Shown here in pieces: positions 1-64,000 of a stretch of 64,000 nucleotides of DNA (within the stretch, counting starts at the first letter, position 1; every line of letters starts with the position of its first letter). Source of the DNA: a virus (Duplodnaviria > Caudoviricetes); IMG/VR virus record IMGVR_UViG_3300037067_017690, positions 41,869 through 105,868 of that record; one strand, given 5' to 3'. The position numbers and the translations under genes were made by a program. The notes beneath the pieces are model-generated. The model ran no database searches. It saw only the letters and a list, made by a program, of their open reading frames with translations, and was not told the DNA's origin.

Positions 1-893
1 CTAGGTATAATTCCATTCAAAATTGATTGATTAAAAATATTATTGCACTTTATGCATTGCCAAGGATAATTTTCATGACCATTAGTATAATCTTCTAATG
101 AAAATAATGGCCTGATTGTTTTAAAATTCAAAATTTTATTATAGAATTTTTTATTCTTAGTTTTTAATATTTTTGTTTTAATTGGATTAGATTGTTGTGG
201 ATAATTTGTTCCATATTTTTTAAGATTGGTTTGTTTTATTTGCTTTTTTATGGATTCATGTTGAAAATTCCATTCACAACCATATTTTTTAAGATTAGTT
301 TGTTTTATTTTATTTTCAATTTTTTCAGATTGTCTTGGATTTTTTACTCCATATTTTTCAAGATTGGTTTGTTTAATCTTTTCCTTAGTTTCTTCTGATT
401 GAAAATTATGCTCTACTCCATATTTTTCAAGATTAGTTTGTTTAATCTTTTCTCGAATTTTTTTAGAGCTCAGGACATTTTCACAACCATATTTTTCAAG
501 ATTAGTTTGTTTTATTTTATTTTTTATTTTTTCAGATTGAAATGGATTTTCTACTCCATATTTTTTAAGATTAGTTTGCTTGGATTTTTCTTGTACATAT
601 TTATTTTTCATAGAACATTTATGTCCATATTTTTCAAGATTGGTGGCATTTTGTTTGGCCTTTACAAATATGTTTTGCGAAGAATGTTTTACTCCATATT
701 TTTCAAGATTAGTTTGTTTTATTTTATTTTTTATTTTTTCAGATTGAAATGGATTTTCTACTCCATATTTTTTAAGATTAGTTTGCTTGGCGAATTTTAA
801 TTTATACGTCATCCCTTCCTTAGAAAAAGAACATTTTTGAGAACAAAATGTTTTATGATTATGATTTTTTCGACATACTGGGCATATACTCAT
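1..893 (-). CDS. Partial (runs off window) KQTNLEKYG-repeat protein, probable homing-endonuclease-like; paralog of 52689..54533
   Basis: Not in ORF track. Manual translation from ATG at 893: MSICPVCRKNHNHKTFCSQKC... then ~9 repeats of KQTNL(E/K)KYGxx(N/H)xxQ, then IRPLFSLEDY...WQCIKCN, collinear with VKPLFDINEY...WLCLGCN in 52689..54533. Confidence 0.8.
   Translation of the reverse strand, partial: MSICPVCRKNHNHKTFCSQKCSFSKEGMTYKLKFAKQTNLKKYGVENPFQSEKIKNKIKQTNLEKYGVKHSSQNIFVKAKQNATNLEKYGHKCSMKNKYVQEKSKQTNLKKYGVENPFQSEKIKNKIKQTNLEKYGCENVLSSKKIREKIKQTNLEKYGVEHNFQSEETKEKIKQTNLEKYGVKNPRQSEKIENKIKQTNLKKYGCEWNFQHESIKKQIKQTNLKKYGTNYPQQSNPIKTKILKTKNKKFYNKILNFKTIRPLFSLEDYTNGHENYPWQCIKCNNIFNQSILNGIIP
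195..790 (-). repeat. Coding tandem repeats (~69-bp / ~23-aa period), core CCATATTTTT(C/T)AAGATT(A/G)GTTTG on + strand
   Basis: Core recurs ~9 times in frame with the minus-strand ORF. Confidence 0.85.
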
Positions 894-938
894 AAAAAGA
901 ATATACCGCAATTATAATTTTTCAAAAGAGGAATTTTT

Positions 939-2273
939 ATGGCCGAAAATGACAATTTTAATTTATTGAAAGCAATTCAAGGTAGAAGAATTGTTTTTGA
1001 ACGCATATTTCATGATGGATCTGGTTCGCCTCGAGATCCAGATAATTTCGGAATCGGCAATGTAAGTGAACCCAATTTTGTAATTAAAAGTCCAAAACAA
1101 GTCCAAGTATATATGGGAATCGGTGATAGATTAGACACAGGGAAATTTAGATTTGTATGGAATACTCCGATTGATGCTCAACCAGGAGAAGATTGGCAAA
1201 TCGAATATGGTATGACAATATCAGGCACTTATAGAACTCAAAAAGAAAAATTTACAGTGATTGATGTTGCAGATGTCGAAGATGTTGGTGCGGAATTGCA
1301 TGAAGCAGAACAAAAAGATGAAATATTATTTTATCTCGAGAATAATCCAGAATATTATGTAATTCAAATTGTGAGCAATGATGGTTATTTAATAGATCCA
1401 AATGAATTGGAAATTGTCATATTACCTGAAAATGATGCCAATCCTGTTTATTCTGCAGGAAGACAAGATTTGAAATATTTATCAGTTGGAAAATATGAAG
1501 TAGAAATTCCAGGATTGTTACGAGGTGATTATGTAATGATGTATCGTTACAGATATAATTCAACAACTCGTCCTGAAATGAAAGCTCTTAAATTAAAAAT
1601 CATCACTCCATTACATTTTAGTGTAATGCCTGAAATTAGATTTCATATAGATAAAGCACAAAAATCTATGAATAAAGTTCAGGGATATACAGATGCAGAT
1701 TTATTATTAGCTATGGGAATGTCAGCAGATTTCTTTAATGAACATCCTCCAAAATCAGCATTTGCCGCAGAAGAAGTAATGATGAATTGGAGATTATGTT
1801 TTATTTATGGTGCTTCTATCTGGGCATTAAAAGCTCAATATATTATGGAAGTTGATTTGAGTTTTGATTATTCAGGTCAAACAATTTCTTTGACTTATGA
1901 TCATAAAGGGGATATTTCTTCTTATATTCAAAGTTTATTAGAAGAATATCGTACAATGATGGATAAAATCAAAACTCATATCGCTCTTGATAGTATTGCC
2001 GGAGGTTCCATCGGTAAAAGAGTTTATGGACCTGCAAATACATATATCTTTGGTGATCACGCAATTGATAGTGGAGGAGTTGGTCAAAATAATACTGGGA
2101 GAACGAATGCTGCTTCTCCAAGATCTGCAAATCAAATAACGCAAAAAACTATAAATACAAATGATATGTATTGGTGGCATTCTGTTTATAAACGCAGTAC
2201 GCCAAGTGGTCCTCAGAATAGTGCAAACCCTATCGGGAATCCACGAATGTTTCCAGCAATTAAATTTCATTAA
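939..2273 (+). CDS. Hypothetical protein, probably virion structural (head-tail/neck-like)
   Basis: 444-aa ORF with GAGG SD; first gene of a plus-strand operon containing a baseplate-like gene; function is inferred. Confidence 0.4.
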   Translation: MAENDNFNLLKAIQGRRIVFERIFHDGSGSPRDPDNFGIGNVSEPNFVIKSPKQVQVYMGIGDRLDTGKFRFVWNTPIDAQPGEDWQIEYGMTISGTYRTQKEKFTVIDVADVEDVGAELHEAEQKDEILFYLENNPEYYVIQIVSNDGYLIDPNELEIVILPENDANPVYSAGRQDLKYLSVGKYEVEIPGLLRGDYVMMYRYRYNSTTRPEMKALKLKIITPLHFSVMPEIRFHIDKAQKSMNKVQGYTDADLLLAMGMSADFFNEHPPKSAFAAEEVMMNWRLCFIYGASIWALKAQYIMEVDLSFDYSGQTISLTYDHKGDISSYIQSLLEEYRTMMDKIKTHIALDSIAGGSIGKRVYGPANTYIFGDHAIDSGGVGQNNTGRTNAASPRSANQITQKTINTNDMYWWHSVYKRSTPSGPQNSANPIGNPRMFPAIKFH

Positions 2274-2281
2274 AGGATATT

Positions 2282-2677
2282 ATGACCCTTTCACAACTAA
2301 TTAGACACGCTTCAGAATCTCATTCTTTAGAATATTTGTTAACACTCCCAGCAATGAGTAAGATTGAAATGACAGGAGAAGACAATCAAGAATTTACTGT
2401 AATTGGAAAAAAAGGATTGTATTCTTATCAAAATCAATCTGATCTTACACTTCAAGAATTGATTCAATTGCTTCCAATTCAAAAATACCAATTTGAAATA
2501 GAATTTGAACAAGAAGAAAGAGATATATTGAATGAAGCTAGAATTCTTAGATCAATAATCCAGAGAAAACCAGAATTAAAAGAAAAATTAAAAGAATTAG
2601 AATCTGAAATAGCTAAAGATCCTAAATCGGCATATGAGTATGCTTTAAATGCTAAAAACAAAATTGATAAATTTTAG
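2282..2677 (+). CDS. Truncated paralog of the repeat protein at 41366..42439
   Basis: First ~124 aa nearly identical to that protein; ends after one IAKDPxxAYEYA repeat. Confidence 0.8.
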   Translation: MTLSQLIRHASESHSLEYLLTLPAMSKIEMTGEDNQEFTVIGKKGLYSYQNQSDLTLQELIQLLPIQKYQFEIEFEQEERDILNEARILRSIIQRKPELKEKLKELESEIAKDPKSAYEYALNAKNKIDKF

Positions 2678-2685
2678 GAGATACT

Positions 2686-3138
2686 ATGAATTTAAAAAAT
2701 ATTGCAAAAAAAATTGCTCAGATAACAAATTTTGATATAATGCAAGAATTAAATAAAGATCTTGAATTGGAATATGCTGCGGCAATTCAATACATTCAAC
2801 ACGCTGCTCAAATTAAAGGTGCAGAATTTTTCAGTGTACAAAAAGAATTAATAAAACATTCCGAAGAAGAAATGCAACACGCTGTAAAGATTAGTGAATG
2901 GATTAATACCCTTGGCGGCATTTCAACGATAGATGTCGAAACAAGAAAAATTTCTGAGGATTCAATTGAAATGTTACATCAAGATTTAGATGGGGAAATG
3001 GATGCAATTTCACGATATAAAAATAGAATTGGCCAAGCTGAACAATTAGGTGAATTAGGATTAAAAAAAGATTTGATGGAAATTCTTTCTGAAGAAGAAG
3101 AACATCGTAGAGATTTAGAATTTGCAATAGGATTATAA
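2686..3138 (+). CDS. Ferritin-like / bacterioferritin-like di-iron protein
   Basis: Four-helix ferroxidase pattern LELEYAAAIQY...EEEMQH...GEMDAISRY...EEEEH; AGGAG SD. Confidence 0.85.
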   Translation: MNLKNIAKKIAQITNFDIMQELNKDLELEYAAAIQYIQHAAQIKGAEFFSVQKELIKHSEEEMQHAVKISEWINTLGGISTIDVETRKISEDSIEMLHQDLDGEMDAISRYKNRIGQAEQLGELGLKKDLMEILSEEEEHRRDLEFAIGL

Positions 3139-3139
3139 A

Positions 3140-5002
3140 ATGGCTGATCCATATGTTGAATTATTTAATATTGAACAATTTGCTGGCATTAATATAGCTG
3201 AGTCATATTATCAGTTTTATCTCTCTGCGATAAGACGTGATCCATTTTATGCTACTGATAGATTTTTAATTCCTTATCTTTTTACTCCAATCCAATTTAA
3301 AGCAGAAATTCATAATCATTCGAATCCAATTGGTTGGAAAGTAGAAGTCTATAATGGTAATGCAAAAATTTACGCATTTATAAATGAATCTGCTACATTT
3401 TTCTTTCAAATAACTCCTCGTAAAGGTCCGAATAAAATTTATCTTGTTTTATACGATCAAACAAATAAACAATTTGAAACTATTCCTGTATTTTTTGAAG
3501 CTGTTGATTATTTAATGCCTTCATTTCCATTTATAAATGAAATGGTAAAAAATCGAATTCATATAGAAAAATTATTGAATTATTCTATAACAAATGAAAA
3601 ATTAAATTCTGTTGAAATTGAAGAAACTTGGGGTAAATTGGGAGCAAGATTTGATTCAAATAGATCCGATTCTTTAGATTCAGAATTATCCTACAGATTA
3701 AGAGTACGGACTTATCTTCAAGGTATTTATGAAAAGAAAGATAAAAATGATGGATTGAAAGATGTTCTATATTCAATTTTTGGAATTAATCCTATTATTG
3801 TTAATCATCAGGATATTAGATTTCCAATATCTGTTGTTGGTAATATAGGTTCTGCTACAAAATGGGCAAATGATGATTATGGATCATTTGGATCTGGGGC
3901 AATAGGCCAAATGGTATTACGAGATGAAACGATTATCAATAATGGATTCGATGTAATTGTGTGGGGAGAAAAAGATGTAGATGTCATCAGAAATAAAATT
4001 GATCAAATTTCTCCTATTTATACAGAATATGGGATTAAACTCGGCTCAGACTATATCTCCTACGCTCTCTCGAGCCCCACAGACGAAAAGTTTACATTTG
4101 AAAAGGGGTTTCTCTATATAGATAGATTTAACATCGTAAACAAAAAAAATGAGCTCTCTCCGAGTGTTATAACAGTGATTGAAGAAACTATTCCATTTGA
4201 AATTGGGGAAAAGGTAAAACTGGGAAGTCAAGAATACACTGTAAAATTTATAGACACAAATGATAAAGAAATTGGTTTTGAAGAAAATATTTTAGAAACG
4301 GTTGATGGATTGAAAATTGGTTCAGCAGAAGAAGCAATATATGAAACAGATATATTGCCAATTCCAGATGAATCTATTTATTATGGAGATTTATTTCTGT
4401 ATAAATTTAATACAGCAGAAGTAAATCTTTATTTAAAAAGAGCCAAATCAACTTCTGAAATGTTATCAGTTTCATATACGCCATTCAATATTAATGAATT
4501 AGTATCTTATGGAATGGTAGATGATTTAATTGATATGGAAACAACTGGACCAATATGGCAGACCGGGAGGACATATAATTTTGCTTCACCTGCTGGAAAA
4601 TATATTTACAGAGAATTATCAGAACCATTACACATTGATGGAATAGAATCATTTAAATTAACAGTTACTTCTAGTTTACCAGGAACTAATTTGTTATTTT
4701 TTGGATTAGGAACAAGATTATGGTCTAATTATCAAGATATTGAATATTTAGTCCCTATTAATTTATCAGGAACTACTTCTGAAGATAAAGTGTTTGATGT
4801 TTCTGATATAGATGCAAAAATCATAAATAATATAAGGTATATATATATAATACAAGGAACTTCTGGTTCTGTGTTTGTGGCCACATTTTCTAAATTAACA
4901 ACAGATAAAACTTGTTCATTTTTTAAATTGAAAGCTACAGTTAAAAATGTCACTCAAAAATATGATTTTGCAATGGGTGATTTTATATTAAAGAAAATTT
5001 AA
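3140..5002 (+). CDS. Putative baseplate/tail structural protein
   Basis: 620 aa; WGKLGARF...ESELSYRLRVR-like segment (DSELSYRLRVR...GLKDVLYSIFG) resembles baseplate-wedge ExDxxYRxRI motif; beta-rich C-terminus. Confidence 0.4.
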   Translation: MADPYVELFNIEQFAGINIAESYYQFYLSAIRRDPFYATDRFLIPYLFTPIQFKAEIHNHSNPIGWKVEVYNGNAKIYAFINESATFFFQITPRKGPNKIYLVLYDQTNKQFETIPVFFEAVDYLMPSFPFINEMVKNRIHIEKLLNYSITNEKLNSVEIEETWGKLGARFDSNRSDSLDSELSYRLRVRTYLQGIYEKKDKNDGLKDVLYSIFGINPIIVNHQDIRFPISVVGNIGSATKWANDDYGSFGSGAIGQMVLRDETIINNGFDVIVWGEKDVDVIRNKIDQISPIYTEYGIKLGSDYISYALSSPTDEKFTFEKGFLYIDRFNIVNKKNELSPSVITVIEETIPFEIGEKVKLGSQEYTVKFIDTNDKEIGFEENILETVDGLKIGSAEEAIYETDILPIPDESIYYGDLFLYKFNTAEVNLYLKRAKSTSEMLSVSYTPFNINELVSYGMVDDLIDMETTGPIWQTGRTYNFASPAGKYIYRELSEPLHIDGIESFKLTVTSSLPGTNLLFFGLGTRLWSNYQDIEYLVPINLSGTTSEDKVFDVSDIDAKIINNIRYIYIIQGTSGSVFVATFSKLTTDKTCSFFKLKATVKNVTQKYDFAMGDFILKKI

Positions 5003-5014
5003 GGAGAGTGAAAA

Positions 5015-5236
5015 ATGTATTATGAAAAAATCAAAAAATTATTACATGAAGAATACGGAATTCAAAATTTTGATTCGAATACTAAATTTAGTGAACTTGG
5101 ATTAGATTCGTTAGATAAAGTTGAAATTATCATGTATCTAGAAGAAGAATTCAATATTGAAATTACTGATGAAGAAGGAGATAATGTTAACACAGTAAAA
5201 GATTTAGTTGAATTAATTCAAAATAAGAAAAATTAA
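5015..5236 (+). CDS. acpP: Acyl carrier protein
   Basis: LGLDSLDKVEIIMYLEEEFNIEI phosphopantetheine motif; 73 aa, acidic; AAGGAG SD. Confidence 0.92.
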   Translation: MYYEKIKKLLHEEYGIQNFDSNTKFSELGLDSLDKVEIIMYLEEEFNIEITDEEGDNVNTVKDLVELIQNKKN

Positions 5237-5637
5237 ACATTTTGTATAACAACCTTTTTAGTATCAACAAAATAAAGTGCTCTAATATTATATCCATTAT
5301 TTCCCCTCAGATGTTGATAACTATAATTTAATCTATAGATAATAAATCTTTCATCTTGATTGACACCGATCAAAAATTCTATTTTCCCAGTTTTGATTAT
5401 AGGTGCCAATACACCACAATCTTCAGATTTGTATTCCATAACATCAATAAGTTGCATTTTATTAGATTGTAATAAGTCATCAAAAGAAAAATTTTTTAAA
5501 TGACTATTTAAATTAATCAATGACAATTCTAATCCCATTTCTTTTTGCGCAACTTTAAGACCTTCAACCAAATCTGTTTTAGCAATAGGATCTTTCGCCA
5601 CTTTTTTTATTTCTTCTGCTATTTTTGAAAGTTTCAT
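5233..5637 (-). CDS. Hypothetical protein with K-x-A leader (MKLSKIAEEIKKVA)
   Basis: 134-aa ORF with GGAG SD, overlaps upstream stop. Confidence 0.6.
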   Translation of the reverse strand: MKLSKIAEEIKKVAKDPIAKTDLVEGLKVAQKEMGLELSLINLNSHLKNFSFDDLLQSNKMQLIDVMEYKSEDCGVLAPIIKTGKIEFLIGVNQDERFIIYRLNYSYQHLRGNNGYNIRALYFVDTKKVVIQNV

Positions 5638-6350
5638 TTTATTTCTCCGATATATGTATTTTTTGGTTTTGGTATTACCCTTGGTCTTGGACTTTTAAAT
5701 GGATCATCTTCGGGAGTTGGTTTTGTTTTTACAGGTGTACGTAAAGGTCTTGTCACAGGTTTCTTTTCAGGAGCATGAACTTGAGCTGTTTTATTTTCTT
5801 CTTTTAATTGTTTGAATGCTCTTATGAAATCATCGTTTTCAATTTCTGAGAGAAATTTTTCAATATTAACTGCTCTATCATCGCGATTCTGAAATATCTT
5901 TAGTTTTGGTGAATAGCCATAAACTTCATTAGTTATTTTATTTCTAATGAAATAAAGACCACCTATTTTAAGATATTCTTCCATGTATCTTGGAGTTTGA
6001 AGATCCATTCTGGTTTGTTTGAAATAATGGCAATCTTCTATTCCTGTCATTTCTTTAATTAACCATTCTGAGTCTTCATAAATTGAAATAGAAACTACTT
6101 TCCTAATTTCTTCAGCTATTTTTTCAAGATTCAAAAGTTTTTGCACTTTATCTGTTATATATATTTGACATTTTAGTCCATACTTATGTGGATCTGTAAT
6201 AATAGATTTTAATTTATCATTCGGTAGTTTAATTAATTTATTATACCATGATTCCATTTGTTTATCATTATATTTTCCACATTCTGCCATGCTTTCTCTA
6301 ATCACTGAAATTAAATCCGATTTATCATCAGCTATTTTTTTAAGATTCAT
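5634..6350 (-). CDS. Hypothetical protein with K-x-A leader and Pro/Lys/Thr-rich tail
   Basis: Start reassigned to ATG at 6350 (AAGGA SD, MNLKKIA); longer track ORF overlaps neighbour. Confidence 0.6.
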   Translation of the reverse strand: MNLKKIADDKSDLISVIRESMAECGKYNDKQMESWYNKLIKLPNDKLKSIITDPHKYGLKCQIYITDKVQKLLNLEKIAEEIRKVVSISIYEDSEWLIKEMTGIEDCHYFKQTRMDLQTPRYMEEYLKIGGLYFIRNKITNEVYGYSPKLKIFQNRDDRAVNIEKFLSEIENDDFIRAFKQLKEENKTAQVHAPEKKPVTRPLRTPVKTKPTPEDDPFKSPRPRVIPKPKNTYIGEIK

Positions 6351-6360
6351 AAAATTTTCC

Positions 6361-6702
6361 TTATGCGACATTAAAATGTACAGATTTTGGAAAACCAGAT
6401 GTCCACCCACCAATATAAAAATCTTTATCACTAAGCTTATCTGGTATTTTTCCATTAACTGCTTTTATAATTGCTGGTGGCACAACCTTATTTAATACTT
6501 CATCTATATTATTATCAAGAGTGTCAATTTCTATATTGACTGGTTGTTTAATAATTTCTTGATTTTTCGTCTTATAAAATCTAATTTTTGCTTTTACAGT
6601 AAATGATGGCACTTGTATGTTAATGGTAGTTTTATCATCATACACATATCCTTCAAACTTTGCCACTTTTCTAATTCTTTCAGCTATTTTTTTAAGATTC
6701 AT
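6361..6702 (-). CDS. Hypothetical protein with K-x-A leader (MNLKKIAERIRKVA)
   Basis: 113-aa ORF, AAGGA SD. Confidence 0.6.
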   Translation of the reverse strand: MNLKKIAERIRKVAKFEGYVYDDKTTINIQVPSFTVKAKIRFYKTKNQEIIKQPVNIEIDTLDNNIDEVLNKVVPPAIIKAVNGKIPDKLSDKDFYIGGWTSGFPKSVHFNVA

Positions 6703-6713
6703 AAATTTTTCCT

Positions 6714-9155
6714 TTATCCGTTTTTCCAGTCATCGGGATCTTCGGCTAAATCTTCCTCATCTGGATTTTCTAGATCTTCAAGCATTTCTCGAAGATTTTC
6801 CTTTTTAATAATTATAGCGTCTAAAAGATCCGCAGCTTCTTTGGGATAATCAATGCATGCTTCAATTACTTTATGAACTGTATCTGGATCTTCTTGTGAT
6901 AAAAACATTAAGATCTTCGCAACAGGAATTTTTAATTCACGACGAGCATTCATATCTTGAATTGCTTTTGAAAATTTTCTCCACATTTGAGTACCAATTT
7001 GAATCAACCAAGGTTCATGTTTTATATCATCAGCTTTAATCAAAACATTCTTTAAAGTTTTTTCATCAATACCACTTAATCCATGGTGAGTAATCATTTC
7101 GGCAACACCTTTGCAGAGTTCTTGTACAAGAACCGGAAATATGAATGCTTTAGCAATTACTACTGATTGTTCTTCTCCTTCAGAATTTTTTTCGTATTCT
7201 ACTTTAGAAGAACCAGCTGCCATTTGACCGAGACCCATTCCAGAAAAATCAAATGTCCAATACATTCTATATGAACCTACTGAAATTTTATCATAGAGAT
7301 CAACTAATTCAGGGCTAATCTGATTTAATTCTTGCATTAAGAATTTATGAAGAGTAAGCATAGCATTTACAGCAGATCCATGAACTAATGAATTCAAACT
7401 TAATCGTTTATTGACCAATTTTCTGAATCCTGGAGTTTCTTCAATTAATTCTTCGAAATCTTCGTCCGATAAATCTTCTACTGTAGTATTGATATCAACA
7501 TGTTGAGTTAATTGAGCACGAATTCTTTTTTCATCAATACCCCATACTTCGGCAACTGCTCGTACAGCAAGATCTTCAAGTTGTTTTTTATGTTGATGCT
7601 CTTCCATCATAATTCTTTGAAATAATTCCATTAGAACCATATGTCCATCAGGAAGATTGACTTCTTCTTTTCTATTTTTTATATCTTCGTAACCTTCTTG
7701 AGAAAGTTGTTCACCATAAACTGCAAAAATTGGATGTTTACCAAATTCATGAGTTTTATCATTTCTGATATTTTTCCAGAATTTTTTAGTAGATGGAGCA
7801 ACATCTTTATCAAAATTTGCTGATTTATCTATAGAGGCAGTTTTTTCAAGTTGTGAAATATTTTCTTTTAGAAGTTGAATAAAAAATTCTTCTAATCTAA
7901 AAGTTGATGGCACATACTTAATGTTTTTGAACAAATCAGAAATGTCATAATTGATATTAAATATTTCATCGAAAAATTTTATAGCATCAACAATTAATGA
8001 AACTTTTCCGGGAATAATCGTAAATTTATAATGTTTTTCTAAAGATTTTCTGATATCATCTTCTATTTGATATCTTTGAGCTTCAGAAAAAGTTTTTTGT
8101 AAGAATATTTTTAATGTTTTATCATTTTCAATTGCTTTTTCTGGAGTTTTATATTTTTGTTGCCAATCAGCAGAAAAATATGGTTCTATTAATTTGATTA
8201 TTTCATCATTTAATTCATATTTATTTTTTAATGAAGTATCAATTTTTTTCTGGATAGATAAATCAAAAACAAATTTAAAATATAGAAAATCATCACCTTC
8301 AATAAGAATTTTATCCCCAACTAATTTTGTTGAATTATCATATTTTAAAACATCCTTTAATTTTTCATTTAAGATAATTTCAATCATTTTTTCTGGTAAT
8401 TTTGCCAATAATTGTTGCTTATTGATTGATTTATCGTGCACATCCATAAATTGATGGCTACCAAATTCAAATTGGTATTTCTCAGTCCTGCCTTTTTCAT
8501 CTTTTGATTTTCTATTGATAATTATATGAAGTTGTTTGTAATTTGTAAAAGCCCCCTTACCAGTTGTGCACCATTTAGTTCCTCTCCCCCAAAAAGCAGC
8601 AGCATCATAAGATAATGGGAGAATATACATCCAATTAGAATCTTTATATAACACTTTAGTTTGAACGGTTTTTATATATTTTTCAATATCGGTTTCTTCA
8701 ATTTCTTCCTCTTCCTCTTCCTCATCTTCCAAATAATCTTTGAGTGCTAAATACAAATCACCATGAGATTTATATTTCATAATATCAGGATCTATTTTTA
8801 ATTTTTCGATTTTAGTGCGTTTACTAATAAGTTTTTCTACTTCGACTGTAGATATTTTAGGATCACCAATTTTTTTATTTAATCTTTCAAGTAATGATTT
8901 CATATACCTAACTTCATTAAAAGCAATTAGATATTCATTAATTTTATCATGATCATCTAATTGCAATTCATTTTTCTTATAAAGGATTAAAAGCCATTTA
9001 CAATAGTTCCCCATTTTCATAACTTCGTCACCCTTGACGATAGTGGTAGGATCCATTTTCAAAATATTGTAAAATATTTCTTTGTCAATGTCTTTATAGA
9101 ATTTTTCTCGAATTTCTTCTAATCGTGAATTGTGACTTCTTTTTCTTATTGGCAT
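6714..9155 (-). CDS. Large two-part hypothetical phage protein (GTKWC-motif domain plus conserved-looking helical C-terminal domain)
   Basis: 813 aa; AAAFWGRGTKWCTT motif; poly-Glu tract; EKTASIDKSA junction; FPVLVQELCKG...EPW C-terminal domain. Confidence 0.55.
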   Translation of the reverse strand: MPIRKRSHNSRLEEIREKFYKDIDKEIFYNILKMDPTTIVKGDEVMKMGNYCKWLLILYKKNELQLDDHDKINEYLIAFNEVRYMKSLLERLNKKIGDPKISTVEVEKLISKRTKIEKLKIDPDIMKYKSHGDLYLALKDYLEDEEEEEEEIEETDIEKYIKTVQTKVLYKDSNWMYILPLSYDAAAFWGRGTKWCTTGKGAFTNYKQLHIIINRKSKDEKGRTEKYQFEFGSHQFMDVHDKSINKQQLLAKLPEKMIEIILNEKLKDVLKYDNSTKLVGDKILIEGDDFLYFKFVFDLSIQKKIDTSLKNKYELNDEIIKLIEPYFSADWQQKYKTPEKAIENDKTLKIFLQKTFSEAQRYQIEDDIRKSLEKHYKFTIIPGKVSLIVDAIKFFDEIFNINYDISDLFKNIKYVPSTFRLEEFFIQLLKENISQLEKTASIDKSANFDKDVAPSTKKFWKNIRNDKTHEFGKHPIFAVYGEQLSQEGYEDIKNRKEEVNLPDGHMVLMELFQRIMMEEHQHKKQLEDLAVRAVAEVWGIDEKRIRAQLTQHVDINTTVEDLSDEDFEELIEETPGFRKLVNKRLSLNSLVHGSAVNAMLTLHKFLMQELNQISPELVDLYDKISVGSYRMYWTFDFSGMGLGQMAAGSSKVEYEKNSEGEEQSVVIAKAFIFPVLVQELCKGVAEMITHHGLSGIDEKTLKNVLIKADDIKHEPWLIQIGTQMWRKFSKAIQDMNARRELKIPVAKILMFLSQEDPDTVHKVIEACIDYPKEAADLLDAIIIKKENLREMLEDLENPDEEDLAEDPDDWKNG

Positions 9156-9249
9156 AAATTTATATTACCTTATTTTATATTTATTGTAAATATAAAAATT
9201 TTAAATCTAATTCTTAATTGTAATTAATTTTACGGTATTAATTCTTATC

Positions 9250-11811
9250 ATGATAAATACATATATACCCTTACACGTTCATTCAATGACTTCCTTTCTC
9301 GATGGATTTATTGATATTGAGAAATATGTCGCATTTTGTAAAGAACAACAATTTCCTGGTTGTGCAATTACAGATCATGGGAGTATGAGTTCAGTTATTG
9401 AATTCTATCAGCAATGTGAAAAACATAAAATCAATCCAATTATTGGTTGTGAAATGTACATTACACAAAAAGATGATAGAGATGAACCGATCCGAGATAA
9501 TTTTCACATAAATATATTTGCTAAAAATGAACAGGGATACAAAGAATTATGTACTATATTTACAGAATCTAATATTAATCGATATTATTATAGGCCAAGA
9601 ACTCATATTTCTGTTTTAAAAAAATATGCAAAAAATTTAATTTGTTCATCAGCTTGCATGTCCGGAGAAATTCAACAATGTTTATTGAAACATCCAAATG
9701 AAAAAGGATTAGCTATAGCAAAACTTAGAGAATATATGGATGTATTTGGAGATGATTTTTATATTGAACTCGTACTTGCAGATTTAAATGCTCAAAGAGA
9801 TGCAAATAAATTATTGATGGGATTGATAAAAGATTATAATCTAAAATTTATTATTACTACAGATGCTCACTATCTTAGACCTGAAGATGAAATTTGTCAA
9901 GATGTTTTATTAAAAATTCAACGTGAAGGTTTTACATTTTCTTCGAAAACTCATTGGGTAGCAACTTTTGATGAACTTAAAAAATTAGTAAAAGAACAAC
10001 ATCCATATATTAATGATGAATTTTTCAATAAGGCTATAGAATATACTCACGAGATCAATAAAAAAGTACATATTGATTTTTCTGAATGGATAGGTAAAAT
10101 TAATATGCCAGATTTCAAAAATGAATTAAATATGGATAATTTGAAATTCTTTGAAAAATTGACAGCAGAAGGCTTCGATAAATTTCTTGATAAATACGAA
10201 AAGTATGTTGGTCCAATGTCTGAAGAATTGGAAGAACGATACAGAAAACGAGTTAAATATGAATATGAAGTATTAGCAAAATCAGGAAGTTTTTTATATA
10301 TTTTACTTGTAAGAGATATAATTCAAAAAGCCCATAAATTAAAGACGATAATTAAACCCAACCAATTGAAGGTTGGTGATTATTTTTACAAGAATGAAAT
10401 TAAATATGCAGTTATTTCAATTGATTCAGAATTTATAGTGTTGAATTTTTTTAATAATCAAATAGAAAAAATTACATTGGATATTAATGAGAAAATTGAA
10501 TTGAGTAAAGAAATTATGACAGGGATGGGTCGAGGATCAGCCGCTGGTTCTCTGATTTGTTATTTATTAGATATTACTCAAATAGATCCAATTCGCAGAG
10601 ATTTACTTTTTGAACGTTTCGTAAACCCAACTAGATTGTTCGGAGGATTTCAACCAGAATTATCTTGTTTATCTTATGCAATGTATAAATTATATCATTA
10701 TAAAGAAGAACATGATAAATGGAATTTAGAAAATATCTTAAAAAAACATAATATCGAAATTGATGATAGATTAAGAATTGAAATTGATTTTTTTCAAAAA
10801 TATAATGCTGAACCATATATTTGTTATGTAGCTTCAAAAGAAGAATATCGTGAAACAAAAAATATCTTTAATTCTTGGTTATTATATCATTTAGGGATTA
10901 CAGATGAAGAACCTAAAGAAGATTTTAAAGCAAAATATTCTCCTCCAACTTTTCCTGATATAGATGTAGATTTTTCAGATAAAGGAAGAGCAGTTGATAT
11001 GATGGTTGAAAATTATGTGTCAAATAATAATGATCATATCACTAAAAGAAGAGCATATCCGGTTGCGGCTTTCGGACAGTTAAAATGCAAAGGAGCAATT
11101 AAAGATGTAGCAAAAGCTATTGAATCCATTATTATAGATTATTCGAAAACATGGGAAGAACATGAAAAAAATAATAAGAAAAAATATACAGATGAAACTG
11201 AAGATGGATTAAATGTGGCTCGTGATAAATGGGAGAAAGCAAAAGAAAATTATATCAAAGAAGGAATTTTTGATCCTAAAATGTTAAAATATTTATCATT
11301 TGAAAATGTCAATAAAGCGACTAGAGAAATGCCGGCTAATGTTACTTTCGATGATTTAAAAGCTGATAAAAATTTAAAATTATATAAAGAAATCCCTAAA
11401 GTGATGGAAATTGCTGAACGATTGGAATATACTAAAAAATATTTAGGAACTCATGCTTCAGCAGTGTGTATCATTCCTGAATATATGGTTGATTGTGTTC
11501 CGATAGCTAGAACTGGAGATGATTTTATTATAGCTATGAATGATGTTCAAGCATGTGGTGGAGATTATTCTAACAATTTAGGATTGGTTAAAAATGATAT
11601 TCTCGGATTAACTTCATTATTATTTTTACAAGAAGCTCAAGAGATGGCAGCAACTCATTTTGAAGTTATAGCAGAAAGTGGAAAGCGATATTGTTTTGAT
11701 TATAATGCAAAATTCGAATTAATAGATGGGACAATCAAACATATAATAGAATTACAAGAAGGAGATGATATAGTTGGCATCATTTCTGATGATGCCAACT
11801 ATATCAAATAA
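9250..11811 (+). CDS. dnaE: DNA polymerase III alpha, N-terminal part only (PHP + palm/thumb), ending in a Hint/intein-N-like segment
   Basis: LHVHS..SFLDG, AITDHG, IIGCE, TDAHY (PHP); GRGSAAGS, LLFERF, PDIDVDF, GTHASAV, KNDILGL; fingers/HhH/OB domains absent. Confidence 0.93.
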   Translation: MINTYIPLHVHSMTSFLDGFIDIEKYVAFCKEQQFPGCAITDHGSMSSVIEFYQQCEKHKINPIIGCEMYITQKDDRDEPIRDNFHINIFAKNEQGYKELCTIFTESNINRYYYRPRTHISVLKKYAKNLICSSACMSGEIQQCLLKHPNEKGLAIAKLREYMDVFGDDFYIELVLADLNAQRDANKLLMGLIKDYNLKFIITTDAHYLRPEDEICQDVLLKIQREGFTFSSKTHWVATFDELKKLVKEQHPYINDEFFNKAIEYTHEINKKVHIDFSEWIGKINMPDFKNELNMDNLKFFEKLTAEGFDKFLDKYEKYVGPMSEELEERYRKRVKYEYEVLAKSGSFLYILLVRDIIQKAHKLKTIIKPNQLKVGDYFYKNEIKYAVISIDSEFIVLNFFNNQIEKITLDINEKIELSKEIMTGMGRGSAAGSLICYLLDITQIDPIRRDLLFERFVNPTRLFGGFQPELSCLSYAMYKLYHYKEEHDKWNLENILKKHNIEIDDRLRIEIDFFQKYNAEPYICYVASKEEYRETKNIFNSWLLYHLGITDEEPKEDFKAKYSPPTFPDIDVDFSDKGRAVDMMVENYVSNNNDHITKRRAYPVAAFGQLKCKGAIKDVAKAIESIIIDYSKTWEEHEKNNKKKYTDETEDGLNVARDKWEKAKENYIKEGIFDPKMLKYLSFENVNKATREMPANVTFDDLKADKNLKLYKEIPKVMEIAERLEYTKKYLGTHASAVCIIPEYMVDCVPIARTGDDFIIAMNDVQACGGDYSNNLGLVKNDILGLTSLLFLQEAQEMAATHFEVIAESGKRYCFDYNAKFELIDGTIKHIIELQEGDDIVGIISDDANYIK

Positions 11812-11956
11812 GAAGGAAATGACTATGAAGAAGTATTTAAATTCATTTACAGATTTAAGTAAAAAATTTTATGAAGAAAAGGGGATTCCAGAACCCAAAA
11901 TATTCTTTAATTATAAGAAAAAAATTTTATGAAGAAATTTTCAGGAGAAAAACTTA

Positions 11957-12157
11957 ATGATCACAAATAATTTAATACAAGAATTGATTGAAACTTGTAA
12001 AGTTGTAGATGAACAATATAAACAACAATGTGAAAAATGGGATGCTGATATGGGAAGTTCATCTTATAAGGATGGAATCAATATAGAATATTGTATTGAA
12101 GCTGCTGATTGGCATAGAATATCATTAGCACTAAGAAAATTGCAAGGAGTGAAATAA
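11957..12157 (+). CDS. Hypothetical protein
   Basis: 66-aa ORF with AGGAG SD. Confidence 0.55.
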   Translation: MITNNLIQELIETCKVVDEQYKQQCEKWDADMGSSSYKDGINIEYCIEAADWHRISLALRKLQGVK

Positions 12158-12505
12158 ATGTTTTTACTTGAAAAAAAGTTTAATGTTGAAGAAGAAAAAG
12201 GATTTTTCTTTGTTGATGCTTTTGATGTCGAAAACAAACTTGTATATCGATTTAATTATGAAGCTGATGGATTAACAAATCTCATAGAAATTGAAATTGA
12301 ACCATTAACACCATCAGGATTAAGCATTGGAGATTTTATGGTTGTTGATGGTTCTGTGGATAATGTAAGAGAAGAAGTGTTTAAAATAGCTCCAAAAGAA
12401 TTAAAACGATTATACAAAGAACAAGAAGAAAAAATAAAAGAATTAGAAGAAAAAGATATAAAAACTCAACAAGAAGCGGAAAAACAAGATTTATTACTGA
12501 TATAA
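12158..12505 (+). CDS. Hypothetical acidic protein
   Basis: 115-aa ORF abutting upstream stop, AAGGAG SD. Confidence 0.6.
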   Translation: MFLLEKKFNVEEEKGFFFVDAFDVENKLVYRFNYEADGLTNLIEIEIEPLTPSGLSIGDFMVVDGSVDNVREEVFKIAPKELKRLYKEQEEKIKELEEKDIKTQQEAEKQDLLLI

Positions 12506-12712
12506 TGTATTTAATATTTTATAGGTTTTTATAAAATTTACGGACATGAGTAAAAGTAAATGCAAATGGGGAAATGCAATGTGTTCAACTTCCTGTATAG
12601 GATTAATGTTGGTTCAAAGACCTAATGGATCACAATTATTGTGTGACAGACCTATTGATAAACCTATTGTGCTTTCCGAATCTCAGGAGCATATTACTAT
12701 TTTATATAAAAA

Positions 12713-13105
12713 ATGGATAGAGGAACAACGGTGAATCAATTTCTTAATTATGTTAAAATGTGCACAATTGATACAGATATTCAACCATTGTGGAAACCAT
12801 CTATCGGTCATAAATTCATCCAAAAAACTGATGAATCTGAAATTCCGATTATTTTCACAGTGGTAAATTTGATAACTATTAAAGATGCAAAGAAAAATTT
12901 AATTTGGTTGCCATATCAAGAAGACATTCAAAATATGCTTGCTGTTGAAAATTTTAATATGTTATTAGAAGAAATCTTGAATTTTCTTTATAAAGGTCCA
13001 GGAGAGACTAGTCTGCAAATGACTGGAAATGAAGTACTTTTTGCATTCGCAAAATTCAAATTATTTCATAAAAAGTGGTGTCAGGGAAATTGGATTTCAT
13101 TTTAA
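12713..13105 (+). CDS. Hypothetical protein
   Basis: 130-aa ORF, WLPYQEDIQ motif; start uncertain. Confidence 0.5.
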   Translation: MDRGTTVNQFLNYVKMCTIDTDIQPLWKPSIGHKFIQKTDESEIPIIFTVVNLITIKDAKKNLIWLPYQEDIQNMLAVENFNMLLEEILNFLYKGPGETSLQMTGNEVLFAFAKFKLFHKKWCQGNWISF

Positions 13106-13141
13106 ACATCATGTTATTTACGAGGAACAAAAAGTATTCAA

Positions 13142-13987
13142 TCATAAATGAAATTTGTTATCTTGAATTTCTAGATCCTTCTTTTCGGTTTCAGAAAAGA
13201 AATCTAAAATCTTATCAAATGTTAAATCACACAATTCGTCTACCCAATCATAAATGAAATAGAGCTTACGACTTTCTCGAATAACACCGAAAAGAATTGG
13301 ATCTTTTTCTTGTTTTGTTTTATCACGATTTCTATTTTCTGGATCAAAATGTAATATGACATAATTATCAAATATTTTAAGAGCGTCCAATTTCTCCTTG
13401 ACTGCTATAGCTTCTTCTGGGATCACTCGAGTAAAGTTTTTGATCCAATCAAGCCTAAGCCCTTTTTCACATTTTTCACAAATTGTGGCGAGTTGTTCTT
13501 CAGTTATGAATTTCTTAAAATCAATGGCAAATAATTGACTTTCAAATTTGTTTACAAATTCATTATCCTTTAATTTTTCAACGAGAGCAATTTGTCCAAG
13601 TTTTTGAGCATTCTCAATTAATTTTTTGTAAGTGTTTATTCTTGTTTCATAGATTGCGATTTCTTCTTTGCTTTTCAAAACCAATTCAAATGCTTTAGAA
13701 ACTGGCAACGCTGTAATTTGTGTTTTTTTGTGAGAAATCCAATTGAACATTTTTTTAATAAGAGAATTTTTTCGAGATTTATCAATATCTCCTATAGAAA
13801 CACTGTTATTGTTATTATCGCTCATAACAAAATTATTGACACTCCACATTGAGTTTGTGACTGCGGAAGATCCAGTTGCTACGTATGATCCAATATTTCC
13901 AGAAGTGTCCATTTCTTTTTTATGTTTTGGAAGATTGTAATCTACGACAAAATTGTTAAAAATATCCAATGTTTTTTTATCAGCCAT
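13142..13987 (-). CDS. Conserved-looking phage hypothetical protein
   Basis: 281 aa, AGGAG SD; NFTRVIP...FDNYVILHFDP...DPILFG...DWVDELCDLT motifs. Confidence 0.7.
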   Translation of the reverse strand: MADKKTLDIFNNFVVDYNLPKHKKEMDTSGNIGSYVATGSSAVTNSMWSVNNFVMSDNNNNSVSIGDIDKSRKNSLIKKMFNWISHKKTQITALPVSKAFELVLKSKEEIAIYETRINTYKKLIENAQKLGQIALVEKLKDNEFVNKFESQLFAIDFKKFITEEQLATICEKCEKGLRLDWIKNFTRVIPEEAIAVKEKLDALKIFDNYVILHFDPENRNRDKTKQEKDPILFGVIRESRKLYFIYDWVDELCDLTFDKILDFFSETEKKDLEIQDNKFHL

Positions 13988-14172
13988 GGTTTTTCTCCTT
14001 TTTTACTATAGATACCGCATTTACGGTATTCCTTGTAAAAGGAGAAGAAATTTCATGGTCCGAGGAACTATACTATTGATCAAATCACATACTATGGAAA
14101 TTTTGGAGAAATTATCAATAAGCACCATTACGAGATGTATTTTCCGAAAGATCGTGAATTTGTTGTAACTTT

Positions 14173-14324
14173 ATAGGAAGTTTGGTTGAGGAGTGGTTCT
14201 CCTAATAAACTCAAGGTTCTCGCCCTAGAAATAGGAGAGCAAATTTGCCGAGCTGTCATAGCCACTGGGCGTTTAATGATGATGGTTTTATTGCATAAAA
14301 ACCAATGCCAGCCTACTTCCTTAT
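14173..14324 (+). ncRNA. Putative structured non-coding RNA, family not recognised
   Basis: GC-enriched intergenic segment; closing stem AGGAAGU/ACUUCCU plus GGUUG/CAGCC; internal helices GUUCUCCUA/UAGGAGAGC, UGGUUUU/AAAACCA; G-U pairs favour + strand. Confidence 0.6.
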
Positions 14325-14368
14325 TTTAGATTAAAATTTCATCATGAAATTAGTTTAAAATAACTATT

Positions 14369-15190
14369 TCATAAAAAGCTATATAAAATTATATTACTTT
14401 TATATGAAAACAGTCTAAAGAACTCTTTTCGAATTAGAGAGAACCTATATTTCAATTTAGATTCTTTTGACAAGTTGAATAATTCTTTCCAACTCAAAGA
14501 ATTCCAATCTAAGTCTTGCTTCCATAGCTTCTTTAGATTCTCAATATTCTTCTTCACTGGATAAAACCATCCTTTGTCATACTTCTTATAGCCTCTTCGG
14601 GCTATCTCAATCGATGATGCTACTTGGTCTGGTGTGTGATCATCTCCATAGTTCACATTGCCTACAAAACTTGAATATGCTGCATTCACCTCAATTAGTT
14701 CAATACCATTCAATCCACATCTTTTTCTCAAATTATTTACAATTCTTCCTCTATCCCATCTTCCATTTACTAATCTATAATTAAATCCAAATCTTGTCAA
14801 TCTGTCTTTATAAGTAATGTAGACAGTTTGAATTTCTCGATTGATTATTTTTTCTAAAAGATCATTGAATTGAATTCTATTTTCATTCATGCCGGAAGCA
14901 ATATCTTGATAAATCCCATCTACTTTAATTCCATTTTTGATCATGAATTCTTTAAGAATGATTATTTGACGATCTAAATCTGATTTTTGTTTAGTATTAC
15001 TTACTCTAGCATAGAGGACATTGATTTTTTTAATTTTAGAAGATGAGAGTAGACCTGAGACGTCGTATAGAATTTTATGAGAGGTGATTTGAATCCATTT
15101 GATTTTATTAGATTTTTTCTAATTCCAAAGAGTTTGAGAAGTGATTCCAAATAATTTTCTTACTTCTTTAGCTGTTTTAAATTCTTCCAT
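14369..15190 (-). pseudogene. Deleted IS607 element: TnpA (premature TAG) fused in frame to the C-terminus of a TnpB-related protein
   Basis: MEEFKTAKEVRKLFGITSQTLWN*KK...YARVS...DIASG...YKDRLTRFGFN then RLVNGRWDR...IEVNAAYSSFVG...PDQVASSIEIARRG. Confidence 0.85.
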
Positions 15191-15340
15191 GATATCAAAT
15201 TATAAATCATGTTTAGAAATATTCAATAAAATTTAAAAGAGGTATAATTTAATAAATGATTAGATGATAAATAATATAACTTTATAAGATTTTATAAAGA
15301 ATTTTAACAAATGAGTCAATTAAAATTTAATAAATCCCTT

Positions 15341-15997
15341 TTATGGCAAGAGGGATTTTTCTATTTTCTTTTTTTGCCATTGTTTGATTTTTCTTGGTAA
15401 TAATCTTAATTTATTTTGAATAAACATTTTTTCTATTTTATTCAATTTTTCAATAAATAAAATTCCATCCATATGATCAATTTCGTGCAATACTGCTCTG
15501 CAAGCCATACCCTCAAGAATAAAATCTTTTTCAGTTCCATCAATTGTAAGTGATCTAATTTTAGCGGATTTAGGACGAATCACTTGAGCAAATATTCCAG
15601 GAAAACTCAAACATCCTTCTTTAAGTTTGATTTCACCTTCAGTTTCAACAATGACAGGATTCACTAAAGAGAATGCATTATCTTTTTCATCTCTTAAAAC
15701 GCATAATCTTTTAGGAATTCCTACTTGAATAGCTGATAAACCGAGTCCACCTAATGCACCCATATATTGGATCATGTCTTTAGCCAATTGAACTATTTCA
15801 TCTGTGATTTTTTCAATTGGTTCACTTTTTTGTCTTAAAATGGAATTAGGATAAAATAGTAATTCAAGATTTGGTAGTGAAATTTCATTTTTAGAAGGTT
15901 CGTTAGATTGTAGAATTTTAGCTACATCCTGTGTGGGAACTGTTATAGTTGTTGAAGTATCATCAACGATAATAATAGGTTTATTTTCTTCTGTCAT
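15341..15997 (-). CDS. def: Peptide deformylase
   Basis: GLGLSAIQVG, EGCLSFP, HEIDHMDG motifs. Confidence 0.95.
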   Translation of the reverse strand: MTEENKPIIIVDDTSTTITVPTQDVAKILQSNEPSKNEISLPNLELLFYPNSILRQKSEPIEKITDEIVQLAKDMIQYMGALGGLGLSAIQVGIPKRLCVLRDEKDNAFSLVNPVIVETEGEIKLKEGCLSFPGIFAQVIRPKSAKIRSLTIDGTEKDFILEGMACRAVLHEIDHMDGILFIEKLNKIEKMFIQNKLRLLPRKIKQWQKKKIEKSLLP

Positions 15998-16487
15998 AAA
16001 TTTCCTTTCTTTTAGGAATTATACCTGATTTCTCTTTACTATTCAATTCTCTATCCTTCATATAAAGAAAAGGAGAAATTAATGAAAGATGGTTTTTTCT
16101 TACAGATAATCAAAAAATTCCAATAAGAATTTAGATATTAAAAAAGAAGAATTGTTATAAAGGGCTGACTTTTACAGCAAGATTAAGTGAAATAGAAATA
16201 GTTGAAGAAGAAATTATGAATGATTTTGAAAAAGATGAAGTAATAGAGAAATTTTTGTCTGAAAATCATCAATTACCTGTTCAATATTCAGCTAAAAAAC
16301 AATTTAATTATGCTATTGAATTAGCTAATCATTTTGGATTATATGATGCGGCAGACATTATCAGAAAGAAAACTTTTTGAGTTTTACTGAAGAAATTATG
16401 TTAGAAGAGGTATATATGATCCAAATGTGCAAGAAATTTTAGAAATAAATCACGAAATATTTTGTCATCAAGAAGAAGGATAAGAAC

Positions 16488-16835
16488 GTGCAGAACATTT
16501 TACAAGAAATTATATGTGAAACATATGAAAAAGAATTTCGAAGAAATCCTGAAAAAGTTGCGATGTTAATTCCATTTATACTAAAAAACAAAAAACGTAT
16601 AGAACTTTTATTGATATGGGAAGGATATGTAGGAATTTTTGTAAATAATAATGGAAAATGGACTTGTTTAAGTTGTCATGATTCTTGTTGGAGAGAAGAT
16701 GGCGTAAATCGTTTCTTGTCAGAATATATTGATCAATTGTTGCATATAGATTTTACTTGTGGTTGGTATGGAAAGATCAAAATTTCAGAAATTGATGAAA
16801 CATTAAGAAAAATAGAACGTGAACGCAATTCATAA
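16488..16835 (+). CDS. Hypothetical protein
   Basis: 115-aa ORF, GTG start with AAGGA SD. Confidence 0.5.
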   Translation: MQNILQEIICETYEKEFRRNPEKVAMLIPFILKNKKRIELLLIWEGYVGIFVNNNGKWTCLSCHDSCWREDGVNRFLSEYIDQLLHIDFTCGWYGKIKISEIDETLRKIERERNS

Positions 16836-16845
16836 AGGAATAAAA

Positions 16846-17658
16846 ATGACTAAAGATTTATTTGGTGATAGAATGAAAATGTATGAAACTTTAGACCCTA
16901 AAACTAAATTTATGCCTTTATTGCCAATTTGTGTACGATTGGATGGTAAAACTTTTCATTCATGGACAAAAGGATTAAAAACTCCTTATGATGATGATTT
17001 CAGAAATTGCATGGTTGAAACAACAAAATTCTTGGTAGATGAAACTGCTGCCGTAATGGGTTATACACAATCAGATGAAATAAGTTTGATTCTTTATTCT
17101 GATAGTTGCGAAAAACAAGTATATTTTGAAGGAAAAGTTAAGAAAATAATCAGTGTAATTTCAAGTCTTTGCACGGCTAAATTTAATGAAATTTCTAAAA
17201 AAGTATTTCCGAATAAGCCTTTAGCATTTTTTGATTGTAGAGCTTGGCAAGTTCCGAATCTTATTGAGACTGTCAATGTATTATTGTGGAGAGAATTAGA
17301 TGCTACAAAAAATAGTGTAACTATGGCGGCATCTTGTTATTATTCACACAAGGAATTAATGAACCAAGGGAATGCGGATAAACTAGAAATGTTGCATAAA
17401 AAAGGTGTGAATTGGAATGATTATCCTACGTATTTTAAAAGAGGTGCATACGTAGCCAGAAGAAAAATTCTTAGGGAATTATCTGAAGAAGAAAGGATGA
17501 AAATTCCTGAACAACATAGACCAGCTAAAGATTTAAAGGTTTCAAGAACTACTGTTATGGTATTAGAACTTCCTCCTTTACTAAAAATTAAAAACAGAGT
17601 AGAAGTAATTTTCAATGGGGGTCCAATTATTTTGGAAAGTGAATCACAAATGATTTGA
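16846..17658 (+). CDS. thg1: tRNA-His guanylyltransferase / Thg1-like 3'-5' polymerase
   Basis: RLDGKTFH, YTQSDEISL, FDCR, WRELDATKNS, GVNWND motifs; start set at ATG 16846 (AAGGA SD). Confidence 0.92.
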   Translation: MTKDLFGDRMKMYETLDPKTKFMPLLPICVRLDGKTFHSWTKGLKTPYDDDFRNCMVETTKFLVDETAAVMGYTQSDEISLILYSDSCEKQVYFEGKVKKIISVISSLCTAKFNEISKKVFPNKPLAFFDCRAWQVPNLIETVNVLLWRELDATKNSVTMAASCYYSHKELMNQGNADKLEMLHKKGVNWNDYPTYFKRGAYVARRKILRELSEEERMKIPEQHRPAKDLKVSRTTVMVLELPPLLKIKNRVEVIFNGGPIILESESQMI

Positions 17659-17685
17659 AATTTTTATAAAAAGATATAAAAATCC

Positions 17686-18939
17686 TCATATACAAATCAA
17701 TTTCGAATTTTGATTCATATACATTTCAAGAAAATTGGTCAGAATTTCTGACCAATTTTCTACTTGGGTAAACCATTTACCCATAATTCTTTTAGCAATA
17801 TTTATTGCTGAATTTAAATCTCTGTCAATTTCTATAAATTTATTCAATCTTACTCTTCTTATACTCAAATCAGAATTAAATTCTCTCTTTCCTGTTAAAC
17901 AATTCTCTTGTGAAGTGTAAGCTTCATTTACTTTATAAAAATCTAATCCTAGATTCTTAGCTTTATATTCTAAAAATCCTTTAAATCTACTCAATGTTCC
18001 TCTGTTCTGAGTTGATTTATTCTTACCTCTCTCTTGTGGGCTCCTTCCTCTTGTTACTAATTTCTTTGTTTTAATATCACCAACTATTAAACATCCAATA
18101 TTATTTCCCGTACAAATATCAATTATTTCTCTAGATGCTTTGTGTTGAAAATCCTTGTTCTTATTAGTTATTTTTCTTGAAATCTTATTAAATCTATTCT
18201 TTATCTTCTTCCAATTATTACTAAATTTCTTTTTGATGTCTATTTTCGATTGAAGAAGACCTTTTCTTTTTTCTAATTTTTTAAATTGATTATTTTTGAT
18301 TGAGAAACATTTACCAACATTTGAGAAACATTTACCAACATTTGAGAAACAAGTAGCTATTTGAGAACACCCTAAATCAATTGAAAGAAAATTATCTTTT
18401 GATAAGATTAGATTTGATGGTTGTTCAGAATACACAAAGATAATAAAATATTTATCATCTTCTTTTTTAAAAGTAATAGTTTTTATAGTGGAATCATTAA
18501 TCTCATATTTAGAAAATATTTCTGGAAGATCAATAATTAATTTATTTTTAATGGAATTTAGATTGAGTTCTAATTGATTATTATTTATTTTGAACCCACC
18601 ATTTCCTTGATTGAAATCTAACATAAATGAAGTGAAATATTTCCAACTTTTGAATTTATGAGGAAATTTAGCAGTAGAATTTTTCTTTTTGTTTAGAGCA
18701 AAGAATGATTTGATATTATTAATGAGAGTTCTGCAAGTATTTTGAGCAGATTTAGAATTGATCGTAAGATTGTTTAAATTTCTATAATTTTTATAAAATT
18801 GATTTAAATCTTTAGATTGCAATCCTTTACGAGCTTGTTCTAATAATTGATTATAAAGAATTCTATGTTCATTACTAAGAGTATTTATTTTGATCTCTTG
18901 TAAATAATTTGGGAATATTCTAATTTTTAATGATTTCAT
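17686..18939 (-). CDS. tnpB: TnpB RNA-guided endonuclease (IS607-associated, rearranged RuvC-II)
   Basis: MKSLKIRIFP start, SIDLG, KDFQHKAS, LIVGD, VNEAYTSQ, IDRDLNSAINI. Confidence 0.9.
   Translation of the reverse strand: MKSLKIRIFPNYLQEIKINTLSNEHRILYNQLLEQARKGLQSKDLNQFYKNYRNLNNLTINSKSAQNTCRTLINNIKSFFALNKKKNSTAKFPHKFKSWKYFTSFMLDFNQGNGGFKINNNQLELNLNSIKNKLIIDLPEIFSKYEINDSTIKTITFKKEDDKYFIIFVYSEQPSNLILSKDNFLSIDLGCSQIATCFSNVGKCFSNVGKCFSIKNNQFKKLEKRKGLLQSKIDIKKKFSNNWKKIKNRFNKISRKITNKNKDFQHKASREIIDICTGNNIGCLIVGDIKTKKLVTRGRSPQERGKNKSTQNRGTLSRFKGFLEYKAKNLGLDFYKVNEAYTSQENCLTGKREFNSDLSIRRVRLNKFIEIDRDLNSAINIAKRIMGKWFTQVENWSEILTNFLEMYMNQNSKLICI
18301..18351. repeat. 21-bp tandem duplication inside tnpB (CFSNVGK x2)
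   Basis: TGAGAAACATTTACCAACATT x2 followed by TGAGAAACA. Confidence 0.9.
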
Positions 18940-19543
18940 CTTTAATTTCTCGAAGATTATCTTCTGTTTTTTTAATCTTGTTTTTATAAGATCTTTTTCC
19001 ATATAATTTCATTGAAAAATAATGAACAATTGAAATAAGATCTTCAGCAAATTCTTGTTGTTCTGTTTTATTTTCACTTTTATCTAAAATGATTATTTCA
19101 GAATTATTTTCTCTTGCCAATTTTTCAAAAAATTCAAATCCAAATCTTACTAACCGATCTTTATAGAAGATAATCAATTTTTCTATAGAATTTGTAAGAA
19201 AATATTTAATTAATTTTTGAAGACCTTGTCTGTTATAATTTAATGCAGAACCAAATTCAGAAATGACTTCATCAATTTGAATCCCATTTTTGAAACAAAA
19301 TTCTTTGATTTTAGATTCTTGACCAATTAAACCAGATTTTTGTTGTTTAGTAGATTCTCTGCAATAAATCACATTTAATCTTTTTGAAGTTTTGATTCCT
19401 TTGATTTTGAGTAAATGTTCATCTGTATATCTTCTATGTTTAGAATTTAATTTTATAGGAACTAATTTTTGATTTTTATCCCAATTCCTAAGAGTTTGTT
19501 TAGTAACATTTATTAATTTAGAGAATTCATTTATTGTATACAT
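18920..19543 (-). CDS. tnpA: IS607 transposase (MerR-like HTH + serine recombinase)
   Basis: VTKQTLRNWD...HRRY HTH; YCRES catalytic Ser; YKDRLVRFGF; EDLISIVHYFSMKLYG. Confidence 0.93.
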   Translation of the reverse strand: MYTINEFSKLINVTKQTLRNWDKNQKLVPIKLNSKHRRYTDEHLLKIKGIKTSKRLNVIYCRESTKQQKSGLIGQESKIKEFCFKNGIQIDEVISEFGSALNYNRQGLQKLIKYFLTNSIEKLIIFYKDRLVRFGFEFFEKLARENNSEIIILDKSENKTEQQEFAEDLISIVHYFSMKLYGKRSYKNKIKKTEDNLREIKDEIIKN

Positions 19544-19645
19544 ATAAGAATTATTATAATCCTTATATTATTTTATAATATAAATAAATATTAATGGTCA
19601 TAATTTATCAGAACAGTTTGAATTAGTTAAAATATAGTCTGGGCG

Positions 19646-19652
19646 TAAAATT
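19646..19652 (+). promoter_or_regulatory. Putative late promoter TAAAATT, 5 nt before ATG
   Basis: Same motif and spacing at six operon-leading starts. Confidence 0.6.
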
Positions 19653-19657
19653 ATTAC

Positions 19658-20515
19658 ATGATAAATTATGGATTATTACCAGATAAAGAAGATCCAAGAG
19701 ATTTTTTATTTTTACAAGCTCCTGTAAAAAATAAAGAAATGCCTAATTCTATTGATTTAAGAAATTTGCAAGGTCCAATTACTGATCAAGGACATTTAGG
19801 CGCATGTACTGGTCATGCATTAGCAGGATTAAGAACTTATCTTGAACGAAAATCTCCATCATTTATTGATGGAAAAGCCGGAAAAGAAAATATTAATATT
19901 AATATTAATACATGTCCTGAAAGATCTATATGGGGAAATATTAAAAATTATGTAAATTCTTTATTTGTAAGTCGAAAAGTTGAACAATATTCTCCATTAT
20001 TTATTTATTATGAAATAAGAAGAAAAGAAGGTACTCTTGATAGAGATTCCGGTGGAACAATTAGAACTGGCATGAAAATCTTAAATAGTGTAGGAGCATG
20101 TTCGGAAAAAATTTGGCCATACAAAATTCGTAATTTCAATATTGAACCTCCTCGGAAAGCATATAGAACTGCTCGTAAAAATCAGGTACTTAGTTATTAT
20201 CGCATTACTGATGAAAATAAAATTCAACATATGAAAATCGCATTATCAAATAAATTAGGGATTGTTGGTGGATTAATGATTCATACTAATTTTTATAATG
20301 TAAGTAGTGAAGGATTTATTAGAGATTTAAATTCAAAAGATAGTCAAATTGGAGGGCATGCCATTTTATTTTGTGGGTTTAATGATTTATTAAAATGTTT
20401 TATTATTAGAAATAGTTGGGGAACTAATTGGGGGAAAAAAGGGTATGCGTTCATAAGTTATGATTATGTAGAAAAATATAGTGTGGATTTGTGGGTAGCT
20501 AATGAATGGGAGTGA
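19658..20515 (+). CDS. Papain-like cysteine protease (peptidase C1)
   Basis: DQGHLGACTGHA (Q, C), GGHAI (H), IRNSWGTNWG (N). Confidence 0.92.
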   Translation: MINYGLLPDKEDPRDFLFLQAPVKNKEMPNSIDLRNLQGPITDQGHLGACTGHALAGLRTYLERKSPSFIDGKAGKENINININTCPERSIWGNIKNYVNSLFVSRKVEQYSPLFIYYEIRRKEGTLDRDSGGTIRTGMKILNSVGACSEKIWPYKIRNFNIEPPRKAYRTARKNQVLSYYRITDENKIQHMKIALSNKLGIVGGLMIHTNFYNVSSEGFIRDLNSKDSQIGGHAILFCGFNDLLKCFIIRNSWGTNWGKKGYAFISYDYVEKYSVDLWVANEWE

Positions 20516-20558
20516 AAAAAATTATTAAAAACACCAGTGAGTCAGGTATAGTTAATCA

Positions 20559-20933
20559 ATGGAAACAATTAGCAAAAAAGTAAAAATTTATTTTAAAATG
20601 TTTGAAAATGTTGCATCTTTAAAACAAGAGATTAAAAATTCATTTAACATTTTTGATACAGATATTTATTTTACAAATTGTGCATTTCTGTTTACTGACA
20701 ATAAAGAAGTTCTTCAAAAAATAATATTTGGTATTTTAGATTCAATTCTCATGGATTGCAAAATTGGAAAATTAGATTTTGTAGAAGCAACTATAAATAA
20801 AGAAAAACGAGATGAAAAAGGTAATTTTATATTTGTTGATAAAGCAAAAATAGATCTTCATTTAGTTCGTTGTTATATTGGCACTCGTGAAGATTTTATG
20901 GAAAAGTATAATCATTTAGAAAATCTAGAGTAG
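20559..20933 (+). CDS. Hypothetical protein
   Basis: 124-aa ORF preceded by GGTAT motif. Confidence 0.55.
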   Translation: METISKKVKIYFKMFENVASLKQEIKNSFNIFDTDIYFTNCAFLFTDNKEVLQKIIFGILDSILMDCKIGKLDFVEATINKEKRDEKGNFIFVDKAKIDLHLVRCYIGTREDFMEKYNHLENLE

Positions 20934-20943
20934 GAGTAATTTT

Positions 20944-22002
20944 ATGTTCAATTATAAATTGGAAAATTCTGAATCATCTCAAATTTATGATTATATTGTA
21001 TTCAATGATGATCTTCCATGTTTTATTATTTCTTATGACCAAGGAAAAAAAAATGCAAGATATTATGATTGGGGAAGAAATCTTATTTTTATTGAAAATA
21101 ATGATGCATTTTCAATTCGCCAATTAATCAAAATATTTAATGGAGAAAATGATGAGTTTATAAAAGAAGTTGAAAAAGAATCAAAAATCCTTCGAACTAA
21201 TGAAGATTTTATTCATTACTTCTTATACAAGAAAATATTTAATCAGCCATTTGAAAAGAAATGTTCGCTGTTAGAATTATCTTCTGAAATTACAGAATTG
21301 GCTCATAAATATTTTTCAGAGATTTCTATGTTGTCTGAAGTTACATTTAAACTTGATCCTACTGGTCCATATAAAATTTTATCTAATTTGGACGAAATGG
21401 AGAAAGAAATAATTTTGGATATCGCACGAACATTAGGGAAGGAAGATTTTAAAATACCAAATTCAGATATTGTTTTTGTTGGAACTGGAACAAAACCTTT
21501 TGTCCATTTTAAATTTCCGGGAATTAATCATTTAAATGCACTTATAGGCTTAGAAGTCTATAATAAGGATTTCAATTTATCTTTTGATTTATCTGTAAAA
21601 CAAATTGAAACAGAAATAGATCCGGAAGAACTTGAAGAAAAGGAATCACCATCATCAGAAATTGTTGTTGATGAAAAATATTCAGCCACATTAGCACAAG
21701 GAATTTCAACAATTAAAATTCAACAAGATTTAAAAAATAATTACGAATTGCGTAGTTTTGTGATTATGGATATTATAGAAGAATTATCTAATGAAATAAA
21801 ATTAATTGTAATGGCAAATTCGAAAGATAGTTGTATTAAATTTTTAAAAGAAGAAAAAATTCCATATACTAATATCTATGAAGTTAAAGATGTTGTGAAT
21901 ACTTCTGAAATTAAAGACTTCATTTCTTATCCATTTAAATTAGTTGATTTTACAAAATTTTACGATTTTATCAAAAGATTAGAACGAACTCCAAAAATCT
22001 AA
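20944..22002 (+). CDS. Hypothetical protein
   Basis: 352-aa ORF, AGGAG SD. Confidence 0.65.
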   Translation: MFNYKLENSESSQIYDYIVFNDDLPCFIISYDQGKKNARYYDWGRNLIFIENNDAFSIRQLIKIFNGENDEFIKEVEKESKILRTNEDFIHYFLYKKIFNQPFEKKCSLLELSSEITELAHKYFSEISMLSEVTFKLDPTGPYKILSNLDEMEKEIILDIARTLGKEDFKIPNSDIVFVGTGTKPFVHFKFPGINHLNALIGLEVYNKDFNLSFDLSVKQIETEIDPEELEEKESPSSEIVVDEKYSATLAQGISTIKIQQDLKNNYELRSFVIMDIIEELSNEIKLIVMANSKDSCIKFLKEEKIPYTNIYEVKDVVNTSEIKDFISYPFKLVDFTKFYDFIKRLERTPKI

Positions 22003-22122
22003 AGAATTCTCTTTACTTACTAATTTTGAGGTATAAATCTTTACGATTCAACTTTTAGACTCTATTTCTCTTTACAATATTATCATAATGGTGAAGTTGT
22101 TAAAAATATTGAAATAAAATAA

Positions 22123-22153
22123 TCTTTACAAATAAGAAGAAAGTATCTATCTT
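22123..22153 (+). promoter_or_regulatory. Sigma70-type (early) promoter TCTTTACA-17-TATCTT
   Basis: Matches motif repeated at seven sites. Confidence 0.7.
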
Positions 22154-22159
22154 ATAGTT

Positions 22160-22798
22160 ATGAACAAGGAATATAAAGCAAAATCAAAACAATTGAAAAA
22201 ATTTTTCATGAGTAAATTCAATGGAATTATTCAGAAAAAAATTGTTGCAAAAGAAATTAAGAATTTTACCATCGAACAATTGAAGGAACTTCAACACAGA
22301 GAAATTCTAGAAGATACAGAAAATTATGCCATTTTACCAGATGAAGGATTGAGTCTCTTAAAACTTTCCTTTAATAAAAATAAAATAGTTACAGAAATCA
22401 TTCCGGCAATTCCACTTATTTATAAAGATGAACCAAAAGATTTATATGATTTTTGTCATAAATATTTTTGGGAATTGCCCGATTTTTTAGCAACTGATTT
22501 TCGTGGATACGGTGAAATGCTCAGTAAGATTCGTGATTATTTTTATATAGCCAAACTTCCATTAAAAAAAGATGTGATAAAAATCATTGATGAATTAATT
22601 CGCAAATTCAAGAATGGAGAAATTGATTCATTTATAGCATTAAATCTTGATTTTGTCGCCGAAAGTATTTATTTTTCAATTGCTCCTCGTGAAGAAAAAC
22701 TATATTATTTAGAAGCAGTTCATGATATGAAACATTCATTAGGATGGGAAGATACATTAATTGTGAGAATCCCTAAAATAAAAAGGATGCCAAAATGA
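22160..22798 (+). CDS. Hypothetical protein
   Basis: 212-aa ORF starting 6 nt after the -10 box. Confidence 0.6.
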   Translation: MNKEYKAKSKQLKKFFMSKFNGIIQKKIVAKEIKNFTIEQLKELQHREILEDTENYAILPDEGLSLLKLSFNKNKIVTEIIPAIPLIYKDEPKDLYDFCHKYFWELPDFLATDFRGYGEMLSKIRDYFYIAKLPLKKDVIKIIDELIRKFKNGEIDSFIALNLDFVAESIYFSIAPREEKLYYLEAVHDMKHSLGWEDTLIVRIPKIKRMPK

Positions 22799-23229
22799 AA
22801 ATTGAAAATGTCAACAAGCTGATAAAATTTTTCGACAAAATTAATGGATTTTTAAAGAAAAAAGAAAAGAATGAATTCGCAAGATGGTTTTTGTCATGGA
22901 CTCCGCTCTCAACAAAAAATGAAAATATCAAGATAAAATTTGGCCATTTAGGACCATATTCTACTACTGAAAGACAAATTATTGAAAAGGCTTCATGTAA
23001 AAGTGTTTTGAATTTCAAATCCTTTAATGAAATGTTGAATGATCCGGAAGCAGAAATCGCATGTTACATAGGACGTGATGATGACAAATTCATAGAAATA
23101 ACGAAAGCAGAGGATTTAAAAATTGTTAAAAAATATAGAAATAAAAAAATCAAGATTAAAACTTTTAAAGATTTTCAAAAATATTATGATATCCTAAATC
23201 TTTATTTCAATACGATAGTGGAATATTAA
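22795..23229 (+). CDS. Hypothetical protein
   Basis: 144-aa ORF, overlapping upstream stop. Confidence 0.55.
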   Translation: MKIENVNKLIKFFDKINGFLKKKEKNEFARWFLSWTPLSTKNENIKIKFGHLGPYSTTERQIIEKASCKSVLNFKSFNEMLNDPEAEIACYIGRDDDKFIEITKAEDLKIVKKYRNKKIKIKTFKDFQKYYDILNLYFNTIVEY

Positions 23230-23456
23230 TCAAATTTCGAAATATTCAGAAAGGATCAAATGGAAGTAATTTTGATAAATTCCTCAATTCATAAAAGAAA
23301 CGAAGGATTAACAACCAGCATCACAATGAAAAAAGAACAAATTGTAAGAGTGATTAAAGAACATCTCCTTACTAAAATAAAAATGGAAGATGTTGATTAC
23401 ATTGCTCAGATACTTATTGAACATGAAAATGAAATTATCAAGTTGAGTACATTTGA

Positions 23457-23786
23457 ATGAATGATGATTTTTCTGAAATACTAAATCACTTTGAAAGACT
23501 TCATAAAAGGAAATTAGAATACCAACACTTCAAGAGATGTGTTGGCCAAGAGAAAGCTAAATATCGTAAAAGCAGTGCAATGAAGGATTATTGGAAGAAA
23601 AAGAAAGAAAAAGAAAAACACGATAAAGAAGACGAAGAAGCAGCAAGGAATTATGTTCATGAATCGTGTTATTGTCATTTGGGTAATCCACCATGCGGGT
23701 TCTGCACAGATTCAAATTATTGTGAAGATTGCGATGTTCGAACTTTAGATGATGAATGTCCAAAATGTGGAAAATTCTTTACATAG
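23457..23786 (+). CDS. Cys-rich (zinc-binding) hypothetical protein
   Basis: CYCHLGNPPCGFC, CEDC, CPKC. Confidence 0.6.
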   Translation: MNDDFSEILNHFERLHKRKLEYQHFKRCVGQEKAKYRKSSAMKDYWKKKKEKEKHDKEDEEAARNYVHESCYCHLGNPPCGFCTDSNYCEDCDVRTLDDECPKCGKFFT

Positions 23787-23805
23787 AGATAGAGTGATCT
23801 ATCTT
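23776..23805 (+). promoter_or_regulatory. Sigma70-type (early) promoter TCTTTACA-16-TATCTT
   Basis: Motif match upstream of AGGAG SD and HTH gene. Confidence 0.6.
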
Positions 23806-23825
23806 ACAAAAAGGAGAATCTAAAA

Positions 23826-23984
23826 ATGAAAAAGAAACAAAAAATCATGAGTGAAGTACAGGAAGCCATTTTGTGTCTTCGAAAGAAGGGGTTGACAAGT
23901 CAGGAAATCGTAAAAGAATTCAAACTCAGTAGACAGCAAGTTGCAGCAGTAATTGCGTGGAATACGATGAGAACTGCGGCATGA
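23826..23984 (+). CDS. Small helix-turn-helix protein (52 aa)
   Basis: Below track cutoff; ILCLRKKGLTSQEIVKEFKLSRQQV HTH pattern; AGGAG SD; ATGA overlap with helicase. Confidence 0.7.
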   Translation: MKKKQKIMSEVQEAILCLRKKGLTSQEIVKEFKLSRQQVAAVIAWNTMRTAA

Positions 23985-25555
23985 AATCTTATCCTCACCA
24001 AATAGAAATATTTGAATGGTTTAAGGAATGTTTGAATCCTGCGCTAAAAAATAAGATTCTAAGATTCATTATTAATGCAATGTGCGGAGTAGGAAAAACG
24101 CACATTGCACAACTTATAATATATTATTTTTTAGTGCAAGGTAAACGAGTATTATTTTTAACATACACAAGAAATGAACTTCGCGAACAAACATATAAAA
24201 GATGCATGGAAGATGGGATTATTCCGAAAGAATATATTGGGATTTTTAAAACTGATAAAAAAGAAATCGAAAAATTCCTAATTATTACAATACCACAAAC
24301 AATTAGAAATTTCTTGTTTCCTTACAAATTTGATCTAATCATAATTGATGAAGCTCATGAATATTTGGAAACAAAAGATAAAAAATCTGCCCAAACTTTG
24401 AAAAAGATAATTGCATTAAATTCACATAAAAACACTGTAATTATCGGATTAACAGGCACAGCTTTCGAAATTATGTTGGAAGGAAAATTTTTTGATATTA
24501 AGAATGATCAAGTTGCTTACAAAATATATGATTCTCTTATGGCTCTTGAAGATGGAATAATCAGCAATATTAATATAAATGCCATTTACGTAAATTTTGA
24601 ATTAAAAAATGAAGCATATAAAAAAGATGGCGAATTAAGTTCGATTGGTCAAGAAGTTTTAAAAGATAAATTAATAAATGCTTTAAAAGCAAACAAATTA
24701 ATTCCAACATTATCAGGGAAAACCTTGATGATTTGTGCTAAAATATCTGACGCAGAATCATTGTCGGCTTATATAAATTCTACTTTTGGAAATGGCAAAA
24801 CAATTTCATTGTGCAAGACATCAAACCAAGATGATTTATTTGGAATTGATCTAGAATTTAAAAATCATCCAGGAATTCAATTTTTGATAGTAGTTGGGAT
24901 GTGTGGAGTTGGTTGGGATTTTCCAGGATTAATGAATGTAGTAGATTTGACATTTACAATAAATCCTAAATTGATTATTCAAAGATTTAGCCGAGCAGTA
25001 AGAAAATGTGAAGGCAAAGAACCGAATTATTATTATGTTGCTGACGAAAGAAAGACACCATTGATGGTGCGTAATTTATTATTTCATGCATTATATTTAA
25101 CGACAAAAAAGGGAATTGAAACTTATATTAAGAATAATGGAAACATTTCTGCTCCTGTATTTGGGGTAAATATGAACAAAATGATAAATCTTTCTTCTAT
25201 GGAAAATTTTTATAATGAACTAGAAAAAGAAAATAAAAAGAGAGATATCTTAGAACTCGGGGATTTCAAGAGTTACGCATTTTTAATGAATGTCGATGCA
25301 AAATCAAAAATGATTTTTCAAATGTCTTTAAAACAATTGAAATGCCATTATAAAGAACAAAAAAAGTTTTTTGAAAAGATGTTGTCTGTATATCCAGATC
25401 AAACCATAAAAATAATAAATCAACACATTTCTCAAAAAAGAAATAATCCGAATACTTTCAAGTTACATATGGTCTTTAGAGATTGCAAGAATATTTCATC
25501 TGAAATTTGGGATATGTTTTTTAAAGGCTTTGAACCAGAAAACATGTTATTATGA
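23981..25555 (+). CDS. Superfamily 2 (DEAH, ResIII-like) helicase
   Basis: YPHQ Q-motif, AMCGVGKT, IIDEAH, GLTGT, GVGWDFP, QRFSRAVR. Confidence 0.88.
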   Translation: MKSYPHQIEIFEWFKECLNPALKNKILRFIINAMCGVGKTHIAQLIIYYFLVQGKRVLFLTYTRNELREQTYKRCMEDGIIPKEYIGIFKTDKKEIEKFLIITIPQTIRNFLFPYKFDLIIIDEAHEYLETKDKKSAQTLKKIIALNSHKNTVIIGLTGTAFEIMLEGKFFDIKNDQVAYKIYDSLMALEDGIISNININAIYVNFELKNEAYKKDGELSSIGQEVLKDKLINALKANKLIPTLSGKTLMICAKISDAESLSAYINSTFGNGKTISLCKTSNQDDLFGIDLEFKNHPGIQFLIVVGMCGVGWDFPGLMNVVDLTFTINPKLIIQRFSRAVRKCEGKEPNYYYVADERKTPLMVRNLLFHALYLTTKKGIETYIKNNGNISAPVFGVNMNKMINLSSMENFYNELEKENKKRDILELGDFKSYAFLMNVDAKSKMIFQMSLKQLKCHYKEQKKFFEKMLSVYPDQTIKIINQHISQKRNNPNTFKLHMVFRDCKNISSEIWDMFFKGFEPENMLL

Positions 25556-25779
25556 ATATCGCAGAAATATCGCAAACACAGAAATAAAAATGGAAAATTA
25601 TGCTGAATGTATGGACGTTTACAAATGATAATATAAACTCTATCTTGTAATAAAAACACTTTTAAGATTGGATTTTTTAAAATGAACATTATGAAGAGAT
25701 CAAAAAAATTCATCAAATTTCTAAAGATATTCTGAAATATTGCGAAAAGGGAAAATATAGTAATGAATTAATTCATGAA

Positions 25780-26037
25780 TTGTTAGGCATGCGAACTATC
25801 GAAAATAAAGAAGTATGTGATTTCTTACAAGAAAATATAGAATTCGGACCATTTTGTGAAAATAAAAACACACTGTATGAAGTATATTTAGATTATTGTG
25901 ATAAAAATGTGTTATCTCCTGCATCTTTTAGTCATTTTTTCAAATGTATTTATCGTTCTCATAATAGTTGCAGACCAACACAAGTGGGGACAAAAGAAAA
26001 AAGAATTAGAAAAATTTATGGTCTAAAATTGAAATGA
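25780..26037 (+). CDS. Winged-helix-like fragment (primase C-terminal type), possibly pseudogene remnant
   Basis: LYEVYLDYC...SFSHFFKCI...RKIYGLKLK; frame extends upstream without a good start. Confidence 0.4.
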   Translation: MLGMRTIENKEVCDFLQENIEFGPFCENKNTLYEVYLDYCDKNVLSPASFSHFFKCIYRSHNSCRPTQVGTKEKRIRKIYGLKLK

Positions 26038-26085
26038 ATACCAAAGAAATACAAAGTATAGAAATGGTAGAATAGGAGTTGTGTA

Positions 26086-26511
26086 ATGATACTTAATAAA
26101 ATTCGTGAATTGAATCAACTTTCTTCGAGTATGCACAAAGTTACACTCGAAATTTTAGAATTTTTTAATCGTAGACAATTTAATGATGTGAAATCATTAG
26201 TTGAAGAATTATTAGGGAAAGAATCAAAACAAATTCCATATAAAAATAAAATAATGCTAAAAAATGAATTAGTAAAAATTTTTGGAGATCAAATCGTATC
26301 GCTAAATTTAAACGAAATGAAAATCAAAACAAACCAATTATTGTTATTGTATTCTGAAAAATTTCCAAATGATTACTCTTCGACGATTTTTGGAAGAAAA
26401 ATGATGGCTTCATTATCTTACATACAAACAAAATGCAATTGTTTTTTTAAAGTTGGCGGAAAGAATATTAGATATTGGACTATTTATTCATTTAATGAAA
26501 ACAAAAATTAA
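26086..26511 (+). CDS. Hypothetical protein, possible winged-helix C-terminus
   Basis: 141 aa, AGGAG SD. Confidence 0.5.
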   Translation: MILNKIRELNQLSSSMHKVTLEILEFFNRRQFNDVKSLVEELLGKESKQIPYKNKIMLKNELVKIFGDQIVSLNLNEMKIKTNQLLLLYSEKFPNDYSSTIFGRKMMASLSYIQTKCNCFFKVGGKNIRYWTIYSFNENKN

Positions 26512-27194
26512 TAATTTAATTGATGAACTATTAGGAAATCTCACACTCGAACAATATGTTGAAGAATGTGCAAAACGAGGAATTCTTTCTAGAAATCAAT
26601 ATCGAAAACATTATAAAGAAATTCCAAATGCAAAACATGATCTTGGTGAAATTGAAATTCGAGAGAGTGATTTTTTTAAACTGGTCAGAAATAAATATTA
26701 TCTAAGTTTAGAAGATCGATCATATAAATTACGGAGCAAAGTTTGAAGCGAAAAATACACGATATTGGAAAGAATCATGTAAAATCGTCAAGAATAAAAG
26801 AATTCATAGAATACCATGGAAATATTTTAACATCAATGAACTGGATTTTTTCGATGCTGTAGAAATGAAAATAATTGAAAATAAAAACAAGGAAGAAGAA
26901 TTGACTGTCTCTTATAATGATAGTACATTTGTTCCTTCGTATTTTCTGAAATTTTATATTAAAGATTTAGGTCCCATTGTATCTATGGCCATAATTTATT
27001 TGATGTATTTATGCGAATATGAAATGTCTGGAATTTCTTATGCTTCATTAGCAAACAAAATTGGAGTTCCGGAGAAAATTTTATTTGATTCTTTACATCA
27101 GAAAAATCTAGATCTATTTATTAAAAAGGATGGACAAAACTTAATGCTAAATAAAATGTTATGGAAAGAAATAAGATCGAAAACCATATTTTAA
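26495..27194 (+). pseudogene. Single gene split by a 4-bp GATC duplication (joins track ORFs 26453..26746 and 26865..27194)
   Basis: Removing one GATC from GATCGATC at 26714-26721 gives an open frame ...YLSLEDHINYGAKF...DFFDAVEMKIIEN... Confidence 0.7.
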
Positions 27195-27198
27195 ATTT

Positions 27199-27849
27199 AT
27201 GAAAAAATATCGTGATCATACAGAAGTTAAGGAATCTCAATTTTATACTTCCACAGCTAAATGCAGGATTCGAAAATCATTATTAGATTATTTTGTTGGA
27301 AATCCCAAAAATATATTTACTTTTTCCGGAATTAAAGCTATGGATGTTTATGCATTCTCGATTAAAAATGCACATATTATTTCTATAGAAGAAAATAGGG
27401 AAATTTGGGAAGCTCAATCTCTTAAACATCGTAAAATAAATACTCAATATTTATGGTATGAATTTAAAGATTGGGTAAAACAAGGAAATCATTTTAATCC
27501 ATTCGATATATATTATCTCGATTTCAACAGAATTTGGTCTGTTGATTTTGAAAATGAAATAAATGATTTTTTTGCTTTAAATATGAAAAGAGATTCTATT
27601 ATTGGTATAACAGTAGTTGCTGCAAGAGAATCTCTTGCAGAAATTGAGAAAACTCAATGTTTTCAAATGACTTGTGCTGGCAATCCAAAATCTTTTTTCG
27701 AAAATCGTGCAAATGTTATTTCTGTTACAATCCAAAATATAGCAAAAAAATGTGGAAAAACATTAAAGTTACTAAATCAAGAATCAATGAATTATATTGC
27801 TTCTAAATGTCCAATGTTGTTTATGGCTTACAAAATTGTGAAGGTATGA
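27199..27849 (+). CDS. Hypothetical protein, possible Rossmann-fold methyltransferase-like
   Basis: IFTFSG, IISIEEN, FDIYYLDF strand pattern; weak. Confidence 0.35.
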   Translation: MKKYRDHTEVKESQFYTSTAKCRIRKSLLDYFVGNPKNIFTFSGIKAMDVYAFSIKNAHIISIEENREIWEAQSLKHRKINTQYLWYEFKDWVKQGNHFNPFDIYYLDFNRIWSVDFENEINDFFALNMKRDSIIGITVVAARESLAEIEKTQCFQMTCAGNPKSFFENRANVISVTIQNIAKKCGKTLKLLNQESMNYIASKCPMLFMAYKIVKV

Positions 27850-27938
27850 ACCCTCCTTCAGCACAAGGCATGAAGGCTTCTTGTAATTTATTTTTATCGT
27901 TAATAGTAGTTTCGGTTTACACAGTTTAAAATATATTT

Positions 27939-28367
27939 ATGCACTATTATAAACCAGAACATTTTATAATTCAAGAACTATTTGATGAACAAATAATCAA
28001 CATGTATGGCAATAAATGTTGGTCATTTATAGATAGCAGACTTCTGTATTCGATAGATCAAATTAGAAATTATTTCAATAAAAAAATTACAATTAATGAT
28101 TGGTTTTGGGGTGGTCAATTTAGTCAACGAGGTTTTCGCACTGATGCCAAAATGAATGCTCAAGCTCCATATTCACAACATGTATGCGGCAGAGCTGTTG
28201 ATTTCGATGTTGATGGATTAAGTGCTAACGATGTGAGATTGGCAATCATCACTAAAAAAAATACAGAACAATTTCAATATATTACCGCAATGGAAAAAGA
28301 TGTAAATTGGATACATATAGATGTGCGCAATATTTCGAATAGGATATTCCTTTTCGGCTCAAAATAA
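27939..28367 (+). CDS. Peptidase M15 (Zn D-Ala-D-Ala peptidase fold), probable endolysin
   Basis: RGFR...SQHVCGRAVDF...WIHID; preceded by TAAAATA-N5-ATG. Confidence 0.85.
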   Translation: MHYYKPEHFIIQELFDEQIINMYGNKCWSFIDSRLLYSIDQIRNYFNKKITINDWFWGGQFSQRGFRTDAKMNAQAPYSQHVCGRAVDFDVDGLSANDVRLAIITKKNTEQFQYITAMEKDVNWIHIDVRNISNRIFLFGSK

Positions 28368-28422
28368 ATTTACATTGCGAAGACTTTTTTAGAGGTGTTT
28401 TCTTATTAATCATTTCCGAGAG

Positions 28423-28429
28423 TAAAATT
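28423..28429 (+). promoter_or_regulatory. Putative late promoter TAAAATT, 6 nt before ATG
   Basis: Motif match; no SD before the kinase start. Confidence 0.55.
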
Positions 28430-28435
28430 CTTCTT

Positions 28436-29257
28436 ATGGAAGAAAATAATAAATTACGTGAAAAAATGATTGTGCTTAATCATGATATTTCAAATCCATT
28501 GCAAACTATCTTAATGAATATTGAAATTATTTTTAAAACTCTTAAAAATAGCAATATAGATAGAAATATTTTTGAAAAACTTCAATTATGTTTAGAAAAA
28601 ATGATTGACGCAATTAAAGCAGTACAATTGACAGTTCATGATGTTTTAGATATTAATCAAGAAGTAGTTCCTTACAAAAGTTTGCAAAAACTATTAGAAG
28701 AAATTGCAATTCAATATGAAGATTTATATAATAGTGGAGTAAGATCATATGAATTTGCAGACAATACAATAAGTCAAAAAGAATTTTACGATTATAATAT
28801 TGACAAAATTATACGAATCATGAATAATCTTTTATCTAATGCCACTAAATATACACCAAATGGAATGATTATTATTACTTTAGAGGAAGAAGAAAATCAT
28901 TACATTATTAAGGTAAAAGATAATGGATATGGAATTCCTAAAGAAAAATTAGATAAAATATTTGATAAATCACAAATAAATTCACAATTTCAAACAATGG
29001 GGTTGGGGATTGGATTATCTATCGTAAAAGATTTGGTAAAATCTATGAATGGAGAAATACGAATAGCTTCAACGATAGGATTAGGAACTCAAATATCTAT
29101 CTTGATTCCAAAAATCCGTCAAGACGTATTGAATTATGATCTGGAAAAATTAGAAATAATTATGGAAAATATGGTAGAATTAAATAATCAAATTATTTAT
29201 AGATTATCAAATGAAAAAGAAATAAAAGAATTTGATTTAAATGAAAAACACCATTAA
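28436..29257 (+). CDS. Soluble histidine kinase (HisKA + HATPase), no sensor domain
   Basis: H-box NHDISNPL, N-box NNLLSNATKYT, G1 DNGYGI, F-box KIFD, G2 GLGIGLSIVK, GLGTQI. Confidence 0.92.
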   Translation: MEENNKLREKMIVLNHDISNPLQTILMNIEIIFKTLKNSNIDRNIFEKLQLCLEKMIDAIKAVQLTVHDVLDINQEVVPYKSLQKLLEEIAIQYEDLYNSGVRSYEFADNTISQKEFYDYNIDKIIRIMNNLLSNATKYTPNGMIIITLEEEENHYIIKVKDNGYGIPKEKLDKIFDKSQINSQFQTMGLGIGLSIVKDLVKSMNGEIRIASTIGLGTQISILIPKIRQDVLNYDLEKLEIIMENMVELNNQIIYRLSNEKEIKEFDLNEKHH

Positions 29258-29485
29258 AATTTATATTAGTTAGGAAAATTGTTCATAGGAGTTAAATGTG
29301 ACAAGTTCCGAAAAAGATTTAAATGTTCGGATGAAAAAGATTTTAGAATTAAAAACGATAGAAAATGTAATTTTATACAATTTATCAAGTCTATTAGAAT
29401 CTCTTTCTTTTTCAACAGAACAAAATATAAAAAAAATTACTATTCTCTGTTAAATCTCAGGTATATTTCTTTAAAGGAAAAATAT

Positions 29486-29707
29486 ATGCTTAAGACTTAT
29501 TCAGGATATACTAGTCATTTTAATAATGCCAAAAATTTTTTCAAAAAAAATGAATTTTTAGAAGCATTAAATTCAATTAATAAAGCTATTGAAGATTATT
29601 CAAATGGTATCGAATTATACGAATATAGAATTCAAATTTATAAACAATTAATTATAAAAGATGAAAAAATGGTGCAAGAATTATTGCCAGAAGATTTAAA
29701 ATCATGA
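29486..29707 (+). CDS. Small TPR-like protein
   Basis: AKNFFKKNEFLEALNSINKAI...LYEYRIQIY; start reassigned to ATG 29486 (AAGGA SD, GGTAT motif). Confidence 0.55.
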   Translation: MLKTYSGYTSHFNNAKNFFKKNEFLEALNSINKAIEDYSNGIELYEYRIQIYKQLIIKDEKMVQELLPEDLKS

Positions 29708-29877
29708 ATCTTTAAAATCGAAAATTGGATATTTGCCATTGAATTATTAGATCCTTTGGTTATTTAAAAATGTCTTTTGAAAAAATCTAATAATCACGAG
29801 TATTTCTAAATTGTTTCACTTTACTTTTCCTTTACAAAAAATCTTTTTTGATATAATGTATCTTTGAAATAAAAATT

Positions 29878-29908
29878 TCTTTACATTTTATTAGATAAAA
29901 TCTATAAT
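29878..29908 (+). promoter_or_regulatory. Sigma70-type (early) promoter TCTTTACA-17-TATAAT
   Basis: Near-consensus -35/-10. Confidence 0.75.
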
Positions 29909-29951
29909 AAAGTTAATTTAGAAGTTTTAGTTAGAGATAAAGGAGAATAAA

Positions 29952-30806
29952 ATGAGTGAAATAAAATCATGGGATTTTGATGTTAAAGAAGTGCTTTTGC
30001 AAGATATACCAGAGTTTAAGGGTGTTACAGGATTCGAAAGAGATAAAATTCTTATTAATGCCACAGATAAATCAAAACTTGGAATTGTTTCGAAAAAATA
30101 CACAGTTGTTTCTCATAAAATGGCAGTTAATACATTATTGCAATCGATCGGCGAAATTTCAAAAGATGATCGAAAATTTGAAAAAATGAACATTTTGGAA
30201 AATCGTTTAATTTTTGGTAAAAATAAATCAACAATGAAATTAGATATTGAATTTCCGGATGTTGTTTTCGATTTAGGAAAAACTCAAACAAATATTGATG
30301 ATATCGTTAATTTTCAATTTACATTATATAATGGATTAACTGGAAAAGATCCTTTTATAGTTCAATTTGGTGGTAATCGTTTAGTTTGCAAAAATGGGTT
30401 AACAACAAAAACAATCGTAAAAGATGTTCGATTTGTGCATAGAAATATTGATATTCAAGCTCTTAAGCAAGCTATAAAGAATCAATTTTCTGGATTCACA
30501 AAAATTGTAGATGAATGGAAAATGTTAAAAAATAAAAATATTTCTGATACAGATTTGAAAAAGTTTTTCAACCACTTAAATAAAGTTTCTTTAAAAAATT
30601 TTGTTCACAATTTTCATATAAAAAAAATTCAAACAATTTCTCCAGAAATTTTAGAAAAGGAAGGTAGAAACTTATGGACAGTTGCTAATTTAGCAACTAA
30701 TTATACAACTTATGATGCAAAGATTATTAAATCCGATAACGCATATCGGAGAATCAATCTTATTAATAATTTCTTTTATAATGAATGTTTAAAATTGGCT
30801 GCATAA
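29952..30806 (+). CDS. DUF932-family protein
   Basis: LGIVSKKYTVVSH, NGLTG, RLVCKNGL, NLWTVANLATNYTT. Confidence 0.8.
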   Translation: MSEIKSWDFDVKEVLLQDIPEFKGVTGFERDKILINATDKSKLGIVSKKYTVVSHKMAVNTLLQSIGEISKDDRKFEKMNILENRLIFGKNKSTMKLDIEFPDVVFDLGKTQTNIDDIVNFQFTLYNGLTGKDPFIVQFGGNRLVCKNGLTTKTIVKDVRFVHRNIDIQALKQAIKNQFSGFTKIVDEWKMLKNKNISDTDLKKFFNHLNKVSLKNFVHNFHIKKIQTISPEILEKEGRNLWTVANLATNYTTYDAKIIKSDNAYRRINLINNFFYNECLKLAA

Positions 30807-31495
30807 TGAAAGAAAAATTTTCAAAATTTTATAGACAATTTTTTAATTTAATATCTTCCGAAGCAGAATTAATAGAAAAAGCACTTTATAAATCTGATAC
30901 TTCACAATTTCAAAAATATGTAGATGAAGAGAAATCTATTCATAGTTATAAATGTTTTAATTTTAAAATAGATTTTTTTAAAGATTCACAAGATATTTTA
31001 AATGTATTTTTAGAACCTTTTGATGATAAATATGATTTTGCAATATTGTTAAATACTATAAAAATGAAAATAAAAAACAGAACAAAATTTTATATTATAT
31101 GTAATGACGAAGGAAAATTATCATCATTTAATATTGGAGAAATTAAAAATGGTTGTAATGGATGTTGTGTATTTTCAAAACAATTTATTGATTTCATAGT
31201 GCATAATTTGCATAAAATTATTGATGTAAGAAAAATAGTTGGATCAATATTATTAGAATTATCAGATATAAAAGACCCAGATCAATATTTTGAAGAATTA
31301 TTGTTTAGAACTTGGGCAAAAGTTAATAATGAAGGCATACAAATAACTTGGCGAAATTTAGAACAAATCTTATGCATTGATATTTTATCGACATTTTACA
31401 CTCATCTTAAAAAATCAGTTATTTATCCTTCTGAATTCCAATTAATTATTGATTATTCATATCAGGACGTGTTAAAATACTTTTTTTCTAATTAG
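30785..31495 (+). CDS. Hypothetical protein
   Basis: 236-aa ORF; true start probably the second Met near 30806. Confidence 0.55.
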   Translation: MFKIGCIMKEKFSKFYRQFFNLISSEAELIEKALYKSDTSQFQKYVDEEKSIHSYKCFNFKIDFFKDSQDILNVFLEPFDDKYDFAILLNTIKMKIKNRTKFYIICNDEGKLSSFNIGEIKNGCNGCCVFSKQFIDFIVHNLHKIIDVRKIVGSILLELSDIKDPDQYFEELLFRTWAKVNNEGIQITWRNLEQILCIDILSTFYTHLKKSVIYPSEFQLIIDYSYQDVLKYFFSN

Positions 31496-31506
31496 GGGGA
31501 GAAAAA

Positions 31507-32028
31507 ATGAATATAAATAAAATTTTAAAAGCAATGAAATTTGCTGCAGAATGTCATGCGAAACAATTTCGACAAAATGGAATTACTCCATACATTAATC
31601 ATCCAATAAGTGTAGCATATAAGGTGTCTACTTTAAAAGATGTTACTGAAGAAATGATTATAGCTGCTGTGTTGCACGATGTTTTAGAAGATTGTGAAGA
31701 AATTACACAAAAACAAATTGAAATAGAATTTGGTGCAACAGTAGCAAATTATGTGAATTGGCTAACAAATCAATCTAAAAAACTTGGTATTAAACCTCGA
31801 TCTTTTAGAAAGAAATATGATTGTGAACGATTGGCAAATGCTCCAATAGAAGTAAAAAAAATAAAATTATGTGATAGAATTAATAATCTTAGCGAATTAA
31901 AAGATTTTAATAAAAATTTTATTAGTATATACATAAATGAATCTGAAATGTTATTACATCATATTGGGAATGTTGATGCGGAATTATTACAAGAATTAAT
32001 GTCATTAATTATCAAAATTAGGGAATGA
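31507..32028 (+). CDS. HD-domain (p)ppGpp hydrolase-like protein (small alarmone hydrolase / Mesh1 type)
   Basis: FAAECHAKQFR...PYINHP...AAVLHDVLED...KLCDRINNL. Confidence 0.88.
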   Translation: MNINKILKAMKFAAECHAKQFRQNGITPYINHPISVAYKVSTLKDVTEEMIIAAVLHDVLEDCEEITQKQIEIEFGATVANYVNWLTNQSKKLGIKPRSFRKKYDCERLANAPIEVKKIKLCDRINNLSELKDFNKNFISIYINESEMLLHHIGNVDAELLQELMSLIIKIRE

Positions 32029-32967
32029 TTTAAAAACTTTAAAAATTTCATTATCTAATTTCCCATTCATTACATCTTGTTGTAAAGCTAAAATTCCTTC
32101 ACTATGAGCTCTACGAGGATGATATGGTCTTTCAGAAACAATTGCGTCATAAATATCAGCAATAGTAACAATCCTAACATATTCTGGGATATCATTTTTT
32201 GTCATACCAATAGGGTATCCAGATCCATCTAATTTTTCATGATGTTTGAAAGCAATTTCTTCTGCCAGAATCATAGAATCAATTCCAAATGCTGATAATG
32301 GTTCAAGAATTGTTTTCCCTTTTATTGTGTGCCTTTTAATCATATCAAATTCATTATCTGATAATTTTGTTGTTTTATTCAAAATATTTTCTGTAATTCC
32401 ATGTTTTCCTACATCATGCAACATTGCTGCTAATTTTAAATTCTGAATCATCGTTTCATCAAATTTCATCGCCGTAGCAATCGATGCAACTATTTTACTA
32501 ACTCTATCATTATGGCCTTTTGTCAATGGATCTCTTAATTCTTCAAGATTTGCAAAAGTTGTTATCATAATTTCTTCAGCTTTTTCAAAATTCAAAATTT
32601 TTGATTCTTTTAGTGCATTTTCTATTTTTCGTTTCAACATATGAAACGAAAATGGTTTTTGTATAGCATCATAAAAATTGGCTTTGAATAATTGTTCGTA
32701 TGATTCTGTAGATATAAATCCTGAAACAGCAATTATTGGAATATTATGATTCAATTCATTTATTTTTGCAGCTGTTTCAAATCCATCCATTAGTGGCATT
32801 TGTATGTCTAATAAAATTACATGAGGGATTGATCCATTTGTAATAGCATCTAAAAGAAGTTGACCATCTTTATATGTTGATATTTCATATTTGTCATTCA
32901 AAGTTTCTCGAATTGTATTTCTCATATAAATATTATCATCAGCATAAAATATTATTTTTTTAATCAT
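32005..32967 (-). CDS. Response regulator with REC + HD-GYP cyclic-dinucleotide phosphodiesterase domain
   Basis: REC: ADD, LLDIQMPLMDG, VSG, QKPF; HD-GYP: TKGHNDRV, LHDVGK, HHEKLDGSGYP, IADIYDA, RPY. Confidence 0.95.
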   Translation of the reverse strand: MIKKIIFYADDNIYMRNTIRETLNDKYEISTYKDGQLLLDAITNGSIPHVILLDIQMPLMDGFETAAKINELNHNIPIIAVSGFISTESYEQLFKANFYDAIQKPFSFHMLKRKIENALKESKILNFEKAEEIMITTFANLEELRDPLTKGHNDRVSKIVASIATAMKFDETMIQNLKLAAMLHDVGKHGITENILNKTTKLSDNEFDMIKRHTIKGKTILEPLSAFGIDSMILAEEIAFKHHEKLDGSGYPIGMTKNDIPEYVRIVTIADIYDAIVSERPYHPRRAHSEGILALQQDVMNGKLDNEIFKVFKSFPNFDN

Positions 32968-35325
32968 TTAATTTAATACCTTGCTGATTGAAGTGTTTTG
33001 AATTTCTGTAATATCCATACTATCTTTAATAAAAGGATATCTTAAAATTACAGAATTTGTTCTCACAAAATCTTCTATAATAAAATTAAGATATCTTTTC
33101 GAATATCGTGAAATTGTTTGCATTGGCATGGTAAATGAAGTTATGTTTTCAATAGTGGTAGGATTTAATTGATTATAAATTTTACCAGTTTGATCAATAA
33201 TTGAAATGGAATTAATTTGAATTCCATCATAGATTTTTTCATCATTTTCCCCTAATACAAAAGGACGAACGTTAATAATTGCATCATGACTGTAAATTCT
33301 ATAATTATCAAAATCTACTCCGTAAGTGAAAGTTGTAGAACCAATAATAGATTCTTCTTGACTATCAGGACTCATCGCTGTTATTACATCAGTATTTTTT
33401 CCTCCTGCGAGAGTGAAATTATCTACTTTTGCTATAGGGATAGGAATTTTTTGAAATTTTTTATGATTTGCCCAATAATTTTTTAATTGTTGGCCAGGAG
33501 CATAATGAGAATCATTCAACCCTGTAAGATCTATATTTGACGGAACAACAGGAGGAATTGTATTTTTATAATAATATATTTGCGTAGTAGATTCATTAAT
33601 TTTCTTCAAAGAAATATTTGATCCATCAAGATATTTTTTCAAATGTTTTCTATTACCTGATTCTATTTTATCTGTTAACCAATTAGTGTAATACCAAGCA
33701 GTGTCAACACCACCTCCATCTTTTTTATCTTCCATTTTTATTGCATCAGTAATATATTTTTCATTCCCATTACCAGTAGTTCTATATAAATCATTATACA
33801 AATGAATCCCATTTTTATAATATGTATTTTCTGAATCATACCATGAAGGTAAATACAACATATTCTTTCTTGCGTAACCACCCATTTTCGAAATATATTC
33901 AGATCTCCAAGACATTAATGTAATTAATTTTTCAGGATTCGATTCGACAATTAAATTTCCATATCTATCATTCGCATTATGAGCTGTAGTAGGCATCCAC
34001 ACAGGGCTATACACATTTTCTTGATTCCAATCTGTTCCTCGAAATAATCCATACATGCCCTGTGTTGTAAAACTTGTAAATGGAAATATTGATGCTGCAT
34101 CTTCACACATGGTACTTCTATCAAAAGCAAAAAGATATGAACTCAACGTTACCGCTGGAAATTCCATATCTTTATCTCTATAACTCGGGAACCCCAAAGG
34201 ATTTGTTGTATTTGTTTGATTTGTATAATTCCAATAGGCTTTTCCAGTCATCCCACAAAAAATTCTCCAATCTTGAGGATAAATATCTTTATTTTTAAAA
34301 GTCCATCCATCAACATTTATTGGAGGAAATTGCCAATATGTTTTATAAGACTTCCCTTTTTCGGCAACGTAAATATTGTGATAAGGACTATAATGAGGAT
34401 TTCCATTATAATTTATTCGATATTCTGTGTTTGGTCTATAAAATCTCCATTTTGAATGGTCTTCATTGGCACAATCCCATCTGACATTATTTACATAATC
34501 AAAATATTGGTTATAATTATGCACCATTGTATGAATCCCAGATTTTGTAAAAAATCTTTTTCCATTTGATACTAATCTACTTCTTAATGGTAAATTCATA
34601 ATTTTCCATCCGAATCCATCAATAATCTGATCACCAATTAATCCGACTGTTGGAAATCCAGTAACTTTATCAGTCATATTACCAATTGGAGGTCTTGCCT
34701 TTACCATTAAATCTTCAGCTGTGTGAATATTTTGGAAGAAATAAATTAATGATGATAAAATTTCATTTCCATTATTTAATGTAAAGAGAGTTTGAATGTA
34801 TTCAAAAGAAGTAGCACTATAACCTAAAGGATGGCCAATCATGGGAATTGATAGAAAATCATTAACTATAAGTGTATAAGCATTTGGTAATACATGAGGA
34901 AAATTAGGATTCAATAAATCCCATTTAAATGGTTGAGTCATTCCTCTATGAAATATATAAGTAACAAAAAATGATGATTGCAATAATTCTTTATACTGTC
35001 TTAAATAATATGTATTATTGTTATGTGTTTTTAAATACATTATAGAATTAGTAGCAGTTCGTCCTGGTGCATATTTTGGCACAGATTCAAAAGTAAGTCC
35101 TGAAGCAACTTGTTGAATATTTCCTAATGCTGGAATTCTTACAGTTTTTGTTTGATATTCAGTCCTTGGTCTAGTATATATATTAATAGATTGAGGAAGA
35201 GTTCGAGAAATATTTTTCTCTTTAGAATCTTTAAAATACAAGGATTCTTCATCTGAAATTGATTTACCGCCAATTTCATAATTTGTTATTGTAAATGTTT
35301 CTGAATAACTAAATATTTCTGCCAT
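32968..35325 (-). CDS. Large hypothetical protein, probably virion-associated
   Basis: 785 aa, aromatic/Asn/Thr-rich; in TAAAATT-led operon. Confidence 0.5.
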   Translation of the reverse strand: MAEIFSYSETFTITNYEIGGKSISDEESLYFKDSKEKNISRTLPQSINIYTRPRTEYQTKTVRIPALGNIQQVASGLTFESVPKYAPGRTATNSIMYLKTHNNNTYYLRQYKELLQSSFFVTYIFHRGMTQPFKWDLLNPNFPHVLPNAYTLIVNDFLSIPMIGHPLGYSATSFEYIQTLFTLNNGNEILSSLIYFFQNIHTAEDLMVKARPPIGNMTDKVTGFPTVGLIGDQIIDGFGWKIMNLPLRSRLVSNGKRFFTKSGIHTMVHNYNQYFDYVNNVRWDCANEDHSKWRFYRPNTEYRINYNGNPHYSPYHNIYVAEKGKSYKTYWQFPPINVDGWTFKNKDIYPQDWRIFCGMTGKAYWNYTNQTNTTNPLGFPSYRDKDMEFPAVTLSSYLFAFDRSTMCEDAASIFPFTSFTTQGMYGLFRGTDWNQENVYSPVWMPTTAHNANDRYGNLIVESNPEKLITLMSWRSEYISKMGGYARKNMLYLPSWYDSENTYYKNGIHLYNDLYRTTGNGNEKYITDAIKMEDKKDGGGVDTAWYYTNWLTDKIESGNRKHLKKYLDGSNISLKKINESTTQIYYYKNTIPPVVPSNIDLTGLNDSHYAPGQQLKNYWANHKKFQKIPIPIAKVDNFTLAGGKNTDVITAMSPDSQEESIIGSTTFTYGVDFDNYRIYSHDAIINVRPFVLGENDEKIYDGIQINSISIIDQTGKIYNQLNPTTIENITSFTMPMQTISRYSKRYLNFIIEDFVRTNSVILRYPFIKDSMDITEIQNTSISKVLN

Positions 35326-36037
35326 ACTGTTCTATCACTTTCAATAAATTTTCTGTAATAAATTGTAAAATTGTTGTCATTGAAAATGCTCTTATTTTGT
35401 TATTTATAAATTTCGAATAAAATTGAGCAATTTTCACATCTCCTAAAATAAGTTTTACTTTTATCAATTCTTCAATTTTGGTAAAATTGTAACAATCAAT
35501 TTCTAATATTGCAATGTTATTTTTCAATTTAATAAAATATTGAGGATTTAATATATCTAATTTTTTGTTCTTTTTTAATTCATTAATAATTTCTTTTTGA
35601 ATTAATCGTCGAAGTTGAATTTCAAGAATTTTTGAATTATTTTTAATTTCTGGAGGAATACCAATTATTTTTCTGGTTACAATTGCTGGAATATGTGTAA
35701 ATCCCATTTTTTTAGAAACATTATAACGATGAATCCCATCTGAAAGCCGATATTCTTTTAATTCTTCGTCATAATATAATTTGACTGGCGGCAAAGCCAT
35801 ATTATGTTCGAGACTCTGCATGATGGTTTCATATCTTTGTTGATTCCAAACATTTTCATCTTTGATTTCATTTATTGGAACTATTTCAAAATCATCTTTA
35901 AACCAATATCCATCTTCTAAGAAATTTACATATTGTTCAGCAAAATCATTATGAATCATTTTACGATCTAATTTATATTCATAATGCGTTTTTTGTGCAA
36001 TTTTAATCATTACAGATAAAATCATAATTATTCCCAA
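35309..36037 (-). CDS. ParB/Srx-like domain protein
   Basis: LPPVKL...YRLSDGIHRY...GFTHIPAIV; likely true start MILSVMIKIA. Confidence 0.8.
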   Translation of the reverse strand: MGIIMILSVMIKIAQKTHYEYKLDRKMIHNDFAEQYVNFLEDGYWFKDDFEIVPINEIKDENVWNQQRYETIMQSLEHNMALPPVKLYYDEELKEYRLSDGIHRYNVSKKMGFTHIPAIVTRKIIGIPPEIKNNSKILEIQLRRLIQKEIINELKKNKKLDILNPQYFIKLKNNIAILEIDCYNFTKIEELIKVKLILGDVKIAQFYSKFINNKIRAFSMTTILQFITENLLKVIEQYGRNI

Positions 36038-36867
36038 TTCCCATCTATTATATAAAATCTAAAATAAAAATTTTCAAGCACGCCAATTCTGCTCAATCCT
36101 ATTGTTGAAACCCATCCTGCTTCGCCAATATTTGCTCCATTTGGGGAATAATCCCCAGATCCTGCAGGGTTTTTTGTTAATAATTTATTAGTTCCTGAAA
36201 TAGCAGTAGTTGGGACTTGATTGCTATCTAAATTATATTTTTCTTCCAGAAATAACCCTACATCATTTAATGTAGAAGTTGAAAATATATCACTATCTCT
36301 AAAATCAGATCTTTTTGAAATCTCAATTAAATAATGTCCTCTACCACCTCGAACATCTCTTTTACCAGTTTTCAAATAAGATTTAATTATGAAATAATCA
36401 TTTGATTGATTAGCGTTGTATATTAATTCTGGAATCCCTATATCTACTGCCTTAATTCTCACAGTCCATAGGACAGATCCTGCTGGCATTATAATATTTA
36501 ACATGGAATCACCAAAATTAGATATTCTTGAAATTTCTTCTTCATCTTGGCTCACATATCCATCATCTGTTTGAACTTTTAAGAACGCAGTAATATTTCC
36601 TTGCTTTCTCATTTCTATTTTAAACCACTTGCCTGGAAGACTATTCACACTGATCGCAAAAGTGACTTGTTGAGCGGTAGCAGATATGTTTTTGAATCCT
36701 TGACCATTATAAATATGATATTGGTCATTAACTCGAACAATCATGTCTGTTTCTGGATCATGTGTTCCTTCTAATGGGATTGTAGTATAAATTTCAGGAC
36801 TGATTCTTATTTCAGTCCAATTATTCCCATAATTTTGAAATGTGGTTGCACCTAAATGAATTGCCAT
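36028..36867 (-). CDS. Hypothetical beta-rich protein, probably virion-associated
   Basis: 279 aa, TAAAATT-N5-ATG start. Confidence 0.5.
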   Translation of the reverse strand: MAIHLGATTFQNYGNNWTEIRISPEIYTTIPLEGTHDPETDMIVRVNDQYHIYNGQGFKNISATAQQVTFAISVNSLPGKWFKIEMRKQGNITAFLKVQTDDGYVSQDEEEISRISNFGDSMLNIIMPAGSVLWTVRIKAVDIGIPELIYNANQSNDYFIIKSYLKTGKRDVRGGRGHYLIEISKRSDFRDSDIFSTSTLNDVGLFLEEKYNLDSNQVPTTAISGTNKLLTKNPAGSGDYSPNGANIGEAGWVSTIGLSRIGVLENFYFRFYIIDGNWE

Positions 36868-36872
36868 AACGT

Positions 36873-36911
36873 AATTTTAATCTTTACATCTATGAAATTA
36901 ACCTCTATATT
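36873..36911. promoter_or_regulatory. Back-to-back late (minus, TAAAATT 36873-36879) and early (plus, TCTTTACA-17-TATATT 36881-36911) promoters
   Basis: Both motifs read directly. Confidence 0.65.
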
Positions 36912-36938
36912 ATGAATAATAAAAAGGGAAAATAAATA

Positions 36939-37103
36939 ATGGCTAATTCCATATATTATGATAATATGTTGCGTTGCAAATGTGGTTCATTAGCTATAAC
37001 AGTTGATGAAAAAAGAAAAGTATGTGATGTTTGTTATTGGAGAAATAAATTTTTAAAAATGCGTAAAAAAGTGGAAAAAATGGAGTATAAAAGTGAAAAA
37101 TGA
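36939..37103 (+). CDS. Small zinc-finger protein (54 aa)
   Basis: CKCG...CDVCYW; below track cutoff. Confidence 0.5.
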   Translation: MANSIYYDNMLRCKCGSLAITVDEKRKVCDVCYWRNKFLKMRKKVEKMEYKSEK

Positions 37104-37518
37104 ATTTAAAGATGCATTAGACCAAACAGTAATAATCGGTGAAAATCACAATTTATTTTTAAATTTGGAGATTCTTTTTGAAGATGATTGCTTCTATGAA
37201 ATAGGTTTGGCAAGTGAAGATGAAATAAATGATGGAAGTGCCCTTTTTTATGGGTCAGGAGATCCAGGTAGTACCGAAACCTATTTCAGTGAAGATGAAG
37301 TTAAAAAATATCTTTCTCACTGTATTTCTATGACTCCTATTTTGAATAAAATTTATGGAAAAGAAGATGCTAGTGAACTCAGTGATTCAGTATTTCTCAA
37401 AGAAACTGATATGACATATATATTAATTCGCTTGGTAAAGAATTTCTTGGGCAAAAAACGAAATCTTATCAAAACAAAAGATAAAAAATATCAGTGGGTT
37501 ATCAAAAATGTTAAGTAA
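37093..37518 (+). CDS. Hypothetical protein
   Basis: 141-aa ORF, GGAG SD. Confidence 0.55.
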   Translation: MKNEFKDALDQTVIIGENHNLFLNLEILFEDDCFYEIGLASEDEINDGSALFYGSGDPGSTETYFSEDEVKKYLSHCISMTPILNKIYGKEDASELSDSVFLKETDMTYILIRLVKNFLGKKRNLIKTKDKKYQWVIKNVK

Positions 37519-38129
37519 TAAAATCGATAAATTTGCGGCCAAAAAAGAATTATATAAAGTCTTCTTGGATAAATTACCGAGAGAAGAATTGATAAGAAAA
37601 TCCTTATCAGATCTTGAAGATAATGAATTTACAGAACTTCAAGATTTCGTTGGTAACCATCAAAAAGTTTGTAATTGGTCAACAAACATTGGGCTAATGG
37701 AAGCAATTGAACATATTGTGGATGATGCAAGAGGAAATGATAATATCAATGAATAAAATTAACGAAACAAAATCTTATATTACTTATGAACATGAAAAAG
37801 TATTAATTTCTTTTTATAAAACTATATGCTATTCTGTAAAATGGTATAGTAATACAATCAGAATTAAATATGATTACACTAAAAATAATATTTTGAATGA
37901 ATTTATTGGATCTCCTCATTTGGCAGTTTATACAATTTCAAATCTCGATGATAAAACTCCAGAGGAAACTTTAAAAAATAATTTTTCAGAACTTTTAAAA
38001 TCAATTTCTAATACGATAAACATAGAAATTAAAAGATATTCAAAATCTGTAAATACCAAAAAAGATGAAGATAAATTTTTTTGTAAAGCATTTTCTAAAC
38101 ACAAAGTAGATAAGGATTGGGAAATATGA
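37508..38129 (+). CDS. Two small coupled hypothetical ORFs (37508..37756 and ~37749..38129)
   Basis: ORF track; overlapping start/stop. Confidence 0.45.
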
Positions 38130-38154
38130 GTAAATATAAAGGATATTAAGTAAA

Positions 38155-38185
38155 TCTTTACATTCTCAAAATTGTTTTCTATTCT
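38155..38185 (+). promoter_or_regulatory. Sigma70-type (early) promoter TCTTTACA-17-TATTCT
   Basis: Motif match upstream of AAGGAG SD. Confidence 0.65.
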
Positions 38186-38207
38186 ACAATTAAATAAGGA
38201 GAAATAT

Positions 38208-38648
38208 ATGAATAAAATTAAATATGTATACAAATTTTATATTCCTGTTAAAATTCAATTTTTGAATAGTAATGATGAAAATGATGAAAAATTATTTTCA
38301 AATCTTTCCGATAGATCAAAAAAAGATGTTTTTGAGGAGATCAAAAACGATTTTGATAGTTCTAATCTTGAACAATATGCAACGGATGTAATTGATGGAA
38401 AAATCGTTTCAATGACAATAACCGGATATTCATTAAATGGCGTATATTGTGAAGTGGGAGTTTGTAAAAAATTAACTAAGAAAGAAATTTATCAAGTTAT
38501 AAATTACATTTCAGGACAATGTTCTGATGGTTGGGGAGAATGTTGCGAACAAAAAGAAAAATTTGTTGATGGTATAGAATGTTACATACTTACTTGGTGG
38601 AGTGAAGAATATCCTGAAATTGAATATGTTGGAGTATCAAAAGTATGA
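38208..38648 (+). CDS. Hypothetical protein
   Basis: YISGQCSDGWGE motif; start at MNKIKY after SD. Confidence 0.6.
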   Translation: MNKIKYVYKFYIPVKIQFLNSNDENDEKLFSNLSDRSKKDVFEEIKNDFDSSNLEQYATDVIDGKIVSMTITGYSLNGVYCEVGVCKKLTKKEIYQVINYISGQCSDGWGECCEQKEKFVDGIECYILTWWSEEYPEIEYVGVSKV

Positions 38649-39931
38649 AAACAAGAAAAATAAATAGAGTTCATTTTATAATCACTGGAGAATGGCTCAC
38701 TTGGATGTTGAGACATTTGTGGGTCGAAGGCAGCGAAGTAAAAGCTGTCAATGTATGGTGTGGGGCTTTTCCAAAATTAACTAGTGAAAAGATCATAAAA
38801 ACTCATTTTCTTGATGTGGTATCTGGGAGAAAGAAATTTGTTGGTGATAATGAATATGATCTTGTTGATGATAATAAGAAATACTGGAGCACATATCAAG
38901 ATGGGGAAGAAAATACTTCTTTCCCTTTACTCCAGAGTTGGGAAGATGTGATTCTCCTGAAAAAAGTGAAGCTTTATTTTTCAGAAATGAATCTTCGAGG
39001 AGTCAGAATGAATAGAAGATTCGCTACTACTCAAGAAGGCAATGGAAATAATTCTATATATTGGGCACAAGCAGTAGAAGAAAATAAAACAGAAAATTTT
39101 TATCGCAAACACGTAAGTGATAATTGGTCAGAAATCAGGAATTTGACAATGCGTTTGAAAATGGATCTGGATTTACAAATGCTTGAAACTCCTGATGCTC
39201 CACTTCCTGTTACTCCTACATTCAATACTAAAAAAGCATATCCGAAAGCAAAAGGAAATATTGATCAATGTTTTGATTTACGAGATGAAATTGAAGCGAT
39301 TCTTACACCGATAAGAATTTATTTTGAAACAAAATATGAAGGACATATTCACATTGATGATACTATGAATTACAGTGGATTATCACAGTTCAATAAATGG
39401 GATATTGCCAAAGAAGAAAAACGAAGAGGAGAAGAATCAAATATTAGCGAATTGGCTCTTGAAGAACGTGATCAAGAAAATAAATCCGAATCTTTGATTG
39501 AAAAAATCGAAAAGGGTAAATCTTTAGATGTTATGGCTTACGTCCACAATCTTGTTGAAGATAGTAAACGTGAAGATCGTTTCGAACCAGATCAGCCAGA
39601 AAATACAAAATGGACTTCAGGATACATTGATAGAGAAGGAAAACTTTATACATGTGCTGATTTACAACATATAAATTTTGCTGATGAATTATGTGAACAT
39701 TTCAAGTTAAAGAAAGACAAAGACGAAGATACTCAAATAACTCTTGACAAATTAGGATGGGTAAAAATATCTATGAGTAGATTTATGTGGGTGGAAAGAA
39801 TTAAACCTACCGAAAAACAAATAAACACTATGCACCGATACATGCTTGGAAAAGGAATGAAAAAAGCTCTTTTTAATACATTCTTGCCAGAAAATGCAAA
39901 AACTTTAGGAGAAGTGTTTAATGATGATTAA
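38645..39931 (+). CDS. Hypothetical protein
   Basis: 428 aa; C-terminal GYIDREGKLY...H...LGWVKI segment. Confidence 0.65.
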   Translation: MKTRKINRVHFIITGEWLTWMLRHLWVEGSEVKAVNVWCGAFPKLTSEKIIKTHFLDVVSGRKKFVGDNEYDLVDDNKKYWSTYQDGEENTSFPLLQSWEDVILLKKVKLYFSEMNLRGVRMNRRFATTQEGNGNNSIYWAQAVEENKTENFYRKHVSDNWSEIRNLTMRLKMDLDLQMLETPDAPLPVTPTFNTKKAYPKAKGNIDQCFDLRDEIEAILTPIRIYFETKYEGHIHIDDTMNYSGLSQFNKWDIAKEEKRRGEESNISELALEERDQENKSESLIEKIEKGKSLDVMAYVHNLVEDSKREDRFEPDQPENTKWTSGYIDREGKLYTCADLQHINFADELCEHFKLKKDKDEDTQITLDKLGWVKISMSRFMWVERIKPTEKQINTMHRYMLGKGMKKALFNTFLPENAKTLGEVFNDD

Positions 39932-40068
39932 AATCTATGTTTCTTTACTCATTACAATTGCTCTTTACATAATGTGGAATGGATTAAAGATTGAGTATGG
40001 TAAACCAGATAGCGGGAAAACTCATTGGAAAATAGAAATTTATTCCTTGAAAAGATTTTTCAAATAAG

Positions 40069-40099
40069 TCTTTACATTCTTCTCGTTATCATCTATCTT
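40069..40099 (+). promoter_or_regulatory. Sigma70-type (early) promoter TCTTTACA-17-TATCTT
   Basis: Motif match, followed by GGAGG SD and a short ORF at 40117. Confidence 0.65.
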
Positions 40100-40205
40100 A
40101 TATTCGGAGGTATTAAATGGATCTTGATCACAAAATTTTAGCTAAAGACATAAAGAATTTCCTTCATGATTATGCAAAAATAAATCATGAAAATGAAATT
40201 AGTGT

Positions 40206-41402
40206 TCACGTCTTAACCGTCACATACTTATCGAGAGCGTCTTCATTATTCGAATAACCCATTCTCTTATAACCATCAACTGTGACGGCAGGCGACGCAG
40301 GAGAGGCGTTGACACCGCTGAAGTAAATACGTTTATCCTGAGCTAATAAATTTCTACGTTTTACATAAGCATCTACAGCAAAATTAGTAATTCCAGAACC
40401 TTTTTGTAATCCAGAAGGAACAGCCATTTCTATTTGATAAATTTCATGTAATTTTCTACATTGAATTTGGTTAGCATTCCAAAATGTAATTGTTTGTGCA
40501 TTATTATTAATTTTGAAATTTGTCCACCAATCACCTACATAAATACGCTCTCCTGGAATAAATTTATCAGAAAATAAATGACGAATAATTGTTTTCCCAT
40601 CAACTGTGTAAAAACATTCATTATATACATCAAAAAATGAAATATTACTTAATGAATATGTGTAATTAGTTAAAGTTAATAGTTCATTATATTTTTTAAT
40701 CATTACCTTATTATCGTAGAACACAACAAATCCAAATGAATCAATTATTCTATATGCTATGTTGGAATACAAATATGATACTTTTAAAATTTCTTTAAAA
40801 ATATCATAAGCATAAAATCTGTCATTTTTTGACACAAGCATTGTTTCTGCATTAGAAGCAATAAATGTGTAATTGGCAAGATGAGAAAAATTATAATGAT
40901 CAAATTGAGGAATGTAAAAAGAAGTTTTTCCATCTGAACTAAAAATAATACATGTGTGTCCTAAATTATAAAAATCTGCAATTAATGTGTTAAAATCTTT
41001 TTCTCTATATAATGACCAATCAGCACATTTATAAATTCTTAAACGTCCACCTGCGGAAATGCAAGCGAGTGTATTTGTATTTTCATTATATTTTACATAT
41101 AAACTTACAAAAGGAACACTAAATGAAATTCCCCCGCCGTCGGGGAATTCTATAATAGTTGAAAATCCTGTGGTATAATAGCTTATTATTATTTCTTCAC
41201 TAATTAATTCAATTAATTTACTTTGCATCGAAGTAACAACCAATTCGGTTGTACCACCTTTATTAAATTCTGTAACAACGGCATTGCTAGCCGAAGATAT
41301 ATAAATAGTATTGTGTGTGGAAAGTAAATCGTAAATATTTTCTGAAGAATAATATGTTTCGTCATTCATAGTGAATAAATCAGTTCCTTTGCCTTCTTCC
41401 AT
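40206..41402 (-). CDS. Beta-propeller-like putative tail/virion protein
   Basis: 398 aa of short beta-strand repeats; last gene of large minus operon; start possibly 41369. Confidence 0.5.
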   Translation of the reverse strand: MEEGKGTDLFTMNDETYYSSENIYDLLSTHNTIYISSASNAVVTEFNKGGTTELVVTSMQSKLIELISEEIIISYYTTGFSTIIEFPDGGGISFSVPFVSLYVKYNENTNTLACISAGGRLRIYKCADWSLYREKDFNTLIADFYNLGHTCIIFSSDGKTSFYIPQFDHYNFSHLANYTFIASNAETMLVSKNDRFYAYDIFKEILKVSYLYSNIAYRIIDSFGFVVFYDNKVMIKKYNELLTLTNYTYSLSNISFFDVYNECFYTVDGKTIIRHLFSDKFIPGERIYVGDWWTNFKINNNAQTITFWNANQIQCRKLHEIYQIEMAVPSGLQKGSGITNFAVDAYVKRRNLLAQDKRIYFSGVNASPASPAVTVDGYKRMGYSNNEDALDKYVTVKT

Positions 41403-42439
41403 TTTTTTAAAACTTCAATATTTACATTCATATTCTTTTTATCATTTTCGAACCAATATAATACGTATGCATCCTGATATTCTAATGGAAACTTTTTCCA
41501 TTCAGAAAATTCTTTTTTACATTCATATATAAACATTGGATTTTTAGTATATTCAATCAATGATTTTGATTTAAGGGTTAAATCGGTAACACACTTCTTG
41601 CAAAAATCATTGTACATTTTTGAATAATAAGAATTATTCGCTATCGCTGGTTCACCTTCTGGGAATCTTCCTTTGATGACATCTTTAGCATAATAATAAG
41701 CCTCTCTAGAATCTTTAGCAATTTCTGGTTCTATTAACGAGAATCTTCCTTTAATAACATCTTGAGCATAATAATAAGCATTATAAGGCTCTTTTGCTAT
41801 CGCTGGTTCACCTTCTGGGAATCTTCCTTTAATAACATCTTTAGCATAAATATATGCATAATAAGGATCCCTAGCTATCGCAGGTTCACCTTCTGGGAAT
41901 CTTCCTTTAATAACATCTCTAGCATACCAATATGCATATTTAAGATCTTTAGCTATAGCAGGTTCTCCTAATGGGAATCTTCCTTTGATTATATTCAGAG
42001 CATAATTATATGCTAATTTAGCATCTTTAGCTATTACAGGTTCTCCTAATTCAAATCTTCCTTTAATAACATTTAGAGCATACTCATATGCCCATTTAGG
42101 ATCCTTAGCTATTTCAAGTTCTAATTCTTTTAATTTTCCTGATAATTCTGGTTTTCTCTGGATTATTGATCTAAGAATTCTAGCTTCATTCAATATATCT
42201 CTTTCTTCTTGTTCAAATTCTATTTCAAATTGGTATTTTTGAATTGGAAGCAATTGAATTAATTCTCTTATAGTAAGATTAGATTGATCTTGGTAATTAT
42301 ATAATCCTCTTTTTCCAGTTGCAGCAAATTCTTGATTGTCTTCTCCTGTCATTTCAATCTTACTCATTACTGGGAGTGTTAACAAATATTCTAAGGGATG
42401 GTATTCGGAAGCATATTTAATTTGTTGAGAAAGGGTCAT
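41366..42439 (-). CDS. Helical tandem-repeat protein (25-aa repeat IAKDxxxAYxYAxDVIKGRFPEGEP, ~7 copies)
   Basis: Repeats visible in protein and as 75-bp DNA repeats ~41640-42115. Confidence 0.85.
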   Translation of the reverse strand: MTLSQQIKYASEYHPLEYLLTLPVMSKIEMTGEDNQEFAATGKRGLYNYQDQSNLTIRELIQLLPIQKYQFEIEFEQEERDILNEARILRSIIQRKPELSGKLKELELEIAKDPKWAYEYALNVIKGRFELGEPVIAKDAKLAYNYALNIIKGRFPLGEPAIAKDLKYAYWYARDVIKGRFPEGEPAIARDPYYAYIYAKDVIKGRFPEGEPAIAKEPYNAYYYAQDVIKGRFSLIEPEIAKDSREAYYYAKDVIKGRFPEGEPAIANNSYYSKMYNDFCKKCVTDLTLKSKSLIEYTKNPMFIYECKKEFSEWKKFPLEYQDAYVLYWFENDKKNMNVNIEVLKKWKKAKELIYSL

Positions 42440-42699
42440 TCAATAATCCTCCAATGATTTTTAATATTTGATTTGAGAACCACACCATGTTCGCCTAATT
42501 GAACATTCTTCATAGACTTTTTTTCTCCAGCAGTAGAAACCACACTAATTTCGTAACAATCATTCATATCACGAATGACTTTTATTCGAGTGCCTTTTGG
42601 GGCAACTAATATATCTAATTTTCGGGTGTCTTTGAAAATTGGTGTTTTTATCAATTTTGCTTCAAATCTTAACTGACTATATTCGCATTTATTCGGCAT
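42436..42699 (-). CDS. Hypothetical small protein, SH3-like
   Basis: 87 aa; largely intergenic position; start uncertain. Confidence 0.4.
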   Translation of the reverse strand: MPNKCEYSQLRFEAKLIKTPIFKDTRKLDILVAPKGTRIKVIRDMNDCYEISVVSTAGEKKSMKNVQLGEHGVVLKSNIKNHWRIIE

Positions 42700-44072
42700 T
42701 TTCCCACTCCTTCTATATTCACAGTTGTAGATGCATATCCATTCGCATTTGTAATTGAACTAGGAGTAACTAAAGTTGCTGATACTGTCGCATCAGGAAC
42801 TATTTCCCAATTCAATGTGACACCTTGAATAGGCTCATCACTTGCATCTGTTACTTTTCCAGTTATAATAATTGTTTTTTCTATATTTTCCCATTCAAAA
42901 GTTTTCTCATTTGCTGTTAATTGCAATATATATCCATTCATTAAAGTTCTGAAAATTATTTCATTACTATTTTCAGTTGTGTAAATAACTTGTTCAGAAG
43001 GAAAATCAACAAGTACATCTTTAATCAAATCTGTTATGTAATATCCACCTATGTAAGTAATAGAATCAGAAAATACTTTATAAATTGATAATTTTGTATC
43101 TCCTGATTCGTTCCCTACAATTATTGATAATCCAGCAACTCTATCAAAAATAAATTGTTCTAATGTGAGGGCAAATGTTTTAGTAGCAACAAGCCAATTT
43201 GAAGTTTTTGTAACATCATAAATTTGCAAAGAATTTGTTTTAAGTATAACTATATAGCCTTTTTCTCCAATAAAATATTCTAAACCAACTAAATTAGCTA
43301 TTCCAATTGGAATTGTTTTTGTGATGATTTTTACTATTGGATCAATAATTATTACATCATCTCCAGAAGTAGAAATTAAATTTTCTCCAGTAGTAAATTT
43401 AACACCTTCTCCTTCAAAAGAATATCCCCCATCATTCGTAATAAAACCACCTTCTCCAGGTAATGTTAACCAATTCTCGATATTGCCAGAACTTAAATCA
43501 TATCTAAATATATATTGTGAATTTTTTTTGGTTATAAAAAATAAATTATTTGTACCAACTAATTTGAAATCTTGCTGTTCGGTTACAAATTCATTAAGTG
43601 TAAATCCTGTATTTCTGACAGACACAGTATCAGTAACATAATTCCATTTGATTTCTTCAATATCACCAGTATAAATCCTAAATAAAAATAAAAAATTATT
43701 ATCAATAGCATCTACAGAAAATAAATGCAATGTTATTTTTAATTCAGTTGAATAAGGGATTGTCCTTGTTAACACATTTGTATCTTGTAAAATATTTCCG
43801 GTCATATCAATAATAACCATGCGAAGTGTTAAAATTAAATCTCCACCAATATCTTCTTCATATTTTTCTAAAAGCAATCCCAATCTATCTAAATTATTTA
43901 AAAATTGGGCATCAAGAATATTCCATCCTGCAAAATCAAAAGATGAAATAACTGTTTCTGTAAAATTAAATAAAATTCCTGCATTATTATCATTACCTAT
44001 AGAACAAAATCCTTTATTAGATAATCTTGATATTCTAAATAATTGAGCTGCACCTGTTAAATTTATCGACAT
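42669..44072 (-). CDS. Putative tail protein: beta-propeller-like + C-terminal Ig-like (Big_1-type) domain
   Basis: ITGKVTDASDEPIQGVTLNW...SSITNANGYASTTV. Confidence 0.6.
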   Translation of the reverse strand: MSINLTGAAQLFRISRLSNKGFCSIGNDNNAGILFNFTETVISSFDFAGWNILDAQFLNNLDRLGLLLEKYEEDIGGDLILTLRMVIIDMTGNILQDTNVLTRTIPYSTELKITLHLFSVDAIDNNFLFLFRIYTGDIEEIKWNYVTDTVSVRNTGFTLNEFVTEQQDFKLVGTNNLFFITKKNSQYIFRYDLSSGNIENWLTLPGEGGFITNDGGYSFEGEGVKFTTGENLISTSGDDVIIIDPIVKIITKTIPIGIANLVGLEYFIGEKGYIVILKTNSLQIYDVTKTSNWLVATKTFALTLEQFIFDRVAGLSIIVGNESGDTKLSIYKVFSDSITYIGGYYITDLIKDVLVDFPSEQVIYTTENSNEIIFRTLMNGYILQLTANEKTFEWENIEKTIIITGKVTDASDEPIQGVTLNWEIVPDATVSATLVTPSSITNANGYASTTVNIEGVGKCRINANIVS

Positions 44073-47000
44073 TACATTACCTTCCTTGATCTATAAGCTA
44101 TTGCTATAAAATGCATTTGATGATCTGGCCATCTATCTAAATAAAAAGTTTTACTCCATTCTGTGTCCTGATTTTCTTCCCAATGTCCATAATGAGTAAT
44201 TTCACCATCATGATATGTAGTTGGATCATATCTCCACCCCTTCATATTCCCAAGCCAATTTTGTTGCCAAGTTTTATGTTTACCAGGAGATGATTGTGCA
44301 TCATTTCTATCAAGAGTTACAGAATAATATCCATTCCCAATATAACATTCTACAGTGGCTTTAGGGACATTGTTTCCAAATCTATCTTTTACACTTATAG
44401 AAATTGCTTTTTCTTCTGAAAAATAATCAGTTTTATGATACATTCTTTTTTTAACTTCATCGAAATCCCAATAAATTTCCCATGAATCCGGAATAGCAGG
44501 AGATCCTTGGCCACTGTGAAATTCGAGATATCCTGGTTCTGCAAAATCAGCAAATGCCATAAATGGTCTGTTCGCTTTAAATCCATATCTCCACATACCA
44601 TTAGATTTTAAAGCAAGACATGATTCTTTTCCATCTCCATCATATAATTTATCAGCTATAAAATTTTCATTACAAATTTCTGTAATTGTTATATCGTTGC
44701 CAATACGATCCCATGTATATGTATAAATTTTCGTATCATCAATTGTAAATAAAAATTTATCTTTTACGATAACATCTTTTGATGTTCCACTTAAAGATAA
44801 AGAATCAATTGCTGCAAGATTATTTGTATTTAAAATATCAATATTTCCACTATTAACTAAAAGCCAAATATCTCCATTCCAAAATTCAATTTTTTCTATT
44901 GAAGAATAATCTAAACCATGAGAAAAAGCTTTTGTTACAACATTCAAACGAACTATTTTATCAGATCTCAAGAAAAATACATTCATGCGATATTTTTTGA
45001 TGTAATCAAAATCTTCTCCCATATTAACTGTTGTTTGCACAGTGTTATTATCAATAAAAATCATTCTTTGATTTTCACAGAGCAAAATTAATTGCCCTGC
45101 ATAAAATTCTGCATCTTTAATATTATATCCAACTGTAATCGGAATATTAAATAAATTATTTTCATTTTCTAGCGCCTGATCAAATCTAATAGTTCTGTAA
45201 TTTACTAAAGTTGTTTGAATATCAACATAATATATTTTTCCTCCAAATATATAAGCATATTCAAATGCCGAAATATTAGATAAATTTAAAATTTTCTTTA
45301 AAGTTCCTGTAGATTTCTCTCCGATAAACAAATCACCAGCTGAATTTGATATTACAACATTTAAATTATCAATGACTGCAAATTGAGCCAGTGTAATTGG
45401 CCAATTCCCAGTAAGAGTTCTAGTTGTATAAGTAGAATTATCTCCTACTCGATACATTAAATCACCAGTATTGCTTTGGTATAAGATTATGTATTCGTCA
45501 ATTATTTTGTTAACATAAATAGAAATAACATTAAATAAATTTGAATCAAATTCAGAAAATGTATTTCCGCTAAATTGGTATAATTTATTTGTTTCAGTTC
45601 TAATAAATCGATCAGTATTTATTTGATGAGTGTCTTTGATTGCTGCTGGTAAATTATTTATTAAAGTTGTTCTTGCGAATGTTTCGGTAGAAGTATTAAA
45701 TTCTAATAGTTTCAAATCAATCCCATCATCTGATAATGCTTGAAATATATTTATTGATGGATTAAAAATTCTATGTTTTAAACTAAGAATTTCTCCTGTG
45801 TTTAAATAATTTTCAGCAAAAAATAATTTGCTAGATCCTTGTTTTGTAGCTAAATCTAATTCATGCAACATTCCTGTTTCAAAATTATAAATTGAAGTGC
45901 TGTTAAAAACTTTTTTACAATAAATAAACGATTTTTCAAAATCAAATATTTTTAATTCATTAGCATTTGTTTCATCATAAACATATAAATTTTTTGCATC
46001 ATCAGCAATGAATATTGTTCCAATAGTATTTATTCGTTCTTTTAAATGAATATTCGTAAAGAAATTAAATGTTTTTTGATATGATGAGAAATCACTCCAT
46101 CTAATTGTTTCTAATGCATTAGCGGCAATTCTATATGATAAATTCATTCCGTCAAATGTAAATTCTAAATTGCCAGCATAAGTATTTGTAATCATATATG
46201 ATTTAGTTCTATTAATTCTTGGCCATGTTGAAATAGTTGTTTTAAAAATTTTTTCAGAATATAAATCATAATAATACATAATATCAGAATTCACATTATC
46301 TACAATAGCTTTTTTGATAACGCCAATAGGACGATAATTTCTTTTATTTGTTAAATTTTTAATGTAATTTTTTGTCATTAAAAATGTAGTAGATGCATTT
46401 TTGGTAATACCAACAAAATTACCTGTATTCATTTGTTCAAAACTATCAATTATATAATATGATGGATGTAATGAATTTACAGGAATAGATGCTAAAGTCA
46501 AAGTTGTAGAAGTATTTGAATTAATTATAACATCTATTGTAGATCCATATCCAAAATCCAGTAAAACTGTACGACCAGTTTGTCCATTAACAGTCCATGT
46601 TTTAATTGTGTCAGTTAATGTGCTACCAACTACAGTAGCGGTTCCGGAATCAACAACTTGCTGAGATGGTTGACCATAATTTATTACAATTTGATAAGAA
46701 CAATTTAAAGTCCATGTAATACTAGAATTCTGTAATGCTAAAATATTATTTGTGTTATTTAAAATATATTCACCAATTCTATTTTTCTTAAATTCTATTG
46801 ATACATATTTTCCAGTAAATTCATTAACAGTCCAAGATTTAGATGTGTCAGCTAAATTTACCCCATTAATATTACTTATTGTATTTGAATCAAATGGATC
46901 TGTATAAGTTCCTGTAATATTCGTGAAATCTAAAATGACTGACATTGTATGATTTACTTTATAATAAGTATCATTACAAATGAATTCAATTTCTGTTCCT

Positions 47001-50000
47001 GTATAAGTTAAAGAAGTAGGAGTGAAATTTCCAAATCTTGCATAAATAAATTTATTATTTGTATTATCATATCTTACAATAAATTGACCACTAATAAATG
47101 CAAAATCATCACCATTTACTATGAATTCATATGGATTAATTGAAAATGCAGATAAAATTCCAGAAACATTAATCACACCTATTTCTTTAGTTTTTGATGA
47201 CCAATTAGTACTTATTTGAGTTGTGGTTGCATAGTTATAAATCAGATTATTACTAGTATAAATAATTTCAGTTGTTTTATATTTATATGCACCAGTAATA
47301 TTTGCTCCAGTTATTGCAAAATTAGTAGAAGATAAATCTGTATAATCAATTCTTCTAATTAAATTTGTATAAATTATCCACATATAATCATCATCAACAG
47401 TTAAATTTACATAAGTTCCTGTGTATGGATATTGAGCAAAATTTCTAGACCATAACATATCAAGATTTTTTGTAAAACAACTAATTCTAGAACTATTGAT
47501 AGTAAAAACATGAGTTTGATTTTGTAAAATTTGCAGATCTTTAGAAAACAAATTATTTGAAGCAGTTATATAGCTGCTAATGCCAGTGTATTGAGAAGTA
47601 TTTGGACTATATGTAGAATTATTAATAATTGCAGATCTCATAAATAGCCAATGATTTGGGAATGTTTCAAAAGTAAAAACATCTTCAATAGTTCCAATTA
47701 CATCGAATCTAAATGTTTGTATTTTATTTTCATTATAAGAAATTGCGAATATCAATAAATCATATACATCATCATCTTCTGAAACACCAGGATTATTTGT
47801 TGAAGCAACATAAGCTTCAGGAATAAAATCGCAAATCATATCTTTTACAAATAAACCAGTTGAATGATTATAAATATGGATTAAATTATCACCAACTTCA
47901 TTAAATACTCGATAAGTTCCGTGAAATTGAGGTGGACCTTTAATAATTGCCCATAAATAGTAGCCATTATTAGTTGCAGGAATTGCCGATTTTAAGACAT
48001 GAGTATTTATTGATGTAGAATCTCCCAAATTAATTTCGAATACTATTTTATTATTGTCATCAATTCCGAAATAATTTGAACCATTTTTAATAATTCTTGT
48101 AGCAGGATATTTAAGTGGCAAATAAGAATCTTCGGAATAATCTTCATTATATAAAATCAATCGTTTATTAAAATAATCATATCCATAGAAATGAGATTCA
48201 TCTTCATAATGCAATTCTACAATTCTATCATTTTTTTCGGTATAAGTTAATCCCTGACCAGTATAAGAACAAAGCTGTTTTCTATTTGGATCAGATGTAA
48301 CACACATTGACCCGAAAGCTACTACATCAGCAACATAAAAATTATTTAATTGAATCAAATGAAACGTTTCTGTGCGAAATGATTCTTGTCCCTTATTATA
48401 ATAATAGAATTTTGTATCTCCAATATTGAATCCAACGATATAAGAAATTGATTCAGATATTTTTGTAAAATTATCAGTTGTATGAGTATTTCTAATAGTC
48501 GATAAATTATCATCAATAACTTTAACTACATTACCTTTTTTATCAAACAAATGTAAAAATCCATCTTTATAAAATGCATCATGAATATAATTATTGCCAA
48601 ATAAATGAAATCCTGGAAATCCAGCAAATACAATATCTTGATTATAGATTGTAACAGCACCTTGTTGAGTGATATAAAAATCTTTTGCACCTGATATAGT
48701 TTTATTCATTTCTAATTTTGTAATATTTTCAAAATTATTTTGTAATAAGAATACATTATCAGTCCATTGAATTTTATGCCCATCTTGCATTATTTTTACA
48801 TTATCATAATTGAAACTTTGGTAATATGGTTCAATTAAATTCCCTTCGAAAGAAACTCTATGAATTTTATCTTGTCCTGAATCATTAATATGAAAATAAA
48901 ATGCATCTGTTTTATCTTGTATTAAATCTGTTGTCCAAGATAAATTTGAACTGTTGAATATCGGAGTATTAATTCTTCTAGACGAAGGAGTTTCATCAAA
49001 ATGAATTTGATGAGGTAAATTTTGAGAAAAAATCACTCTTGATTCCATATAATCATTACATGCCTGAAGTGCGACACATGTCACTATAGATTCTCTTAAA
49101 TAAATTCCACCAATTGTATCTATTCTTAAATTCAAAATGGTTGATTTTTCAAAAGTGGAGCGAACTACAATTGATAAATTTTTATAATAAGGATCATATG
49201 CCATACCAACTATTGATTGACGAGATTCATCCCATACAGAAGTGTAAGAACGTACATTAATTTGCCCTAATTTAGAAGTTAATGTTGCATTAAATATTTC
49301 AATGCAACCGTTTCCGGAAGAGATAAAGGTATATCCCCTATCCTTATCAATTAAACAGTCGATACGATCTGTAGTAAACGTAGAACTTACCACACTAATA
49401 GTGTCTTGAGTTGTAGTATCATATTTTACTAAACCGAGACCAGTTCTTGAGAAAATAGCATAATTTCCAATAACAACATAATTTTCAGAAGCAACATTTG
49501 TAACTATTGAAGTAATTGAAGTAAAAATTTCATTTTCTTTTGGAATTGTATATCCTGACCCATCAATTAAAGCAAATCGTTCATGAATCATGAATATTTT
49601 TTCAAAAGCATGTGCAAAAAAAGTTGTATTTAAAGCCACAAATTTATTATTGGTAAAATCATAATTAAAAGTATGAAGTTCATATGAATATCCAATTTTT
49701 TTAGAAGTAGTAGAAGCCAAAATTCTAACATATTTTTGAGTTGTAGACAAACATGCTGCTTCTATAATATATCCATCAAAAACTGGATATCTTTCATGTG
49801 TCCAAAAACCCTGAACCCATGGATCTGGTTCATAAGTAATTTCTGTTCCATTATTAGGAGGATATACTTCTTGATTCCAAGATAATTGGTCCATTTGTCC
49901 ATTTCGACTAATGATAAAATATTTACTATGTCCTTCATTATGAAGAAGAAATAAATTACCAATACTATCAATTATATTTTTATTTCTATAGTCTTTAATA

Positions 50001-51730
50001 TTGATTTGTTCAGAATGAACAACATCATAATTATCATCTCTCCAAACATGAAAAGTAGAATTATCTATATCGTAAGTTAAAAATCTTCTAGTTTTATTAG
50101 ACCATTGAAGAATATCACAAGGTAATAAATAATAATAATCAATAGTTATTGTGCTTGTTTGAGGAATAGTTACATTGTAAATTCTTCCATCTGCTTTATC
50201 CATATTATATCGTCTGTCATATCTGTAATCAACAAGTAAAGATTTTGTTGGAACATCGGCAATATTAAATGTGATTCGAGTTTTTGTAGAACTTGGTTGT
50301 TGATTTTCAATTCTTACTTGCCCTTGAGCTGGCAATCCACTAACTTCGGTAAATGCAAATGGATGTGTATCTTTAAAAATCATTAATGTATTAGCTTCAA
50401 TATTATCATTGGCTAAAGAAAAAGTTAATCCTTGTCCATCAATAATTGCGATAGCAGATTCATTAGTAATAGTTGTTGATATAGTATCAAAACTAATTCC
50501 ACTGACTTTCAGATTTTGAAATGGGGCATCATTTACATGAAATGTAATTCTAGAATTTCCAGCAGATGGTAAATCATTTTCAATAAGAACTTGACCTTGA
50601 GTTGGTATCCCGGAAAAAATATTTGTAAATTCAAAAGGTTTATCATCTTTGAAAATACTTGATAATCCTTCATCTAAATCATCATAAGGTATTGTAAATA
50701 CTTTATTGGGTACTGTGATTATTCCGGTAGGAACTTCATTTGAGACAGAAATTCCTGAATGATGATAATTTACAATTAGTGAAGCAGTTGGAGCATCAAT
50801 AGGATTGAATTCTATTGTGCTTTGTCCAAGTGATGGATTATCAGAAATAAATCGAATTTCATTTTGATTTGGAGCATTTGAAGTTAATGCATAAGGAAAT
50901 ACAATCCCATCTTTTACAATTGTCAAAGTATTTAATTGAATTGTGTTACTTGCAATTGCAAATAAAATATTGATGCCATTAATATTACCAACAGGAATTT
51001 CATCAGTAACTATATTGTGATGGATATAAGAAATAGTAACAGAAGCTCTTGGCGCATCTGAAATATAAAATTGCAATTCTGTTTGTCCTGATCCAGGTTC
51101 ATTATCGCGAACCAATACTCTTCCTGCTTTTAATAAATCTAAATCTGTTATAGGAATAAATGTAAAAGGTGCTCCATCTTTAATAATAGAAATTGTATTA
51201 ATATCAATATAATTATTTTGAACAATGAACGCTCTATTAGGTGATGTAATTGTCCCAGAAGGTGTAATGTCCTGGTGAAAATTCTGAGAAATTATAACTT
51301 TTTGATAAGATGTTGTAATTGAAGCTGTCGGAGTATCTCCGGGATTAAAAATAATAGTAGATTTTCCTAATGGATTATTATCAATAAGATTAACGTGTCC
51401 AGCTAAAGGAATTGTCCAAACAGCAACATTAGAAACTACAAGAGATCTTGAACTTCCATCTATTATAAAAGTCATAGTTGACGCAATATCTTTATTATTT
51501 AATGTAAATGTAAGGAATCTTCCATCTATTAATGGTGTTGGAGTTTCAGCAAAAGAATTCAAGATTTCATATCTTGTTGATCCATTCTCTTTTAAAGTCC
51601 AATTATAAATATTTCGTTGTGTTAATTTGAAATGTCCATTTGTATTATAATAAGACCAATTTAAAGTTTCTGTAATTGGTCCAAATACTTCTGTGTATAC
51701 TGTTTTTAGAGTTTTGTTGAGTTCTGTCAT
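44072..51730 (-). CDS. Giant (2552 aa) putative tail-fibre/baseplate protein with N-terminal ~90-aa repeats
   Basis: Repeats ExPxGxIxxxNxxF...KDG..F...DAP..SL.V.Y; propeller-like middle; DTSKSWTVN modules; Ig-like end. Confidence 0.65.
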   Translation of the reverse strand: MTELNKTLKTVYTEVFGPITETLNWSYYNTNGHFKLTQRNIYNWTLKENGSTRYEILNSFAETPTPLIDGRFLTFTLNNKDIASTMTFIIDGSSRSLVVSNVAVWTIPLAGHVNLIDNNPLGKSTIIFNPGDTPTASITTSYQKVIISQNFHQDITPSGTITSPNRAFIVQNNYIDINTISIIKDGAPFTFIPITDLDLLKAGRVLVRDNEPGSGQTELQFYISDAPRASVTISYIHHNIVTDEIPVGNINGINILFAIASNTIQLNTLTIVKDGIVFPYALTSNAPNQNEIRFISDNPSLGQSTIEFNPIDAPTASLIVNYHHSGISVSNEVPTGIITVPNKVFTIPYDDLDEGLSSIFKDDKPFEFTNIFSGIPTQGQVLIENDLPSAGNSRITFHVNDAPFQNLKVSGISFDTISTTITNESAIAIIDGQGLTFSLANDNIEANTLMIFKDTHPFAFTEVSGLPAQGQVRIENQQPSSTKTRITFNIADVPTKSLLVDYRYDRRYNMDKADGRIYNVTIPQTSTITIDYYYLLPCDILQWSNKTRRFLTYDIDNSTFHVWRDDNYDVVHSEQINIKDYRNKNIIDSIGNLFLLHNEGHSKYFIISRNGQMDQLSWNQEVYPPNNGTEITYEPDPWVQGFWTHERYPVFDGYIIEAACLSTTQKYVRILASTTSKKIGYSYELHTFNYDFTNNKFVALNTTFFAHAFEKIFMIHERFALIDGSGYTIPKENEIFTSITSIVTNVASENYVVIGNYAIFSRTGLGLVKYDTTTQDTISVVSSTFTTDRIDCLIDKDRGYTFISSGNGCIEIFNATLTSKLGQINVRSYTSVWDESRQSIVGMAYDPYYKNLSIVVRSTFEKSTILNLRIDTIGGIYLRESIVTCVALQACNDYMESRVIFSQNLPHQIHFDETPSSRRINTPIFNSSNLSWTTDLIQDKTDAFYFHINDSGQDKIHRVSFEGNLIEPYYQSFNYDNVKIMQDGHKIQWTDNVFLLQNNFENITKLEMNKTISGAKDFYITQQGAVTIYNQDIVFAGFPGFHLFGNNYIHDAFYKDGFLHLFDKKGNVVKVIDDNLSTIRNTHTTDNFTKISESISYIVGFNIGDTKFYYYNKGQESFRTETFHLIQLNNFYVADVVAFGSMCVTSDPNRKQLCSYTGQGLTYTEKNDRIVELHYEDESHFYGYDYFNKRLILYNEDYSEDSYLPLKYPATRIIKNGSNYFGIDDNNKIVFEINLGDSTSINTHVLKSAIPATNNGYYLWAIIKGPPQFHGTYRVFNEVGDNLIHIYNHSTGLFVKDMICDFIPEAYVASTNNPGVSEDDDVYDLLIFAISYNENKIQTFRFDVIGTIEDVFTFETFPNHWLFMRSAIINNSTYSPNTSQYTGISSYITASNNLFSKDLQILQNQTHVFTINSSRISCFTKNLDMLWSRNFAQYPYTGTYVNLTVDDDYMWIIYTNLIRRIDYTDLSSTNFAITGANITGAYKYKTTEIIYTSNNLIYNYATTTQISTNWSSKTKEIGVINVSGILSAFSINPYEFIVNGDDFAFISGQFIVRYDNTNNKFIYARFGNFTPTSLTYTGTEIEFICNDTYYKVNHTMSVILDFTNITGTYTDPFDSNTISNINGVNLADTSKSWTVNEFTGKYVSIEFKKNRIGEYILNNTNNILALQNSSITWTLNCSYQIVINYGQPSQQVVDSGTATVVGSTLTDTIKTWTVNGQTGRTVLLDFGYGSTIDVIINSNTSTTLTLASIPVNSLHPSYYIIDSFEQMNTGNFVGITKNASTTFLMTKNYIKNLTNKRNYRPIGVIKKAIVDNVNSDIMYYYDLYSEKIFKTTISTWPRINRTKSYMITNTYAGNLEFTFDGMNLSYRIAANALETIRWSDFSSYQKTFNFFTNIHLKERINTIGTIFIADDAKNLYVYDETNANELKIFDFEKSFIYCKKVFNSTSIYNFETGMLHELDLATKQGSSKLFFAENYLNTGEILSLKHRIFNPSINIFQALSDDGIDLKLLEFNTSTETFARTTLINNLPAAIKDTHQINTDRFIRTETNKLYQFSGNTFSEFDSNLFNVISIYVNKIIDEYIILYQSNTGDLMYRVGDNSTYTTRTLTGNWPITLAQFAVIDNLNVVISNSAGDLFIGEKSTGTLKKILNLSNISAFEYAYIFGGKIYYVDIQTTLVNYRTIRFDQALENENNLFNIPITVGYNIKDAEFYAGQLILLCENQRMIFIDNNTVQTTVNMGEDFDYIKKYRMNVFFLRSDKIVRLNVVTKAFSHGLDYSSIEKIEFWNGDIWLLVNSGNIDILNTNNLAAIDSLSLSGTSKDVIVKDKFLFTIDDTKIYTYTWDRIGNDITITEICNENFIADKLYDGDGKESCLALKSNGMWRYGFKANRPFMAFADFAEPGYLEFHSGQGSPAIPDSWEIYWDFDEVKKRMYHKTDYFSEEKAISISVKDRFGNNVPKATVECYIGNGYYSVTLDRNDAQSSPGKHKTWQQNWLGNMKGWRYDPTTYHDGEITHYGHWEENQDTEWSKTFYLDRWPDHQMHFIAIAYRSRKVM

Positions 51731-51735
51731 AATGA

Positions 51736-51742
51736 AATTTTA
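51736..51742 (-). promoter_or_regulatory. Putative late promoter TAAAATT, 5 nt before ATG
   Basis: Motif and spacing conserved. Confidence 0.6.
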
Positions 51743-51840
51743 ATTGTCATTTTAAATTATTCTGTGAACAATTATTTTAAAGATTTAAACCTCATTTATC
51801 CATAAAAAGGGTATTTCTTAATAGAAGAAGGAGAAATTAA

Positions 51841-51993
51841 ATGACAGTTGGTAAATTATGGCAAGAATTAATGAATTTAAATTCTGAAAAAGCTAGATTT
51901 GTAATGATGAATCTATTCGAAGTTACTCAGAATGAACTTACTCAATTTTTATCAGAAAATAAAGATGTAAAAATTATCTTAGAGAAAAAATAG
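51841..51993 (+). CDS. Small hypothetical protein (50 aa)
   Basis: AAGGAG SD and GGTAT motif upstream. Confidence 0.55.
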   Translation: MTVGKLWQELMNLNSEKARFVMMNLFEVTQNELTQFLSENKDVKIILEKK

Positions 51994-52019
51994 GCCATCC
52001 TTTTTCTAAAGATAGCCTA
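51991..52019. terminator. Possible hairpin/terminator between convergent small genes
   Basis: TAGGCcATC...GATaGCCTA imperfect inverted repeat. Confidence 0.35.
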
Positions 52020-52025
52020 AGTAAA

Positions 52026-52157
52026 TTATTTTTTCTTTATGTTTGGAACATTTGCTCTATTTTTTAATTGTAAAACAATTGGTTCTGTTCCACCTTCTTT
52101 TTTAGAAACATTTTTAATTTTTGCATTTATAGGTGTTGATTTCTTTTTAAAAGCCAT
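52026..52157 (-). CDS. Small basic protein (43 aa)
   Basis: MAFKKKSTPINAK...; AAGGAGG SD. Confidence 0.6.
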   Translation of the reverse strand: MAFKKKSTPINAKIKNVSKKEGGTEPIVLQLKNRANVPNIKKK

Positions 52158-52185
52158 TTTAATCCTCCTTAAAATTTATTTATCA

Positions 52186-52668
52186 TTAAATAATTAAAAA
52201 TAATTTTAAATCAGAATTCAAATTTAATGACTTTTTGTGTTTGATATTCAAAATAGATCTTCGATGATTAATCAATGCTCTGTAAACTTCGTGATTAGAA
52301 TTCATTTCAATAGGAATACATTCTAAAATTATCTCATCCTTTACTTTGTAAAAATCACCTAATTCAACTCTGTTTTCAACTATTGAGTAAATCGCAGATT
52401 TTGTGAATACAATTGTGTAAATTTTTATAGAATCTTCATCTATATAAGCAAAATGCATCTTTTCAAAACCATCTGGTGTTTTTGTTAGTTTAATATCAAT
52501 GTGATTATCTTTCAATATTTGAAATAGGGATTCTTTGTTTAAAAAATCATTTGTGGGTTCACTGTAAATATTCAATGATAATAGAAAATAATCACAATGT
52601 ATTTCATGAATAGAAGATAGAATGAAAGGTATAAAATGTAAAGGGTATAATACATCATGGACATTCAA
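52186..52668 (-). CDS. Hypothetical protein
   Basis: ORF track; start uncertain. Confidence 0.4.
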   Translation of the reverse strand: MNVHDVLYPLHFIPFILSSIHEIHCDYFLLSLNIYSEPTNDFLNKESLFQILKDNHIDIKLTKTPDGFEKMHFAYIDEDSIKIYTIVFTKSAIYSIVENRVELGDFYKVKDEIILECIPIEMNSNHEVYRALINHRRSILNIKHKKSLNLNSDLKLFLII

Positions 52669-52688
52669 TTTCTCATTGAAAGGATAAT

Positions 52689-54533
52689 ATGAATACTATT
52701 TGTCTTATTTGTAAAAAAGAAGTAAAGGGAAAATGGTTTTGTTCTAAAGAATGTAGAAGTTCAGAATTAGGTCGTAAAATAATTTACGAAAGGAAACAAG
52801 CTAAGTGGAGAATTACATTGGGGACAGATAATCCTCAAAAATTAAAATCTGTTCGTGAAAAAACTAAACAAAAAAATCTGGATACATGTGGACATACATG
52901 CAATTTGCATTCCGAGGATGGCATAAAAAAGAAACAAGCTACTTGGGAAGCTAAATACGGTGAAGGTATAACTAATCCAATGCAAGCCGAATCGGCGAAG
53001 AAAAAAGCACAAAATAAATGTGAGGAAAACACAGGCTATAGAAATCCTCAACAATGTCCTTCGATTCGTAAAAAAACAGAAAATAAATGTATAGAAATAT
53101 ATGGATATAAAAGTCCTTTAGGCTCTCCGATTATCCAACAAAAAATTACAGAAACGAATAATAAAGTTCATCATGGCCCAAGACCTGCATGTGATCCTAC
53201 TGTAAAAGAAAAAATGAAAAAAACATGCGAGAAAAAATATAATGGTTCTAGTCCTAGTGCTTCTCCAGAAGTAAAAAATAAAGCAAAAGTGCATTGGAAT
53301 GGAGAAAATTCGCCATTTTGTTTACCAGAAATTAAAGAAAAAATTGTTAAAAAAAATATAGATAATTTAGGTGTCCCAAATCCATTTATGTCACAAACTA
53401 TTCAAAATCAAATTAAAGCACATAATCTAAAAACATTAGGTCATGAGAATCCATTTGGATCATCAATTATTCAAGAAAAAATTAATCAATTTTGGAAAAA
53501 TAATCCTGATAAATTCGAAGCAAAAATAACAAAAATGACTCGCACAAAATTTGATATTTATTATAAACAATATTTAATAGACATGAAGATAGTAAAACCA
53601 TTATTCGATATAAATGAATATAAAGGAAGTAATTTTGCATATAAATGGCTGTGTTTAGGATGTAATTTAGAATTTACAGATTATATAATCCCTAGATGTT
53701 TAAATTGTTTTCCAATTACAACTGGAACTTCTTTTGCTGAGCAAAAACTCCAAAAATGGTTAGAATCATATATTGAAATTAAACGTAATAAAAGATATTT
53801 CGAAGGCTTTAGAAAATATAAATATGAACTTGATGTTTTGGTTCCATCAAAAAATATTGGAATTGAATATGATGGTTTATATTATCATTCAGAAATCAGA
53901 GGATGTAAATATCCATATTACCATTTAAATAAATCAGATTATTTTTTTAAAAATAAAAATATTTTTGTAATTCATATTTTTGAATCAGAATGGCTTCATA
54001 AACAAGAAATTGTTAAATCATTAATTTCGAGAGAATTAAATTTGATTGAAAATAAAATTGATTCAGTAGATTGTGTCTTAAAGAAAATCTCATCAGAAGA
54101 ATCTAATAAATTTTTAGAAAAAAATCATATTCAAGGATCTTGTAAATCAAATAAACAATTAGGGTTGTTTTATAATCAAGAATTAATATCTGTGTTAGTT
54201 TTGAAAGATAATGAAATCTTGAGATATGGAGATAAATTAAATCTAGAAGTAATTGGAAGTTTTGAAAAATTCTTAAAAGAAATTTTAGGATCTGTAATTA
54301 TCAAAATTGATAGAAGATTCGAAAGTGGAAATTTTTATCTGAAAAATAATTTTGAATTGATAGATATGCTTTCACCAAAATCATTTTATACCAACTACAA
54401 TTTCTTTTCTTCAAAAATTTTAGATTTTAAAATGAAATCTTATAATCCTCTTAATTCTGATTTAGAAAATATTCTAAATAATAAATTAGATCGTATCTGG
54501 GATTGTGGTCAATTAATTTTAAGTCGTAAGTAA
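52689..54533 (+). CDS. Putative homing endonuclease (Zn ribbon + KxxxxxxYG repeats + Vsr/DUF559-like nuclease, Hef-like C-terminus)
   Basis: CLIC...FCSKEC; degenerate repeats; SFAEQ...YELDVLVP...IGIEYDGLYYH...IHIFESEW; FLEKNHIQG; RIWDCG; inserted antisense among structural genes. Confidence 0.8.
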   Translation: MNTICLICKKEVKGKWFCSKECRSSELGRKIIYERKQAKWRITLGTDNPQKLKSVREKTKQKNLDTCGHTCNLHSEDGIKKKQATWEAKYGEGITNPMQAESAKKKAQNKCEENTGYRNPQQCPSIRKKTENKCIEIYGYKSPLGSPIIQQKITETNNKVHHGPRPACDPTVKEKMKKTCEKKYNGSSPSASPEVKNKAKVHWNGENSPFCLPEIKEKIVKKNIDNLGVPNPFMSQTIQNQIKAHNLKTLGHENPFGSSIIQEKINQFWKNNPDKFEAKITKMTRTKFDIYYKQYLIDMKIVKPLFDINEYKGSNFAYKWLCLGCNLEFTDYIIPRCLNCFPITTGTSFAEQKLQKWLESYIEIKRNKRYFEGFRKYKYELDVLVPSKNIGIEYDGLYYHSEIRGCKYPYYHLNKSDYFFKNKNIFVIHIFESEWLHKQEIVKSLISRELNLIENKIDSVDCVLKKISSEESNKFLEKNHIQGSCKSNKQLGLFYNQELISVLVLKDNEILRYGDKLNLEVIGSFEKFLKEILGSVIIKIDRRFESGNFYLKNNFELIDMLSPKSFYTNYNFFSSKILDFKMKSYNPLNSDLENILNNKLDRIWDCGQLILSRK

Positions 54534-54540
54534 TTGCGGA

Positions 54541-56544
54541 TCAAATAGTTGCAGCTACATAAACAAACACTTGCCCGGGACTAATAACTGTAAATGAAGG
54601 TTGTTCTTCGGATCCCCCAGCAGAAGTTCTTCTGGCTTTACCAGATGCATTAGTCCAGTATGTAAACGTCGGGCGGTTTGTAGTTCCGCCCGTTGTGGTT
54701 ACGACCACCTGAACGTCTTCGAGCGGATTATTATCCGGATCATAAACCCAGATGTCGCAATAAATTTGATGCCCTTGTCCTCCAGGGTTGACGAAATTAA
54801 ATGAACCTCCATAATTCATGAATGCAGTAACACTTCCTCCAGGAGGATTGTAACGTTCATAAACATGAATATAGATTTTCATATTTGAATAATAATCGAA
54901 GAAATGCAATTCAATTGGTGTAGGTTCTGATACATAGGCAACCTGACGAATGAAATTCATAAAAGCAATTTTTCCAGTAGTAGAAGTTTTATAAGATTCT
55001 ACAGGATTTGCAGTACTTCCAGAATAGTCATAAACAATATTATCATGATCTGTATTATTTAAACAAACCAAGAATTTTTTATGATAATAATCCCAACTAG
55101 AATCCATATATTCGTATGAGCTATAAATATGCCATAATTGAGATCCACCAGCAGGATAAGTAGCTCTATCATAGAGATAGATATCATTTTGAAGAACCAC
55201 AGGAATATAATTATTTTGATCATCATATTCATAGACATTAAATTTTTGAAGAACTTCGTAAGTAGAAGTCCCATCTGGAATTATCCAGAAATTTATTTCC
55301 ACTGTAATATCACCAGTTGATGAATTTCCTGCAATTTTTCTTACTTGTCCGACACCAGTACCAGCGGAAATTCTTACATAATTACCTTTGAATTGATCTA
55401 ATGTCCAAGATTTAACATCTGATATTGTAGAAGCTGTAGCACTATCTACTTGACCAGTTTCCATTACATTATTGATTGCTAATTGCGATTTTGCTCCAGT
55501 TGTAACAAGCATTCTTCCAATTGTAGTACTAGAATTTGTTGTATCGATATAATGAATACAATCTGATGAAGAATTAGATCCGATGAAAAACATTTTTCGA
55601 TCTACAAAATAATTGACAAAGGAAGTGCTATAAATTTCGTATTGAGTAGTATTAGTTGGAATTGCCACATTGAATTTTTGCCACCCAACAGTAAGTGTAT
55701 TTGCTGTATTTGCTGTAATAATTCTTATTTGACCAACACCAGTACCAGAAACTAATCGACATAAACGTCCGACATGAACATTTGTAGTCCAAGATTTAGA
55801 TGTATCTTCTAAAGTATTTAATGTGGAACCCGAAGTAGCAGTTCCAGAATCAACAATTGTTCCTGTTTGTTGAAAAATACCAGTATCTACAGAATAGGTA
55901 AGAATTCCATGATTATTTAATCCATCGCACATTACATATAAAACTTTTCTGTAAGGATCAGCAACACAATTAACAAAGCCATAATCAGAAACTTGTGGTC
56001 CAGTTGGATACACAGCAGTAGAATATTCTCTTGTATTTTCCCAAAGTGCAACAAAAGTTCTATCTACTATATCGAGAGCAATAATGTAATCGTAAGAAAC
56101 ATAATTTCCAGAAGAATTATTGAAATAAACTTTTGATGAAATCCAATACACTAAACGATTAGCTAAATCAAGACATTGAGCTTTGATACTCGAATTATTT
56201 GGAAAATAATTTACACCTAATGATGGGAATCTAGTAATTTGAGAAGTTTTCTGCGAGGGAGAATTCGGTGACGTTGTATCCCATGCCTGAAAACTTCCAC
56301 TTAGAGGATTTGCTAAAAATAACATATGAGATACAGGATCGATTAACATTCCCACATCTTTTGTAATTCCTCCGGGACCATTGATTGTAGATAATGCAGA
56401 AGATGTAGAAAAACTATCAAGATTTAAAAGTGTTACAGTATTACTATCACTATATGAAGCAAATAGAACTCCATTGGATAGATCTTTTTGATAGCCATTT
56501 AGAGTACCAGCTAGCACACTCGAGTCAAAATTTCCTGAAGGCAT
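54541..56544 (-). CDS. Putative tail fibre/virion protein with two SGTAT/GTGVGQxR modules and Ig-like end
   Basis: VDSGTATSG...SGTGVGQIR, AGTGVGQVR; VYDPDNNPLEDVQV...TNASG. Confidence 0.65.
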   Translation of the reverse strand: MPSGNFDSSVLAGTLNGYQKDLSNGVLFASYSDSNTVTLLNLDSFSTSSALSTINGPGGITKDVGMLIDPVSHMLFLANPLSGSFQAWDTTSPNSPSQKTSQITRFPSLGVNYFPNNSSIKAQCLDLANRLVYWISSKVYFNNSSGNYVSYDYIIALDIVDRTFVALWENTREYSTAVYPTGPQVSDYGFVNCVADPYRKVLYVMCDGLNNHGILTYSVDTGIFQQTGTIVDSGTATSGSTLNTLEDTSKSWTTNVHVGRLCRLVSGTGVGQIRIITANTANTLTVGWQKFNVAIPTNTTQYEIYSTSFVNYFVDRKMFFIGSNSSSDCIHYIDTTNSSTTIGRMLVTTGAKSQLAINNVMETGQVDSATASTISDVKSWTLDQFKGNYVRISAGTGVGQVRKIAGNSSTGDITVEINFWIIPDGTSTYEVLQKFNVYEYDDQNNYIPVVLQNDIYLYDRATYPAGGSQLWHIYSSYEYMDSSWDYYHKKFLVCLNNTDHDNIVYDYSGSTANPVESYKTSTTGKIAFMNFIRQVAYVSEPTPIELHFFDYYSNMKIYIHVYERYNPPGGSVTAFMNYGGSFNFVNPGGQGHQIYCDIWVYDPDNNPLEDVQVVVTTTGGTTNRPTFTYWTNASGKARRTSAGGSEEQPSFTVISPGQVFVYVAATI

Positions 56545-56571
56545 ATATAAATTCTCCTATTGAGAAAAATT

Positions 56572-56895
56572 TTAATTTCTTTTTATAATATTATCCAAAT
56601 ATTGAATAATCTCAATTAAAATTTTCTTTATATCATATTTGTTAAAATCTATCATTAGAGATATATCATTCGCTACAATTTCATCTTTTACAAATCCACG
56701 TTCACAATAACTAAGAACATATTTTCCGAATTTTCCATATAATATTGGTAATGATGCAACTTTATCGGAAAGATTCAGACGATGAATTTCTTTTATTTTC
56801 TGAATTAATTTCATAATTTCATTTTTATACTGATTTAGAATATCCATAGTAGTTAATTCTTCTATGGCTTTTTTAATCATTTGTGAAATGTTCAT
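56572..56895 (-). CDS. Hypothetical protein with K-x-A leader (MNISQMIKKA)
   Basis: 107 aa, AAGGAG SD, TAAAATT upstream. Confidence 0.6.
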   Translation of the reverse strand: MNISQMIKKAIEELTTMDILNQYKNEIMKLIQKIKEIHRLNLSDKVASLPILYGKFGKYVLSYCERGFVKDEIVANDISLMIDFNKYDIKKILIEIIQYLDNIIKRN

Positions 56896-57000
56896 ATTTC
56901 ACTCCTTATATTTTGTAAAATTTTAACCTTGTATAAAAAATATTCTGATACTTAAAGATTGATCTCCATTATTGCACCAAAAAAGAAAATCTCTTCTTTC

Positions 57001-57207
57001 TTATTTCTGTTCAGACTTTGGAAGCAACTTCTTTATTCGAAATCGATATAAAGGTTTCTCTCCTTTTGTAGTTTTGATTGTCGGCTGTCCGTGTGTGCCT
57101 GTGCCAAATCCAGTCACAACCGCAGGGACATTTCTAAATTTTCCCATCAGAATTTCATCGCCAATTTCCAAATCTGCCGAATTTTTAATTAATTGAGATA
57201 ATTTCAT
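57001..57207 (-). CDS. Small conserved-looking phage protein with leader (MKLSQLIKNSA)
   Basis: IGDEILMGKFRN...GQPTI. Confidence 0.65.
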   Translation of the reverse strand: MKLSQLIKNSADLEIGDEILMGKFRNVPAVVTGFGTGTHGQPTIKTTKGEKPLYRFRIKKLLPKSEQK

Positions 57208-57280
57208 TATTTTTCAAAGTTTATTGTAATTTGAAATTTTAAAATTCATTAAACAATTCTTTTTTTTTAGAATTTTAACT

Positions 57281-60200
57281 TTAAATTTTCATAATATTTA
57301 CTCTATCGCCTTCTTGTGTTACACTTTGTAAAATTTCATCACCACTATAAGTGTGTTTTAATAAATAAACCTTAAATTGCCCATCAACAAGTTGATTATA
57401 TATATTAATTGTTTTTTCTTTCATGAAAAATTGTGTTAAACAAAAATCAAAATATTCTGCTCTTTCAATTCCATTATATTCCATCACAAATTTAATTATA
57501 TAAGATTCTGAAAATTTATTTATATTAAATTCATCAATTTCAAATTTAATATATTCATTTTGAATTGTCATTGTGTATACAAAATTCGGAAAAACTTCTT
57601 TTGTTCCATTTTTAATCAATTCTATAGAAAGATTTAAATCTGTTCCAAAAGTTTGTAAAAAATCAATCTTAACATTCTTGTATGGTAAAAAATAAAAATA
57701 AATGATATTTCTTTTTGTTTCCCAATCATAATAATGTTCTGATATAATTTTTGCGTTTTTTAATATATTATCCCAATAATTTTGCAAAATATTTCCAAAT
57801 GATGTGCTGATATCCCAATTTTCTTTCAAAACTAAATTTGTGAAAATCCTTATATTATTCAATGCATCCAATGTTATTATTGATTTCTTTCTATTATTTA
57901 TCAATTGTGTCGTATATACATCTTTGATTTCAACAAATTCATTAAATTTAATAGTATATTCACTAATGCTCGGAGAATTTTCAGTTAACATCCTCACAAT
58001 ATTCCCATCGAGAATTACAAATATTTCTGAATTAATATTCGAAATTATCATTTCGTGCCAACGAATTTCAGTAAATGAATAAGTAATAGTAGAACTATCC
58101 GGAGATATTATTGTTAATACAGTAGGATTTTCTGTAATTCTTATTTTTAAAGAAACAGTATCATCATCAATATTCATAGATTGTCCAACAAATAATTCAT
58201 TATTTGCTAATAAATTACTTACATTTGCATAATCTTTGACAAATGATAATTGATGAATTTCAGTTAAGTTTGCCATAAGTAATCGTTCTTTTGCAGATCT
58301 TCCTGTAATTTTATTGATTATTAAATTTGTGAAATCGTAATTGGTAATTTCTATTGGAAAATAATTATCTATATCTGAAAATGTTTTATAAGATGATTCA
58401 AATTGTGAAATATAGTTTGTTAAACTAAAAATTGGTTTATTATTAGAACCAATTTTTATAATTTCATTAACTTGTGTTGAATCTATAGTAGCAATTACAG
58501 GCAGAAAATTATTTAGAGTAATAGTTCCGCAATAATAATCATCAAGATTCAAAATCACAGGGTTCACTAAAGATCCACCACCATTTTGGAATTTTATACC
58601 GAAATGTGTTAATGGGGTAATTGGTTCATCTGTAAAAAATTGATATACAAAAGCTTCTTTGCGAATATTATAGTTATACATGTAAATAAACATTTCATTA
58701 TGATAAACAGTTAATTGAATCAAATATTCATTTGGAATTAATTCATTTGTTTCGCTATCGTAAGCAATTTCAAAAAATTGATTTATATCTTCTCCTATTT
58801 GAAAAATATATTCTTTAAACAATTCCATATTATTTTTAGAAACAAAATAAGCAATTGTAGAAAAATTTAAAGATATTTCATAATTATTGAATATAAAAGA
58901 CATGATTCCATTTTGATCTGTTTTAATTAATTTACTATTGAAAAAAAATCCACTTTTGTAATTTAAATTAGTATTTTCAATGAGCCCATATTCTCCGGGA
59001 ATCATGTCTTTTTTAAATTCTATTGAAATTCCAGTTCCACTATGACCATAATATACATTTAAAGGATTTGATAAAGTATATAAATAAAATGTGTCTCGTG
59101 TATTTTTAATTTCTCCAATTTTTGGAATATTCAAAGAAAATGAAATTCCATTTACAACATAATTTTTAACAATAGCATTTGTGATATTAAATGCAAATAT
59201 TGGTAATAATGTTTTATATGTTTTATGATATCGAAATGGGTATATGATACATGTATCTACATATTTTCCAATTAATCCAAAATTATACAAAGATGAATCG
59301 AAAAGTTTGTCTGTTTCAAATTTTTTATCTTGTGAAGAAATTGATTCTATAAATCTGAGAATGATCGAAGAATCGTGAATAAAATATTCTGGCATTATTG
59401 TAGTAACTGAATTAAATTCTTCTAAAAATTCTTGATCTGCTTCTTCTTTTCCTCCTCCGGCAACTTCGGCATTTTGAAATCTTGCATTAGCATCTCTTGT
59501 GAAATCTCCAATTAATATATTGAAAAATCTTGCATCATACAAATTAATTTTACCAACTTGATATTCTGTATTATATCCATTGTAATATTGTAATAAAGAT
59601 TTATCAATGGTGAATGGGTCTAAATAAGAATTACTTGCATTCCAATTACCATTTAATAAAGTAATTTCTGTATTGACTATAGAACTAAATTGTTCAAATT
59701 TTGTTATTAATCTTGCTTCGTATAAAATATGTCCATTAATTACATCAGATGGATTTACTGTAGAATCATGATAAATTTTTCTTTCTCCAGATTCCACAGT
59801 TGCTATTTTTATTCCATTTCTATATATATCGATATATGAATCAGAAATATTTGGAGGACTTAAATCAATAATACACCCTGTGGTTACTTGTTGAATTGTA
59901 ATTGCCCAATTCTGATAAATTGTCTGTAATGATGAATTTTCTGCATCATGCCAATATTGACAAAATCCATCAAATACTTTTGTTTTGACCTCATCAGTTA
60001 ATTTAATTGAATAGTAGTAGGAACCCGTGTGTAGATAATTCTTAGATACGGCAAAGCGTTTTATAGCATTGTTATTGGTTAAGGTAGCCTCATTTAATAC
60101 GACTCTTAAATCATCGCTAATGAGAGTTATATGAGTCGTTATACTATCAGGGATAAGATTATTATCATCAGTAAACAATTTAAAACATAATTCATTGTTT

Positions 60201-61918
60201 TCAAAATATGGAGTTTTTACTGATAGATTTGGCCAAGAAATTTCACCAATATAGAAAGCAGGTAAACTCGCACAACAAGAAGGAGCACCCATAGCTAATT
60301 TATTTGGATATGTAAATTTTCCTAAGATAGCACATTTAGGAGCAACATGAACATTGCCATATTTATCAATAGCAAAACTTCTCGTGAAAATAAAATCTTC
60401 TCCATATGTTTGATAAGGAATGTAGATAATTTTTGAATTAGAAGAAAACACAATCTCGGAATGAGCAAGATTACCATTTGCATAATAGTAAATTTCCATT
60501 TTTATACGTTTGAAAAAATCTATATCATCTGAATGATCAATACCAGTTAAATCATATGGATCTTTTAAAATATGTGTAAAAATAAATCTTGTATTTATTT
60601 CATCATAAACAATATTGATATCTGAAATTACTGGTTGAGTAAAATCACCAATTTCAAGAAATGGATTAGTTTCTTCAATATCAATCGCATTACTTGTATA
60701 AGTAGCTATATAGTTTAAAAATTTTTGATCATGCACATATTTGACTTGTAAATCTTTTAAAGGATTGAGTAATTGATTTTTGGTATTGGTAATCATAGTA
60801 GAAAAAGTATTAGACCCCAGCCAATATCCACATGCATTTTCAGATAATTTTTTAGCGAATACATCTTTATCAGCAGTATGATAATCTGTATCAACATCAG
60901 TCATGCCAGAAAGATAATTTGAATCATAAAGAGTATAATTGAATGATTCTGTAAAATAAAATGCCCAAATATCTTTGTTGGCAATATGAATTAATTCATC
61001 AAACCATGAAGAATAATAATCATCACGATTTTTTCCCATGATAATATAAATTAATTGAGAACCATCTCTTTTTGCATATTGAAAAAAATCAGTAGTTGTT
61101 GTTAAGATATTAAATGGATTAGACATTTTTAATTCGTAAACATCATTAATATTATAAAATTCCGGATTTAAGAACCACCCATTTCTATTTTGCCAATCTT
61201 CAAAAGATTGAGGATCAGTCCAAACATCAGCATAATTCCTTGCTATTGGCGTGGTAGTAAAAAATAATAATTTTTCAACATGATAAACATAATTGGAAGT
61301 CAACCAACTCATTCGTTCTGAATCATTTAAAGGATAATTTCCATTAGTTATATAAAATAATGGATCTAAAACAGATTTGGCCATACCAATTTTTGCTCTA
61401 GTAAAAGGGACTTTAGGTAAAAAATATTCAATTGTAGTAACTATAAAATTGGCAGCTTGCCAATATGCATGAGTAAAAAAACGATCTTCATTAATAATAA
61501 AAAATGGTTTTGAGAATGTATCTGATGGATCATAAGCATAATTAGGGAAATAAGTAAGACATTCATTTTGAAGAAAATTATCAGAACTTTCTGTTTTCTT
61601 ATATCTGCGATTGGAAGTTGCCGGATTAATCCATCCAATATTCGCTGATGCTATTTTTACATCTAATCCTGAAGAAATTAATTCTCTAATCATTTGAAGA
61701 ATTGAAGAAGCATTTGAAATATATGTACCAGCATTAGATTCATTAGTTCCATCTAAACATAATACAATATCGTATTTTGTTGGTTTTGAATAAATTTCCT
61801 CCTTGTAATCATCTCCATTAAAAAAATTTACATCAAAAGTAACATTTTGAATGGCGGAAATAGGAGTTCCTTTTTGAATCCGGATAGATTGAAAATTTTG
61901 AGAATTTATAGTGCTCAT
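57281..61918 (-). CDS. Large (1545 aa) putative virion protein with N-terminal VWA-like segment
   Basis: DIVLCLDGTNES resembles VWA first strand/MIDAS; IYRNGIKIATV FN3-like segment. Confidence 0.55.
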   Translation of the reverse strand: MSTINSQNFQSIRIQKGTPISAIQNVTFDVNFFNGDDYKEEIYSKPTKYDIVLCLDGTNESNAGTYISNASSILQMIRELISSGLDVKIASANIGWINPATSNRRYKKTESSDNFLQNECLTYFPNYAYDPSDTFSKPFFIINEDRFFTHAYWQAANFIVTTIEYFLPKVPFTRAKIGMAKSVLDPLFYITNGNYPLNDSERMSWLTSNYVYHVEKLLFFTTTPIARNYADVWTDPQSFEDWQNRNGWFLNPEFYNINDVYELKMSNPFNILTTTTDFFQYAKRDGSQLIYIIMGKNRDDYYSSWFDELIHIANKDIWAFYFTESFNYTLYDSNYLSGMTDVDTDYHTADKDVFAKKLSENACGYWLGSNTFSTMITNTKNQLLNPLKDLQVKYVHDQKFLNYIATYTSNAIDIEETNPFLEIGDFTQPVISDINIVYDEINTRFIFTHILKDPYDLTGIDHSDDIDFFKRIKMEIYYYANGNLAHSEIVFSSNSKIIYIPYQTYGEDFIFTRSFAIDKYGNVHVAPKCAILGKFTYPNKLAMGAPSCCASLPAFYIGEISWPNLSVKTPYFENNELCFKLFTDDNNLIPDSITTHITLISDDLRVVLNEATLTNNNAIKRFAVSKNYLHTGSYYYSIKLTDEVKTKVFDGFCQYWHDAENSSLQTIYQNWAITIQQVTTGCIIDLSPPNISDSYIDIYRNGIKIATVESGERKIYHDSTVNPSDVINGHILYEARLITKFEQFSSIVNTEITLLNGNWNASNSYLDPFTIDKSLLQYYNGYNTEYQVGKINLYDARFFNILIGDFTRDANARFQNAEVAGGGKEEADQEFLEEFNSVTTIMPEYFIHDSSIILRFIESISSQDKKFETDKLFDSSLYNFGLIGKYVDTCIIYPFRYHKTYKTLLPIFAFNITNAIVKNYVVNGISFSLNIPKIGEIKNTRDTFYLYTLSNPLNVYYGHSGTGISIEFKKDMIPGEYGLIENTNLNYKSGFFFNSKLIKTDQNGIMSFIFNNYEISLNFSTIAYFVSKNNMELFKEYIFQIGEDINQFFEIAYDSETNELIPNEYLIQLTVYHNEMFIYMYNYNIRKEAFVYQFFTDEPITPLTHFGIKFQNGGGSLVNPVILNLDDYYCGTITLNNFLPVIATIDSTQVNEIIKIGSNNKPIFSLTNYISQFESSYKTFSDIDNYFPIEITNYDFTNLIINKITGRSAKERLLMANLTEIHQLSFVKDYANVSNLLANNELFVGQSMNIDDDTVSLKIRITENPTVLTIISPDSSTITYSFTEIRWHEMIISNINSEIFVILDGNIVRMLTENSPSISEYTIKFNEFVEIKDVYTTQLINNRKKSIITLDALNNIRIFTNLVLKENWDISTSFGNILQNYWDNILKNAKIISEHYYDWETKRNIIYFYFLPYKNVKIDFLQTFGTDLNLSIELIKNGTKEVFPNFVYTMTIQNEYIKFEIDEFNINKFSESYIIKFVMEYNGIERAEYFDFCLTQFFMKEKTINIYNQLVDGQFKVYLLKHTYSGDEILQSVTQEGDRVNIMKI

Positions 61919-61923
61919 GAAAG

Positions 61924-61970
61924 AATTTTACGCTTTTTATCTTTACAAGTTCAGCAATAAGATCTATAAT
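61924..61970. promoter_or_regulatory. Back-to-back late (minus, TAAAATT 61924-61930) and early (plus, TCTTTACA-17-TATAAT 61940-61970) promoters
   Basis: Both motifs read directly. Confidence 0.7.
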
Positions 61971-62026
61971 ATATCTAAAAGAAGATTTGAAATGGTAATT
62001 TACAAAATCAAGAGATATGGGATAAT

Positions 62027-62242
62027 ATGAGTTGTTTACATAAAAATATTGAATTACGGTATAGAAAATTTCCGAAAGGAAAATCTTATTGCGAACAATG
62101 TCTTGATTGTGGAGAAATGATCAAACAAGAACATGGCGGGTATTATATAGCAGTGAAAGATTTAGCGAAGGAAGATATTAATGACACACCTGAATTTATT
62201 AATTTTAAGAGAGATCCAGATCAATTAGAATTGGAGTTATAA
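62027..62242 (+). CDS. Small zinc-ribbon protein
   Basis: CLH...CLDCG. Confidence 0.55.
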   Translation: MSCLHKNIELRYRKFPKGKSYCEQCLDCGEMIKQEHGGYYIAVKDLAKEDINDTPEFINFKRDPDQLELEL

Positions 62243-62244
62243 AT

Positions 62245-62475
62245 ATGGATTCTGCAAAACAAATAAAAGTTCTGTATTCGAGAAGTATTGATATAATTGA
62301 TTCAATGTGGGTTATTTACAGAATTGATAATCCATCCGCAAGATTGGTGACAGATACAGAAAAAGACGCAATCGAAGGTCAGAAAATTTTGACCTCAAAA
62401 TTTAAAACTCACAAAGTGAAATTTTCTTATTGCACTTTGCATGATTATTTCAATATTTTAAAAAAGGCAAAATGA
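62245..62475 (+). CDS. Hypothetical protein
   Basis: 76 aa, GGAG SD. Confidence 0.5.
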   Translation: MDSAKQIKVLYSRSIDIIDSMWVIYRIDNPSARLVTDTEKDAIEGQKILTSKFKTHKVKFSYCTLHDYFNILKKAK

Positions 62476-62476
62476 T

Positions 62477-63094
62477 ATGAATGATGAACAAATATTTTTG
62501 CAAGAAAAAGGATTTCATGAGTCTGTGCAAGAAAAGTCTCTACAAAAAGAAATTGACGATATGATTGCCGAGATAGTACAACACATTGATGGCGTGAAAG
62601 AACATATTAAAGAAGCTGGCAAAATATATATTGAATTGCTAAAAAAGGATCCGAATGTAAAAGAAAGATTTAGAGAATTCAATATTTCGTATGCTGTTTT
62701 GAATTTCTTAGAACGAGTTGGCAGAGGAAATATACTACCAGAATTTCTTTACACACCATTCCAAAATTGCAAGTTGCCTATATCTGAACAACAAAAAATC
62801 GCAAAAGGTACAATTCCAATGTTGGTAATCCGTGATGGGGAAGAAGATACAATTCTCGTTGATTTACTTAATTCCCCACCAAACGTGTTAAAACAAATCA
62901 TTCCAGATGGCAGAATATTGAATATCAAAGAACAAAAACAATATTTGATTGCGGAATCAAATAAAAAAGGAGTAATAATTGAAGAGTCTATATGGAAAAT
63001 AGTTGGCTCTGCCGTTCACATAAAACCAAGTGATAAAGTTACAAAGATCACCAAAAAAGAACTGATGCAAATGCTTAAATTGATGAAAGAATAA
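62477..63094 (+). CDS. Hypothetical protein
   Basis: 205-aa ORF. Confidence 0.6.
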   Translation: MNDEQIFLQEKGFHESVQEKSLQKEIDDMIAEIVQHIDGVKEHIKEAGKIYIELLKKDPNVKERFREFNISYAVLNFLERVGRGNILPEFLYTPFQNCKLPISEQQKIAKGTIPMLVIRDGEEDTILVDLLNSPPNVLKQIIPDGRILNIKEQKQYLIAESNKKGVIIEESIWKIVGSAVHIKPSDKVTKITKKELMQMLKLMKE

Positions 63095-63825
63095 TGAGAA
63101 ATCAAACCGAAAAAAATAAACAATATTATTTAGCTCACAGAGAGCAAGAAATAAAACGATCAATCGAATATCAGAAAACTCATAAAACACAAGTAAAAGA
63201 AAAGATGAGAGAATGGAGACAAAAAAATCGCGAAGGAATTCTGAAAAAGAAACGAGAATACCGGAAAACTCATATAGTCCAAGTGTTAAAAAAAGAAGCT
63301 GAATATCGCGAAAAATATCGCGAAAAATATCGAGAAAAATATCGTGAATATAAAAGATTATGGTATTTAAAAAATCGTGAAAAAATTGCGAAAGCTGCGT
63401 CAGAATATAACAGAACTCATAAAAAAGAAATAGCTGAAAAGAATGCGAGATATAGACAAGAAAATAAAAAAGTGCTTAGTGAAAAACAAAAGGAAAAATA
63501 CGTTAGAAATTTAAACGATTTTAAAAAAAGAAGTAGAGAATACTATTTAAAAAATCGAGATGTAATGATTGAAAGAGCAGCAAAGTGGACAAAAGAACAC
63601 GCTAAAGATCTCAACTATATAGAATCATGTAGAAAACGTAGAAAGAAATATTACGAAAAAAACCGAGAAAAAGTAAATAAGAAACAACAAGAATCAAAGT
63701 TAAAACATTCAAGAGTTATGACCAGAGATATGTCGATTATAAAGTTCATTTATTCTTTTAAAATGGCTTTAAAAAATATTTCGCCCGATAAAAATTTTAT
63801 ACTCAAAGAAGACCGTCCCAAATGA
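63094..63825 (+). CDS. Highly basic K/R/E/Y repeat helical protein
   Basis: YxxxNREK repeats; 12-bp tandem (YREK x4) at ~63304-63350. Confidence 0.65.
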   Translation: MRNQTEKNKQYYLAHREQEIKRSIEYQKTHKTQVKEKMREWRQKNREGILKKKREYRKTHIVQVLKKEAEYREKYREKYREKYREYKRLWYLKNREKIAKAASEYNRTHKKEIAEKNARYRQENKKVLSEKQKEKYVRNLNDFKKRSREYYLKNRDVMIERAAKWTKEHAKDLNYIESCRKRRKKYYEKNREKVNKKQQESKLKHSRVMTRDMSIIKFIYSFKMALKNISPDKNFILKEDRPK

Positions 63826-64000
63826 TTAAAGTAAAAGGTAAATACACGAATATATCAAATGTGTTTTATGAGATTCATGTCCACTTTAGGAGGACAAAAT
63901 GTTTGTAATTAATGGTAAGTATACTGTGGAATCTCTTACAATGAAAAAAAGTAAATCAAAATCAGAATATGAAAGACAGATTTCTATCGCTCAAAATTTT

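Follow-up and report, generated by a model that had tools for sequence, protein, structure and literature searches.

The dnaE-type gene of the large, uncultured phage studied here ends shortly after its third catalytic Asp motif and closes with a short tail. This raises the question whether the tail is the N-terminal part of a split intein that joins the two pieces of a replicative polymerase covalently, or whether an intein fragment has been put to some other use. The analysed window, 64 kb in length, forms the 3' end of an IMG/VR virus record of 105,868 bp, which is classed as linear, has a G+C content of 29% and covers approximately 42% of the genome according to CheckV; the complete genome would measure roughly 250 kb. 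The first-pass annotation had described a DnaE that stops soon after KNDILGL with a 39-aa tail beginning at a Cys at position 11692, and the ORF coordinates and Pfam matches show this description to be correct to the base.

The ORF at 9250-11811, referred to as dnaE-N (Table 1), is the sole match to the Pfam family DNA_pol3_alpha in the record. All catalytic motifs of its product are intact and 27 residues lie between KNDILGL and the tail. The full tail reads CFDYNAKFELIDGTIKHIIELQEGDDIVGIISDDANYIK (39 aa, CFDYNAKF...ANYIK, positions 11692-11808) and is followed by the stop codon TAA (11809-11811). Its Cys is encoded by TGT (11692-11694) and is preceded by Tyr, and the TxxH motif of intein block B is missing from the 39 residues; in an atypically split intein the partner would be expected to carry it.

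On the 3' side of dnaE-N four small ORFs without family match are followed by transposase remnants, a deformylase gene and a Thg1-like gene. One of these small ORFs, of 115 aa, proved to be an orphan in a protein database search intended as a synteny fingerprint. Mobile-element remnants were detected 1.3-8 kb downstream of dnaE-N. No dispersed regulatory motifs of at least 14 nt were found.

Table 1. Features of the dnaE-N gene and its 3' end (positions refer to the 64-kb window).
Feature	Position	Strand	Basis or remark
dnaE-N gene for the PHP and palm portion of Pol III alpha, with putatively intein-derived tail	9250..11811	+	853 aa; Pfam PHP E 3.5e-43, DNA_pol3_alpha E 5.6e-39
PHP domain, residues 8-174	9271..9771	+	Pfam PF02811
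Palm insert, ~60 aa, lineage-specific, just 5' of the GRGSAAGS motif	10336..10521	+	present in all three relatives
GRGSAAGS motif, without intein in this phage	10528..10551	+	sequence
PDIDVDF, catalytic Asp motif	10954..10974	+	read from sequence
KNDILGL, third catalytic Asp motif	11590..11610	+	aligns at position 1 of the DnaE C-side profile
Last native DnaE helix TSLLFLQEAQEMAAT and 12-residue lineage-specific linker HFEVIAESGKRY, putative N-extein end	11611..11691	+	DnaE profile alignment
Intein block-A-like fragment, residues 1-31, CFDYNAKFELIDGTIKHIIELQEGDDIVGII; Cys815 corresponds to intein residue 1	11692..11784	+	Pfam Hint, family profile, intein-N HMM; conserved with P0002 and P0123
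8-aa extension SDDANYIK, without counterpart in the relatives	11785..11808	+	tail alignment; coding sequence lies in the 3' hairpin arm
Perfect 18-bp inverted repeat with 5-nt loop, overlapping the last 14 codons	11766..11806	.	longest perfect hairpin in the 105.9-kb record

Pfam recognises PHP and DNA_pol3_alpha only on the DnaE-N chain, and neither fingers nor the HHH_6 or OB domains were detected on it. The families PF17657 and PF14579 gave no match across the whole 105,868-bp record. Likewise, a custom HMM for the DnaE C half, to which 45 full-length homologues contributed their C-terminal sequences, retrieved nothing when it was run with filters off on every ORF of at least 40 aa in the record. 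The absence of a C half, which had been noted for the window, is thus confirmed and extends to 51 kb upstream and 52 kb downstream of dnaE-N.

The first-pass annotation had further envisaged a partner ORF in which an IntC is fused to DnaE fingers; no such ORF turned up in the 105.9-kb record (~42% of the genome) in the Pfam and HMM searches or in a search with the regular expression H[ND][CST]. Based on the families Intein_splicing, PT-HINT and Hint the record contains neither an IntC nor any Hint fragment besides the tail, and neither a homing endonuclease gene nor a C half adjoins dnaE-N. Due to the lack of any family A or B polymerase in the record, DnaE-N is probably part of the working replicase.

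Searches beyond the record were equally negative with regard to a partner. Queries against IMG/VR with DnaE-N, the alignments A1 and A3, the helicase, the connector, TnpB and a DNA pattern of the IS607 end retrieved only an unrelated split DnaE (L001), and the partner hunt in both JGI metagenome collections revealed none. The GTDB genomes yielded solely cellular DnaE proteins of 25-34% identity, and the matches in cultured phages showed at most 30% identity over most of the protein.

One-piece DnaE proteins have a constant distance of 42-43 aa between the third Asp motif and GVFQLES. A profile of 45 full-length DnaE sequences aligns to the protein of this phage from KNDILGL to 'THFEV' only. 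The assumption that the tail represents the native DnaE segment IPLDD...GVFQLES was therefore rejected. The same alignment speaks against the earlier proposal of a second Hint pseudo-repeat in the upstream FEVIAESGKRY, since the DnaE profile reaches as far as 'THFEV' and all Hint alignments start at the column of the tail Cys. The break in DnaE falls within the loop that follows the first finger helix.

A search of 5.8 billion clustered proteins revealed no more than two close lineages, P0002 (977 aa, Logan) and P0003 (941 aa, JGI); the other matches were one-piece cellular DnaE proteins of at most 34% identity. A filter-free phmmer search of 1.84 billion representatives with the last 94 aa added a single relative, P0123 (271 aa), and a profile search with the three tails did not reveal members beyond these. 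The contig of P0002 (Logan) comprises 8,998 bp. P0003 and P0123 are each recorded on a 12,269-bp JGI contig, so that both probably belong to the same contig and P0123 is probably the C-terminal piece of the P0003 gene. P0002 and P0003 contain a complete intein between GRG and SAAGS (in P0002 matched by Pfam PT-HINT and Intein_splicing at residues 437-559), while the GRGSAAGS motif of this phage is uninterrupted.

P0002 and P0123 stop where this phage does, with a deviation of no more than 1-2 residues. The aligned sequences are ATHFEVIAESGKRYCFDYNAKFELIDGTIKHIIELQEGDDIVGII... in this phage, ATKIEIIMEDGRKLFVDYDTEVELEDGKIIKAYELKKEDNIKNIY in P0002 and ATKVEIEFEN-KKIFLDYETEVGLRNGDVVIAGNLKAGDDIVNIYG in P0123, with 12 of 45 columns invariant. 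At the first intein residue this phage has Cys and both relatives have Phe (C/F/F). The two Phe-bearing proteins share 64% identity in the body and 52% in the tail; the corresponding values between this phage, which branches outside both of them, and the Phe-bearing relatives are 56-59% and 36-40%. According to the common end point the split is retained in the lineage.

Three independent profile tests point to an intein as the source of the tail. The Pfam family Hint (PF01079) matches it at profile positions 9-41 with an E-value of 0.006-0.01, a score below the curated cut-off, and the record contains no other Hint match when translated in all six frames. When a profile of the three tails was compared with all PDB sequences, the CDC21-1 mini-inteins 6RPQ (E 0.0011) and 6RPP (E 0.0077) were the top matches and a VMA intein ranked fifth. 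The 6RPQ and 6RPP constructs carry a C1A mutation and three N-extein residues (PMC6801210), and it is the Ala replacing Cys1 to which the C/F column aligns.

The third test employed an intein-N HMM of residues 1-34 (n=15, comprising 13 N-termini from bacterial MAG loci and those of the inteins of P0002 and P0003). The P0002 tail scored 21.7 bits (E 9e-9 for a single target), a value reached by none of 2000 shuffled sequences, and the tail of this phage 7.5 bits, reached by 4/2000 shuffles; the 1.0 bit of the P0123 tail, reached by 435/2000 shuffles, is not significant. HMM position 1 coincides with the C/F column in both alignments with a usable score, those of P0002 and of this phage, and all three tests agree on the register in which intein residue 1 is the Cys/Phe column.

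The profile of the palm insert from the same proteins had no significant match in the PDB and was therefore usable as a negative control for the tail search; it did not match inteins. The Hint-like character recognised by the first-pass annotation exceeds chance in both the Pfam and the shuffling analyses. It has to be considered that the intein signal of this phage's own tail is weak (7.5 bits; Pfam below the curated cut-off) and that the family consists of three members. Of the three tails it departs most strongly from the intein consensus, with N-A versus D-T at positions 5-6. An AlphaFold2 (AF2) model of the last 271 aa from the three-sequence alignment was uninformative with regard to the fold (pLDDT 46, tail below 40). 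Taken together, the profile matches make an intein ancestry of the tail well supported and, in our view, very probable.

Of the 39 residues that the first-pass annotation had assigned to an intein N fragment, the first 31 are common to the relatives and the final eight (SDDANYIK) are private to this phage. The latter derive from one arm of the 18-bp inverted repeat: the first arm of the hairpin encodes the conserved DDIVGI, and the second arm encodes the extra SDDANYIK. Since this arm encodes them and the relatives lack them, these residues probably lie outside the Hint fragment and represent the by-product of an inverted duplication or of an RNA-level element. No T-run follows the hairpin on its 3' side on the plus strand.

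Phe is incapable of the N-S acyl shift. With a residue-1 column of C/F/F the function common to the family therefore cannot be class-1 splicing, and since the relatives keep the tail despite Phe1, selection in the family is not for class-1 splicing either. A class 2 or class 3 mechanism could in principle operate in the relatives. Tail identities of 36-52% together with the 12 invariant columns argue for selection on a property other than splicing. Docking rather than splicing appears to be the most likely role, as the splicing Cys is no longer present in either of the known relatives. The non-splicing docking module, which the first-pass annotation had mentioned as a caveat, has thereby become the better reading compared with splicing, while the docking itself is our interpretation.

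We therefore favour, at about even chances, the view that the polymerase consists of two pieces and that the conserved, intein-derived tail serves for docking. The split, the intein homology with its register, the conservation of the tail and the absence of Cys1 from the relatives are seen in the data, while the role in docking and the nature of the partner are what we infer. Pol III alpha would be made as at least two proteins, of which dnaE-N would supply the PHP and palm half. An ancestral intein presumably occupied the surface loop that links the first finger helix to the 'IPLDD' segment, and approximately 31 residues corresponding to Hint block A would be left of it. This fragment may now be kept mainly as a β-strand docking piece that pairs with a complementary Hint remnant on a separately encoded fingers/HhH/OB half. 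The gene of this partner, including the complementary remnant, would be located in the missing ~58% of the genome. Through such a complementary Hint pairing the enzyme would act as a non-covalent complex.

Alternatively, the tail could be the IntN of an active, natural, atypically split intein in this phage only, with Cys815 initiating trans-splicing. In the partner the DnaE fingers would then be joined to an IntC of at least ~100 aa, and the mature polymerase would be one chain. All three registers place the Cys precisely at intein residue 1, and the length of the fragment (31 aa, or 39 aa with the extension) fits the 25-37 aa of natural TerL IntN fragments (PMC11766414), a resemblance to short-IntN inteins that had already been pointed out. 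Furthermore, the lineage is prone to inteins, as indicated by the intact intein at GRG|S in the relatives, and since this phage branches outside the Phe-bearing relatives its Cys may be a retained ancestral, functional state.

However, the nucleophile is not conserved, the tail of this phage is more diverged from the intein consensus than that of P0002 (7.5 versus 21.7 bits), the fragment lacks TxxH and the 105.9 kb contain neither an IntC nor another Hint fragment. Taking furthermore into account that other phages split DnaE in the same loop without an intein, active splicing in this phage seems unlikely. From the original proposal of an atypically split intein the block-A homology and the position of the Cys are retained, whereas its nucleophile is not a feature of the family. 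A combined scenario, in which the same 31-residue fragment is a working split intein here (Cys1) and a splicing-dead, non-covalent clasp in the relatives (Phe1), is conceivable at a similarly low probability.

It is also rather improbable that the tail is an inert, decaying leftover of an intein, with the halves joining via the native palm-fingers interface or the tail binding another replisome protein. Such a relic would be consistent with the faster divergence of the tail compared to the body (36-52% versus 56-64% identity), with the remodelling of its end by the inverted duplication that forms the hairpin, and with split DnaE proteins of the L001 type, which require no tail. On the other hand, 12/45 columns show no variation and all three lineages share one end point in spite of a divergence of 40-45%, at which an unconstrained tail of 31 aa would be expected to be lost or randomised.

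A chance resemblance or a different fold without intein ancestry, for instance an RCC1-like blade or a small β module, is very improbable. In the phmmer search with the last 94 aa, 35 RCC1-repeat proteins matched IAESGKRYCFDYNAKFELIDGT, and single-sequence PDB searches are noisy; short β-rich peptides gave spurious repeat-summed matches. However, each RCC1 score adds up 3-9 weak repeats, and the similarity was rejected on this ground; the RCC1-like motif is missing from the tails of the relatives, and the family profile matches inteins at residue 1, but not RCC1, in the PDB. The E-value of 9e-9 for the P0002 tail with the independent intein-N HMM likewise disagrees with a chance resemblance. 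A polyubiquitin similarity of the P0002 tail was dismissed as repeat-summed noise that is not common to the family profile.

Finally, a truncated pseudogene or an assembly artefact with a broken polymerase gene, for which the fragmentary nature of the record (CheckV 42%) and the nearby mobile-element remnants could be put forward, is hardly credible given the intact ORF with all catalytic motifs, the same end point in two independent assemblies (Logan and JGI) and the lack of any other polymerase in the record.

To our knowledge, a very short N fragment is seldom encountered among natural split inteins, and the TerL pair alone has been characterised. Short-IntN inteins are sought as protein-labelling tools, and a DnaE-borne one would therefore constitute a new scaffold. 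If Cys1 is active in this phage and Phe1 is dead in the relatives, the tail would be the first natural short-IntN split intein outside the terminases; natural dead variants would come along with it, and an intein would have been caught turning into a docking tag. If the tail serves docking only, a selfish splicing element would have decayed into a connector that holds a two-piece replicative polymerase together, a route of which no description was found in our literature searches. In either case, breaks in the palm/fingers loop of Pol III alpha recur among phage polymerases and seem to be tolerated there.

Among the known systems the atypically split TerL inteins AceL-TerL and GOS-TerL, with an IntN of 25-37 aa and an IntC of 104-115 aa (PMC11766414), resemble the tail in their phage origin and in the very short N fragment that contains Hint block A only, the remainder of the fold being expected on the partner. 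They differ in that the host protein is DnaE in the present case and that P0002 and P0123 have Phe at residue 1, so that the family is not competent for splicing throughout; no relation between the tail and the TerL inteins was detected at the sequence level.

In cyanobacterial DnaE the split site is located further into the fingers, whereas the break described here lies right after the third Asp motif and the first finger helix; the statement of the first-pass annotation that DnaE is split at a site unlike the cyanobacterial one thus holds. Both systems have in common that two genes encode the polymerase with intein parts at the broken ends, as is also the case in fractured genes, and that the halves can lie far apart. 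The Ssp and Npu DnaE inteins and the split inteins DnaE-1, -2 and -3 of fractured genes (Dassa et al. 2009, PMC2677866) possess an IntN of 88-105 aa with TxxH, in contrast to the 31-aa fragment without TxxH. Unlike in fractured genes, neither a C half nor a homing endonuclease gene adjoins dnaE-N.

The best match of the tail family among solved structures are the Pyrococcus CDC21-1 mini-inteins (6RPP, 6RPQ), whose motif (C)VDY[DE]TEV.L.[DN]G differs little from the F[VL]DY[DE]TEV.L.[DN]G of the relatives. In contrast to the tail these are complete cis-splicing inteins of 164-168 aa in an archaeal MCM (PMC6801210), of which approximately 20-30 residues align.

With regard to the break itself, the closest parallels are DnaE proteins split without an intein. 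In the IMG/VR contig L001, the DnaE-N of which is only 29% identical to the one described here, the N half extends 22 aa beyond the Asp motif and bears no Hint-like tail, and the C half is encoded 1.3 kb downstream of it with UDG and exonuclease genes in between. A split minimal Pol III alpha has also been reported for group 2.2 jumbo phages (Iyer et al. 2021, PMC7824862). In L001 DnaE is broken in the same loop at the palm/fingers border as in the phage described here, the split in the jumbo phages likewise falls at this border, and in both cases the halves presumably form a non-covalent complex, as proposed here for DnaE-N and its partner.

The palm domain of DnaE-N, the N-terminal half of the split polymerase, carries an insert of about 60 residues directly before the GRGSAAGS motif, and the same insert is common to all three relatives. 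It has a beta-rich composition (LKVGDYF...KYAVISID), and no match to it was found in the PDB. Judged by eye from conserved DnaE motifs, the insert is not known from cellular DnaE. In both closest relatives, P0002 (Logan) and P0003 (JGI), a complete intein interrupts the motif itself, separating GRG from SAAGS; it is a mini-intein in the former and a larger insertion in the latter. The corresponding site of the phage studied here is free of an intein.

The DnaE-N gene of the JGI relative was called as two open reading frames, P0003 and P0123. For each of them the record gives a JGI contig of 12,269 bp, and the two contigs are probably identical. Between the end of P0003 and the start of P0123, the segment PPTFPDID that surrounds the catalytic Asp pair is absent. 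This gap suggests an intron, a frameshift or an additional break at the active site.

The stretch HFEVIAESGKRYCFDYNAKFELIDGT (window 11656-11740) shares an identity of about 48% with single RCC1 repeats (HS.AITESGKLY.WGYN..GQLGDGT) and lacks the WG and the GQLG glycines of the repeat. A kinship with RCC1 was dismissed and the likeness judged to be convergent, since the relatives do not possess such a stretch.

The 3' end of dnaE-N overlaps the longest perfect hairpin of the 105.9-kb record. No T-run follows it on the plus strand. The hairpin may act in the processing or stability of the RNA, or else be the scar of an inverted duplication.

Mobile-element debris was observed downstream of dnaE-N. 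The ends of its IS607-type pair recur shortly upstream of the window, in a small element.

Features in and around the split DnaE gene and in related sequences
Feature	Location	Strand	Remarks
Palm insert	window 10336-10521		~60 aa
Perfect inverted repeat	window 11766-11806		18 bp, 5-nt loop; overlaps last 14 codons of dnaE-N
Mobile-element debris	window 13142-14944 and 17686-19543	-
Transposase-like ORF	within debris	-	281 aa
Fusion ORF	within debris	-	191 aa; serine-recombinase N-terminal piece, TnpB-like C-terminal piece
IS607-type TnpA/TnpB pair	within debris	-	intact
Peptide deformylase	window 15341-15997	-	Pfam E 6.6e-41
Thg1-like tRNA-His guanylyltransferase	window 16819-17658	+	E 7e-30
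Mini-intein	P0002 residues 437-559		between GRG and SAAGS
Larger insertion	P0003 from residue ~437		between GRG and SAAGS
Split DnaE region	L001 8672-13650

A break in the same loop of DnaE was detected in L001, an IMG/VR contig of an unrelated phage. There, a 657-aa N half is followed by a UDG-like gene, an exonuclease gene and a 566-aa C half, which opens with a Cys-rich extension of 40 residues.

Follow-up and report, generated by a model that had tools for sequence, protein, structure and literature searches.

The locus studied here lies in a 105,868-bp IMG/VR virus record (about 42% complete, 29% GC), from which a stretch of 64,000 nucleotides, called the window below, was analyzed. With a DnaE-type polymerase, a peptide deformylase, a Thg1-like enzyme and two TnpB-bearing elements, the source looks like an uncultured huge phage. 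ARAGORN and Rfam gave no tRNA or tmRNA for the window, and none was found in the whole record either. A gap of 381 nt separates two minus-strand ORFs (14369-14944 and 13142-13987), and it contains the candidate element, a GC-enriched island for which a sequence-only reading had proposed a novel structured RNA. The features on its upstream side and within it are the following.

13142 to 13987, minus strand: gene P0001 (281 aa); the island is upstream of it on this strand
13990 to 14058, no strand assigned: long hairpin around ATACCG-N6-CGGTAT (14012-14029), with 13-nt arms that are 92% complementary
14055 to 14168, plus strand: 37-codon ORF with an AGGAG ribosome-binding site, assessed by codon GC and family searches
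14173 to 14324, plus strand (weakly assigned): the candidate, a GC-enriched non-coding island of 152 nt, described from sequence, GC, codon periodicity and fold z-score
14175 to 14188, plus strand: 5′ strands of the closing helices, which pair with 14315-14321 and 14309-14313
14189 to 14203, plus strand: hairpin AGGAG-UGGUU-CUCCU, kept in the centroid structure
14215 to 14240, plus strand: GNRA-capped bulged hairpin GGUUCUC-GC-CCUA-GAAA-UAGG-AGAGC, from the sequence and the helix list, single copy in the window
14283 to 14304, plus strand: hairpin UGGUUUU-AUUGCAUA-AAAACCA, kept in the centroid on both strands
14309 to 14321, plus strand: closing-helix 3′ strands (CAGCC, ACUUCCU), with UUAUUUU after them, from sequence and folding

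A GC-enriched island and its fold

The GC enrichment described by the sequence-only reading is real, as the best 150-nt window of the island reached 42.7% against an intergenic mean of 26%. With 41.7-42.7% GC, the island comes top of the 25 intergenic regions of at least 100 nt (150-nt windows, 105.9-kb record), and by our own calculation it exceeds what is expected of neutral sequence in a 29% GC genome by about 3.5-4 binomial SD. The GC peak at 14171 falls at the start of the closing helix, and just past the island (14325-14368) the GC content drops to 13.6%. This is a real and discrete compositional island, single-copy and without repeated half-sites elsewhere in the genome; either selection acts on it or its acquisition is recent. 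GC is even across the codon phases of the island (0.38-0.48), whereas the phage genes show about 0.40/0.30/0.15, and the island is therefore not native coding sequence. The earlier view of the island as non-coding was thus borne out: its GC shows no periodicity by codon position, and a conserved small protein was not found.

All the helices named by the sequence-only reading were recovered at their positions. The outer closing helix pairs AGGAAGU (14175-14181) with ACUUCCU (14315-14321), and the inner one pairs GGUUG (14184-14188) with CAGCC (14309-14313), including one U-G pair. Inside, GUUCUCCUA (14196-14204) pairs with UAGGAGAGC (14232-14240) over 9 bp including one G-U, AGUGGUU (14192-14198) with AGCCACU (14260-14266), and CGCCC (14221-14225) with GGGCG (14267-14271), while the CCUA-GAAA-UAGG hairpin occupies 14224-14235. 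The 3′ half of the 14189-14203 hairpin is also found in GGUUCUCCUA. This segment and the nearly identical GGUUCUC-GC-CCUA are rival partners of UAGGAGAGC, which is present only once, and the domain could therefore adopt two states. The 14215-14240 hairpin includes AGG-UUCUCGC-CCU, a look-alike of the P3/L3 of HDV ribozymes.

The plus strand of the island gave a minimum free energy (MFE) of −43.9 kcal/mol with a z-score of −2.10, equalled by 4 of 200 shuffles, and the minus strand gave a z-score of −1.86. The MFE structure accounts for 1.3% of the ensemble, and in the centroid the closing helices and two hairpins alone are retained, with the centre of the island unpaired: the ensemble is ill-defined. 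The strong-helix count was above that of shuffles at p values of about 0.02-0.12 on both strands. At −16.7 kcal/mol, the closing duplex is the best long-range duplex in the 381-nt intergenic region, and it is equalled in 3% of shuffles; its minus-strand counterpart amounts to −11.9 kcal/mol, i.e. 4.8 kcal/mol weaker. The earlier argument that G-U pairs point to the plus strand stands for the closing helix, and this difference in duplex energy is the only strand evidence for the island. The fold z-scores are similar on both strands.

In a genome-wide RNALfold scan, the island (14175-14322, plus strand) obtained a z-score of −2.65, a value to be read against the 826 local-structure records of at least 100 nt that reach z ≤ −2.5 in the genome, the best at −9.4. 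The positive control, the omega region of an intact IS607-like element (17651-17800, minus strand), gave −5.9 to −9.4, and the corresponding omega region of the decayed element beside the island (14353-14500, minus strand) gave −2.95. A folding energy no better than that of shuffles had been named in advance as evidence against a structured RNA; what we obtained is a marginal excess only, which is ordinary genome-wide. Folding energy does not separate the island from the genomic background, and its statistics are all marginal and mutually non-independent.

Other structured elements were observed in the window. The intact IS607-like element spans 17649-19606 on the minus strand (tnpA 18920-19543, tnpB 17686-19002), and its tnpB 3′ end together with its right end is the most strongly structured region of the record, with the z-scores quoted above for the control. 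As its omega region has no Rfam match, this omega RNA type is absent from Rfam 15. A perfect 19-bp hairpin is present at 11766-11806 on both strands, at the very end of a truncated DnaE ORF (9250-11811), with fold z-scores of −6 to −7 for 11760-11905. Also, a 100-nt plus-strand segment at 24040-24139 is closed by an A/U-rich helix of 15 bp and includes a GC-rich hairpin of 11 bp (UGCAAUGUGCG...CGCACAUUGCA), with a fold z-score of −6.5 equalled by 0 of 200 shuffles. As a candidate RNA or terminator, this segment is stronger than the island.

A putative divergent control region and a dead IS607 element

On the upstream side, the GGTAT motif and the short ORF pointed out by the sequence-only reading are both present, as CGGTAT at 14024-14029 and as the 37-codon ORF. 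The GC content of this ORF by codon position (0.24/0.32/0.42) is the reverse of that of the phage genes, no PHROG or Pfam match was obtained for it, and it is probably not coding. In the 13990-14058 hairpin two ribosome-binding sites are buried, that of the 281-aa gene (minus strand) and that of the 37-codon ORF (plus strand), and the region 13952-14120 on the plus strand reaches an RNALfold z-score of −4.29. CGGTAT is not enriched genome-wide (17 found against 29 expected) and is near start codons only in a handful of cases. Several genes, DnaE (9250) among them, have it 9-11 nt ahead of their ATG, and further sites of ATACCG-N6-CGGTAT or CGGTAT are at 9233, 908 and two positions before the window. 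Neither a sigma-70-like promoter directly upstream of the island on the plus strand nor a canonical terminator for it was seen.

The 281-aa gene P0001 has 842 homologues at 35-45% identity among 5.8 billion proteins (best 45%), none with a Pfam family. These homologues are on contigs of up to about 400 kb. The PHROG label of P0001, "transposase" (phrog_10081), receives no support from the context of three loci, and its ESM Atlas model is poor (pLDDT 0.38). The island as a conserved leader of this gene was rejected, as three homologous loci are without intergenic space upstream.

On the other side, the flanking "gene" is the remnant of a transposon, which is context beyond the sequence-only reading. 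Its features are the following.

14333 to 14352, minus strand: flank past the transposon right end, the putative guide source for the omega RNA, placed by the conservation boundary and TnpB biology
14353 to 14540, minus strand: conserved tnpB 3′ end plus about 16 nt, the predicted omega-RNA scaffold and right end (...TATTTTAAAC), from an alignment of 35 relatives
14353 to 15294, minus strand: dead IS607-type element, with the left end roughly placed where similarity to locus L004 begins, near 15294
14369 to 14944, minus strand: 191-aa ORF, an IS607 TnpA fragment fused in frame to the C-terminus of TnpB, from Pfam, PHROG and homologues
14945 to 15190, minus strand: N-terminal part of the same tnpA frame, with its ATG at 15190, from comparison with the intact copy

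Residues 1-56 of the 191-aa ORF are a fragment of the catalytic domain of an IS607-type serine recombinase (Pfam Resolvase residues 3-54; PHROG 6620, "transposase"). Its last 137 aa match, at 65-69% identity and with 98-99% of this segment aligned, the C-terminal parts of "IS605 OrfB" (TnpB) proteins of 401-487 aa. The only interruption of the tnpA frame is a TAG at 15119-15121, in place of a conserved Trp codon that the intact tnpA (18920-19543) has. The element thus carries a nonsense mutation as well as an internal deletion that joins tnpA in frame to the 3′ part of tnpB, and it is therefore dead. Its TnpB family is common among huge phages and present there in multiple copies, up to 4 of them in one 553-kb record (loci L010-L089, IMG/VR); most copies are solo-tnpB elements of about 1.5 kb with a right end some 30-70 nt past the stop. 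Among species-representative prokaryote genomes, the family was found in a few MAGs only, several of them from ruminant guts (L090-L099). The omega RNA of TnpB takes its guide from the flank beyond the right end of the element. Here this flank is AT-rich and holds the palindrome AATTTCATGATGAAATT, and the scaffold at 14353-14540 has an RNALfold z-score of −3.2.

Known RNA families and homologues

The comparison with Rfam 15 suggested by the sequence-only reading gave no match at gathering score in the window. Within the island, at E ≤ 10, only a noise-level overlap with rnk_pseudo was obtained (14227-14292, E 6), and no Rfam ribozyme family, including HDV, twister and hammerhead, appeared at this threshold. 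RAGATH-18, whose model has an E-loop and kink-turn core, had no match up to E = 10 in 13900-14450 and none at gathering score in the window. The sole riboswitch-type row was preQ1-II at 13952-14052, outside the island, with 24.3 bits against a gathering score of 47, and it owes its score mainly to a ribosome-binding site. The island belongs to no described RNA family.

HDV-like ribozymes, which include the phage "theta" ribozymes, fold as a nested double pseudoknot in the order P1-P2-P3/L3-P1′-P1.1-P4-J4/2-P2′ and self-cleave at the 5′ edge of P1, with the catalytic C in J4/2. The island resembles them in its 3-bp AGG/CCU stem closing the 7-nt loop UUCUCGC, as in P3/L3, and in the GG that follows AGAAAUA after this stem. 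It differs in its best P1, made of 6 A-U/G-U pairs and far upstream, and in five extra nucleotides that separate P3 from the one strong candidate for a P1 strand. The remark of the sequence-only reading that the HDV-like fold does not fit was upheld by manual threading on AGG-UUCUCGC-CCU, which failed: no more than 6 weak pairs were available for P1 and no more than 4 bp for P2, and P4 was missing. An HDV-like ribozyme was rejected on these grounds.

With riboswitch and attenuator platforms, the island shares two segments that vie for one strand and would give mutually exclusive helices. It differs from them in its surroundings, as the next plus-strand feature after it is the end of an oppositely oriented transposon, with no plus-strand gene, and as on the minus strand it is upstream of the promoter-like site of the 281-aa gene. 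A known riboswitch class was rejected, since no Rfam aptamer match was found inside the island and no plus-strand gene follows it.

Homologues of the island were searched at several levels. Exact 16-22-mers were absent from viral, genome and metagenome collections, or their seeds were rejected by the covariance model. BLAST against phage and plasmid records gave no match, and no homologue was found in 48 whole huge-phage records or in 307 bacterial genomes. The covariance model detected nothing in 151 genomes of the order Bacteroidales. In 151 genomes of the class Clostridia it gave one match of 21 bits, which was discarded as it is inside an ORF of more than 1000 aa and at chance level for 151 genomes. 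Searches of viral and metagenome collections with DnaE peptide patterns yielded no close relative of the phage. As no collection contained such a relative, the failure to find homologues speaks neither for nor against an RNA gene.

Competing readings of the island

We tentatively favour a lineage-specific small structured RNA encoded on the plus strand, to which we assign a probability of about 0.38; we infer transcription, strand, ends and any function of this RNA. A short transcript of about 270-290 nt would start in the compact divergent control region that also serves the 281-aa gene, pass through the probably untranslated 37-codon frame and end at the U-rich tract after 14321, with the island as its 3′ domain. 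The closing helix (7 + 5 bp), whose U-G pair is workable only on the plus strand, would lock three hairpins into a compact domain. Domains of this kind, closed between their 5′ and 3′ strands, stabilise the 3′ end of an RNA. This plus-strand RNA is supported because the GC island starts at the closing helix and ends sharply after 14324, and because the closing helix is the best long-range duplex and is stronger on the plus strand. Fold z-scores such as those of the island (−2.1, and −2.65 by RNALfold) are within the range of many genuine small RNAs. Against it, hundreds of local structures in the genome score equally, the real structured regions score far better, and no homologue offers covariation in its favour. 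Of the earlier proposal of a novel non-coding RNA, ribozyme or switch, the non-coding character and the absence of an Rfam family stood, whereas the fold was marginal against shuffles and neither a homologue nor a canonical promoter or terminator was found. Judged by the conditions for refutation that the sequence-only reading had set itself, the case is weak.

Nearly as likely is that the island has no RNA function and consists of foreign, higher-GC DNA that has still to drift to the AT richness of the phage, a relic or hitch-hiker at a site of repeated mobile-element traffic, with helices that chance would give in 42% GC DNA of this length. The thermodynamic signal is ordinary genome-wide and the ensemble ill-defined, each single helix has a length expected by chance, and the island, devoid of transcription signals and homologues, adjoins a dead IS607 element with a nonsense mutation and a large internal deletion. 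Nevertheless, IS607-type transposition is not known to bring flanking DNA along, and the relatives of the transposon are themselves AT-rich. The edges of the GC island are also sharp and match the long-range helix, and a donor sequence was not found in any collection searched.

It is unlikely that the island is an omega/reRNA scaffold, either as a long minus-strand 3′ extension of the IS607 remnant or as a lost or miniature OMEGA element of another family. Its position, 45-196 nt past the tnpB stop, is comparable to the placement of downstream reRNAs. The RAGATH-18-derived reRNA of the IS607 TnpB of ISFba1 has 184-187 nt with several stem-loops and two pseudoknots and starts 13 nt after the gene, and in some IS607 systems the reRNA is wholly downstream of tnpB (Cell Res 2024, PMC11061315). 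The island resembles the ISFba1 reRNA in being just downstream of tnpB, GC-enriched and rich in stem-loops with possible pseudoknots, both being about 150-190 nt long. It differs in being beyond the right end of the element, in having neither co-conservation with TnpB nor a RAGATH-18 match, and in its favoured strand, which is opposite to tnpB.

The conservation of the TnpB family decides against such a scaffold here. The three closest loci conserve the last ~150 nt of the ORF, synonymous positions included, and their conservation stops a few bases after the stop codon, at a shared ...TATTTTA(AA) motif. Among the 35 relatives, the top-base frequency is 0.6-0.88 from 14538 to about 14360, drops past about 14353-14358 and is at background (0.30-0.53) across the island, and similarity among paralogues in huge phages fades about 30-70 nt after the stop. 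From this boundary at about 14353 it follows that the scaffold is the ORF-overlapping segment 14353-14540; the island begins 28 nt beyond the right end, and its inclusion in the adjacent mobile element was accordingly rejected. A covariance model of the island (R1) detected only the island itself among 80 viral loci of the TnpB family (L010-L089) and L004-L006, the search of the viral loci taking in flanks of 1.5-2.5 kb; it detected nothing in 10 genome loci or in the 48 whole huge-phage records. Co-conservation with the TnpB family was rejected on these results. Also, the island is unlike the omega region of either transposon and unlike the mini-IS607 element of the genome, and its closing helix is weaker on the tnpB strand. 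The island is not the omega RNA of the adjacent IS607 element, and for the adjacent TnpB family the omega reading is already largely refuted.

A further point for an omega scaffold is a 12/13 direct repeat that joins 14166-14178, at the edge of the island, to 15277-15289, near the left end of the transposon. A lenient alignment over 100 nt beats shuffles (p = 0.003), but 305 of 3004 genomic windows (10%) score equally, and nhmmer found nothing when searching for a second left end beside the island. A second, diverged left end abutting the island, which would place it inside a tandem element, was discarded after this real-window control and the negative nhmmer search. The left-end motif as a genome-wide promoter was likewise rejected, with just three sites at no more than one mismatch. 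PATE-like mini-elements of the IS200/IS605/IS607 type, which are protein-less, keep only the ends and the omega RNA. The island is similarly short, non-coding and structured; it differs from them in having no recognisable ends and in being single-copy.

That the island acts as DNA, for example by binding a protein or serving as a recombination site, is very unlikely. The island contains a 10-bp palindrome, GCAAATTTGC, and several inverted repeats, which are equal on both strands, and it is between a recombinase-bearing element and a divergent control region, but palindrome and repeats are at chance level and no half-sites recur elsewhere in the genome. The least probable reading, to which we give hardly any weight, is a small protein encoded in the 47/50-codon plus-strand frame (14177/14186-14329) or in a 65-codon open minus-strand frame: both frames are open across the island and the TTG start of the plus-strand frame has an AGGA motif 6-7 nt before it (AGGAAG), but GC3 is 0.42 against 0.12-0.27 in genes, Pfam gave no match at E ≤ 1 for either frame, the sole PHROG match of the 50-aa plus-strand frame is weak (phrog_8008, E 0.4), and HMMER with this frame against 1.84 billion representatives gave just two weak matches, both to repeat proteins whose score sums several ankyrin-like repeat matches of ~25 residues.

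The present value of these data is negative and contextual: the island is not a TnpB guide RNA despite its guide-like position, and the adjacent "gene" is a dead IS607 fusion. It is improbable, in our view, that the island is a genuinely new, lineage-specific structured RNA of a huge phage, for example a two-state regulatory or self-processing one, standing back to back with an omega guide segment. Genes associated with TnpB are a setting where new ribozyme classes have been found before. If the island proved to be a stable transcript with a defined fold, the very few non-coding RNAs known from huge phages would gain an unclassified member, one that adjoins an RNA-guided transposon machinery.

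Follow-up and report, generated by a model that had tools for sequence, protein, structure and literature searches.

Genes for a sensor-less histidine kinase and a REC-HD-GYP regulator on a jumbo-type phage contig suggest a viral attack on nucleotide second messengers

The window analysed here is a stretch of 64,000 nucleotides within a 106 kb contig, IMG/VR record IMGVR_UViG_3300037067_017690. The features of interest are listed in Table 1. The contig carries hallmark phage genes, with scores of 240 bits for terminase, 296 bits for portal, 110 bits for protease and 196 bits for major head protein. The portal is similar to those of jumbo phages. On these hallmark genes, the jumbo-like portal and the IMG/VR record, the contig is viral, as the initial annotation had held. 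CheckV estimates the completeness of the record at 42%. Hence, the contig covers about 40% of the genome of a tailed phage of jumbo type.

Table 1. Features of the kinase and regulator region, with positions in the window.
Feature	Position	Strand	Basis or remark
M15 peptidase endolysin-like gene	27939..28367	+	Peptidase_M15_3 29.2 bits; phrog_894 endolysin 81.3 bits
TAAAATT-N6-ATG kinase start motif	28423..28438	+	no Shine-Dalgarno sequence
Mini histidine kinase, 273 aa	28436..29257	+	HATPase_c, HK853 core alignment, AF2 model, Foldseek
Protein of unknown function, 236 aa	30785..31495	+	35% identity to L002:10260-11009
Small alarmone hydrolase, MESH1/SpoT-hydrolase type HD_4, 173 aa	31507..32028	+	HD_4 61.3 bits
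REC-HD-GYP response regulator, 320 aa	32005..32967	-	Response_reg, HD_5, PDB matches, AF2 model
Three genes upstream in the regulator operon: 279 aa, 242 aa, 785 aa	32968..36867	-	overlapping or abutting

The kinase gene lies directly downstream of the endolysin-like gene, and is the only histidine kinase gene on the contig. Briefly, the protein consists of a DHp hairpin (residues 2-73, including His16), a catalytic ATP-binding domain (83-225) and a C-terminal tail (229-273). Pfam detects HATPase_c at 83.4 bits and HisKA at 19.7 bits, under the cut-off of 26.9. Residues 13-229 align to the cytoplasmic core of HK853 from Thermotoga maritima, with His16 paired to His260. In an alignment of 41 sequences, no variation occurs at N131, N135, D162, G164, G166, G191 and G193, which belong to the N, G1 and G2 boxes. 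The AF2 model (mean pLDDT 80) contains the DHp domain, formed by helices 2-37 and 43-73, the catalytic domain and a short tail only. Foldseek matches this model to HK853, ZraS and WalK with probability 1.0. Judged by the model, the DHp domain is divergent and is recognised by its fold, not by the HisKA profile. Hence, as a class I (HisKA-type) kinase, the protein has the DHp His and the GHKL boxes, together with a HisKA score below threshold and neither sensor nor anchor.

The missing sensor is not an artefact of start-site choice. Only 15 residues precede His16, and the stop-to-stop frame has 304 codons, with at most 31 extra codons upstream. Because the open frame is this short, no sensor or membrane segment lies upstream, and a hidden N-terminal sensor was rejected. 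The kinase is thus as first described, with intact boxes and no sensor or transmembrane segment. The H-D-x-x-N motif that follows His16 suggests a kinase able to dephosphorylate its partner as well.

Four such mini-kinases form a family, in which the His is invariant (4/4) and found at position 16-20. The C-terminal tail is conserved in three of the four. Identity within the family is 38-43%, compared with at most 32% across 185,000 species genomes. The closest mini-kinases, P0244 and P0391, are encoded on contigs of 5 kb and 23.5 kb respectively. Searches of IMG/VR, run either from single proteins or from the alignments A1, A3 and A5, returned nothing or distant kinases only. Of two JGI metagenome scans, the first was empty and the second found only generic kinases, with no more than 32% full-length identity.

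Among named cellular kinases, the closest are orphan clostridial proteins of about 33% identity, one of which is encoded beside a gene for a small acid-soluble spore protein. With the phosphatase motif, this would speak for a kinase whose main role is interference with host signalling. Its target could be a host regulator, such as a developmental master regulator, which it would phosphorylate or dephosphorylate; or it could act with the stand-alone receiver described below as a phosphate sink. However, the low identity to clostridial kinases may reflect common AT-rich composition. The phage also brings two receivers of its own. We consider interference with host signalling to be quite improbable as the main role.

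The kinase gene starts with a TAAAATT-N6-ATG motif, a candidate -10 element of a leaderless mRNA. The regulator operon is led by a similar element, TAAAATT-N5-ATG at 36867. Both genes therefore have the start elements originally ascribed to them. The endolysin-like gene has its own start of this kind (TAAAATA-N5-ATG), and the start-linked motif is common to endolysin and giant ORFs. The bare pattern is only marginally enriched: it occurs 10 times where 5.8 +/- 2.4 occurrences are expected, and a count of 10 is reached in 5 of 100 shuffles. Its association with gene starts is stronger; genome-wide, 8 of 19 occurrences stand ahead of ORFs of 100 aa or more, compared with an 11% background (binomial p = 5e-4). 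Because the DNA is AT-rich, a scan for sigma-70 promoters and terminators did not outperform shuffles. The late expression initially proposed for kinase and regulator is a prediction from a single feature, the shared start-linked motif.

The regulator comprises a REC domain (residues 4-124; Response_reg, 74.2 bits) and an HD-GYP domain (127-313; HD_5, 102.9 bits) with HD, HHE and GYP motifs. The REC pocket is complete (D10, D11, D54, S82 and K104). All expected HD-GYP residues are present: H152, H184, D185, H213, H242, H243, E244, G250-Y251-P252 and D271. The residues from H152 to Y251 in this list, and D271, are invariant among 80 sequences. Consistent with the first description, the phospho-acceptor Asp (D54) and the full HD and GYP motifs are intact. 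Among solved structures, the best sequence matches are PmGH (4mcw, 107 bits), V-cGAP3 (5z7c, 100.5 bits) and PA4781 (4r8z, 76 bits). The AF2 model (pLDDT 94.7) resembles PA4781 over the HD-GYP domain (TM 0.79, rmsd 2.1 A) and RR468 over the REC domain (TM 0.91). The best NCBIfam match is the NosR-family c-di-GMP phosphodiesterase regulator (NF053512), at 118.2 bits and below the cut-off of 400.

Upstream of the regulator gene, the operon encodes three further proteins, one of which (242 aa) has a weak ParB_N match. The regulator ATG abuts the TAA of the 785-aa gene, as stated in the initial annotation. The same annotation called this neighbour virion-like, a label that found no support: no family or fold match was found, and an ESM Atlas look-up gave no usable match. 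Ig-like Big_1 domains occur in nearby genes only. Among 5.8 billion proteins the 785-aa protein has a single homologue, encoded on contig L002. Hence, the lineage is too sparsely sampled for co-occurrence analysis. L002 is the only syntenic relative; it keeps the order 276 aa, 783 aa, regulator, and its sequence stops short of the kinase position.

On the other side, the regulator gene converges with that of the small alarmone hydrolase, which overlaps its 3' end by 24 nt. The hydrolase consists of an HD_4 domain alone, with no synthetase domain, as is characteristic of small alarmone hydrolases. It matches phrog_990 (101.6 bits), MESH1 (3nr1, 59.6 bits), several small alarmone hydrolase structures and the hydrolase region of TIGR00691 (75 bits). 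For the 236-aa protein no family or fold match was found, and the ESM Atlas look-up was likewise without a usable match. Its homologue on L002 converges on the L002 regulator gene.

The regulator belongs to a clade of five proteins, found only on low-GC phage-like contigs, that forms one long branch with SH-aLRT support of 100. The L002 member is 43% identical to the regulator, while the best cellular match is 34% identical. No cellular relative of either kinase or regulator exceeds this value. The regulator is a long-standing phage gene. In three of the five clade members the acceptor Asp is replaced by Asn or His; among 80 homologues, no others have lost it. HD-GYP output can hence persist in the clade without phospho-control. 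Both syntenic regulators, from the window and from L002, keep D10, D11, D54, S82 and K104.

These observations also bear on a further reading, in which the genes would be functionless cargo of recent arrival, or the contig cellular or a prophage. REC and HD-GYP are absent from five portal-related jumbo phages, which marks the set as accessory. Searches of GenBank phages with megablast and tblastn found no close relatives; the matches were distant and mostly to unannotated faecal contigs. Against this, the regulator gene order is kept in a second phage, the clade is phage-only and long-branched, the catalytic residues are all preserved and neither kinase nor regulator has a close cellular donor. 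A cellular or prophage origin was rejected on the phage hallmark genes. Cargo or misassigned origin is accordingly a very remote prospect.

We turn to the partner of the kinase. The initial annotation joined kinase and regulator in one cascade. The two genes are on opposite strands, 2.7 kb and five ORFs apart, in separate convergent transcription units; no cognate kinase gene is in the regulator operon or directly adjacent to the regulator. The contig also encodes a stand-alone REC protein, 41 kb upstream of the window and about 69 kb from the kinase gene. This protein scores 108.8 bits and has a complete acceptor pocket, including Asp51. Its best PDB match is RR468 (95.8 bits), the single-domain partner of HK853. 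Hence, the kinase has two candidate partners and, on sequence grounds, the stand-alone REC is an equally good one. The pairing of kinase with REC-HD-GYP is therefore putative. The cascade as first proposed survives in part: the viral contig, the intact proteins and the draining of a second messenger as a reasonable reading all stand, whereas a kinase with a single possible partner does not.

Comparative data were also considered. HisKA-type kinases are encoded within 5 kb of about one third of cellular REC-HD-GYP loci (21/64), and HD-GYP genes near 4 of 84 cellular kinase loci; these counts do not discriminate between the partners. At the HK853 interface (PDB 4jas), one of five positions is identical (T24, M27, I31, K55 and D58 in the phage kinase; A268, A271, T275, V294 and D297 in HK853), a descriptive comparison that would pick no partner. 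At the RR468-interface positions, the alignment shows Y, M, T, T in one of the syntenic regulators and C, S, L, I in the other.

Kinase and REC-HD-GYP may not be partners at all. The kinase would then serve the stand-alone receiver or host regulators, while REC-HD-GYP would use host kinases or acetyl phosphate, or be constitutive. The separate transcription units, the RR468-like receiver and the loss of the acceptor Asp in most of the clade point this way, as do the regulator relatives on L001 and L004-L006, which have no kinase within 10 kb. Conversely, the stand-alone receiver is far from the kinase gene, in an unrelated operon of repeat proteins, and the regulator lineage of the window retains all five residues for phospho-chemistry. 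Moreover, with under half of the genome in hand, further partners may exist. We regard separate roles for kinase and regulator as somewhat unlikely.

The contig encodes a kinase, two receivers, one of them fused to HD-GYP, and an alarmone hydrolase; hence, the virus probably destroys nucleotide second messengers of its host. That the messengers are drained is a reasonable reading of the sequence, strengthened by the MESH1-like hydrolase gene converging on the HD-GYP gene. The HD-GYP substrate cannot be read from the sequence, and those named here are presumptive. Under either wiring, the domain could mainly counter immunity by degrading CBASS-type cyclic di- or oligonucleotide signals, rather than tune biofilm and motility through c-di-GMP. 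Consistent with this, the second-best solved relative, V-cGAP3, is a 3'3'-cGAMP phosphodiesterase, an alarmone hydrolase gene adjoins the regulator gene and no GGDEF gene was found on the contig. Furthermore, Iyer, Anantharaman, Krishnan, Burroughs and Aravind (2021, PMC7824862) have already proposed, as a prediction, that HD-GYP and HD-alarmone phosphodiesterases of jumbo phages are counter-nucleotide defences. However, the best solved relatives PmGH, PA4781 and DvhD are c-di-GMP enzymes, the best NCBIfam match, though far under its cut-off, is to a c-di-GMP family, and our literature searches found no HD-GYP protein with an anti-CBASS role shown by experiment. We consider a mainly anti-immune role rather unlikely.

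The set can be compared with known systems. RpfC/RpfG-type regulators (Xanthomonas RpfG, Pseudomonas PA4781 and Thermotoga TM0186) have the same REC and HD-GYP architecture, with complete pocket and motifs. The genes of cellular homologues are often beside those of HisKA-type kinases, whereas the phage pair is not one operon. The phage set also differs in being virus-encoded, in a kinase devoid of sensor, membrane and Hpt/REC modules, and in a regulator from a separate phage-only clade, part of which lacks the acceptor Asp. HK853 and RR468 provide a second comparison. The phage kinase aligns to HK853 over the DHp and catalytic domains, and the stand-alone receiver is closest to RR468, but HK853 has a membrane-anchored sensor. 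Acb1 and Apyc1, the anti-CBASS and anti-Pycsar nucleases, share the proposed purpose of destroying cyclic nucleotide immune signals. Their fold is unrelated; the phage regulator is of the HD superfamily and does not have the 2H phosphoesterase fold. No phosphorylation control of Acb1 or Apyc1 is known.

Like the jumbo phages of PMC7824862, this large phage has an HD-GYP enzyme and a SpoT/MESH1-type hydrolase. In that study, receiver domains figure only as a divergent version that does not depend on a kinase, while here HD-GYP is fused to a canonical receiver and is accompanied by a histidine kinase and a second receiver. The sole match to HD-GYP from a cultured phage in GenBank is Microcystis phage MaAM05, over the HD-GYP half only. 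A phage-borne set of kinase and REC-HD-GYP did not come up in our literature searches; what they returned were phage proteins interfering with host systems and predicted phage HD-GYP enzymes.

Our preferred interpretation, to which we give slightly less than an even chance, is that a jumbo-type tailed phage carries an accessory signalling module, wired from kinase to REC-HD-GYP, that attacks nucleotide second messengers. Because the kinase has no input domain, its own synthesis would be the signal, from a TAAAATT-led and probably leaderless transcript beside the endolysin gene. The kinase would autophosphorylate His16 with host ATP. From there, the phosphoryl group would move to Asp54 of REC-HD-GYP and perhaps to Asp51 of the stand-alone receiver as well. 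A multistep relay through Hpt within the available contig was rejected because no Hpt domain was found there. Phosphorylation would lift inhibition of the HD-GYP domain by REC, as in RpfG-type regulators. The HD-GYP domain would then hydrolyse a cyclic dinucleotide, with c-di-GMP the likeliest substrate and 3'3'-cGAMP-type CBASS signals a possible one. At the same time, (p)ppGpp or (p)ppApp would be removed by the hydrolase encoded next to it. Overall, alarm and lifestyle messengers of the infected host cell would collapse at a time set by the phage. More tentatively still, the phosphorelay may be self-contained, with the sensor-less kinase as clock and one or two phage receivers as outputs. 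Cyclic dinucleotides would be destroyed, and alarmones removed, at a set point of infection. Sister lineages would have short-circuited the relay via a phosphorylation-independent pseudo-receiver.

Bacteria signal mainly through two-component systems, but such systems are scarcely known as functioning components of lytic phages. The phage kinase is a natural 273-aa DHp-plus-catalytic core that may be of use as a minimal model or constitutive kinase part. Within the regulator clade, loss of the acceptor Asp provides a small natural experiment on receiver control gained or lost. If the proposed wiring is true, the virus brings along a phosphorylation switch with which to time the removal of host second messengers such as c-di-GMP, CBASS signals and (p)ppGpp, which would bear on biofilm dispersal, lysis timing and immune evasion.

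The signalling genes lie on a single contig of 105,868 bp (29% G+C, zero tRNA genes), which comes from an IMG/VR virus record and has a CheckV completeness of 42%. The window spans contig bases 41869–105868. Upstream of the window are genes for virion assembly and packaging proteins (see table). Inside it are a DnaE-type polymerase, a helicase, a connector, an M15 endolysin, a homing endonuclease and a TnpB-type transposase. The nearest named relatives of the portal belong to jumbo phages, Virus Rctr197k (35% identity) and Bacillus phage G (31%). Rhizobium, Dickeya and Xanthomonas phages of 190–260 kb follow. The initial annotation had read the contig as viral. The phage hallmark genes, and the kinship of the portal to those of jumbo phages, bear this out and argue against a cellular origin. 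We conclude that the contig represents part of the genome of a large tailed phage. The signalling set is accessory cargo specific to the lineage. Neither HD_5 nor REC was found in five portal-related jumbo phages. HATPase_c matches in the same five phages were GHKL open frames of 620–700 aa, not histidine kinases.

Features of the phage contig (window coordinates unless contig bases are stated)
Feature	Position	Strand	Details
Large terminase	upstream of window		240.7 bits
Portal	upstream of window		295.7 bits
Head maturation protease	upstream of window		110 bits
Major head protein	upstream of window		196.3 bits
Stand-alone REC	contig bases 1227-1586 (L007:1227-1586), 41 kb upstream of window	+	119 aa
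DnaE-type (Pol III alpha-like) polymerase	9250-11811	+	853 aa; ~25% identity to DnaE-like polymerases of Streptomyces phages
Papain-family cysteine protease (Peptidase_C1)	19658-20515	+	47.7 bits; TAAAATT start motif
Histidine kinase	28436-29257	+	273 aa
MESH1/SpoT-hydrolase-type small alarmone hydrolase	31507-32028	+	173 aa
REC-HD-GYP regulator	32005-32967	-	320 aa
Protein with C-terminal Ig-like Big_1	42669-44072	-	467 aa
Protein with C-terminal Ig-like Big_1	54541-56544	-	667 aa
Motif-led ATGs	19658, 27939, 28436	+	
Motif-led ATGs	36867, 51730, 61918	-	

The kinase matches Pfam HATPase_c at 83.4 bits, while HisKA scores 19.7 bits, under the Pfam cut-off of 26.9. A phmmer alignment matches residues 13–229 to the HK853 cytoplasmic core and places His16 on His260. 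The AF2 model (mean pLDDT 80) has a helical hairpin (2–37 and 43–73), a catalytic domain (83–225) and an ill-defined C-terminal tail. Foldseek matched the model to HK853, ZraS and WalK, each with probability 1.0. Residues of the N, G1 and G2 boxes do not vary across a 41-sequence alignment. The stop-to-stop frame is just 304 codons. Hence, no sensor is hidden upstream. Directly after His16 is the sequence D-I-S-N. It fits E/D-x-x-T/N, the phosphatase motif of HisKA kinases.

When 1.8 billion representatives were searched exhaustively with HMMER, the mini-kinase family proved very small. Besides the query, it comprises P0244 (250 aa, 39% identical; on a 5-kb contig), P0245 with its full-length cluster-mate P0391 (286 aa, 43% identical; P0391 is on a 23.5-kb contig) and P0122 (220 aa, 39% identical), encoded by L010, a 1-kb contig of 28% G+C. 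All four mini-kinases, query included, have 16–20 residues ahead of the His. Three of the four, again counting the query, share a conserved tail past the catalytic domain (residues 229–273 in the query), with the pattern PK-x-x-x-D...L-x-x-(I/L)-(V/M)-x-N-(I/L/M)-(V/I)-E-(V/L)-x-(N/D)-(K/Q)-(I/L)-x-Y-(K/R)-L. Among 185,579 species genomes, no full-length match to the kinase exceeded 32% identity.

The regulator scores 74.2 bits for Response_reg and 102.9 bits for HD_5 (Pfam), and its architecture resembles that of RpfG. Receiver residues D10, D11, D54, S82 and K104 are all present. In the output domain, H152, H184, D185, H213, H242, H243, E244, G250, Y251 and D271 are invariant over 80 REC-HD-GYP proteins. 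The AF2 model is confident (pLDDT 94.7). Structural superposition places the receiver half on RR468 (TM 0.91) and the HD-GYP half on PA4781 (TM 0.79, rmsd 2.1 Å), PmGH and DvhD. We consider it likely that the HD-GYP protein is an active cyclic-dinucleotide phosphodiesterase. By sequence, the top solved relatives are PmGH (107 bits), V-cGAP3 (100 bits) and PA4781 (76 bits). Since PmGH acts on c-di-GMP and V-cGAP3 on 3'3'-cGAMP, these relatives do not fix the substrate.

Only four proteins share 42–46% identity with the regulator; all others are at or below 38%. In a quick tree, the five form one branch with SH-aLRT support of 100, although the branch is long and the composition AT-rich. Among cellular species genomes, no full-length match to the regulator was above 34% identity. 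Regulator residue 142 belongs to a LEEL motif where the HD-GYP domain begins. In this alignment column, the phage clade has Glu in 5/5 proteins, and 67/75 cellular homologues have Val or Ile.

One relative, P0004, is encoded by L002, an 11-kb JGI contig (3300009860, Ga0130032_1000296) sharing the gene order of the window. Briefly, a giant protein is followed by proteins of 468 aa (62% identical), 387 aa, 276 aa and 783 aa, the regulator and a converging homologue of the 236-aa gene. This repeated order indicates that the regulator was inherited with its neighbouring genes across a deep divergence. On L001 (JGI 3300033146, 32.7 kb), a regulator with a degenerate receiver, having His as acceptor, sits in a phage-like nucleotide-metabolism block. 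The block encodes ThyX, an exonuclease, a MazG-like pyrophosphatase, a homing endonuclease, NUDIX, a dNMP kinase and a caspase-like Peptidase_C14. The acceptor Asp is absent from just 3 of the 80 REC-HD-GYP proteins, all members of the phage clade. P0003 has Asn in its place. P0005 and P0006 both have His there, and in these two the acidic pair has become D-K and Ile replaces the Thr/Ser residue. Hence, the HD-GYP output is the part that is always conserved. Phospho-control is retained in the lineage of the window and lost in others.

Scanning all six frames of the full contig against Pfam identified one HATPase_c kinase, two receivers and no Hpt or GGDEF domain. The second receiver stands alone (108.8 bits in the genome scan, 109.6 bits as a protein against Pfam). 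It has the acceptor-pocket residues DD, D51, T81 and K103, and its best PDB match is RR468 (95.8 bits). Its gene is flanked by, and translationally coupled to, two paralogous genes whose products are built of ~23-aa repeats. Hence, the kinase has at least two candidate partners, with 58% of the genome missing. No kinase was found within 10 kb of the regulator relatives on L001 and on the unassigned contigs L004–L006. The main rival explanation is that the kinase and the REC-HD-GYP protein are not partners, which we regard as rather unlikely. Tentatively, we suggest that the phage kinase may be the phosphoryl donor of the REC-HD-GYP protein.

Both genes are associated with the same start motif, as initially annotated. 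The M15 endolysin gene lies immediately ahead of the kinase gene, which starts from a separate TAAAATT-N6-ATG with no Shine-Dalgarno sequence. The regulator is last in a gap-free operon, after genes for proteins of 279, 242 and 785 aa, with TAAAATT-N5-ATG at its head. No family or fold was recognised for the 785-aa protein. Many other genes of the contig have AAGGAG-type ribosome sites. Genome-wide, TAAAAT(T/A)-N5/6-ATG has 19 matches, of which 8 precede ORFs of 100 aa or longer, compared with an 11% background (binomial p = 5e-4). These include the endolysin, papain-like peptidase, kinase, regulator operon and giant ORFs of 2552 and 1545 aa. None of the eight start codons has a Shine-Dalgarno sequence. 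Aligned sites share an extended pattern, often with G-rich bases ahead. From sequence, the motif resembles a promoter specific to the phage that would give leaderless mRNAs; a -10-like hexamer 5–6 nt ahead of the ATG would fit such transcripts. Motif-led genes may be expressed late. Big_1 proteins adjoining the two giant ORFs suggest a virion-surface or tail module. The small alarmone hydrolase gene converges on the regulator gene, with a 24-nt overlap, and no such gene was found at the equivalent position of L002.

Phage HD-GYP and HD-alarmone enzymes were earlier predicted to be counter-nucleotide defences (PMC7824862). In the searchable literature, we found no phage with a canonical receiver added and its own histidine kinase. 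Whether c-di-GMP or CBASS signals are concerned is a question separate from the wiring. The signalling components are intact and long resident in phage genomes. In the most likely mechanism, the kinase would be turned on merely by its own synthesis and would phosphorylate REC-HD-GYP, perhaps the stand-alone receiver as well. Phosphorylation would then activate cyclic-dinucleotide hydrolysis by HD-GYP, while the neighbouring hydrolase would clear alarmones.
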